Part shown: positions 1 through 35,480 of the stretch, one piece after another
How positions within the stretch are numbered: the first letter of the stretch is position 1
Layout of the letters: every line of letters begins with the position of its first letter
From: a virus
Lineage: Duplodnaviria > Caudoviricetes
Virus record (IMG/VR): IMGVR_UViG_3300044300_000526
Coordinates: 1-35,480 of that record
Strand: one strand, 5' to 3'
Length of the DNA stretch: 35,480 bases
The notes under the pieces: generated by a model
What the model was told of the DNA's origin: nothing
The model's database searches: none
What the model saw: the letters and a program-made list of their open reading frames with translations, nothing else
Translations under genes and position numbers: made by a program

Positions 1-299
1 AAGGTGTCCCAGTGTTTAGCCATTAGTTTTCTAAAGAATGGGTAGTGCTTTTGTGCTTGTGCTACATCATACGCTATCCCGTTATGAGATACGATATTGT
101 CACAAGCCATTAGGTTAGTTAATCCATTAGCAATGGAATGACTAGCCATAGGTAATTCTTTAGGGTTATCCGCATATTTCTCATCGTTATACTCCTCTAC
201 AAGACCTGTATCCAGATCTTGAGTGACTATACAATGAATACGGGTGGAATCTAGCCCATCTGTCTCCATGTCGAAGGCTAGGTTGAGGGTTTTTTCCAT
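1..299 (-). CDS. DNA polymerase (family A, T7 gp5-like), N-terminal 3'-5' exonuclease domain, truncated by the window edge
   Basis: Manual translation from ATG at 299: MEKTLNLAFDMETDGLDSTRIHCIVTQDLDTG, containing the ExoI DxE motif; follows primase-helicase as in T7-like phages. Not in the ORF track. Confidence 0.9.
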   Translation of the reverse strand, partial: MEKTLNLAFDMETDGLDSTRIHCIVTQDLDTGLVEEYNDEKYADNPKELPMASHSIANGLTNLMACDNIVSHNGIAYDVAQAQKHYPFFRKLMAKHWDT

Positions 300-442
300 G
301 TGTAGGTTTTATCTTTGAACTGTGCCTTAGCAACAGCTTCTGATGATGGTGGCTTTGGTCTTTTTAAGTATGTGTACCAAGGGTGTTCATACTCACTCCC
401 TTCAAAAATCCGTGGCTGGGTTGAAGTCTCTCTCAATTTCAT
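278..442 (-). CDS. Small hypothetical protein (54 aa) overlapping both the helicase end and the polymerase start
   Basis: Manual translation MKLRETSTQPRIFEGSEYEHPWYTYLKRPKPPSSEAVAKAQFKDKTYTWKKPST; fills the 100-bp gap between the two genes. Confidence 0.5.
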   Translation of the reverse strand: MKLRETSTQPRIFEGSEYEHPWYTYLKRPKPPSSEAVAKAQFKDKTYTWKKPST

Positions 443-2012
443 GTTCAGTAAAACTGCAAGTTGATAAATCGTAAGAAATTTGACATGCTATTCCAGTTTC
501 GCCTGAATAGCGATTTTTAAGCACTCTAACAGTCGTAGAATTTCCAGTAGAGTCGGCCTGTTGATCTCTTTCAAGGGCAATGACCGTATCTGATATTTGA
601 GCAATGCTATGTGATCCTCTAAGTGAGGACAAGTTAACTCGACCTCCCTCTTCGTGCGAAGCCCTATCATTTGTACTTCTCCTTAAATGTGATACAAGGA
701 ATAATGCTATTCCAGTACGTTCAACTAATGATCTTAGTTTGGTCATTGTTGTGTCGATCATCCTACGCTCATCCCCTTCCAAGCCTGAAAGGAGAATACT
801 AAGATGGTCTAAGAATACAACACGACACTCCAATCCACTGGCAAGGTATTCGATCCTATTGTAAATGACATCAGGATCAAAAGAGCCGAAGCCATCAAAA
901 AGGTAAAGATGCCAATTACCAATGGTAGTACGAAAATCTTCTTTAAGTTCTGACTCATCGTGTTCTCCAAGGTGTAGTGGTTTACCAACCGCTGTGGACA
1001 TTAATCCAAGTGCGGTGTTTCGATTACTTGCTTCAAGCTCCACGACCCCAACCCGTTCCCCCTTTTGGAGGAGGTCAGCTGCAAGTTGACGACAGAATGA
1101 GGTTTTTCCTGTACCAGTGCCCGCAGTAATTGCAGTAAGTGTTCCGTACCTGATCCCGTGTAGTTTCTCGTTAAGTCCTTTGAATGGGTATTCATAAGCA
1201 CATGGTGGTTCTGGTTGTGTAACTAATTCAAGTAGCGATTTTGCATCAATAATTCCGTCAGGACGATACGTCTTTGCGTCCCAGACAGCCCTTCTAATTG
1301 CCTCCGAATCCCCCGCTTGGAGTGCTTCAGACGCATCTTTGTACTTTTCAAGTCGTGCAATCTTCGCCTTGCCTGGTGGTAAAAGAGCCGCACATTCTTC
1401 AGCGGCTTCGATACCAGCTTGGTCATTGTCGAAGAAGAGAACAATCTCGTCATAACCTTGTGTTAAATCTAGTACTTTTTGTAGGTCTTTCTTAGCCCCT
1501 GCAGCACCATTAGGTACTGACATATGAGGCCATGTGGGCATTGCAGCATAACCTGATACTGCATCTAATTCACCTTCGTAAAGAGTCAGTCTTGACCCTT
1601 TGTTAGGGAATAAGTTTTGACCAAAGAATTGGTTATCGGTATTTTTACCGTCCCAATAGAAATCTTTGCCCTTTGTTTTTACTTTAGCCGCAACTACATG
1701 CCCCTTCTTATCGAAGTAATGGAAACGTAAGACATCTCCATCTTTATGGACACGATATTTACGACATTGTTCTTCGGTAAGTTTCCGTTTCTTTAAGGAA
1801 ACAGGTTGGCCTTGTATCATAGCCTTATGAGTAGTTTGCGGTGATGATGGTGGCTCTCCTTCTCCAGACGTTCTAGCATTACAGCTGAAGCAATAAGTAT
1901 GGCCGTCAGAGTAGACGCTGTTAGCATCGGACGAGCCACAGTTAGAGCATGATGTATGATAGCAGAACTCGGATCCTTCATTTGCATTTGAGCCAACTGA
2001 TTGGAATTGCAT
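402..2012 (-). CDS. DNA primase-helicase (T7 gp4-like)
   Basis: Zn finger CSNC...CFSC, TOPRIM motifs (EGELD, FDND), Walker A GTGTGKT, DHL and LRGS helicase motifs. Start trimmed to ATG at 2012 (MQFQSV) to reduce overlap with the endonuclease gene. Confidence 0.95.
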   Translation of the reverse strand: MQFQSVGSNANEGSEFCYHTSCSNCGSSDANSVYSDGHTYCFSCNARTSGEGEPPSSPQTTHKAMIQGQPVSLKKRKLTEEQCRKYRVHKDGDVLRFHYFDKKGHVVAAKVKTKGKDFYWDGKNTDNQFFGQNLFPNKGSRLTLYEGELDAVSGYAAMPTWPHMSVPNGAAGAKKDLQKVLDLTQGYDEIVLFFDNDQAGIEAAEECAALLPPGKAKIARLEKYKDASEALQAGDSEAIRRAVWDAKTYRPDGIIDAKSLLELVTQPEPPCAYEYPFKGLNEKLHGIRYGTLTAITAGTGTGKTSFCRQLAADLLQKGERVGVVELEASNRNTALGLMSTAVGKPLHLGEHDESELKEDFRTTIGNWHLYLFDGFGSFDPDVIYNRIEYLASGLECRVVFLDHLSILLSGLEGDERRMIDTTMTKLRSLVERTGIALFLVSHLRRSTNDRASHEEGGRVNLSSLRGSHSIAQISDTVIALERDQQADSTGNSTTVRVLKNRYSGETGIACQISYDLSTCSFTEHEIERDFNPATDF

Positions 2013-2328
2013 ATGATGCACACCAAGGGAAACCGTGTTTCTCGGCCCACATGGCATAAGTGGTTTTTGAGCGTTTAGATAATTTGTTATATGGTGATTG
2101 AAATACGAAACGAATGTCAAGGTCAGGATGAGACTTCTTAACAGCCAGCATCTTGCGTCTGTCAGTACTCTTAAACCAACCCTTACATTCTAGGTAGACA
2201 TCCCCAACCCTAAAGTCAGGGATGTAGTTATGTTCTATGACATATGGTAGCTTGTCTTCTTCGTAAGTATAATCTAATTTTAACCTATTTAGTATAGCAG
2301 CTACCTCTTTTTCAAGACCACTTCTCAT
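1978..2328 (-). CDS. Endonuclease I / Holliday junction resolvase (T7 gp3-like)
   Basis: MRSGLE, YIPDF and ECKG motifs typical of T7 endonuclease I; synteny between SSB and primase. Confidence 0.93.
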   Translation of the reverse strand: MRSGLEKEVAAILNRLKLDYTYEEDKLPYVIEHNYIPDFRVGDVYLECKGWFKSTDRRKMLAVKKSHPDLDIRFVFQSPYNKLSKRSKTTYAMWAEKHGFPWCASYAIPISWLKCK

Positions 2329-2903
2329 TAGAAGTCTTCATCCTCTTCTGTGTCTTCAGCAGCTACAGGGTTAGGTGCGGATACCTTGAATCCTTTCGTG
2401 GCTCCGAACAATGCTGTAGCTTCATCTGGGGTCATATCCCCGTCATCAACAACACCAGCTCCAGTATTTAAACTGATAACTTGTACTGCCTTTAATTTTA
2501 ATGATGTACCAATATCACCTGCTGGTAGCACGTATGGCTTTTGGAAGAAAGCTATCTTGACCATCGTACCGCTATATATAGGGGTAGTCTCGTCAGTTAT
2601 TGCAGTACCTTCCGTGTCAACGACAACAGGTACATACTTGTCTCCATCTTTCCAACTGAATCGTACTTGATAAAATCCTGGCTTGCTATCTATTTCTTCC
2701 CAAGGCTCAGGTTTTACTGTAACTCTTTTAGGGTTCTTTGCCTTGCTTCTAGCCCATTCAAGAGCACTTTCACGCTCTTCCTCTAGGTCTTTCACAATAC
2801 TCTCTGGTAAGACAGCAGCTAATTTATAGCCCCACTCCCCAGGTTTTAGAACGGCTTGGAACCCATCGAGTAATACAGGTTCTTTAGTGACATAAGTAGT
2901 CAT
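2328..2903 (-). CDS. Single-stranded DNA-binding protein (T7 gp2.5-like)
   Basis: Acidic C-terminal tail ending in Phe (EDTEEDEDF), GTSLKLKAVQVI strand, position after RNAP. Start taken at MTTYV. Confidence 0.9.
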   Translation of the reverse strand: MTTYVTKEPVLLDGFQAVLKPGEWGYKLAAVLPESIVKDLEEERESALEWARSKAKNPKRVTVKPEPWEEIDSKPGFYQVRFSWKDGDKYVPVVVDTEGTAITDETTPIYSGTMVKIAFFQKPYVLPAGDIGTSLKLKAVQVISLNTGAGVVDDGDMTPDEATALFGATKGFKVSAPNPVAAEDTEEDEDF

Positions 2904-2908
2904 GGTGT

Positions 2909-5281
2909 TTAACAAAAAAAGTAAGTGGAATTAGTGACAACATTAGGATCTAATGTGCCTACTATTGGCGGTGGCTCTGAGGCATTAATGGTGTTTCCAA
3001 AACGTGTAAGCCAGCAATCTCTCGTGAAGATATCGGTGTAGGTTTCTCGCACAAGTGAGTTGAGTGTTCCCATGTCTCCTGCTCTACAAAGAACTGAGTC
3101 ATGGATGACTGTGAATGGTCCATTAAACTTTTGAAAAGAACTGTGCAGTATGGAGGCATCCAAGGAGTGTATGAAATTAGGAGCAGTACTAGACCGATGT
3201 TTTCTAGGACAAGGGGTTTCAACAACCTTACCGTCCTCATCTGTCTTAGGTATGTTAACCCTGACTCTACCTAATAACTGTAGTTCCATCTGAACTGTTT
3301 CAATATGGTTCCGTACTTGGTTGATAACAAAACCCGTTGGGCTTTCCCATTCAACTTCAGTACCACCATTCTTGATGTATTCTCCTACATGTTTCTTAAT
3401 CCAACGCATGACACGCATAGGACCAGGAACTATAGCATCCATACTTTTATAGACAGCATTGACAACCTCAGTTAACTCATCAGGTTCAGGGTCAATACCC
3501 TTCTCCTTCAAAGCTTCCCTAATGTACTTCCGAGATGAGTCTTTAGTAGCATTGTAAGGTATAGTCATAACCGTTCTTTTGACGGTTTTTCTGTCCATCC
3601 AAGATTGCATCCGTTGAGGCAGATACTTCTTGGCTTCTATGGCAACAGCTTTATATGCATCACTAGGTCTATCTGAAGGACACACGTTAACAAGATCAGC
3701 TGTACTAGCATCTTTAGCTAGACCAGCGAGGATCTGGAGTCCTGAACACGTAGCATCTACAGCTACCATTAGACCTGTGGTATTCTTATCACACTCTATG
3801 CAACAATGGTAGTATTCGTGACATGCAGCCATGAACTGCCAAGGCTCTTCTACACCTTCCCAATCAGGAAGATTACCTATCGGATCTTTAGCGACCCTTG
3901 TGATTAAGTCTCTGTTATTATCTACCCATTGCACCCTCTCGATGATGGTGGCTTTATCTAACCCAAAAGTAGTAGCTACTTGAAAGGCTAACCACGTTGA
4001 TACTGTACCTCCATCTCCATCTACAGGCTGTTCATCAGCGAAGCGAATACACGCCTTACCAAAGTCTGTATCTTGAGGAGTTAAGAAAGCAGGTATAGGA
4101 TATGCTCTTCCTCTATAATCAAAAGACCAGCATAAATAATAGACCTCATCTCTAAACTTTCTAGCAGCTTCCATCTGTGTTCTGGTTCTAACTGATCTCT
4201 TAAAGTTAATTCGATCAGCATTATATCCTTCTGCCATCAACCTTCTCCATGCCAGATTTTTCTCTGTATCCTCATCGGCATCAGGAGGTCTTGGCGGTTT
4301 AAAAGAGGGGGATATAGGAATAAATTTCCCTACTATCTTTCCTGTTCTTTCAAACTCTTCAGCTACACCCAGAACATGAGTGTTCACACGGTATTTAACC
4401 TTCTGTAGCTTGTTTAAAAAAGCTATCGGAAGTTCTCCGTGTATAATAAGGGGGTTGCTCTTCCTAGTAAGATCATGGCCCTTCATAAGTCTGTTGACAA
4501 CATACCCACCGTAAACAATCTTACCGTCTTTATAACCCCAGTCATTAGGTTCTATCAACATAGGCCACGGGATACCACTGAACATCTCAGCTGTTTTGAT
4601 AAGTTCTTCCCTCTTTTCATTGAAGGCTTTTGTAGGTACCACCCTTGACTTCTTACGTTTACGGTGATTAATTGTAGTATTTATTTCAAACCAACCAGTT
4701 GTTTTCATAACAGCTAACAAACCAAACTTGCCTAAAACAATACGAGTCTTTAAACTCCATTTGTCCCATCGAATGTCACGTTCACCAAACTTCTGACTAG
4801 CTATACTTTCCTTTTGAACAGTACCACAAGCCTCATGGAAATAGGTGTCTTCGATGTATTTCATTAACCCAGGATGTTCAGATTTATACCATCTAAACTT
4901 ACACTCAGCTTCTAATGCTTGGCCTATCTTAGTGATAACATTAAGTACATAGTCTTCACGTTCACGAGTGCTGAATACCTGATCGAATGTAACCTTCAAT
5001 ACTATTGATGCAATAGCTATTGATTCTAATTCAGTTAAGTATTTAGCTACGGGTTGGTAATACTTACCAGCTTGACCATTGGTTAGCTTCCAGAACTCCT
5101 TGTCTATGTAATCCATGAGCAATGGGAGTGCAGCCGTTATTGACGGTACTCCGTACACGCTTGCCGAACTGTAAGACTTGCTCTCCAACTTCTCTATCGA
5201 ATCTCTCAGCTTCTGTTTCCCACAAGAGATCGCCTCCTGTTCCAATAGAAATTGTTGGTTGATCTGTGAGGGTGTCGCCAT
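2909..5281 (-). CDS. Single-subunit phage DNA-directed RNA polymerase (T7 gp1-like)
   Basis: FDYRGRAY, DATCSGLQ (motif A), RKTVKRTVMTIPY (motif B), PNFIHSLDA and IHDS (motif C), ending YFFC. Confidence 0.98.
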   Translation of the reverse strand: MATPSQINQQFLLEQEAISCGKQKLRDSIEKLESKSYSSASVYGVPSITAALPLLMDYIDKEFWKLTNGQAGKYYQPVAKYLTELESIAIASIVLKVTFDQVFSTREREDYVLNVITKIGQALEAECKFRWYKSEHPGLMKYIEDTYFHEACGTVQKESIASQKFGERDIRWDKWSLKTRIVLGKFGLLAVMKTTGWFEINTTINHRKRKKSRVVPTKAFNEKREELIKTAEMFSGIPWPMLIEPNDWGYKDGKIVYGGYVVNRLMKGHDLTRKSNPLIIHGELPIAFLNKLQKVKYRVNTHVLGVAEEFERTGKIVGKFIPISPSFKPPRPPDADEDTEKNLAWRRLMAEGYNADRINFKRSVRTRTQMEAARKFRDEVYYLCWSFDYRGRAYPIPAFLTPQDTDFGKACIRFADEQPVDGDGGTVSTWLAFQVATTFGLDKATIIERVQWVDNNRDLITRVAKDPIGNLPDWEGVEEPWQFMAACHEYYHCCIECDKNTTGLMVAVDATCSGLQILAGLAKDASTADLVNVCPSDRPSDAYKAVAIEAKKYLPQRMQSWMDRKTVKRTVMTIPYNATKDSSRKYIREALKEKGIDPEPDELTEVVNAVYKSMDAIVPGPMRVMRWIKKHVGEYIKNGGTEVEWESPTGFVINQVRNHIETVQMELQLLGRVRVNIPKTDEDGKVVETPCPRKHRSSTAPNFIHSLDASILHSSFQKFNGPFTVIHDSVLCRAGDMGTLNSLVRETYTDIFTRDCWLTRFGNTINASEPPPIVGTLDPNVVTNSTYFFC

Positions 5282-5351
5282 AAGCTAAAAGCATAGTGTA
5301 GTCGTGCTCATCTAGAGCTTCAATCTGTTGTTGTGTTAGGTCATGTGTCAT
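5064..5351 (-). CDS. Hypothetical protein (95 aa) overlapping the RNAP 5' end in another frame
   Basis: ATG at 5351 (MTHDLTQQQIEALDEHDY...) overlaps the end of the upstream gene and fills the 5282-5340 gap. Confidence 0.45.
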   Translation of the reverse strand: MTHDLTQQQIEALDEHDYTMLLAYGDTLTDQPTISIGTGGDLLWETEAERFDREVGEQVLQFGKRVRSTVNNGCTPIAHGLHRQGVLEANQWSSW

Positions 5352-5622
5352 AGGTTTTACATGCGGGGTCATTAGGAAACTCTTCACAGTATGCTTCCAT
5401 ACTGCCATAGCATTTCCAGTTTGGTAAGAAGAATCCAAGTTGATGGTCTTCTGGCTTATACTTAACGTGCAAGGCTCCAACAGCTGCGAGTACAATGAGT
5501 AGGTTATCAACATTATCCTCTTCAGGATCATAGTTGAGTACTACCTCACCGTCATCATCATTGATGTAGTAGCCCTGTCTGTCAAGTAATTGTGCGAGAT
5601 CGTGTACATTAATCAAAGGCAT
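5341..5622 (-). CDS. Hypothetical early protein with a CP12-like C-terminal motif
   Basis: ORF track; likely start MPLINV preceded by GAGG; acidic; ends MEAYCEEFPNDPACKTYDT. Confidence 0.7.
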   Translation of the reverse strand: MPLINVHDLAQLLDRQGYYINDDDGEVVLNYDPEEDNVDNLLIVLAAVGALHVKYKPEDHQLGFFLPNWKCYGSMEAYCEEFPNDPACKTYDT

Positions 5623-5914
5623 CCTCGGGTAGTGTGTCCTGTAGTTCATCATAGGTCATTAATGTGAAGTCCTCCTTATTTTTAAGTAAGGATAACATAT
5701 ACCTATGAGCGTGTCCAAATTGTTTGTATGCCCGTTCCCTGATAGTACCATCCTTTAGGTACCCTCGGACAATAGCTACATGTGATTCTGGTAAGTTCCA
5801 GTTATCAGCAGCCCCTAAGCACATTTCGCTATCAAATTGTGTGAGTTCATCCGTGGCTTTCCATCGGTTAACTTCACTTATTCTGTTGGGAAATGGGTCG
5901 TATCGTCTAGCCAT
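5609..5914 (-). CDS. Hypothetical early protein
   Basis: 101-aa ORF, tightly packed and co-oriented with the early operon. Confidence 0.75.
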   Translation of the reverse strand: MARRYDPFPNRISEVNRWKATDELTQFDSEMCLGAADNWNLPESHVAIVRGYLKDGTIRERAYKQFGHAHRYMLSLLKNKEDFTLMTYDELQDTLPEDAFD

Positions 5915-5916
5915 AG

Positions 5917-6051
5917 TTAGTGAATTAAATCAATGGATGGGTTACGTGGATTGTACTTGGTCAGTTCACTGATGATCATCATGGAACCTAACGGGACAGC
6001 CATCACTAAAATGGCAATGACTGTCCACTTAAAGTCCTCATGTTTGCTCAT
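5917..6051 (-). CDS. Small single-pass membrane protein (44 aa)
   Basis: Manual translation MSKHEDFKWTVIAILVMAVPLGSMMIISELTKYNPRNPSIDLIH; fills the gap; contains a hydrophobic stretch. Confidence 0.55.
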   Translation of the reverse strand: MSKHEDFKWTVIAILVMAVPLGSMMIISELTKYNPRNPSIDLIH

Positions 6052-6361
6052 TCAGTAGCTTGTCATAGTATTCAGAAGGGTGATCCTCATACTCAGGTAA
6101 GGAAGCATACACCTCCTCACCTAATGGTAGCATACAGCCGTTATATTCACGCTTATGGAAATCCTGGGCTTCATCCCTTAAGCCTGTACCCGTTACGTCG
6201 TCTATTTGACCACGCTTTGATCTGAACAGTGATTCTCTACTACAGTAGAAGAGATCAACACCACTGTCCATCAGTAGACTTAACATCTGGCTAGGGTGTC
6301 GGCCTTCTTGCTCTGAGACGGTTAGAAGTACTTCCTCCTGTTTGGGTGTTAGTGTGATCAT
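6038..6361 (-). CDS. Hypothetical early protein, possible ribbon-helix-helix-like N-terminus
   Basis: 107-aa ORF with TAATG coupling to the upstream gene; N-terminus MITLTPKQEEVLLTVSEQEGRHPSQMLSLLM resembles a strand-helix-helix pattern (inference). Confidence 0.65.
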   Translation of the reverse strand: MITLTPKQEEVLLTVSEQEGRHPSQMLSLLMDSGVDLFYCSRESLFRSKRGQIDDVTGTGLRDEAQDFHKREYNGCMLPLGEEVYASLPEYEDHPSEYYDKLLNEQT

Positions 6362-6639
6362 TAAGCTGCCGCAATAGGGCTTTTAGTCTTTCTCGACTTT
6401 GTCTTAATTGTTGGGGTCGTAATGTCCTGCAACCCGATTTCCTTTTTGAGTGATGCTGCCAGTTCGGCATTATGTTTGAAGAGTCCACTTACGAATTTGA
6501 TAATGGTTTGTTCAGTGATCCCAGTGAAGCGTACTGTATCCTCGTAATCCACTGATAAGCAGAGTCCGTCGTGGTCAGCACAGTAAAACATGTGTGGATC
6601 TTTCATGTAGTACTCGTGGGTTGTCTCGAATGTAAGCAT
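6361..6639 (-). CDS. Hypothetical early protein
   Basis: 92-aa ORF with a basic C-terminal tail, in the operon. Confidence 0.7.
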   Translation of the reverse strand: MLTFETTHEYYMKDPHMFYCADHDGLCLSVDYEDTVRFTGITEQTIIKFVSGLFKHNAELAASLKKEIGLQDITTPTIKTKSRKTKSPIAAA

Positions 6640-6989
6640 GGTGTGCTCGATGATGGTGGTTTGGTCAGATAGTTTAGGGCTTGACTCATCAAATCAGGAT
6701 CGTCATTGAATTTACCAAACCCAAGGTTACAACTATTGCAGATGTAGCCCCTGAATTGATCGGTGTGGTGGCAGTGGTCCAGCACCCACCGAGAGGTCAG
6801 CCTATTACAGGCTGGGCAAGGTCCAGGAAGAGGTGGTGGATTGGCCTTGCGTAGCCTAGCTCTAACGGTTGCGAGTTGATTAGAGCAAGCCTTACAAGTG
6901 TTCTTCCTACCTGCCCCTACTGTTGAGAATAGAGGGAAATCCTCCAAGTCTTTAAGTGTATCACACTTCCTGCAAATCTTTTGGGACAT
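6603..6989 (-). CDS. Endonuclease VII-family (His-Me finger) nuclease
   Basis: CRKC...CKAC, CPAC, and LDHCH...RGYICNSCNLGFG motifs. Confidence 0.85.
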   Translation of the reverse strand: MSQKICRKCDTLKDLEDFPLFSTVGAGRKNTCKACSNQLATVRARLRKANPPPLPGPCPACNRLTSRWVLDHCHHTDQFRGYICNSCNLGFGKFNDDPDLMSQALNYLTKPPSSSTPCLHSRQPTSTT

Positions 6990-7224
6990 TAGCATCCACG
7001 TTGTAGTGTGAGTAAAGGTAGTTATCAGATAGGTCAGAGATACCTAAATCATTCAAGACCTCATCTAACATCTCACCGTTATCAGTGATCTTGATGTTCA
7101 AGGTGTTATTACTATGATCTTTTTCATAGTTAACATGCCTCTCAAGGAATGTAGGCTCAACTGATGTATCAAAGAATAGGGTACGAGAATCAGCCTCGTA
7201 TGACCCTGTGTATGGTTCAGACAT
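6961..7224 (-). CDS. Hypothetical early protein
   Basis: Start MSEPY at 7224 preceded by AGGAGG; acidic 87-aa product. Confidence 0.65.
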   Translation of the reverse strand: MSEPYTGSYEADSRTLFFDTSVEPTFLERHVNYEKDHSNNTLNIKITDNGEMLDEVLNDLGISDLSDNYLYSHYNVDANVPKDLQEV

Positions 7225-7459
7225 TACAACCTCCTGTGTAGTAGGTGAAGTTAGTACGCTCTGGCTTAATACAGTTCTCATTAACCCAAAAGCCAAGGCT
7301 CATCCTGTCATTCATGCAGAGATTAAGGATAGCACGTCGAGATACATTGTAGTAGATGTACTCAGTACTTGTCTTAGTGTTAACCAAGACTGTACCATTC
7401 CAGAAGTCAAGGATCTTGATGTCCTCAACCCATTGTGATGATCTTTTAGTTGGTTGCAT
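7217..7459 (-). CDS. Cyanophage-type early hypothetical protein (KTSC-like pattern)
   Basis: YIYYNVSRRAILNL...SLGFWVN pattern resembles KTSC-domain proteins; recognised from memory only. Confidence 0.7.
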   Translation of the reverse strand: MQPTKRSSQWVEDIKILDFWNGTVLVNTKTSTEYIYYNVSRRAILNLCMNDRMSLGFWVNENCIKPERTNFTYYTGGCNV

Positions 7460-7473
7460 AATTAATAATAGAA

Positions 7474-8088
7474 TTACAGTGGTGGAATCATACCAAGTCC
7501 CCAGCGTGTAGCCATAGCCTCCGCTATCCCTTGGTATGTCTTACTTCTTAGCTGCCATCTATCCTTAGATGGGCCAAGCTTATTCTGTCCACTAGGAGTT
7601 TGATTCTCCCAGTACCCACACTCAGGTTTAGGCAAGATGTCTGTTGGCGTAAGTTTGGGTAAGTTCTTAAGCCACAAGCATGTCCTCTTGCTCTCAGGGT
7701 GTCCGAACTGGTAAGGCTGGATCATCTGAGTACATTTGCCTAGCTTTGTCTTAGTTGAGATAACAGAGACAGGATTCTCGATACATATGTGTGGGATTGG
7801 TGAGTCCCATAGTGCCTCGACAAATTCCAGTGCTTTCTGTTGTCTCCCATCAGCAATCTTAGCTTTGAAGTGTCTAGCTCCGCTGACTGCTATGTGGGTG
7901 CAAGGTGGATGAGCAATGAGATGAGTCCATCCCATATCTAATAGGCCAAGCACATCACCTTGAATGTGTGGCCCCGCTGTAATACTAGGTAGGATGTCAC
8001 AGCTAACAGCATCAATGCCATGCTTGATGAAGGCATTGCGTACTGTCCCACTGTTTTCACATGCTACCAGTACCTTCATGGTACTCAT
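7474..8088 (-). CDS. Short DNA cytosine-C5 methyltransferase-like protein
   Basis: VLVACENSG (variant motif I), HPPC (motif IV), ENP (motif VI), KRTCLW (motif VIII-like), and RSKTYQGIAEAMA C-terminal helix. Confidence 0.75.
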   Translation of the reverse strand: MSTMKVLVACENSGTVRNAFIKHGIDAVSCDILPSITAGPHIQGDVLGLLDMGWTHLIAHPPCTHIAVSGARHFKAKIADGRQQKALEFVEALWDSPIPHICIENPVSVISTKTKLGKCTQMIQPYQFGHPESKRTCLWLKNLPKLTPTDILPKPECGYWENQTPSGQNKLGPSKDRWQLRSKTYQGIAEAMATRWGLGMIPPL

Positions 8089-8187
8089 ATGGTGTATGTG
8101 TCACCATTCTCTATCCGTTCCTGTCTATACCTCTTGCGTTCTAGTCTTAGAATTGCAAGCCATACATCCTCAGGGATAGGTTGACCA

Positions 8188-8355
8188 TTAGTCATAGTCG
8201 GAGATGTTCCAATGTCCCATTGGGAGTCGGACATCCTTGTATTGTCTGTCATGTAAATCAGTGAGAACGGCTAGTACGGCTGGATCCTGGAGGGCAGCCC
8301 TGTTGGTCATAACACACCCATCAAGGATAGGCATGAATGTTAGTTGCTTAAACAT
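8188..8355 (-). CDS. Small hypothetical early protein (55 aa)
   Basis: Start MFKQLTF preceded by GAGGA, overlapping the end of the upstream gene. Confidence 0.6.
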   Translation of the reverse strand: MFKQLTFMPILDGCVMTNRAALQDPAVLAVLTDLHDRQYKDVRLPMGHWNISDYD

Positions 8356-8971
8356 TGTGTATCCTCTTGTAAGTAACCCATGTGATAGCTTGGATCTGGG
8401 CTGCAAGGTAGTTCTCGCCTAGCTCCTCATTAATGAAGGCTGTGGCGTCCCTGTAGTCCTGTTTGATCCGTTGCCTTAATCGTTTACCTATGGCTGGTAC
8501 GTCCTTGAGTGCAAGGCGTATCCCCATAAAGATACAGTAGGCATGACCGTCGATGCAAACATCGTTGATCTCAGGTTGAGTGATGCAGTTGAAGAACTCA
8601 GTAACCTTAGGGCCATTGAGTATGTTGACGATAGGCTCGCCAGTATCCTGTATAATGCGTACTGCTTTCTCTTTATTAAGAGGAGGAGTAGAACATTTCA
8701 CATTGACTGCATCCTCAGCTGTCCCATGATTCCATGCCTTGAGCATAGTCTCGGCATTAAGAACATTACGACTCCACTCGTTAAGTGGGCTGAGAGCAGC
8801 GATAACACCCGCAGCTTGGTCAGTGCTTACATTGAAGCGTTTACCTAGCTTGTAGGCGATCTGATGTGCCTCAGGATACCAATTACAGCCATTCTCTACC
8901 TCAAGCGTTGTAGCCTGAGTGAACATGGCCACCACATTGCGAGCCTCCGCTGATAGTTGAGCGTAACTCAT
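8348..8971 (-). CDS. First early gene; phage protein with HhH-GPD/endonuclease III-like motifs
   Basis: AALSP...W..N, GPKV, VCIDGHA and QAITW motifs parallel the G.K, VDTH and Q..W motifs of HhH glycosylases; function is inferred. Confidence 0.75.
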   Translation of the reverse strand: MSYAQLSAEARNVVAMFTQATTLEVENGCNWYPEAHQIAYKLGKRFNVSTDQAAGVIAALSPLNEWSRNVLNAETMLKAWNHGTAEDAVNVKCSTPPLNKEKAVRIIQDTGEPIVNILNGPKVTEFFNCITQPEINDVCIDGHAYCIFMGIRLALKDVPAIGKRLRQRIKQDYRDATAFINEELGENYLAAQIQAITWVTYKRIHNV

Positions 8972-9076
8972 AATAATTAGTGGAAAGCGTTCACCTGTGA
9001 TGATGGTGGATTGTGGAGTGTTCAGGAATTACACCCGAATGAATAGCCTAGCCACTCCAAGAAATAGCTCATATGT

Positions 9077-9106
9077 ATTACACACTTTCACTTAGTCTTA
9101 AGTCAA
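9077..9106 (-). promoter_or_regulatory. Candidate host sigma70-type early promoter
   Basis: TTGACT (9101-9106), 18 nt, then TGTAAT; about 100 nt upstream of the first early gene. The -10 element is imperfect. Confidence 0.4.
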
Positions 9107-9124
9107 GGGTCGGTTGGCCGACAT

Positions 9125-9138
9125 AGTACATATGAACT
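9125..9138. promoter_or_regulatory. Solitary LexA-box-like palindrome upstream of the early promoter
   Basis: AGTACATATGAACT, one mismatch from AGTACWNWTGTACT, within the extended palindrome atagtacatatgaactat. Confidence 0.55.
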
Positions 9139-9397
9139 ATAGTAATTAATAGTTCACTTATTAGTTAACGCATTGACGGCAGAGACAATACGTACTCCCA
9201 CTATATCCCTGGCTCAAGCTGGCCCCACAAGGCCGACACTGTGGCTAGGTAACGCTTGCGATGGCCAGTGACGTTAGAGTATAAATACTCAGATTGTCCG
9301 TTTAACTCACTCGGTTTCAAGCTGTTCTCTACTTACAAGGTAGAGTCCTATAGTTTGATTGTGTTTGGTTTAATCCTCTTTTGTTTTGTATGTACTT

Positions 9398-9427
9398 ACA
9401 ATATCAAATGATTAGAATGTAAGTCAA
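9398..9427 (-). promoter_or_regulatory. Candidate host sigma70-type early promoter
   Basis: TTGACT (9422-9427), 18 nt, then an extended TGn-TATTGT (9398-9403). Confidence 0.55.
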
Positions 9428-9544
9428 CAAATGTTAGAGAATCAAGATAATTAGTTTTTAACCTCGTTGTGTGTTTGTTACTCCTTAATTATATAAGGTG
9501 TAGGTGATAGGGCTATGAGTAGAAATACTCAGCTGTTGTATTTG

Positions 9545-9558
9545 GTATCATTTGATAC
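9545..9558. promoter_or_regulatory. NtcA-box-like palindrome
   Basis: GTATCATTTGATAC = GTA-N8-TAC with internal symmetry. Confidence 0.5.
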
Positions 9559-9612
9559 TTTCAGGGGCTTTCAGTGTTTAGAGTAGGTATAATTACTCAC
9601 GCCCCTGATGAT

Positions 9613-9637
9613 GGTGGCCAAGCCCACCTTTTTTTTT
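9613..9637 (+). terminator. Candidate intrinsic terminator on the antisense (+) strand
   Basis: GGTGG-ccaagc-CCACC followed by nine T. Confidence 0.4.
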
Positions 9638-9656
9638 ATTAAGTATAAATACCTAT

Positions 9657-9774
9657 AGTACATTTGTATTATAGTACATTTGTATTATAGTACATTTATA
9701 CTATAGTACATTTGTATTGTAGTACATTTATACTATCGCTAATACATTTGTACTATTACTAATACATTTGTACT
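9657..9774. repeat. Tandem array B: seven LexA-box-like palindromes (periods 16,16,16,16,20,20 bp)
   Basis: 14-mers at 9657, 9673, 9689, 9705, 9721, 9741 and 9761, each one mismatch from AGTACATTTGTACT. Confidence 0.9.
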
Positions 9775-9934
9775 AATCTAAGTATTAATACCTATTTGTT
9801 ACATAATTTAATTTAAAATAACTTATACCTGTTATAGCAAAAACTAATCAATAAGCAAGTCACTAGGTATAAATACTTGTGAGATTCAACACAACAGATG
9901 TCAATAGGTATTTCTACCTACGTCTCCCCAAGAG

Positions 9935-10109
9935 GTAGTAGTACATCCGTATCACTACCTCGAAGTAGTAGTACATATGTATTAGCACCTCCCAGGGAGT
10001 AGTACTGGTGTACTACTACGCCATGATAGTGGTACAAATGTACTACTACCCCCGAGTGGTAGTTCAAATGTACCACTACCCCCCAGTAGTAGTACAAATG
10101 TACTATCGC
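9935..10109. repeat. Tandem array A: six ~30-bp units, each a ~24-bp palindrome (GTAGT-AGTACAAATGTACT-ACTAC) with a LexA-box-like core
   Basis: Cores at 9940, 9970, 10001, 10031, 10061 and 10091, separated by short C-rich linkers. Confidence 0.9.
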
Positions 10110-10185
10110 CTGTATCATTGGGCACCACGGGGGGTAACAAATGTCTGGGGCGTAGAGAATACACTTCAGAAAATTATGTTAAAAT

Positions 10186-10398
10186 TTAAGACCCCGTAAG
10201 ATACTTATTAATCAGGCTAATATTCTCTTCATACTTGGAGGCATCGTGTAATTCAGCTTCGATAGCTTCTAGGACACCTGGGTGCTCTCCGATACCTGCG
10301 GGGTTATTTAGGTAAACTTCTATGTTAGCTAAGTGCTTTTGAAGTTCCCCGTGGTTGTGAGCTAATAAGGCTTTGAGGATTTTCTCTCTCATTAACAT
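10186..10398 (-). CDS. Cyanophage-type hypothetical protein, last late gene
   Basis: 70-aa helical ORF with NIEVYLNNPAGIGEH, a motif recalled from cyanophage hypothetical proteins. Confidence 0.75.
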   Translation of the reverse strand: MLMREKILKALLAHNHGELQKHLANIEVYLNNPAGIGEHPGVLEAIEAELHDASKYEENISLINKYLTGS

Positions 10399-10512
10399 TG
10401 TTCTTTATATATAGGTATATAATACCTCCTACTGGACCTATTATCCTTAATAGTAGTAAGAGTAATAATAGTTTACGGATCATGGCTCACTTCGTTCGCA
10501 GACATGATAGAT

Positions 10513-10559
10513 AAAGGGGGGAAGAAGAGAAAGAATGTTGTCTTATTCTTCTTCCCTTT
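10513..10559 (-). other. Long hairpin downstream of terminase (terminator or RNase III-type site)
   Basis: GGGAAGAAGA...TCTTCTTCCC inverted repeat; a second hairpin lies at about 10575-10600. Confidence 0.45.
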
Positions 10560-10617
10560 GACCGCTGTTTCCACACACGAAGAGCACCACTTCTCCGTGT
10601 ATTATAAGGGGGTTCCT

Positions 10618-12372
10618 CTAAATCCAAGTAGGGACACCGTTTTTAGCATCTGAACCTCTAGCTTGTTGTCTTTGTTTTAGGTCCATTCCTAGAGCTAAAT
10701 AATTAGCTTCTGATTGAGGATCATCCATCCAAGCTTGAAGGTGGTCTATCCATTCTTGTTTTTCTCTATCTACCTTTACTTGATCAGCACTGATGGAGAG
10801 GGCATCTGTAAACCACTTGACCCCTTGGGCAAGGGCATCGACTCTGTCATCGTGCTTAACGGCCCCTTTTTCCCTGCACATCCTGGAGATTTGGTATCCA
10901 AGCATATATTGGAATCTAGTTTCAGTTGGTCTTTCAGAACTCGATTCATAATCCCATTTAATAACCTTGGGGTCAATAACCAACCTATGCTGATTAAAGA
11001 CAGGCTCAAGGCTGTCAATAATACGATCTTCTTTCCTGACATTAGCTCTTGTTTCCTCTATGTTAATTGGTACATTTTTATTAATGGCATGTTTTCTAAA
11101 TAGTTCGGATACCATGCCGTCACCGAAGTTAGATTCAATTAAAAGTGTTGAAACTTTATACTTTTTACACCTAGCAAGAATAGCAAGTAATGTACTATCG
11201 CTATATCCGTCCTGAGAGGCGTAGATTTCATGTAAATACATAATCCCATTCAACTGGGAAATAAAGCACGCTACAGTCTCATCTGTACCCCTTCCAGAGG
11301 GGTCTACGCTGCAGATAGTCTCACTATATGGTTTCCATTCACCTTGAACCTGCATAGGGCTATAATAATAGTCACCTGGAAGCCCCACACAAGGTAACTC
11401 TTTAACTATGTTGTCTTTACTTGAACACCAGATGATGTTTTCAGGTGCTGTTTCGGGGTTAACTGGATTAATGATGAGATCGGAAAATTTGAGAGGAAAC
11501 TTCTCCGCATCAGATAAAGAAGTGTCCAGCATAAACTGTAACATAAAGTTGCTACGACCCATAGCAGATTCACGTTCCAGCAGATCGTCCTCCTTAAATC
11601 TTGTATCCGTTGGATTCCAAGTGAGATCTGTTTCATTTTCTAAGTCTTGTTCTAGTTGTGGTGCGAGTAAACCATCATACATAGCCACCTTTCGAGGGTA
11701 TCTAGCTGGCCATACAAAAGGTTTATAAGCTCGTTCTCTGAGTTTATTATAGACGGTAAAAGTAGTTTGAGGAGTTCCAAGGAACATGATACGAGAATCA
11801 GGTTTAGGAGTAAGAATAGACTCACACTCAGTAACCAGTTGAAGTAGTTTTTCACGTTGTAGTTCGGTCATACTATTGTTTGGCACCTCTACATCGTCTA
11901 AAACCATCAAATCTGCACGAGATCCAGTTAACTGCCCCGTAATACCGACTGATTTAACGCTAGGTGCTTGGTGAGGTGCAGCAGTACCCACATCAAAAGA
12001 CACTCTAGACCATCTCTGGTCATCATTCTTTGGTCTTAGATGGGACATCCAAGGTACCTCAAGGATTAATCTTTGACAGAAGATCGAAAATGAGTCAGCT
12101 CTATCCTTAGAAGCCGAAACAACCATGATTTTCTTGTTTGCATCGTTATATAACGTCCAAAGAACAAAAGCCGCAGTAATCCAAGATTTACCAACACCTC
12201 TAAAGGCTTGAATTTGGAGTCTCTTTGGTCCATGTTGTAAATACTCTGCTATACAAAGCTGTGCCCTGGTAGGAGGTGGTAACGCTAAATGCGTCCAGAT
12301 AGCCGTTAGGAATAAACGGAAGTCTTTCTGTAATTGCTCCTCTAAGGGTGCTTGTTTTTTCTTTCTAGGCAT
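10618..12372 (-). CDS. Terminase large subunit (T7 gp19-like)
   Basis: AFRGVGKS Walker A, VLDDVE Walker B, GTPQ, VDPSGRGTDET and HDDRVDALA nuclease motifs. Confidence 0.97.
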   Translation of the reverse strand: MPRKKKQAPLEEQLQKDFRLFLTAIWTHLALPPPTRAQLCIAEYLQHGPKRLQIQAFRGVGKSWITAAFVLWTLYNDANKKIMVVSASKDRADSFSIFCQRLILEVPWMSHLRPKNDDQRWSRVSFDVGTAAPHQAPSVKSVGITGQLTGSRADLMVLDDVEVPNNSMTELQREKLLQLVTECESILTPKPDSRIMFLGTPQTTFTVYNKLRERAYKPFVWPARYPRKVAMYDGLLAPQLEQDLENETDLTWNPTDTRFKEDDLLERESAMGRSNFMLQFMLDTSLSDAEKFPLKFSDLIINPVNPETAPENIIWCSSKDNIVKELPCVGLPGDYYYSPMQVQGEWKPYSETICSVDPSGRGTDETVACFISQLNGIMYLHEIYASQDGYSDSTLLAILARCKKYKVSTLLIESNFGDGMVSELFRKHAINKNVPINIEETRANVRKEDRIIDSLEPVFNQHRLVIDPKVIKWDYESSSERPTETRFQYMLGYQISRMCREKGAVKHDDRVDALAQGVKWFTDALSISADQVKVDREKQEWIDHLQAWMDDPQSEANYLALGMDLKQRQQARGSDAKNGVPTWI

Positions 12373-12428
12373 ATGTATATAAAGGGTACTTAAGCCCCGT
12401 TGTAGGGGCTTGTAGGTACCTTACAGTG

Positions 12429-12758
12429 TTATTGTATCCAGTTAAGGATCAGCGATTCTCTAATTTGATTGGGAGGGAAGTTATCCCTAAACCAAGTTAA
12501 CCAATTCGTGCTCCCTTTGCTCTGATTACACGACCTACATGCGGGAACGCAATTACAAGTATGGGAACTACCTCCCATACATCTGGGATGTACATGATCA
12601 ATGGTAAGATCATTCTCGTTATGGGGTTTTCCACAATAAATACATTCATAATTGTTTGCCTCTTTTATAGCTTTTCTCCATAGACGTTTTGCATCAGATG
12701 AGGTCATAACTATAAGGTTTTGTAAGTAGTGTTCAGATGTTGGGAGTACTGGTGTCAT
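12429..12758 (-). CDS. HNH endonuclease
   Basis: CIYCG...TIDHVHPRCMGG...NCVPACRSCNQSKG. Confidence 0.88.
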   Translation of the reverse strand: MTPVLPTSEHYLQNLIVMTSSDAKRLWRKAIKEANNYECIYCGKPHNENDLTIDHVHPRCMGGSSHTCNCVPACRSCNQSKGSTNWLTWFRDNFPPNQIRESLILNWIQ

Positions 12759-13024
12759 TTCCTACCACGATTTCTTGCTCGGTTTTTAGAAGGATTCTCT
12801 CTAACTAACTTTCCAGATTTAGTATGGGAGAAATCTTTACCGCCTTTACCGTAAGCTTTAGCTTTACGCCTAGCTCTATTTAGTTCAGCACGGTACTTTT
12901 TATTGATTTTGAGCTTATTTCTTCTCCTTTGTGCTGAATTTTTCTTTATTCTAGACAAAGGATTCTTGCGGTAGTTACGGGCACTCTTTTTGAGTTTAGA
13001 AAGCGGGAGTTTCTTAGGGGCCAT
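12755..13024 (-). CDS. Highly basic hypothetical protein with a degenerate HNH-like C-terminus
   Basis: K/R-rich 89 aa; KDFSH...ENPSKNRARN; coupled to both neighbours. Confidence 0.7.
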   Translation of the reverse strand: MAPKKLPLSKLKKSARNYRKNPLSRIKKNSAQRRRNKLKINKKYRAELNRARRKAKAYGKGGKDFSHTKSGKLVRENPSKNRARNRGRK

Positions 13025-13263
13025 TAGCGTGTTACTGCTCGTTGTACTGCATCAAAATCAACCTTTGGCATTAGATCAGCTAGAGCACCAAGAGGAGATC
13101 CATCTAATGCTATGCCTGTGATATCATTCTTATACAGCCAATCAGCTGCTGCCTTTAGGTCTGCAGTAGTAGCTTCACCAGCTTTTATTCTTTCTAGAAA
13201 CTCCTTAGTAATTAAATTATGCAGCTCATTGAACTGAGCTTCAGTTGCTCTAGCTTTAGTCAT
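13024..13263 (-). CDS. Terminase small subunit (T7 gp18-like)
   Basis: LHNLIT...GEATTADLKAAADWLYKNDI motif of DNA maturase A; size and position fit. Confidence 0.85.
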   Translation of the reverse strand: MTKARATEAQFNELHNLITKEFLERIKAGEATTADLKAAADWLYKNDITGIALDGSPLGALADLMPKVDFDAVQRAVTR

Positions 13264-13421
13264 TATTTAGGTAATAAATTCTTCTTTACCAGTGCCACAG
13301 CTTGATCATCAAGTGTGTTATCTGTGGATTTTGCCAAGCCTTCTAGCAAGTCAACAACAAGTTGCTTCATTGCTTTGGACTTTATAAATGCGAAAAGGAT
13401 AGGCTTTAAAATTAGGATCAT
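13263..13421 (-). CDS. Small hypothetical protein (52 aa), possibly lysis-related
   Basis: Manual translation MILILKPILFAFIKSKAMKQLVVDLLEGLAKSTDNTLDDQAVALVKKNLLPK; TAATG coupling at both ends. Confidence 0.75.
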   Translation of the reverse strand: MILILKPILFAFIKSKAMKQLVVDLLEGLAKSTDNTLDDQAVALVKKNLLPK

Positions 13422-13522
13422 TATTCTTTAGTAGTTTTAGTGGATTTTTTAGTTGCTGTTTTTTTCTTTTTAGCCGCTTGTTCAGCTAAAAGTTCTTTTG
13501 CACTTTTGTTAGCGTAAGTCAT
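13421..13522 (-). CDS. Lysine-rich peptide (33 aa)
   Basis: Manual translation MTYANKSAKELLAEQAAKKKKTATKKSTKTTKE; ATGA overlap upstream and TAATG overlap downstream. Confidence 0.55.
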   Translation of the reverse strand: MTYANKSAKELLAEQAAKKKKTATKKSTKTTKE

Positions 13523-14298
13523 TTTTTAGTGTTAGTTGGACATTCGTACTCCTGTTTACTCCAAAGGAATTTCTTTTCTTTAGGAGTACATTCTGTTTTC
13601 AAATACTGCTTAACTGCAGCTTTTTTGTTTGCTTGATATTTTACTATAGGAACGACATCGTTACACATACTATAGACACGAGAGTTTTCAGTTAGCATAA
13701 AACCTTTACGTTGAAGTTCAGCACATTTTAAAACCCTAACTAATTCATAGTCAAGTCTTAGCTTTTCTTCTTGTCGTTTTGCTATACGCCTACACTGTTC
13801 TAAACCTCTTCGATCTAAAGGTATCATAAAGTTAACTTGTCCTCCCCAGTTCTCAGCTATTGTGTAGCTTCTCTGGCTCATCTCATCATCATAGGGAACC
13901 GTATGATTCCCCATGTAGAAAGGACTAAACGTCATTGTAGCACCATTACAGCTAACCCCAGAACCATAGTGCTGCCTTGAAGGAGCACCATTATTCTGGA
14001 ATTGGACTGCTTGGTTTGTAACATTTCCTGTCGCTGCTGCAACAGGATTAGAGGTGTTATGTGTTTCACCTTCTGCTGCTTTAACAGGTGTTACTGAGAG
14101 AAGACTGACAAGGAGACAGTAGTAGATTCCGTTTCGATAGTTCTTTCGATCTCTGTAAGTTCGATTATCTGACTGGCTGCTCTTGACACTACTTCTAGTG
14201 AAAAGTCGCTTCCAGCTGTGTGAATCGTAAAGATTGAATCTGAATCTACTAAACCTCCAGAGCTTGCTGAGGTGTGAGTTATATTGTCGCCTGACCAT
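13519..14298 (-). CDS. Cyanophage-type exported protein; true start uncertain
   Basis: Signal-peptide-like YYCLLVSLLSVTPVKA followed by SNPVAAATGNVTNQAVQFQNNGAPSRQ; the only upstream ATG lies deep inside the preceding gene. Confidence 0.75.
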   Translation of the reverse strand: MVRRQYNSHLSKLWRFSRFRFNLYDSHSWKRLFTRSSVKSSQSDNRTYRDRKNYRNGIYYCLLVSLLSVTPVKAAEGETHNTSNPVAAATGNVTNQAVQFQNNGAPSRQHYGSGVSCNGATMTFSPFYMGNHTVPYDDEMSQRSYTIAENWGGQVNFMIPLDRRGLEQCRRIAKRQEEKLRLDYELVRVLKCAELQRKGFMLTENSRVYSMCNDVVPIVKYQANKKAAVKQYLKTECTPKEKKFLWSKQEYECPTNTKK

Positions 14299-14462
14299 TT
14301 ATTTAATGCGGCACCATAGGTGGTTGTTGTGATTTCCTCAGTGATATCCTGAGTCGTAGTGGTAGTGCTATTCATAGACCCTTGGGTAAAATTGGGTTGT
14401 ACTAATTCAGCACTTACAGTAGTCGGTGAAAGTAATAACAGCGTTAATAACCATTTTTTCAT
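14091..14462 (-). CDS. Exported Thr-rich hypothetical protein
   Basis: Signal peptide MKKWLLTLLLLSPTTVSA; PNFTQGSM motif. Confidence 0.75.
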   Translation of the reverse strand: MKKWLLTLLLLSPTTVSAELVQPNFTQGSMNSTTTTTQDITEEITTTTYGAALNKWSGDNITHTSASSGGLVDSDSIFTIHTAGSDFSLEVVSRAASQIIELTEIERTIETESTTVSLSVFSQ

Positions 14463-14770
14463 TCTTCTTTTTTCTTAGCCATAGGACAATTAATGGGTTT
14501 GTTATTACCATTATTTTTATTACCAGTAGTCAAGCCAAAAGTTGCGAGTGCTCCCGTAAATACCGAAGCAACGAACGTGATATCGCTGTTACCAGACTTC
14601 TTGACCATAGGTAATTCTACGTAGTTCATTGTAATGATAAATCCACTCCAAACTACAACTCCAAGACGGACAAATGTACCTAGAATTTGTATTTGATGTT
14701 CTTGATCCTCCGCAGCATCTTTTAACTTACCGAGGAGTCCTTTTTTTTCTTCTGGCGGTTTTCCTTCCAT
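14459..14770 (-). CDS. Two-TM membrane protein (holin candidate)
   Basis: Two hydrophobic segments, charged termini, late-gene position. Confidence 0.7.
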   Translation of the reverse strand: MEGKPPEEKKGLLGKLKDAAEDQEHQIQILGTFVRLGVVVWSGFIITMNYVELPMVKKSGNSDITFVASVFTGALATFGLTTGNKNNGNNKPINCPMAKKKEE

Positions 14771-15129
14771 TTGTCAACTTTTTTCTGTAGGAATTTTTGT
14801 ATTTGTTTCTTAATTTTATTAAAGAAAGGTGTTGCTAATGTGGTTGTTGCTACAGCTGCTACAGCTGCGTAGGTAGCCGTAGCTACCACCTCAGCAGTTG
14901 GTAAAGGTAAATCTATCTTTATAACAGGGACTCTTAAACTAGGTTGTTCAGTTTGTGCTGTTTCTTCATCCTCTGTTTCCTCAGGAACCTCCTCTAACTC
15001 CACCCCTTTTGGGGCTTTTAAGTTTTGAGGAGGAATAATGATTGGTGGAAATACTGGCATTTCTGCTGTTGGTTGCTTTAGAGGGATGCTAGGCATATCT
15101 AAAGCTTTAGGCAGTTTAGGGACTTTCAC
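14722..15129 (-). CDS. Pro-rich membrane-anchored hypothetical protein
   Basis: GTG start; Pro-rich, then acidic, then an Ala/Thr hydrophobic helix and a basic tail. Confidence 0.7.
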   Translation of the reverse strand: MKVPKLPKALDMPSIPLKQPTAEMPVFPPIIIPPQNLKAPKGVELEEVPEETEDEETAQTEQPSLRVPVIKIDLPLPTAEVVATATYAAVAAVATTTLATPFFNKIKKQIQKFLQKKVDKWKENRQKKKKDSSVS

Positions 15130-15441
15130 CTAGCTCCAAGGCTTACCTACACCTGTTGTTGGAGTCTTTTGCTCGTTAACGCCGTTCTCTACAGCCGCTT
15201 CAATAGCCGCTACAGTACCAGCTTTATCAGCATCTAGTTTTGCCTTTACCCAACCAAGTACTGTTGCTTCAGTAAGGTCAGCATAAGGAACAAGAGTATC
15301 AGGCTTAGGTAGATCAACCTCACCTGTAGCTCTAAATGAATAAGTACCATCTTCACCGTTAACACGGTAGATTACTTTATTTACATACCCGTCTGCTAGT
15401 TCTCTTTGAAGGGTATTTACTTGCCAAGTTTTTGTTGCCAT
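15130..15441 (-). CDS. Tail-fibre-associated small protein
   Basis: TWQVNTLQR...VPYADLTEATVLGWVK...GKPW pattern; lies downstream of the fibre genes. Confidence 0.7.
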   Translation of the reverse strand: MATKTWQVNTLQRELADGYVNKVIYRVNGEDGTYSFRATGEVDLPKPDTLVPYADLTEATVLGWVKAKLDADKAGTVAAIEAAVENGVNEQKTPTTGVGKPWS

Positions 15442-15443
15442 TT

Positions 15444-15731
15444 TTATGGAGTATTAGATTTGTTTGCTATTAAGAATGCTTTATAGTCAGCTTTGACTTG
15501 TGTAGTCCACGCAGCGTTAGCTATTGCTTGTACGTCTGCATCTTCTCCACTGATATCTGTATCAACTAGGTTGTCACTTGCATCAAGTGTTCCTGGTGTT
15601 AATACTTTTCTATGAAAGGAACGGGTAAGTTCCACGCCATCTTTTTTAATAATGGTTGCGTTTCTTACCTGTATATTCCATTTATTGACGACTTCTATTT
15701 TGTCGTTTTCTTGTGTTTCTGTTAATGCCAT
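15444..15731 (-). CDS. Tail-fibre-associated (chaperone-like) small protein
   Basis: DKIEVV...IQVR...DGVELTRSFHR...VQAIANAAWT; directly follows the fibre gene. Confidence 0.75.
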   Translation of the reverse strand: MALTETQENDKIEVVNKWNIQVRNATIIKKDGVELTRSFHRKVLTPGTLDASDNLVDTDISGEDADVQAIANAAWTTQVKADYKAFLIANKSNTP

Positions 15732-15790
15732 TTAGGGACGTTCTCCGAACGTGACAGGTTTACGGCTTAGTTTATAGACGTGCTAACGGT

Positions 15791-17299
15791 CTATACTAAA
15801 TATGTTGCCCACCATAAATTTGATGCACCATTACCCATAACAGTACCTGTAACTGTTGCTACGCCTGTATTTTCTTGTTTATAATAGTGAATGGTGGAAC
15901 TATTTGGCCAGATAATTGGGAAAGGATTATCTATTGTTGATGCTGAAATATTGTTATAACCTGCCATTGCAACGTACATACTATTATTTGCTGATGTAAA
16001 AGGTAATCCACCGAATACAACCGTAGCACCTGTTGGAGTACCTCCATTTAGATTCAAATAAAAATATATACTTACTTTATTACCAACTTTTGTATAGTAA
16101 CCGTATTGATTAGACGTGTAAGTAGGAGACGTGATACCTGCTGTAACTATAGGAGTCCAAGTGCCTTCTTCATAGTCGTCCAGAGCATTCGCCGCTGCTG
16201 AATCAGTTCCAAACTTTAAGCCGTCTGAGTCAAACCTTACTCGTGGACTATTGCTAGTATAAATCTTGAAATTATCATCAGAGTGGTGATATACCAACTG
16301 ACCCGTAAGGGTACTAGCATCATCACCAAAATAAATCCCTCCATCAGTGTTACTTGCACTAATAATAGATATACCGCTTCTTGTTCCGTTGGTTGAGTTA
16401 CCTATGACCAGATCATCACCACCCGTAAAAGCTGTTCCTGTTGAAGCTGACGTGTTTATACTAGCTTTAATGGAGACAAGATTCCTCCAAGCATTACCTA
16501 CACTTCCTATGTCATAAGTATTATTTGTCCAAGGTAGAAAATGACCGTCAGTAGCATGAAAGTATGCTCTATTTGTACTGTCATCCCTAAATATTAATGC
16601 TCCGTTTACGAAATTGAGATAATTATGCGTTCCATCATGGTAGATCTGGAGATCTGACCCATTTCCGATTTGTATCTTGCCGTTGTCTTCTAACCAAAGA
16701 TCTTCATTATTATCAATATATATGTAACTAGTAGTATTTAAACTTCCAGTCACCTTTGCTCCACTACTCGTCGTCTCAAACTTCTTAACACCTGAATATC
16801 TTAAATCAGTTGCCGCATCAGGAACTATTTGAATTGCTGTTTGATCTGTCTTACCGCAAATATATAAGACATTATTTTTACTGGTTATGTAATTAGCACT
16901 TTCAGCATGTACATGGGAAATTGTAAGATCTTGCCCATTTCCAAATCGAGCTTCACCGCCGTCAAACAACATTAAATGACAAGCATTATTTGATAAACCT
17001 ATATCAACTCCGCTTGCGTTGGTATGGACTTTTGATACTCCATCGTAATACAGAGTTGTTGAGCCATTAATATTTGCATTGATTAGATATTCACCAGTAT
17101 CTTTATCGTCATTTCTTACTTGAAACGAACTATTAGTAACAAGCTTTAAAGCACCTGTTCCAGTTTCTTCAATAATTGAGTGAGATCCATCATGAAAAAT
17201 TTCTAAATCATTATCTGTTGTACCGAACCGTATCTTCTCATTATCCAAGAGGTCGATTGGAGTCTTCAAACCTCTGTCATCTATTTTTGTTAATGCCAT
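15791..17299 (-). CDS. Second tail fibre / receptor-binding protein
   Basis: DLxIxHDG repeats shared with the long fibre; C-terminal LDDYEEGTWTP...YTKVGNKV...GLPFTS module. Confidence 0.85.
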   Translation of the reverse strand: MALTKIDDRGLKTPIDLLDNEKIRFGTTDNDLEIFHDGSHSIIEETGTGALKLVTNSSFQVRNDDKDTGEYLINANINGSTTLYYDGVSKVHTNASGVDIGLSNNACHLMLFDGGEARFGNGQDLTISHVHAESANYITSKNNVLYICGKTDQTAIQIVPDAATDLRYSGVKKFETTSSGAKVTGSLNTTSYIYIDNNEDLWLEDNGKIQIGNGSDLQIYHDGTHNYLNFVNGALIFRDDSTNRAYFHATDGHFLPWTNNTYDIGSVGNAWRNLVSIKASINTSASTGTAFTGGDDLVIGNSTNGTRSGISIISASNTDGGIYFGDDASTLTGQLVYHHSDDNFKIYTSNSPRVRFDSDGLKFGTDSAAANALDDYEEGTWTPIVTAGITSPTYTSNQYGYYTKVGNKVSIYFYLNLNGGTPTGATVVFGGLPFTSANNSMYVAMAGYNNISASTIDNPFPIIWPNSSTIHYYKQENTGVATVTGTVMGNGASNLWWATYLV

Positions 17300-17301
17300 A
17301 G

Positions 17302-20300
17302 TTATTTAGCCTCCAATGCAGCTACTTTTGTTTCTAGTGTTTCGACTTTTGTAATCAATTCTTGTAATGCTTTAATGCTTATCATCATCATTTGCTCTTC
17401 TTTTACACCTTTTCTAAGAACGTCATTCCCATCATCATCAACTCTTACTTTAAACTCTTCACTGACTAATTCAGGGTTTACAGTTTCTATTTCTTGAGCA
17501 ATGACTCCAACTTTTAACGGTTCAGAATCTTGTTGAAAATTGTATCTAAAGTTTCTTAGTTTCCAAGCCTTTACAGTTGCTAGTTGAGAAGGTGCATCGG
17601 TAATAGATTTCTTTTCTCGTTCATCACATAAATTAGCATCATTAGATGAATAATTAGATATACCACCATTTGCAGTTACATAAAATCTATAACCTTGGTG
17701 TGAAGAATGCAGATTATAAAGATGGTAAGTACTATGGTTTCCAGTAGTTGTATCTATGACATTTGAGACCCAAGGTATAACAGCACTTGACGAGTTGATT
17801 TTAAAACCAGTTCCAGCAGTAGCAGTGGTATTAGTTGTACCGAAAGCAGCTTTACCGTCATGAGTTATTTGGAATTTCGTTGTTCCATCATTTTGAACCC
17901 TAAGTAGTTCTCCTGTGGTTTGTGCTTCGACATTTATTCTTAAACCTGACGAATTATTAGTAGCGTCAACTGTAAGGACGGGGCCACCGTCAGTTATTTT
18001 TATACCTTGACTTGTCGTCTCAAGCTTCTTACTGTGGTCGTATGCTAGTTCAACTCTGTCATTACCATAAGCTTTTATAGCATCTTCACCATCTAATGGT
18101 TGTATTAAAATAGTACTTCCACCACCATTTCTTATGTAGAGGTTACCAGTACTATTTGCGAGGTATGAATTGCTTCCATCATGGAAGATCTTGAGATCAT
18201 CTGAAGCACCCATCACGATCTGAGAAGAATCGTGAGGCATATCTAAATTACCACCGTCTCCTATATGTAATCCATCAGCATGGGTTTCGCACTTTTTAAC
18301 GCCGTCGTAATATAGTTCTACTGAGCCGTTTTGTACGAATTTTGCTATATCTTCATTACCCGCTGCGTTTCTTATAAAAAGATGACTGCTATGAGTTTTT
18401 AAAACATTTGTGGCATTTGATATGATTGAATCCGTTCCATCATGGTAGATCTTGAAATCATTACTATTACCAAGTTGAATTTGGTGATTATCTAAACCAT
18501 ATAAATTCCCTGTAAATATACAGCCACCACTATGAGTCTCAAACTTCTTAACGCCGTCGTAAAAGAGTTGTACGTCTCCATTCTCATTTGTTGCTATTTG
18601 TTGTTCATTACCAGCAGCGTTTTGAAGTCTAAACTCATTTGTATGTATATGTAGTTGTCCAGTACCAGCATCTTTTATGTATGAATCTGATCCATCATGG
18701 TAGATCTGGAGATCATCCCCTGTTCCGAGTTTAATCCTTTCATTATCTTCCATATCAATCGCTCCAGATGCTCTGAAGTCACCCCAACAAACAACACCTG
18801 AACTCGTTGTCTCAAACTTCTTTACGTTGTCGTAAAAAAGTTCTACTGAGCCGTTTTGGTAGGCAACTATTAACTCTTCATTACTAGCAGCATTATTGAC
18901 TGATAATTTACTAGTAGCCAATACTAATGCACCAGTGCCTGTGTCTTTTATATACGAGTTAGATCCATCATGATATAGCTCTAAATCATTCCCTGTCCCG
19001 AACCTAATCTTCTTATTATCTGCTAGATCTAAGTTAGTAGCTATCTTATCTCCAGTAACAGCTAAGTTCTGTAAAGTAGCTGTACTTACTGTATTATTTC
19101 CTGGAGTACCAATATTTACCGCTGCTCCAATAGTGATAATAAAGTAATCACTACTAGCAGGAGGGGCGGTAGAAAAGATAATAGAGCTACCGTCGATAGC
19201 AAATCCTTCGGATGGCTGGCTGGTTCCGCTATTAGGTTTCTGAACGACTCCATTGATAGAAACAAGATGTTGCTCTGCATAAGTACCAGCATTTGACAAT
19301 ACAAATCTATAAGCTGTTCCATTGAATGTTGCACTATTACCTCCTGTACCTGAGTAACTAGATATTGTATTAATAAAGTAGTTACCTACAGACTGTACAT
19401 CGTCCCATGAAGTATCACTAGCGTTATAGACCAACATCTTATTAGATGAAGTATTGAAGAATAAATCTCCATCGTCTAAACTAGAAGTAGGGTTAGAAGA
19501 ACCAACTCTATATCTTTGATTAAAATCAGATACTAAGGTTTGTGCAGCTGCAACTCCAGCTTCATCTACTATAAGTCTATGGTAATCATAAGTATTTAAG
19601 GTGCTAGTAGTTTGTACTAACATCCCTTTACCAGCAGCTATAGTAGTGTTGTAAAGAGTAGAGTCAATACCATTGATTGTTACTGTTGCACCACCTAATG
19701 TCCTACCAGTTGTACTAACACCAGAACCATTAACAACAATACCACCTGCATCTGCAATAGATACAATAGTACCAGCGTTATTTCCTGGATCAGGGTTAGT
19801 ATTAGGGAATGAAACTTCATTAGCTACAGGTACAAATCCACCTACATCAGATATTGTATTAACTATTTGATCGTTAACGGCTTTTGCAGTCGGTAACTGT
19901 ACGTCAGTAGAACTACCGCTAATTGCTGTGACAATGCTCTTGCCATCCAACAGGTTAAGTTCAGCATTAGTCGAGGTAAGAGCCGTACTACTTGCAAGAT
20001 TAGATGCAGTACCTGACTGCATACCAGCAAGCGTTGTGAGTTCAGCATCAGCTATCTCCGTAGTTGTAACAGCATTAGCTGCTATATGCTCAGTACCAAC
20101 AGCATTGTCTGCAAGTTTAGTACCATCTATAGCATCAGCTGCTATTTTACCTGTAGTAACCTGTAAATTGCCTATATGAGCTGTATCAATAGACCCATCT
20201 GTATAATGTTCAGAATCAATGGCGTTATCAGCTATTTTAGAACCATTCACAGCATCTGTTGCTATCTCACTGGTACCAACAGAGTTAGCTACAAGGTTAT

Positions 20301-21411
20301 CAGCGTTAACAGTTATATCTGTAGGTAATGCACCACTACCAAGTTTAGCTAGTGTAACATTATTATCTAAGATATTAGCTGTTTCAACAGCATTATCAGC
20401 TAGTTTAGCTGTATTAATCTGGTTATCACCTATATGAATAGTATCAATACTACCATCTACATAGTGTTCAGAGTTAATAGAGTTATCAGCAATCTTATCT
20501 CCGTTAACGGCATCTGCTGCCAGCTTAACAGTAGTGACTGCCCCGTTAGCCAAGCCATTTGTACCAATAGCTCCTGCTGCTAACTTAGCATCAGTGACTG
20601 AATCATCTGCTAAATGTACTGTATCTATAGATCCATCTACATAATGCTCTGAATTTATAGAATTATCTGCTATCTTATCTCCATTTATTGCATCACCTGC
20701 TATCTCAGAGGCACCTATGGTACCACTAGATGCAGATGTTACTCTACCTTGAGCATCAACTGTGATATCTGCTGCTGTATAACTACCTGCACTAACAGAA
20801 GTATGTGCAAGTTTATCTGCTGTAACTGCATTATCTTGTATCTTATCTGTAGTAACAGAGTTTGATGCTAAATCTGCAGCAACAATAGTACCATCTACAA
20901 TATCAGCACTTGTGATAAATGAGGAATCTTTAGCTGCATCTCCAAATAGTTTACCTTCTATCTCAAAAACTTTATTCCTAGCTTCTTGTGCTGTATAATT
21001 AGACTCTGTAGCAGATCTGTTCAGGTCTGTGTGCCTAACTGTACTACCACCTGCAAAGGTAGTGTAATCCCCAGAACCATCTCTAGTTCTACGCTCTACT
21101 GTAACTATAGCTCCACTAGGTAAGTTACTATTAAATGTAATAGTATCATTAGCAGTAGTTAATTGATAGTTATATAAAGTTGTACCTGCTGACACTGCAG
21201 GGAAATACAATCCATCTGTATTATTTACCTGTGGGTGGCTAGATTGTGCAGTACTACCAGTAGACTGGCGTAACTGTAGTACTCTAGTACCACCTGACAA
21301 AGTAACATATACATCTAGATCATCTAAGTTATTTAATTCTATCCCATGCCCGCTAAAAGCAGCTGTGCTACCGTTAGCGGCTGAGAATGTATGTTTAGTT
21401 TTAACTGCCAT
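17302..21411 (-). CDS. Long tail fibre (T7 gp17-like N-terminus) with C-terminal S74-type intramolecular chaperone
   Basis: gp17-like N-terminus (DLDVYV, VERRT, DLN), low-complexity shaft repeats (KIADNSINSEHYVDGSIDT), DLxIYHDG repeats, and a C-terminal DEREKK...GVIAQE...coiled coil. Confidence 0.92.
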   Translation of the reverse strand: MAVKTKHTFSAANGSTAAFSGHGIELNNLDDLDVYVTLSGGTRVLQLRQSTGSTAQSSHPQVNNTDGLYFPAVSAGTTLYNYQLTTANDTITFNSNLPSGAIVTVERRTRDGSGDYTTFAGGSTVRHTDLNRSATESNYTAQEARNKVFEIEGKLFGDAAKDSSFITSADIVDGTIVAADLASNSVTTDKIQDNAVTADKLAHTSVSAGSYTAADITVDAQGRVTSASSGTIGASEIAGDAINGDKIADNSINSEHYVDGSIDTVHLADDSVTDAKLAAGAIGTNGLANGAVTTVKLAADAVNGDKIADNSINSEHYVDGSIDTIHIGDNQINTAKLADNAVETANILDNNVTLAKLGSGALPTDITVNADNLVANSVGTSEIATDAVNGSKIADNAIDSEHYTDGSIDTAHIGNLQVTTGKIAADAIDGTKLADNAVGTEHIAANAVTTTEIADAELTTLAGMQSGTASNLASSTALTSTNAELNLLDGKSIVTAISGSSTDVQLPTAKAVNDQIVNTISDVGGFVPVANEVSFPNTNPDPGNNAGTIVSIADAGGIVVNGSGVSTTGRTLGGATVTINGIDSTLYNTTIAAGKGMLVQTTSTLNTYDYHRLIVDEAGVAAAQTLVSDFNQRYRVGSSNPTSSLDDGDLFFNTSSNKMLVYNASDTSWDDVQSVGNYFINTISSYSGTGGNSATFNGTAYRFVLSNAGTYAEQHLVSINGVVQKPNSGTSQPSEGFAIDGSSIIFSTAPPASSDYFIITIGAAVNIGTPGNNTVSTATLQNLAVTGDKIATNLDLADNKKIRFGTGNDLELYHDGSNSYIKDTGTGALVLATSKLSVNNAASNEELIVAYQNGSVELFYDNVKKFETTSSGVVCWGDFRASGAIDMEDNERIKLGTGDDLQIYHDGSDSYIKDAGTGQLHIHTNEFRLQNAAGNEQQIATNENGDVQLFYDGVKKFETHSGGCIFTGNLYGLDNHQIQLGNSNDFKIYHDGTDSIISNATNVLKTHSSHLFIRNAAGNEDIAKFVQNGSVELYYDGVKKCETHADGLHIGDGGNLDMPHDSSQIVMGASDDLKIFHDGSNSYLANSTGNLYIRNGGGSTILIQPLDGEDAIKAYGNDRVELAYDHSKKLETTSQGIKITDGGPVLTVDATNNSSGLRINVEAQTTGELLRVQNDGTTKFQITHDGKAAFGTTNTTATAGTGFKINSSSAVIPWVSNVIDTTTGNHSTYHLYNLHSSHQGYRFYVTANGGISNYSSNDANLCDEREKKSITDAPSQLATVKAWKLRNFRYNFQQDSEPLKVGVIAQEIETVNPELVSEEFKVRVDDDGNDVLRKGVKEEQMMMISIKALQELITKVETLETKVAALEAK

Positions 21412-21439
21412 TGATCATCAATGTGTATAGGATCGGTGC

Positions 21440-24400
21440 CTATTGTGGAGCGACTCCAGTTGTACCGTATTTTCGTATCTTTTCTATTTGGTTATATAAA
21501 CTTTCTGAATAAGCAGTATCTGATGTACTAGCTGCGTCTTTTTGATAACCTCTAACGGTAATGCGATTAAACAATGAATCAGCTGAATTATTATTATATT
21601 CAGGAAACCGTTCTTCATCTTTTAAAGTCTCAGTAGCTCTATCTTTTGCTCTTTCAAATATACTACCAATTTGTGTATAAAACCAATTTTCTTGAGCTTT
21701 CCAACCATCTTCATTTTTCTTGTTTAATTCAATATATTTATTCATATTACGTTGCCACAAATCACTAGAAATCATTTGTTCTAAATCAGTTCTAAACTCT
21801 TTATCTTCAGCTAAGACTAATTTTAAATCAGATTTCTCTTGAGAATTTAAAGGAACACCTTTTAATGTACTAACCTCTGCACCCAAGTTATACCTTATAT
21901 CTAATAAAGTTTTTTTAACATTATCACCTTCTGTACTCGTTATAGTGAAAGGACTTAAACTATTAAATAACCTTAATAAAGGATTATGTGGACCATTCCG
22001 TAATGGTTGGACATTACCACGACCACGGTTTTTACCTAAAATATCGTAATCATTAGGTACATTTGACTTAAAAATAATGTCTTGTTGCCTAACATATTCT
22101 AAAAATGTATTAGATTCTTTCTGAGTATTATCAAATAGATCAGCTAAAAATCTACTTTGACCACCTACACCAAGTTGAGGACGGAATAATTTAGCAAAAG
22201 ATCTTTCTGGGTTTGGCATGTTACCAGTTCCAGTATCAAATAAACTTGAAAGATCACTAGCACTTTGTATAACACCAACATCTGCTACTGCCATACCAAA
22301 GTACCATGCCATTTTAGATTCCCATTGTGTAAAGTAATCTTCACCCATAACATCAGCATAATAAGCTCCATTTGCAACCATACTAAACAAAGTACCTGCA
22401 ATATCAGACCTACCAAAGCTAACATAAATCCATCCATTAGCACCTTTTTCTTGTGTTAAAGGGTTATAAGGTTTTGGAATAGCTACAGAATTAGGTTGGA
22501 TTTTATTAAGTTTCCATAATTTTCTATCAGCTTCATCTGCAGGATAATCACCAATTATATGACCATTCAATGCTAATCCCCATACAATACCTGCTAATGT
22601 TGTACCTAATGCCATTCTACCAACCATTTCATCTCTTGCTCTAGGCAAGTCATCTAAGCTTAGATTCCATCTCTGGGCTGATTCAGCACTACCAATTTCA
22701 ACAATATCTCGATACTGTTCTGTAAACACTTTCAAAGGTGTTCTATCAAATACGTTACCTGCATTATTGAATGATGGACGCATAAAAGCAAAGAAACGGT
22801 TAGTCCAAGGGTTACGTTCTAGTACTTGAAAACCTTTAAATTGTTCAGGGATCTGTTTCATTAAGGTAACTTCGTCACCAATCGCTGTAGCTCTTGGATC
22901 TTTAACTACCCACATGTCATCTTTATTTTTCCTGAAAATTTTCTCTCTAAATATTTCATCATTCTTTTTAATAAACTCAGGAAGATCATCTAAATCTAAA
23001 CCATCTTTAATTGCTTGTTCAGCAGCTGAAACTGCCATTTGCTGCCGTCCTATAATAGTTCTGGTATAAGCATCACCTGCGTTCATAACACTTCTGTTAG
23101 CTCGCATCAAAGGTACTTTATTTATTTTATAAAGACTATTAACTAAACCGTACCCTTTTTTCTGCATTTCTGTACCATACTTTTCATAGAAATGACCTAA
23201 GTTTTCCCATTGTGCATTGTCTGTGTTATCATCAAACTTACTACCATAATCAGGTTTTCTAAATATAACCTTACCGTCTTCATCGAAAACTTTTGGTTTT
23301 TGATTTATCTCCCAATTACGTTTAAACATCTCCCATGCTTCAAATTGAGCACGTTGTAAACTAGACCATTGGATACCAAGTAATTGTATTTTAGCTTTTT
23401 TAAATTGGCTATAATTCATTCCTTCGTAAATGGTACCTACTAACTCTGATTCTTTGAATGTATATTTTCTCCAAGGTAAATTAGCACCTATCCAACCTTC
23501 TAAAGTACGAGCCATGTTAAGTGCGTTAGTCATAAATAACGCATTAACAGCAGTTTTAGGATGTCCTAACCAAGACTGTATAACAGTTTGATAAAGCTCA
23601 TCTATAGTACGAGCAGGTACTTGCTCTAACTGACCAGTAAAAGTTGCCATCCCTTTAGCCCCAGGTCTGTTAAGTAATTTTCTACCTAAATACTCAGGTA
23701 TTTGTGTTAATGAAGTGACTTGACCGTTAGTCATTAAAGCCATCTGTAAAAGATCATTTACTGCTTCTTTATCACCTGCTTTGTATAGGTTTTCTAATTC
23801 AGTAAAAATCTCATCAGCTTCTTGTTGTATTTCTGCATACTTAGCTTTTGGTGGTTTTTTCCATTGAGCAAAAACCTCAGCTACACCAGCTTGAGCACCT
23901 TGACCTTGCTTACCCCAGTGAAATCCCCATAACTTATTTTCAACATACATGACTTTCATTAAGTCTGTAAACATTTCCCAGTTACGAGTTAAAGGTAAAT
24001 CATTGTTTAAATCTAAAGTGTTTTTAGCAAGTTTTGCAGTTATTTTACCAAGAGAATGTAAAATAAATAAGTTAGCTCTCATCTGAGAAACACCAGGAAC
24101 TACTACACGTTTCGTCCTGACTCGACCAGATTTAGTTACATCAGAAGGGTCACGTATAAAATCATAAGTAATCTTATCAGTACCACCTTTAGCTCTTAAA
24201 GATTTTAATATACGTTTGTATTCTTTAACTATATCAACATCTTTACCATCTATAAACTTAGCGATAGGTTCCATGAAAGGACGAGCTAATTCAATATCAG
24301 CTTCCACTGTCATTTTATAGTCAGCCTCTTTCATGCCCATTGATATTTGATCCATATCATCAGCTACTTCTTTATAAATGTCGTATAGCTGTTTGTTACC

Positions 24401-26140
24401 TGCAGCTGCTTTACTTATATAAGGTTCATCTATAGTTCTATATGCAGTATCTAAAGAACCTTCTTCTCTAAAATTCCACTGCAGTTCTTTCCACATCTTT
24501 TCCAAGTCTTCCATTGAAACTTGGTAATCACCTTTAACTTTATCATATTTAACAACACTACCGTCATAAGTAGCTCGTTGGAAATCTGCAGAACCATCAG
24601 CATTAACTACAGGATCAAACTCCCTCATAGCGTTTTCTGCTGATTGAACAAGACTCATGTTCTGGATAGGCAACCAAGGATCACCTTTACGTCCTCCTAT
24701 TTTCTGAGCAAGCTCAAAATAATCATTTATAGCTAACTCTCTTAAAGAAGGTCTTTCAGGCATATTTAAAATACCTTTAACATCTAAGAAATCATCATCA
24801 CCAAGATTACTAAAAGCTTCTCTCCAAAAAGTATCTTCATCAGTGACTTCAATCTCTGTAAAGTCAGCTTTACCTCGTTTTTTTAAATTGTTGATAAACC
24901 ATTCTGAAGGTTCTTTACCATCTATCAACCTAGCATATTCAGCTTGGTCTTCTAAAAGTAAATGTTTTAAAATATACTCATCTTTAGCGTTATTAGGGTT
25001 AATACCTTTACCGTATTCATAACGTACTTCAGATAAACGGTCTGCAACTGATTGATCGTTAACAACACCTTTACTTAATTCCTCATTAATTGTGTTGTTA
25101 AAGATTTTATCCCCTTCATTAAGGATTTCTTCTGTTAAAGATTTACCTGCTTTTTTTTGAGCAAGCATCCATCTTCCTGATTTCCAAGCACCTTTGACTA
25201 TACCACCAACAATATGACCAACATAATTAAAGCTAGTACCAACTAAAGCACCTTTAAACCTTTCAACATACCAAGTATCTTCAGGGTCAGCTGATAAAGC
25301 AGCTGTTAAATCAGGTAATAACCAAGGTGCGTGTTCTTCTGCAAGGTTAGCTAAGTTCTTACCTTCTGAAGAAGACATAACAAAATCAGCTATAACCCCG
25401 TCTGAACCAACTTGCCAAAGTCTTTTACCAACCTCACTAGCCCATCTACTATATCTATTAGACTGTATCATTGGGTTAGCAGCTCTAACAAGTTGTGTAT
25501 TACCTAGCATAGTACTTGCCTTACCTCTTGCTGGACCTAACGCCTTACCAGACCATCTAGTAAGAACCCAGAACTCTCCAATACCTCTAGCAAATTTACC
25601 TACAGCTGTTTGGTTTTCAGCAATAATTTTATTACTACCATCAAACCAACTTTCATACTCATCACTTGATGGGTCTTGATCTGGATTGACAGGTCTACCT
25701 AAAGCTTGATTTATTTGTTTTTTAAACTCATCTCCTGTTTTATCTACAGTTAACGCTACACTATTAGCTGCATCCTCAATAGCCCCCAGAGGTGCTCGGA
25801 TTACTTCTCTAGGTATAACGTCTACTAGATCAGTAGATTCATTTAAAGCGTCTTGACGGTCTTGTTCACCAGCAATACCAGCTACTTTCTGTCTTTGACG
25901 TTCAGCTAAAAGCTCTTCTTGTGTAGTTTGGTCTCCTTGGAAAGTATCATCAATCCAATTTCCTAATCTAGAACTTTGGTTATCTAAAAAGTTTTCTACA
26001 GGACCACTAGCCATACCTTCATTAGGACTGGGAGTAGTAAAGTCAAAACCACCTTGTTCAGCTTCAGTTTTTAATGCATTACTGTTAGTTTCCTGTTCAA
26101 CAAGATCTAGATTTTCATCCTTTTCAATTTCATTTGACAT
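21440..26140 (-). CDS. Internal virion (ejection) protein, gp16-like
   Basis: 1566 aa; syntenic position between gp15 and the tail fibre. Confidence 0.8.
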   Translation of the reverse strand: MSNEIEKDENLDLVEQETNSNALKTEAEQGGFDFTTPSPNEGMASGPVENFLDNQSSRLGNWIDDTFQGDQTTQEELLAERQRQKVAGIAGEQDRQDALNESTDLVDVIPREVIRAPLGAIEDAANSVALTVDKTGDEFKKQINQALGRPVNPDQDPSSDEYESWFDGSNKIIAENQTAVGKFARGIGEFWVLTRWSGKALGPARGKASTMLGNTQLVRAANPMIQSNRYSRWASEVGKRLWQVGSDGVIADFVMSSSEGKNLANLAEEHAPWLLPDLTAALSADPEDTWYVERFKGALVGTSFNYVGHIVGGIVKGAWKSGRWMLAQKKAGKSLTEEILNEGDKIFNNTINEELSKGVVNDQSVADRLSEVRYEYGKGINPNNAKDEYILKHLLLEDQAEYARLIDGKEPSEWFINNLKKRGKADFTEIEVTDEDTFWREAFSNLGDDDFLDVKGILNMPERPSLRELAINDYFELAQKIGGRKGDPWLPIQNMSLVQSAENAMREFDPVVNADGSADFQRATYDGSVVKYDKVKGDYQVSMEDLEKMWKELQWNFREEGSLDTAYRTIDEPYISKAAAGNKQLYDIYKEVADDMDQISMGMKEADYKMTVEADIELARPFMEPIAKFIDGKDVDIVKEYKRILKSLRAKGGTDKITYDFIRDPSDVTKSGRVRTKRVVVPGVSQMRANLFILHSLGKITAKLAKNTLDLNNDLPLTRNWEMFTDLMKVMYVENKLWGFHWGKQGQGAQAGVAEVFAQWKKPPKAKYAEIQQEADEIFTELENLYKAGDKEAVNDLLQMALMTNGQVTSLTQIPEYLGRKLLNRPGAKGMATFTGQLEQVPARTIDELYQTVIQSWLGHPKTAVNALFMTNALNMARTLEGWIGANLPWRKYTFKESELVGTIYEGMNYSQFKKAKIQLLGIQWSSLQRAQFEAWEMFKRNWEINQKPKVFDEDGKVIFRKPDYGSKFDDNTDNAQWENLGHFYEKYGTEMQKKGYGLVNSLYKINKVPLMRANRSVMNAGDAYTRTIIGRQQMAVSAAEQAIKDGLDLDDLPEFIKKNDEIFREKIFRKNKDDMWVVKDPRATAIGDEVTLMKQIPEQFKGFQVLERNPWTNRFFAFMRPSFNNAGNVFDRTPLKVFTEQYRDIVEIGSAESAQRWNLSLDDLPRARDEMVGRMALGTTLAGIVWGLALNGHIIGDYPADEADRKLWKLNKIQPNSVAIPKPYNPLTQEKGANGWIYVSFGRSDIAGTLFSMVANGAYYADVMGEDYFTQWESKMAWYFGMAVADVGVIQSASDLSSLFDTGTGNMPNPERSFAKLFRPQLGVGGQSRFLADLFDNTQKESNTFLEYVRQQDIIFKSNVPNDYDILGKNRGRGNVQPLRNGPHNPLLRLFNSLSPFTITSTEGDNVKKTLLDIRYNLGAEVSTLKGVPLNSQEKSDLKLVLAEDKEFRTDLEQMISSDLWQRNMNKYIELNKKNEDGWKAQENWFYTQIGSIFERAKDRATETLKDEERFPEYNNNSADSLFNRITVRGYQKDAASTSDTAYSESLYNQIEKIRKYGTTGVAPQ

Positions 26141-29100
26141 TACTTTAATACTCCAGCTCTTCTAAGGTTTTCTAAATAAGTATCAGTATATGACCATACT
26201 GTAGGGTTGGTGTAGTTATTCATATCTCCTGTGATAATCAACGCTGTGTTTAATCTAACTGCAAGGTGTAAATCACCTTTAGCTGTTTCCACAGCTGTAG
26301 GCCAAGACTGTTCATTTAACCATAACCAGACTTTATCTTGCATTGCTTCATTGTTGATAAACTCTTTTTTAGATACAGGAAATCTTCTACCCAAAGCATG
26401 ACGACTGGCTCTTGGTAATAGATTAGCACGAAGAGGGTATTTACCTATAAAACCTTCTCCATTATCTATTGTTTTACCAATAGAAAGTCTGTCCAACTCA
26501 TCTGTAGGATCTACTTGTTTACCATCAACTATTTTTTCAAGATGTAAATGTTCACCTTTAGACCTACCTGTAGTACCAATCTCACCTATAATCTGCCCAT
26601 TATAACTAGAACCTACTGTTAATTCTGGATTATAGTTTTTTAAATGAGCAAAACGATAAACATTTCCAGTTTCGTTATCACGAATATCAAGATAATTACC
26701 GTAATTAACATGAGATTGATTAGCTATAACCTCACCATCTGTTATAGCAAAAGCTGTTTGCCAACCTTTTGTATAAGTAGTACCGATATCAATACCTGTA
26801 TGCATTACGTTTTTCTCACCCGTTGTAGGATGATCCCGTAAACCAAACTGATCAGTAACACCAATAAGCCTATGACCTGTGAATTTCTCACCATCTATAA
26901 TTTCAGTTTGACCTGCTTGTAAGAACAGACCAGGGGCTGTTATCCTGTTTCTTAAAATCCCATCTTCATAATCAAGGAAATGGTTTTTTAAAATAACTGG
27001 ACTTAAAGGTAAACATTCGTCACAAGCTTTTAAAACAATTTTAGAATCAGCATTACCTTTAGATGATAAATCTAAAACTTCTTTAGTTGAATTAGATGTT
27101 TGAGCATTATCTTTTATAAGTTGATTACCTTCATCTTCATCAACCTCCTGTTCGTCAAACGTACCTTTAGGGAATAGTTGTTTCTGAGCTTCTATAAAAT
27201 CATTTTCACTAATACCAAGAAGTCGAGACACTCTTTGAACTAAAGGGTCATCAGAATAACCATTTTGATTAAGAGTTAATCTACTAGGATCTTTGATCCA
27301 TAATTCTTTAGTTGCTAATCTACGACCATTTTTTCCATTAGATTTTCTTGTTACGTTTTTCCATACTTCTAAATCTTCTAAGCCAGTATAAAATGGATTA
27401 ACATTTGCCTTATCAAAATATTTAAAACCTTCTCCACTTGTAACGTACCATCTAGATGCTGGATCTGATTTACCAGCTTGTACTTCTCCATACATCTCAC
27501 CCCAAGCTTGGTCATAAGCAGTTTGGTAAGTCATTGTAACGTTATTCTGGTTAGCTGTACGCACAATACCTAACGCTTTCTGATTAACTTCCCAGTTAAA
27601 TTGATCTAAAGCTTCTTGTTCATTACCATGTAGTATTACAACTCCAGCTTGTTTATTTATTGTTTGAAATATTTTCTTTGCAGCACCTTCTTTAACTCTA
27701 ATATGATCTTTATGGACTTCAGTGTAAGGTTGATCCATAATCTCTAGTTTATTATCTTCAATATAATCTTCAGCAACTTTCATGTTTACTTGGTCAAGAT
27801 CTGATAATTTTACAACACCACCATTACTTTCTAAAGATCGTTTAATAGCAAGTATAGTATCAGAATCACTTAAAGTTGGAATAAAGAATTTTTCCATTAA
27901 ATTAGTTATTTCCCCAGCTGCATAAGGATATTCTTTATATAAACTACCTTTAAATAATAGCATTTCCTCAGAATAATCATTGATACTATCCCCAGTATCT
28001 GCCATCTTTTTAGCTATTTCTTCACTTTTATTTATAATAGCTAAGGTTACAGCTTGTTTTTGTCCACTAACTTCTCTAGCATAACGCTTAGACATTTCTT
28101 CAGTAAATATAGCATTAATAGCGTCTTTACCAAATAAACTTTTATCTATTTCTGCTAAAGTTTTAGCACCCATAGATGTATCTAACTTTAATGTTGTAGC
28201 TACCTTAAGAAAATTCTCTTTAACTAATTGAGGGTTTGCAGATCTACCAATAACATCTTTAAATGTAGTACTTATGTGTCCTTTTAGTAAAGCACCTTTA
28301 CTTTTAGTTGCTGTAGCAGTTAAGTATGGTCTAAGACGAGCTTCAAGTGTAGATAAATCAGTAGTTAAACTAGCTGCACCAGGAAGCATCTCCATAGAAG
28401 CAGCTAAATGATTAGTTATAGCTGCTATTTGATTCTCTTTAAACTCAAGATCTATAGCATCATATCTAGTTTTAAGCTCTTTAGATATAGCTTTTTTAGC
28501 TGGTTTACCTATAAGTTCAGCTACAGTTATATCCCCTAAAGTACCTCTTTCTTTTTCAATAAACTCATTAAGTAAATAACCAGATGCAAATCGTAATTGA
28601 TCTTTATCTTTTGCATCTTTAATCATCCAAGGTACATCATCATCCTTTCTTTGTAAAAGAATTTCACTTGTATCTAATTCAGCTTTCAACTTAGCAGCAA
28701 AACCGTCTACTGCTAATGATGCTCTTTTAGATTCATACCCAAACTTATAAGCACCAGAAAATATACCACGAGCTTTATTGGCTTTATCAAGCTCACCTAA
28801 TTTTTCTAATGGTTCAGCTATTTCTTTTTCAACTTTAGTTGATATTTCAATATTTTTATTAGAAGCTTCTGTTATCTCTTCAAGTTTTTGATTAGTATTA
28901 GTCGTTATTGTTTCAGTAGGACGCTCATCTTCTAATATAGCATCTGCAGCACCTTCAGCTCTAGCTTGATCTTGTGCAGTTTTAGCTATACTTGTGACTG
29001 TTTTAGTCATAAAGTTTTTAAAAGTAGCAGACATATCCGCTGCTTTTTGTGCCTCATACTTATCTAAACCAGTTTGTACTTGGAAGATTCTACTAGCTTC

Positions 29101-29265
29101 TGCTTCTAATTCTTTAGCAGATTGAACTCTTTTTTTAGTTTCTTCGTCTGCTCTTTTAGCTAATTGAATAGCTCTTTGTTCTGCTACTTTAGCATCTCTA
29201 GTTGGAACACTACGCTGAACGTATCCAGTCTGCCAGTCCCCTTGCCTTTGAAAGCCTTTAGCCAT
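26140..29265 (-). CDS. Internal virion protein, gp15-like, with a C-terminal M23 peptidase domain
   Basis: Synteny; FGLRDHP...HTGID...YGNY...FAHL...GTTGRSKGEHLHLE motifs. Confidence 0.85.
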   Translation of the reverse strand: MAKGFQRQGDWQTGYVQRSVPTRDAKVAEQRAIQLAKRADEETKKRVQSAKELEAEASRIFQVQTGLDKYEAQKAADMSATFKNFMTKTVTSIAKTAQDQARAEGAADAILEDERPTETITTNTNQKLEEITEASNKNIEISTKVEKEIAEPLEKLGELDKANKARGIFSGAYKFGYESKRASLAVDGFAAKLKAELDTSEILLQRKDDDVPWMIKDAKDKDQLRFASGYLLNEFIEKERGTLGDITVAELIGKPAKKAISKELKTRYDAIDLEFKENQIAAITNHLAASMEMLPGAASLTTDLSTLEARLRPYLTATATKSKGALLKGHISTTFKDVIGRSANPQLVKENFLKVATTLKLDTSMGAKTLAEIDKSLFGKDAINAIFTEEMSKRYAREVSGQKQAVTLAIINKSEEIAKKMADTGDSINDYSEEMLLFKGSLYKEYPYAAGEITNLMEKFFIPTLSDSDTILAIKRSLESNGGVVKLSDLDQVNMKVAEDYIEDNKLEIMDQPYTEVHKDHIRVKEGAAKKIFQTINKQAGVVILHGNEQEALDQFNWEVNQKALGIVRTANQNNVTMTYQTAYDQAWGEMYGEVQAGKSDPASRWYVTSGEGFKYFDKANVNPFYTGLEDLEVWKNVTRKSNGKNGRRLATKELWIKDPSRLTLNQNGYSDDPLVQRVSRLLGISENDFIEAQKQLFPKGTFDEQEVDEDEGNQLIKDNAQTSNSTKEVLDLSSKGNADSKIVLKACDECLPLSPVILKNHFLDYEDGILRNRITAPGLFLQAGQTEIIDGEKFTGHRLIGVTDQFGLRDHPTTGEKNVMHTGIDIGTTYTKGWQTAFAITDGEVIANQSHVNYGNYLDIRDNETGNVYRFAHLKNYNPELTVGSSYNGQIIGEIGTTGRSKGEHLHLEKIVDGKQVDPTDELDRLSIGKTIDNGEGFIGKYPLRANLLPRASRHALGRRFPVSKKEFINNEAMQDKVWLWLNEQSWPTAVETAKGDLHLAVRLNTALIITGDMNNYTNPTVWSYTDTYLENLRRAGVLK

Positions 29266-29282
29266 TGTTTGTTTTTAGTTAA

Positions 29283-30020
29283 TTATGTTTTCCACCAAGC
29301 AGATGTACCGTCAGCATGACCGATACCATGACCGACTGCTACGCCAGCTGTAACACCAGACATTATAGAACCAAGCATACTTGGTTTCTCTGGATCTGCT
29401 TGTTTGATTGGTTCAACTGGTGCAAACGAAGCGGTTGGTGCAAATAATGGTCCAGCAGGTAAAGCATTAATAGCTCTAGAATCAGCTGCATATTGTGAAA
29501 GTCTATTACCATATTCTGCCATAGCAAATGATTGGTTTGCATTAAACAAACTAGCGTTAACAGCTGCCTGTTCAAATCCTAACTGTCTTTCTACATCTTG
29601 TAGTTCAAGCATCATAGACTGTCCAGCTTGCATACCACTTGCTAGTACAGTTCCTTGTGCTTTAATAGACTGAGCTAGTTTTTCTTGTCCTGAGAACTGA
29701 GCTTCAGTTACTTTTTCATTTAACTTTAATTGGTTAGATAGACTTGCTCTAGTAGCTTCTTGTTGGTTGATTTGAAGTTGTTTAGAAAGACTATTCCTAG
29801 CTATTGCTTGTGCTTCTAACTGTGCTTCAAATACTCTTGTTTTCTGCTGGTCTTTATAAGATGCAATGTTTAATTGATTCTCATGCTGCATCTTAGCCAT
29901 TGCATTTGACCGATCAACAGCTGCTTTCTGTGCTCTCCATTGAGCCATCTTAGCTTGCCGATCAGCAGCAGCAGTTCCAACACCAGCAACTGCAGCTAAT
30001 GCGATTGTGGGTGAACACAT
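29283..30020 (-). CDS. Internal virion protein, gp14-like
   Basis: MCSP start, Ala/Gln-rich helical composition, synteny. Confidence 0.8.
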   Translation of the reverse strand: MCSPTIALAAVAGVGTAAADRQAKMAQWRAQKAAVDRSNAMAKMQHENQLNIASYKDQQKTRVFEAQLEAQAIARNSLSKQLQINQQEATRASLSNQLKLNEKVTEAQFSGQEKLAQSIKAQGTVLASGMQAGQSMMLELQDVERQLGFEQAAVNASLFNANQSFAMAEYGNRLSQYAADSRAINALPAGPLFAPTASFAPVEPIKQADPEKPSMLGSIMSGVTAGVAVGHGIGHADGTSAWWKT

Positions 30021-30451
30021 AATTTCATAAATTCTATAATAGGAACTTTATTATATACTTGGTATTTTAAAAACTTAAAGCCTAAAAGCTTAAGTAATTT
30101 AATGTGTGCTTCATTACGCATATCTGCATAATTAAATAAATAAGGATTGGGTAAAGAATCTACCCAGCGTTTAGCTTCTCTTACAAGCGTATGAGGAAAC
30201 TCTGTACTGGCCTCAGTACATAACATCCATATTGCATTTGTAGGGGTTACACCCGCCACTCCAGCAGCCTTGCCGTTGGGAACCTTAAAATATACTGAAA
30301 CTGCTGAATCAAAATAAGCTTGGACACAAGCAGCTTCACCACACATTTTTACTGTTTCTTCTACCTCACGTCTGTCTTCCCAGCGGAGGTTCAACCCCAC
30401 ACTTAGAGCTAACTCTGGAGTGCAGGGTTGTATATACTTACCTTCGTACAT
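29996..30451 (-). CDS. gp13-like protein (GNAT-like fold)
   Basis: LRWEDRREV, IWMLCT and N..HIKLLKLLGF motifs; follows tail tube B. Confidence 0.8.
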   Translation of the reverse strand: MYEGKYIQPCTPELALSVGLNLRWEDRREVEETVKMCGEAACVQAYFDSAVSVYFKVPNGKAAGVAGVTPTNAIWMLCTEASTEFPHTLVREAKRWVDSLPNPYLFNYADMRNEAHIKLLKLLGFKFLKYQVYNKVPIIEFMKLCVHPQSH

Positions 30452-33400
30452 GTCTTTTTTGGTTATATATGCCGTCCCAGCTTGCTGAGATTAAAGCGGT
30501 GGAAAAAGGGTCTGGTATTTTTATTTGTAATTTATACTTTTCATTTTTCTTTTGTACAGGTACTCTAACAGACTTATTAAGTTCTGAAGGTGGTTCACCA
30601 AAGTTTGCTAAACCAGTTTTCATACCTGATTCATATTGAATATAATCATCAAACTCAGGAGTAGAAGTACCCGAAGAATTAACGTAAGAGTTTTTAGCTG
30701 TTAAATGGAACTCCATTGGTCCTGAAACACCTAACTCAAAGTTAAGACCAGATACCCTTAAGGCACCGTTAACGTCATACTTATTAGCGTCAGTAGCTGC
30801 ATAATAACTAGGAAGTTCTATAGTACTTGTGTACCCATATCCTACAGCTACCTCCCACCCAGTCATATTAATATTATTAAAGGTGGCAGTATTGGTACCT
30901 ACAGAATCAGCTTTAACAACCATACCTGCATTAGTACCATTTAAACCAATCGCATAGAAGTTTGTAGCAGCTGTGGGTGTGTAAGCTAAAGTTAATACAG
31001 TTTTTTCAGGGGCTGTTGTACTTTGAGTTGAATATGCTATATTAGAAGGTATAGTCATATTATCTAAGCAAGCTTCAAACCACCTAGCTGTGTATAACGG
31101 TGAGCCTACATTAGCTTCAGTACCGCCTACAGTATAACTTCTAGTAGCTGTAGCATCTGTTATATACTCATGTCTAGATAATATATAGTCACTTCCTTGT
31201 TTGGTAACAACATGGAAATTACCACCAGTATAAGTCATATGCTGTAACGTACCCGTTAAAGTCCAGCTATACCATGCAGATTGATCTCTTCTTTCTCCAG
31301 AATCAAAATATTTATAATGATAAAGTTCAGATGAATTTTTCTTACCAAAAGTTACGATACCTAATGCACTAGAGTTAGCTGATATTGTGATATCTTTTGG
31401 TATGTATTCTGGTACAACTCTAGTTTGTTCTAAAACTTTAGGTGGTATATCATCATCTACTATAACTGCTTCATAAGCTCTAGTATAAGCAGCCACACTA
31501 GAAGTAAACATAACTGACGTACCCAGATCTCTAGGTTGTATAGATGAATCACATTCATAACTAGATAGTTTTTTTAACCTAGCAGTTTTAGGACTAAAGA
31601 TGTCTGACTCAGTAAATAATAGGAACTGAGCATTATCACTAAACATCATCACCCCTTTTTGCATTTGGAGTACTTGATTTATAAAAGCAGGTTTAGTGTC
31701 AGAGACAGTAATATCAATAGGATTATCATCTGATGTAGTAATAGCGGAGACAACAAATAAATTAAAGAAATCGTTAGGACGACTTAAAACAATCTGTTCA
31801 TTTGAAATAAAACCTAATCTATTTCTATGAAAAAATATTTCCTGAATTTCTGAGCCATTAAAACTAGGGAATGGATTACTTGTATCATCACCTACTTCTC
31901 TATATTTCCAGTAATTATCAGTAGAACCTTTACTTGCTTCATCTAATTTTTTAAAACTAAATGTACCATTTCTATTATTAATCAAAGCATGTGGCATAGT
32001 AGCAGGATTTAAACCTTTAACTGTAGAACCGTTAAAACCGTTTGGTTTAACACATTCTTCCCATCTACCAGTACCGCTTCCTCCATTATCAGCTATAAAT
32101 TTCAAGTAGTAATCATCTGAATCACTATTTTCAGTGTTACTAATTTGAACAACATAACCATCCTTACATTGAGAAGGCAGTCGTCCTACATCTAATGCCG
32201 TTTGACCTATAATAGTCATACCTTCATTAACAGCACCACCTAAAAAGTGTAGATTTGTACTACTGTTATGTTGAATAAAGATACCATTACCAATAACTTC
32301 AGCAGAGCTTACTCCACTAATATTAGTTACAGAACTAGCTAATTCTCTCAAGACAATAGCCATACTTAAAGCACCGTCATCTGGTGCTGTCGGGGAAGCG
32401 TAAAGTCCTACACCAGGTTCACCTCTATAAGTTTTAACTACTTCGGTTTCAGTAATTTTAACTGTATAACCTACACCTCCAATATTAATAGCAATAGTCT
32501 GTCCGTCAGGATTAGAGGAATACAAACCACCATGCGTTAAAGTTGTGTTTGAAGTGTATCTAATTCTATACCTAGCTTTATATCCTATAAAATTACTACC
32601 AACCGTATTAGAGTTTTCTTCAGACTGACCATCTAAACCATTCATAATAGTAGCACCAGCATCTGATTGATACTGAGGGTCGTGTTTATAAATAAAACTA
32701 GCACCGTTTACTGTAACATAACCTTTAGCTTGGTTAACACAACCACTACCTGTATAAGCCCAACCTTGTCCACCTGAATCTGGTGGAGTGCTAGGGTTTG
32801 ATGCAGCTGTATTGGTATCATTAGGTATTGTATAATCCCACGATGTTTCGTTTTCACCAGATGTATTATGATAAACTTTTACAGCTGTTACTTTATAATA
32901 ATTATTCATATCAGGTGCTGAACTACCTGAATAAATCACATACTCAGTGTTATAAGCAACTGTATCTAAGCGTACAAAAGAATAATTACCACTATTGATA
33001 GGACTAAAAGTACTACCTGTGGTACCTACAGTTTTATTAGGATTAGTTATAAGAGTATAATCTTGTACTGTTTGTATAGCATAAGGTTTAGTAGCTCCAG
33101 ATAAATAAGAAAATAAAGAATCTCCACTACTATTAGTTAAGCTAAGTTCAGTACCCGCAGCTTGTCCACTTTCAAGATCAGTTAAAGCCCATATTCTTAT
33201 AGGATGGCTACCAGTATTTGCGGGTGTGATTTGTACTAAATATTTTTCATCACCATCTCTTAATATTTCATACCAATATCCAGTATCATTAGCATTAGTT
33301 AGTTTTTTAACAAACTCCCCAGGAGGTCGTTTCATCAACCCGAAAGTCACGTCAGGGACAGCATTATCACATACTCTGACCTGTCCAGGAAATTTAATTG

Positions 33401-33461
33401 TGTCGGGTTGTTGAGATACTCCCCCTAGAAAGTTAGGAATACGTTGATTAATTGCTGGCAT
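30438..33461 (-). CDS. Tail tubular protein B (T7 gp12-like nozzle)
   Basis: IPNFLGGVSQQPD, GLMKRP, TMPHAL, FHRNRLGF and QSAW motifs. Confidence 0.93.
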   Translation of the reverse strand: MPAINQRIPNFLGGVSQQPDTIKFPGQVRVCDNAVPDVTFGLMKRPPGEFVKKLTNANDTGYWYEILRDGDEKYLVQITPANTGSHPIRIWALTDLESGQAAGTELSLTNSSGDSLFSYLSGATKPYAIQTVQDYTLITNPNKTVGTTGSTFSPINSGNYSFVRLDTVAYNTEYVIYSGSSAPDMNNYYKVTAVKVYHNTSGENETSWDYTIPNDTNTAASNPSTPPDSGGQGWAYTGSGCVNQAKGYVTVNGASFIYKHDPQYQSDAGATIMNGLDGQSEENSNTVGSNFIGYKARYRIRYTSNTTLTHGGLYSSNPDGQTIAINIGGVGYTVKITETEVVKTYRGEPGVGLYASPTAPDDGALSMAIVLRELASSVTNISGVSSAEVIGNGIFIQHNSSTNLHFLGGAVNEGMTIIGQTALDVGRLPSQCKDGYVVQISNTENSDSDDYYLKFIADNGGSGTGRWEECVKPNGFNGSTVKGLNPATMPHALINNRNGTFSFKKLDEASKGSTDNYWKYREVGDDTSNPFPSFNGSEIQEIFFHRNRLGFISNEQIVLSRPNDFFNLFVVSAITTSDDNPIDITVSDTKPAFINQVLQMQKGVMMFSDNAQFLLFTESDIFSPKTARLKKLSSYECDSSIQPRDLGTSVMFTSSVAAYTRAYEAVIVDDDIPPKVLEQTRVVPEYIPKDITISANSSALGIVTFGKKNSSELYHYKYFDSGERRDQSAWYSWTLTGTLQHMTYTGGNFHVVTKQGSDYILSRHEYITDATATRSYTVGGTEANVGSPLYTARWFEACLDNMTIPSNIAYSTQSTTAPEKTVLTLAYTPTAATNFYAIGLNGTNAGMVVKADSVGTNTATFNNINMTGWEVAVGYGYTSTIELPSYYAATDANKYDVNGALRVSGLNFELGVSGPMEFHLTAKNSYVNSSGTSTPEFDDYIQYESGMKTGLANFGEPPSELNKSVRVPVQKKNEKYKLQIKIPDPFSTALISASWDGIYNQKRHVRR

Positions 33462-34105
33462 TACCTTCTCTGTAGAACTTTATATGGTCGGTAAATAGTA
33501 CTAGCATTTGTTCTACCTTCTTGGTTATTGAAGATATTATAGTCACCTTGGTTGGTGTCATACTCTAATGCTACAGCCCTTGCTTGAGCCTCATCTTGTG
33601 CGATAAGCTCTGCAGCCTGTGGGTTGTTTACCATGCGGTTAGAAGCGATTCTCGAAGCTCTGACGGTTATATAATCTTGGAACACCTGTGGGATATCTTC
33701 AAAAGGTGTCATCCAAATTACATCTACATATATTTTATCATCAGTTGCATTTTTAAATTCAAAAGTATGGTCATGTAAATCATATAATTTACTGATACCG
33801 TTATCTTTTTTTCTAATAGTATCGTAACTATCAGGGTGCTTAAAGCGGTTAAGGTCTATTTGTAATACATTGTTAGGTATTAAACAATGGTTATTACTAT
33901 CTAAATCAATAGGATATTGTGTTTCAGTATTGAATTTCCAGCCTTCTGATAATATCTCACGGCAGACTTGCTGCAGAGTTTTCTGTGCAATAGCCACTTC
34001 AGGACTTTGTACATCTAAAGTATTAACAGGTGACTCTCCAACACTCATCAGTATAGAATTTACTGCCTCCAGTTCTGTGGACGCTGCATATGATATCTGT
34101 GCCAT
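33461..34105 (-). CDS. Tail tubular protein A (T7 gp11-like)
   Basis: TELEAVNSILMSVGESPV and GWKFNTE motifs; start set at MAQIS (34105), after the terminator. Confidence 0.93.
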   Translation of the reverse strand: MAQISYAASTELEAVNSILMSVGESPVNTLDVQSPEVAIAQKTLQQVCREILSEGWKFNTETQYPIDLDSNNHCLIPNNVLQIDLNRFKHPDSYDTIRKKDNGISKLYDLHDHTFEFKNATDDKIYVDVIWMTPFEDIPQVFQDYITVRASRIASNRMVNNPQAAELIAQDEAQARAVALEYDTNQGDYNIFNNQEGRTNASTIYRPYKVLQRR

Positions 34106-34111
34106 AAGAAT

Positions 34112-34136
34112 AAAAAAAGGGGACCGAAGCCCCCCT
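34112..34136 (-). terminator. Intrinsic terminator after the capsid gene (T-phi equivalent)
   Basis: Minus strand AGGGGGGC-TTCG-GTCCCC followed by T7; UUCG tetraloop. Confidence 0.88.
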
Positions 34137-34151
34137 GTATAAATGTTTGAA

Positions 34152-35327
34152 TTAAGCGTTAGCTGGGTATGTTGTACCAAACGCAGCTGGCTTAGTAGTT
34201 GTACCTGCGAACAGTTCAACACAAGCTGCTGGGTTAAGGAAGTCGGCTCCCATAGCAAGTCTACCGAGAATCACGTCACCTTGATAGATTACGTTTATAT
34301 CTCCACTTGTTACCTGAACCTGTGGTCCCATTGCTTCTACTACACCTGCACCTTCTCTTTGGAAGATAAGTCCACAAGAGTTAGCAAAGTCAGTAGCGTT
34401 ACCATAGTTGTTGTTGATACCATCTACAGAAGCACGTCCGTCTTCAGTAGCTACGTCAACGAATGAACCTGTGTTTCCAGGATTCACTGTGTCAAGGTCA
34501 GTACCAGCTGCTGCACCTGAAGATGGAGCATACTTAGTACCGTACTTGCTGAAGAATGGTACGTTCATTGATTTGTAGATATGAATACCTGCAATCTCAA
34601 GAATACCTTCCCCGCTTTGTAATGCTGTACCCTGTACGTCTCTGTTAATCAAGTTGTTATTTGAACAATCTTTGATCAGTGCATAGTACTGACGTGGGTT
34701 AAGTACGGCAACCCGACCATCACCACTTACTCCTTTTTCATCAAGAGCTGCAGCTGCATCATAGAAAGCAGTTACTAGGGTAGATGCGGTTAATGCGTCA
34801 TCAGCATTAGAACCAGCTCCAACTTGGATCTGTGTTCCACCAGGCTCTACAAAGCTAGACTTTGTGATAGGGCTGGCTTGACGAGCACCTTTAGATACAG
34901 CTCTAAAGATTAGACGGTCATACTTCTCAGCGAGAGCGTAACCAATCTTCTTAGAGATCTCACCACGTAGGTCGTAGTGTGCTAAGGTTTCGTCTAGTTC
35001 ATACACGAAAGCAGAACTAATAAGTAGATCATCAATAGTGATGGTCTTTTCAGCTACTGGAGGTGCTCCATCGCTGTTACCAAGTATGGACCTGCCAGGA
35101 ACATGGTACTCAGCTGTGGTTCTACCTGTGTAGATGAACTGTAAACTCTTACCGTTTTTAAGAGTTCTCTTTGTTACAAGATCCCTTGCGATTGTATTAC
35201 GCTGGAATCCTTTGAACATTTCGCCACTAAACAGCTTAAGGTAAAGGGCTCTCGAATCTCCCGTGGAGTTCGATTGACCAGGCCGCGTCAGATCGGCTAA
35301 TGGTTCGTTACTATTTTGATGTGCCAT
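34152..35327 (-). CDS. Major capsid protein (T7 gp10-like)
   Basis: ALYLKLFSGE, RTLKNGKSLQF and EKTITIDDLL motifs. Confidence 0.97.
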   Translation of the reverse strand: MAHQNSNEPLADLTRPGQSNSTGDSRALYLKLFSGEMFKGFQRNTIARDLVTKRTLKNGKSLQFIYTGRTTAEYHVPGRSILGNSDGAPPVAEKTITIDDLLISSAFVYELDETLAHYDLRGEISKKIGYALAEKYDRLIFRAVSKGARQASPITKSSFVEPGGTQIQVGAGSNADDALTASTLVTAFYDAAAALDEKGVSGDGRVAVLNPRQYYALIKDCSNNNLINRDVQGTALQSGEGILEIAGIHIYKSMNVPFFSKYGTKYAPSSGAAAGTDLDTVNPGNTGSFVDVATEDGRASVDGINNNYGNATDFANSCGLIFQREGAGVVEAMGPQVQVTSGDINVIYQGDVILGRLAMGADFLNPAACVELFAGTTTKPAAFGTTYPANA

Positions 35328-35386
35328 TGTTATGGATAAAGTTTATATTGACTCTCTCTGTACAGAAATTAAAATTGAAATTTGTA

Positions 35387-35477
35387 GGTCTATCCCTACC
35401 GTCTAGACGGCAAAAGGTATCCAGCGTACTGGGCTTATGCCAATTACAGAGAGGTCCGACATTGAGGTGCCTCTCTG
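35387..35477 (-). other. Structured leader upstream of the capsid gene
   Basis: Hairpins CAGAGAG...CTCTCTG, CCAG-TACG-CTGG and CCGTC-TA-GACGG in series. Confidence 0.5.
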
Positions 35478-35480
35478 CTA

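Follow-up and report, generated by a model that had tools for sequence, protein, structure and literature searches.

Thirteen palindromes that match the LexA boxes of cyanobacterial SOS promoters stand in two arrays in the non-coding terminal DNA of a T7-like phage, beside its predicted left end. The arrays sit in the junction that runs from the terminase to the first early gene (Table 1). Our preferred reading, tentative and held at somewhat less than even confidence, is that occupancy itself is the selected trait, with host proteins forming a coat or fence on the leading end of the DNA in what would be a protective role. T7-like cyanophages are thought to follow a fixed lytic programme without host repressors; in this wild lineage, strong LexA sites within 1.2 kb match in number those of a 1.6-Mb Prochlorococcus chromosome, and LexA sites have been swapped for another host motif over short evolutionary distances. 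The arrays thus offer a handle on how a naked phage DNA end survives before phage proteins are present, and on ways in which phages of the ocean could detect stress in their hosts.

The window, the whole stretch of 35,480 nucleotides analysed here, belongs to an uncultured ocean virus that infects Prochlorococcus-type cyanobacteria. It is a T7-like cyanophage with a terminase 89% identical to that of Prochlorococcus phage P-SSP10, and the completeness of the record is ~79%. The minus strand encodes nearly all of its genes, among them those for the terminase, capsid, tail, SSB, primase/helicase and an RNA polymerase of T7 type. Positions 15791–21411 are occupied by two long genes for tail fibres, both internally repetitive. 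Homologues of psbA, 86–89% identical to that of P-SSP7, are present in two complete array-bearing relatives (G004 and G008). The original prediction had recognised no integrase, which was borne out in three complete relatives (G004, G007 and G008); a tyrosine integrase is absent from these and from G000, and was found in six array-bearing records outside the T7-like group.

Table 1. Features of the terminal region, with supporting contigs and loci
Feature	Position	Strand	Remarks
First early gene	8348..8971	-	phrog_3842, DUF7178
Structured RNA, early leader	9045..9352	-	Covariation
M2	9276-9291		Within one hairpin of the structured RNA
M2, two copies	9516-9531 and 9584-9599 (entry 9516..9599)		Early-promoter region
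Octamer GATRGTGG	9610..9617 (also 10025-10032, 9002-9009)	+	Directly inside array B
Terminator-like hairpin and T run	9613..9638	+	Faces the genome end and stops just short of array B; consensus match only
M2	9640..9655		Flanks array B, inner side
Array B	9657..9774		Seven LexA boxes, five end to end at 16 bp; 14-mer starts 9657, 9673, 9689, 9705, 9721, 9741, 9761 (steps 16, 16, 16, 16, 20, 20)
M2	9779..9794		Flanks array B, end side
M2	9864..9879		Over the -10/start region of a weak promoter candidate with TTGACA at 9899-9904
M2	9905..9920		Abuts the TTGACA -35 hexamer at 9899-9904 on the minus strand
Array A	9940..10104		Six LexA-box palindromes, spacing 30-31 bp; host-matrix scores 13.2-22.6 bits; 14-mer starts 9940, 9970, 10001, 10031, 10061, 10091 (steps 30, 31, 30, 30, 30)
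Pre-terminal element TAAATTTT(GG/AA)CATAATTTT	10170-10188 (entry 10158..10188)	-	Predicted left-end first base ~10158
Terminase large subunit	10618..12372	-	phrog_38; last large gene before the right end
Independent contigs over the arrays	X7 9598-10408; X8 9659-10198; X9 9658-10800		0 differences
Host M2 loci			L285, L287, L289, L290, L294, L295, L297
Two-box long-tailed group			L189, L207, L217, L219, L234, L238, L246, L247, L252, L257

Two palindrome arrays beside a predicted genome end

Every 14-mer of the original prediction, which had described 13 palindromes in two arrays, was found at its place and spacing. The copy at 10091 is a perfect AGTACAAATGTACT; 11 of the 13 lie within one mismatch of AGTACANNTGTACT, and the poorest, at 9940, has three. 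Between 9000 and 10200 are 12 sites with at most one mismatch to AGTACANNTGTACT; 300 dinucleotide shuffles gave 0.02 such sites on average and never more than 1. Contigs of three other sequencing runs span the arrays (at most the first 1–2 bases missing) with no differences, so the arrays are not an assembly artefact. Contig depth, tried as a measure of the terminal repeat, was discarded: only some of the runs show a rise over the arrays, and contig depth cannot rank parts of a sequence. Searches of the palindromes against Rfam returned only sub-threshold matches to microRNA hairpins. Across phages, exactly 16 bp is the dominant box spacing (88 of 243), in agreement with the end-to-end packing proposed earlier, but the helical phasing proposed with it is a moderate tendency of longer spacings towards multiples of ~10 (R 0.24, from related loci that are not independent).

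The genome end was placed by homology. The terminal repeat of P-SSP7, mapped at 206 bp (PMC3350473, excerpt), begins 30 nt past the element TAAATTTT(GG/AA)CATAATTTT; by homology with this mapped end, the left end in the window would lie at ~10158. Counted inwards from there, array A covers +54 to +218, and array B covers +384 to +501, upstream of the early-promoter region. Relatives keep two clusters, A at +35 to ~+225 and B at ~+310 to +535, with variation in box number and spacing. Array A probably lies largely within the direct terminal repeat, and would therefore be present at both ends. Of the earlier claim that the arrays mark the genome ends, a nearby left end is predicted from homology to the P-SSP7 end. 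Of 80 array loci only 33 have a terminase gene within 3 kb, and G014 has its array ~9 kb from that gene, so that for most unrelated carriers an end position is at best presumptive.

The pre-terminal element follows the terminase in 42 of 51 loci, with arrays present or not (one match, in L039, looks spurious). At the genome-end junction of T7-like cyanophages, an AT-rich element is followed by a C-run and a G-run (10170–10188 in the window; 42/51 terminase loci), and this conserved element is a candidate terminase cut signal. The non-coding stretch after the terminase (10427–10604) is 73% identical to that of P-SSP10-group phages, whose end regions are without arrays.

Repeats at such a junction might instead serve packaging or replication, bound by terminase or forming cruciforms, with the likeness to LexA boxes arising by chance. 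T7 has short repeats beside its terminal repeats, and both the location of the arrays at the genome-end junction and the extended inverted flanks of the array A units would suit this role. The T7 repeats are, however, non-palindromic heptamers without a known host binder, whereas those of the window are palindromes of 14–16 bp, correspond to a host operator and have a scattered distribution in related phages. Packaging repeats of the T7 type would be expected to be conserved with the terminase and the end signal. The arrays are not: on a terminase tree of 51 rows they occur in 11 and the end element in 42, with at least five gains or losses of the array label. The candidate end signal is moreover a separate element found in phages with or without arrays, the motif occurs in phages with unrelated terminases, and its sequence matches host SOS promoters. 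We regard packaging repeats as very improbable.

Match to host SOS promoters

The LexA box of cyanobacteria and Prochlorococcus is given as AGTACWNWTGTACT and TAGTACA-N2-TGTACTA in excerpts of PMC3091678 and PMC2921402. In three Prochlorococcus genomes the same motif precedes recA, umuD and lexA, with the best upstream match placed 35–167 bp ahead of the recA, lexA and umuD-like matches. A host devoid of lexA had been named as counting against LexA binding; a lexA gene with the Ala-Gly, Ser and Lys cleavage motifs is present in all three genomes, which stand for the host group.

Scoring with a matrix from host recA, lexA and umuD promoters, as had been proposed, sets the array sites apart from the rest of the phage, with the qualification that the nine host sites in the matrix were chosen with the same pattern, which makes it partly circular. 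Phage sites score 13.2–22.6 bits and host sites 11.4–23.2 bits (leave-one-out), and the 15 highest-scoring positions of the window are the 13 array sites together with 9125 and 9066, two box-like sites that the original prediction had overlooked. At a threshold of 14 bits, the 1.2 kb from 9001 to 10200 contains 13 sites and the remainder of the phage none. The half-site variants AGTACA and AATACA are common to phage and host, and across 82 dereplicated cluster loci (340 sites) information is limited to the box and does not extend into the spacers. The looser pattern RGTACNNNDGTWCB is fitted by the copies at 10001, 10031 and 10091, as originally reported, but is weak by itself because two sites within genes (21278 and 30822) match it too.

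A search of 34 virus records revealed no gene of the LexA family, and neither HTH_3 nor, in a search run without a positive control, a P-SSP7-type regulator was found in five genomes. Together with the match to host SOS promoters and the occurrence of arrays in unrelated phages, this upholds the view that the sites are cyanobacterial LexA boxes, and sequence comparison makes host LexA very probably their binder. Other regulators were considered. An NtcA reading (GTA-N8-TAC) is at odds with the N6 and N4 spacings; the best match to the RpaB HLR1 motif in the end region of the window has no fewer than three mismatches; and the window contains no Fur-like box.

Such a density of sites could act as a decoy, whereby replicating genomes would titrate LexA and so lift the repression of host recA and umuDC, in favour of recombination-dependent replication. 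The phage genome has 13 strong sites compared with 11 in the 1.6 Mb of the Prochlorococcus chromosome G002 (both at 14 bits or more), and at 18 bits or more the counts are nine and four. A decoy needs no fixed position, yet the clusters hold their distance from the end, and the LexA array is exchangeable for a different palindrome. Titration as the purpose of the arrays is improbable.

A second palindrome, early promoters and a structured RNA

Interspersed with the LexA boxes, and likewise overlooked earlier, are seven copies of a second palindrome, M2 (TRRGTATWWATACYYA), between 9276 and 9920 (shuffle maximum 1), four of them within 500 bases inside the predicted left end. M2 and the LexA box replace one another between close relatives. 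L006 and L007 share the flanks of cluster B and have terminase DNA that is 97.6% identical, but L006 contains tandem M2 where L007 contains tandem LexA boxes; L008 has ten M2 sites and no LexA box at one mismatch or fewer. A strict scan for triple M2 found nothing, and a looser one found nine stretches.

M2 also appears to be a host motif. On the G002 chromosome, 8 of 11 good M2 matches are intergenic, compared with two of seven for a control matrix, and a perfect copy precedes a DoxX gene in three Prochlorococcus genomes. The form TAAGTATWWATACTTA and close variants lie upstream of Prochlorococcus genes for DoxX/photolyase-like, alternative oxidase, DUF1330 and DUF6761 proteins, pointing to an unnamed regulon that is possibly a light or redox regulon. 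The neighbouring host genes (DoxX, photolyase-like, alternative oxidase, DUF1330 and DUF6761) yielded no regulator as the M2 binder, on which the supplementary motif table of bioRxiv 10.64898/2026.04.15.718746 may bear.

Sites for two host regulators near the end could form a stress gate, with LexA and the M2 regulator damping the first host-polymerase promoter, and with it transcription-driven DNA entry, until DNA damage or light stress released the regulators; occlusion, roadblock or looping would be the means, and different phages would be tuned to different host signals. In 16 of 94 cases a TTGACA-like hexamer directly adjoins M2, and several relatives have such a unit 74–254 bp inside the end; L026, L043 and L062 have LexA boxes ~76 bp upstream and at +1 to +15, with one at or near a predicted start site. 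In the window, array B lies 95–200 bp downstream of the candidate promoter, the -10 of which is poor. Arrays are missing from all 17 cultured T7-like cyanophages, as a gate might predict, but S-CRES3 is a cultured isolate despite its array. Precedents, as excerpted, are GIL01 (PMC4551915) and the rapidly turning-over CtrA sites of phage terminal repeats (PMC9437464). The main early promoters, with 11–12 of 12 consensus matches, lie beyond +500 (at +500 to +750 in several relatives), further in than the last box, with 47 bp or more to the closest one, and would escape the block. Only one of 18 sigma-70 promoter matches at 15 loci overlaps a box in this consensus scan, so that the arrays largely lack the overlap with a controlled promoter that defines a GIL01-type switch. 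For a silent state, no integrase was found in the array-bearing T7-like relatives G004, G007 and G008. The two boxes nearest the first gene, furthermore, belong to an RNA. A stress gate is possible but rather unlikely.

This structured RNA of ~300 nt occurs also in L003, L005, L006, L007, L016, L026, L049, L062 and L233. Compensatory change supports 31 of 51 predicted pairs among eight aligned sequences, a value reached in none of 500 shuffles; the RNA has UUCG-type loops, and 9045–9352 matches no Rfam family above cut-off. The box-like sites 9125–9138 and 9066–9079 are the two arms of one of its helices, which is kept with unrelated sequence and without the motif in 4 of 10 folded sequences. 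They were consequently rejected as operators of the first gene, being helix arms that four relatives retain with other sequence. One hairpin of the RNA is swapped for an M2 or LexA palindrome in some phages.

The arrays are therefore unlikely to be classic SOS operators, as 1 of 18 promoter matches overlaps a box, two sites form RNA arms and the slot tolerates another motif. The SOS-specific switch or sponge that the original prediction put forward finds no support as a principal role, given this low overlap and the different host-type motifs held by near-identical relatives.

The octamer GATRGTGG (Table 1) is found after the terminase 51 times in one orientation and never in the other (60 loci, 2.5 kb), and in many cases immediately inside cluster B. 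A single base separates it from E. coli Chi; a reading as Chi was provisionally rejected, as the octamer is not over-represented (z ~0, Markov orders 3–4) and shows no clear skew in the 1.6 Mb of G002.

Carriers of the arrays and possible roles of bound repressors

Two adjacent boxes occur in 98 viral stretches, compared with two for a reversed control pattern, and 32 of the 98 match window proteins (18 have only 300-bp flanks). Tandem LexA boxes of the gammaproteobacterial type were found in just two stretches of viral contigs, which under this stricter pattern gives no hint of comparable arrays. Among the carriers are tape-measure, long-tailed phages (G014, G019, G027 and G034), of which G019 shares no matching protein with either the window or P-SSP7; its integrase gave no clue to the host, and no cultured isolate matching two long-tailed groups was found. 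Near many arrays lies TGAGAATNATTCTCA, which we take to be Fur-like. The proposed search of other cyanopodovirus termini had a divided outcome: none of 17 cultured T7-like cyanophages has an array (15 have no box and two have one), but at least three boxes occur in 10 of 58 terminase relatives, counting those with at least 950 downstream bases, with 22 of 80 loci left out as too short and some negatives possibly missing the end.

The only array carrier among 20 cultured cyanophages is the Synechococcus phage S-CRES3 (L304, OQ587941.1), with four boxes. Its arrays, at 2860–3060 and 5680–5800, bracket a ~3-kb block of small genes. Three LexA boxes are followed by M2-TTGAC-CATACT promoters repeated along the small genes, with six M2 copies along these early-type genes marking the repeated early promoters, and then, after the block, by a second cluster of LexA and Fur-like sites that lies between the 3′ ends of convergent genes. 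The block is closed by a homologue of the first early gene of the window (phrog_3842, DUF7178).

This arrangement recalls the injection stop of T5, and bound host proteins might likewise halt or anchor the DNA once a first segment has entered. T5-like phages have eight DnaA boxes at the stop region, with proposed binding of host DnaA, as excerpted from bioRxiv 10.1101/866236, and in these phages, as in the window, the terminal DNA that enters first includes a non-coding array of sites for a host protein. The T5 array, however, lies ~9–10 kb in, after the pre-early genes and in strictly conserved order (bioRxiv 10.1101/866236, in the same excerpt), whereas the array studied here starts no more than ~55 bp from the predicted end, is variable in both number and motif, and has no DnaA box (TTWTNCACA in 8901–10700). 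Ordered DnaA boxes after pre-early genes, the mark of a T5 injection stop, are thus not found here. With no gene between the end of the window's genome and array B, the first step would deliver nothing, and the T5 model is itself a proposal. An entry pause is quite improbable.

The possibility raised earlier that the sites shield the ends fits the anatomy best, as read from sequence. Occupancy is favoured because a dense block is kept at a fixed distance from the end while its motif is exchangeable. Host repressor dimers would load side by side on the DNA that enters the cell first, forming a coat or fence that would shield and anchor the end before any phage protein exists. Array A, if within the terminal repeat, would cover both ends; array B would add a further block on the way from the end to the early promoters. 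Such a fence could act against RecBCD, a RecC-like protein being encoded in all three Prochlorococcus genomes (E 1e-61 or better, under the family cut-off; PMC5101192, excerpt), against back-sliding or against stray transcription. Sensitivity to SOS, and the titration of LexA as genomes replicate, would follow as side effects.

Several observations weigh against such a coat. Between the predicted end and the first box are at least 35–54 bp, enough for a nuclease to load, and the RecBCD enzyme of E. coli displaces proteins bound to DNA. The arrays are dispensable for the T7-like type, because 15 of the 17 cultured phages have no box and two have one. Regulatory features are present, namely the M2-TTGACA units, the S-CRES3 promoters and the boxes of L026, L043 and L062. 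The closest tested precedent, CtrA sites in terminal repeats, acts on transcription (PMC9437464, excerpt).

Host-factor sites in phage terminal repeats, LexA-run phage promoters and the DnaA-box array of T5 are known kinds of element. LexA-operated phage promoters are reportedly present in CTXphi and coliphage 186. As at P1 of GIL01, host LexA boxes lie on phage DNA without a phage LexA; the GIL01 type has few operators at a defined promoter of a temperate phage (PMC4551915, excerpt), whereas the window has 13 boxes with little promoter overlap, and its complete relatives have no integrase. CtrA sites cluster in the direct terminal repeats or gap regions of Alphaproteobacteria phages, and, as here, are in terminal or non-coding DNA, have independent origins in phages that are not related and change rapidly between relatives (PMC9437464, excerpt). 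They have been shown to regulate promoters, whereas the window would combine LexA with a second factor in exchangeable sites that are end to end and mostly off core promoters. New here are the marine T7-like case, its placement against a mapped end, the M2 motif and the exchange of LexA boxes for M2; a literature search, mostly of open-access text without supplements, found no report of LexA arrays in cyanophages.

More broadly, though we consider it doubtful, unrelated uncultured cyanophages may use interchangeable arrays for host repressors (LexA, Fur-like and the unnamed Prochlorococcus regulator) as a borrowed terminal-protein coat. Repressors leaving under UV, iron or light stress would tie the onset of infection to the host's daily cycle of stress, a possible reason for the absence of such T7-like phages from culture. 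The question is open to experiment, as the cultured S-CRES3 has the same kind of array and a method for engineering cyanophages exists (PMC8776855, as excerpted).

In one group of long-tailed phages, two LexA boxes ~40 bp apart are located 150–450 bp upstream of the terminase large subunit gene (Table 1).
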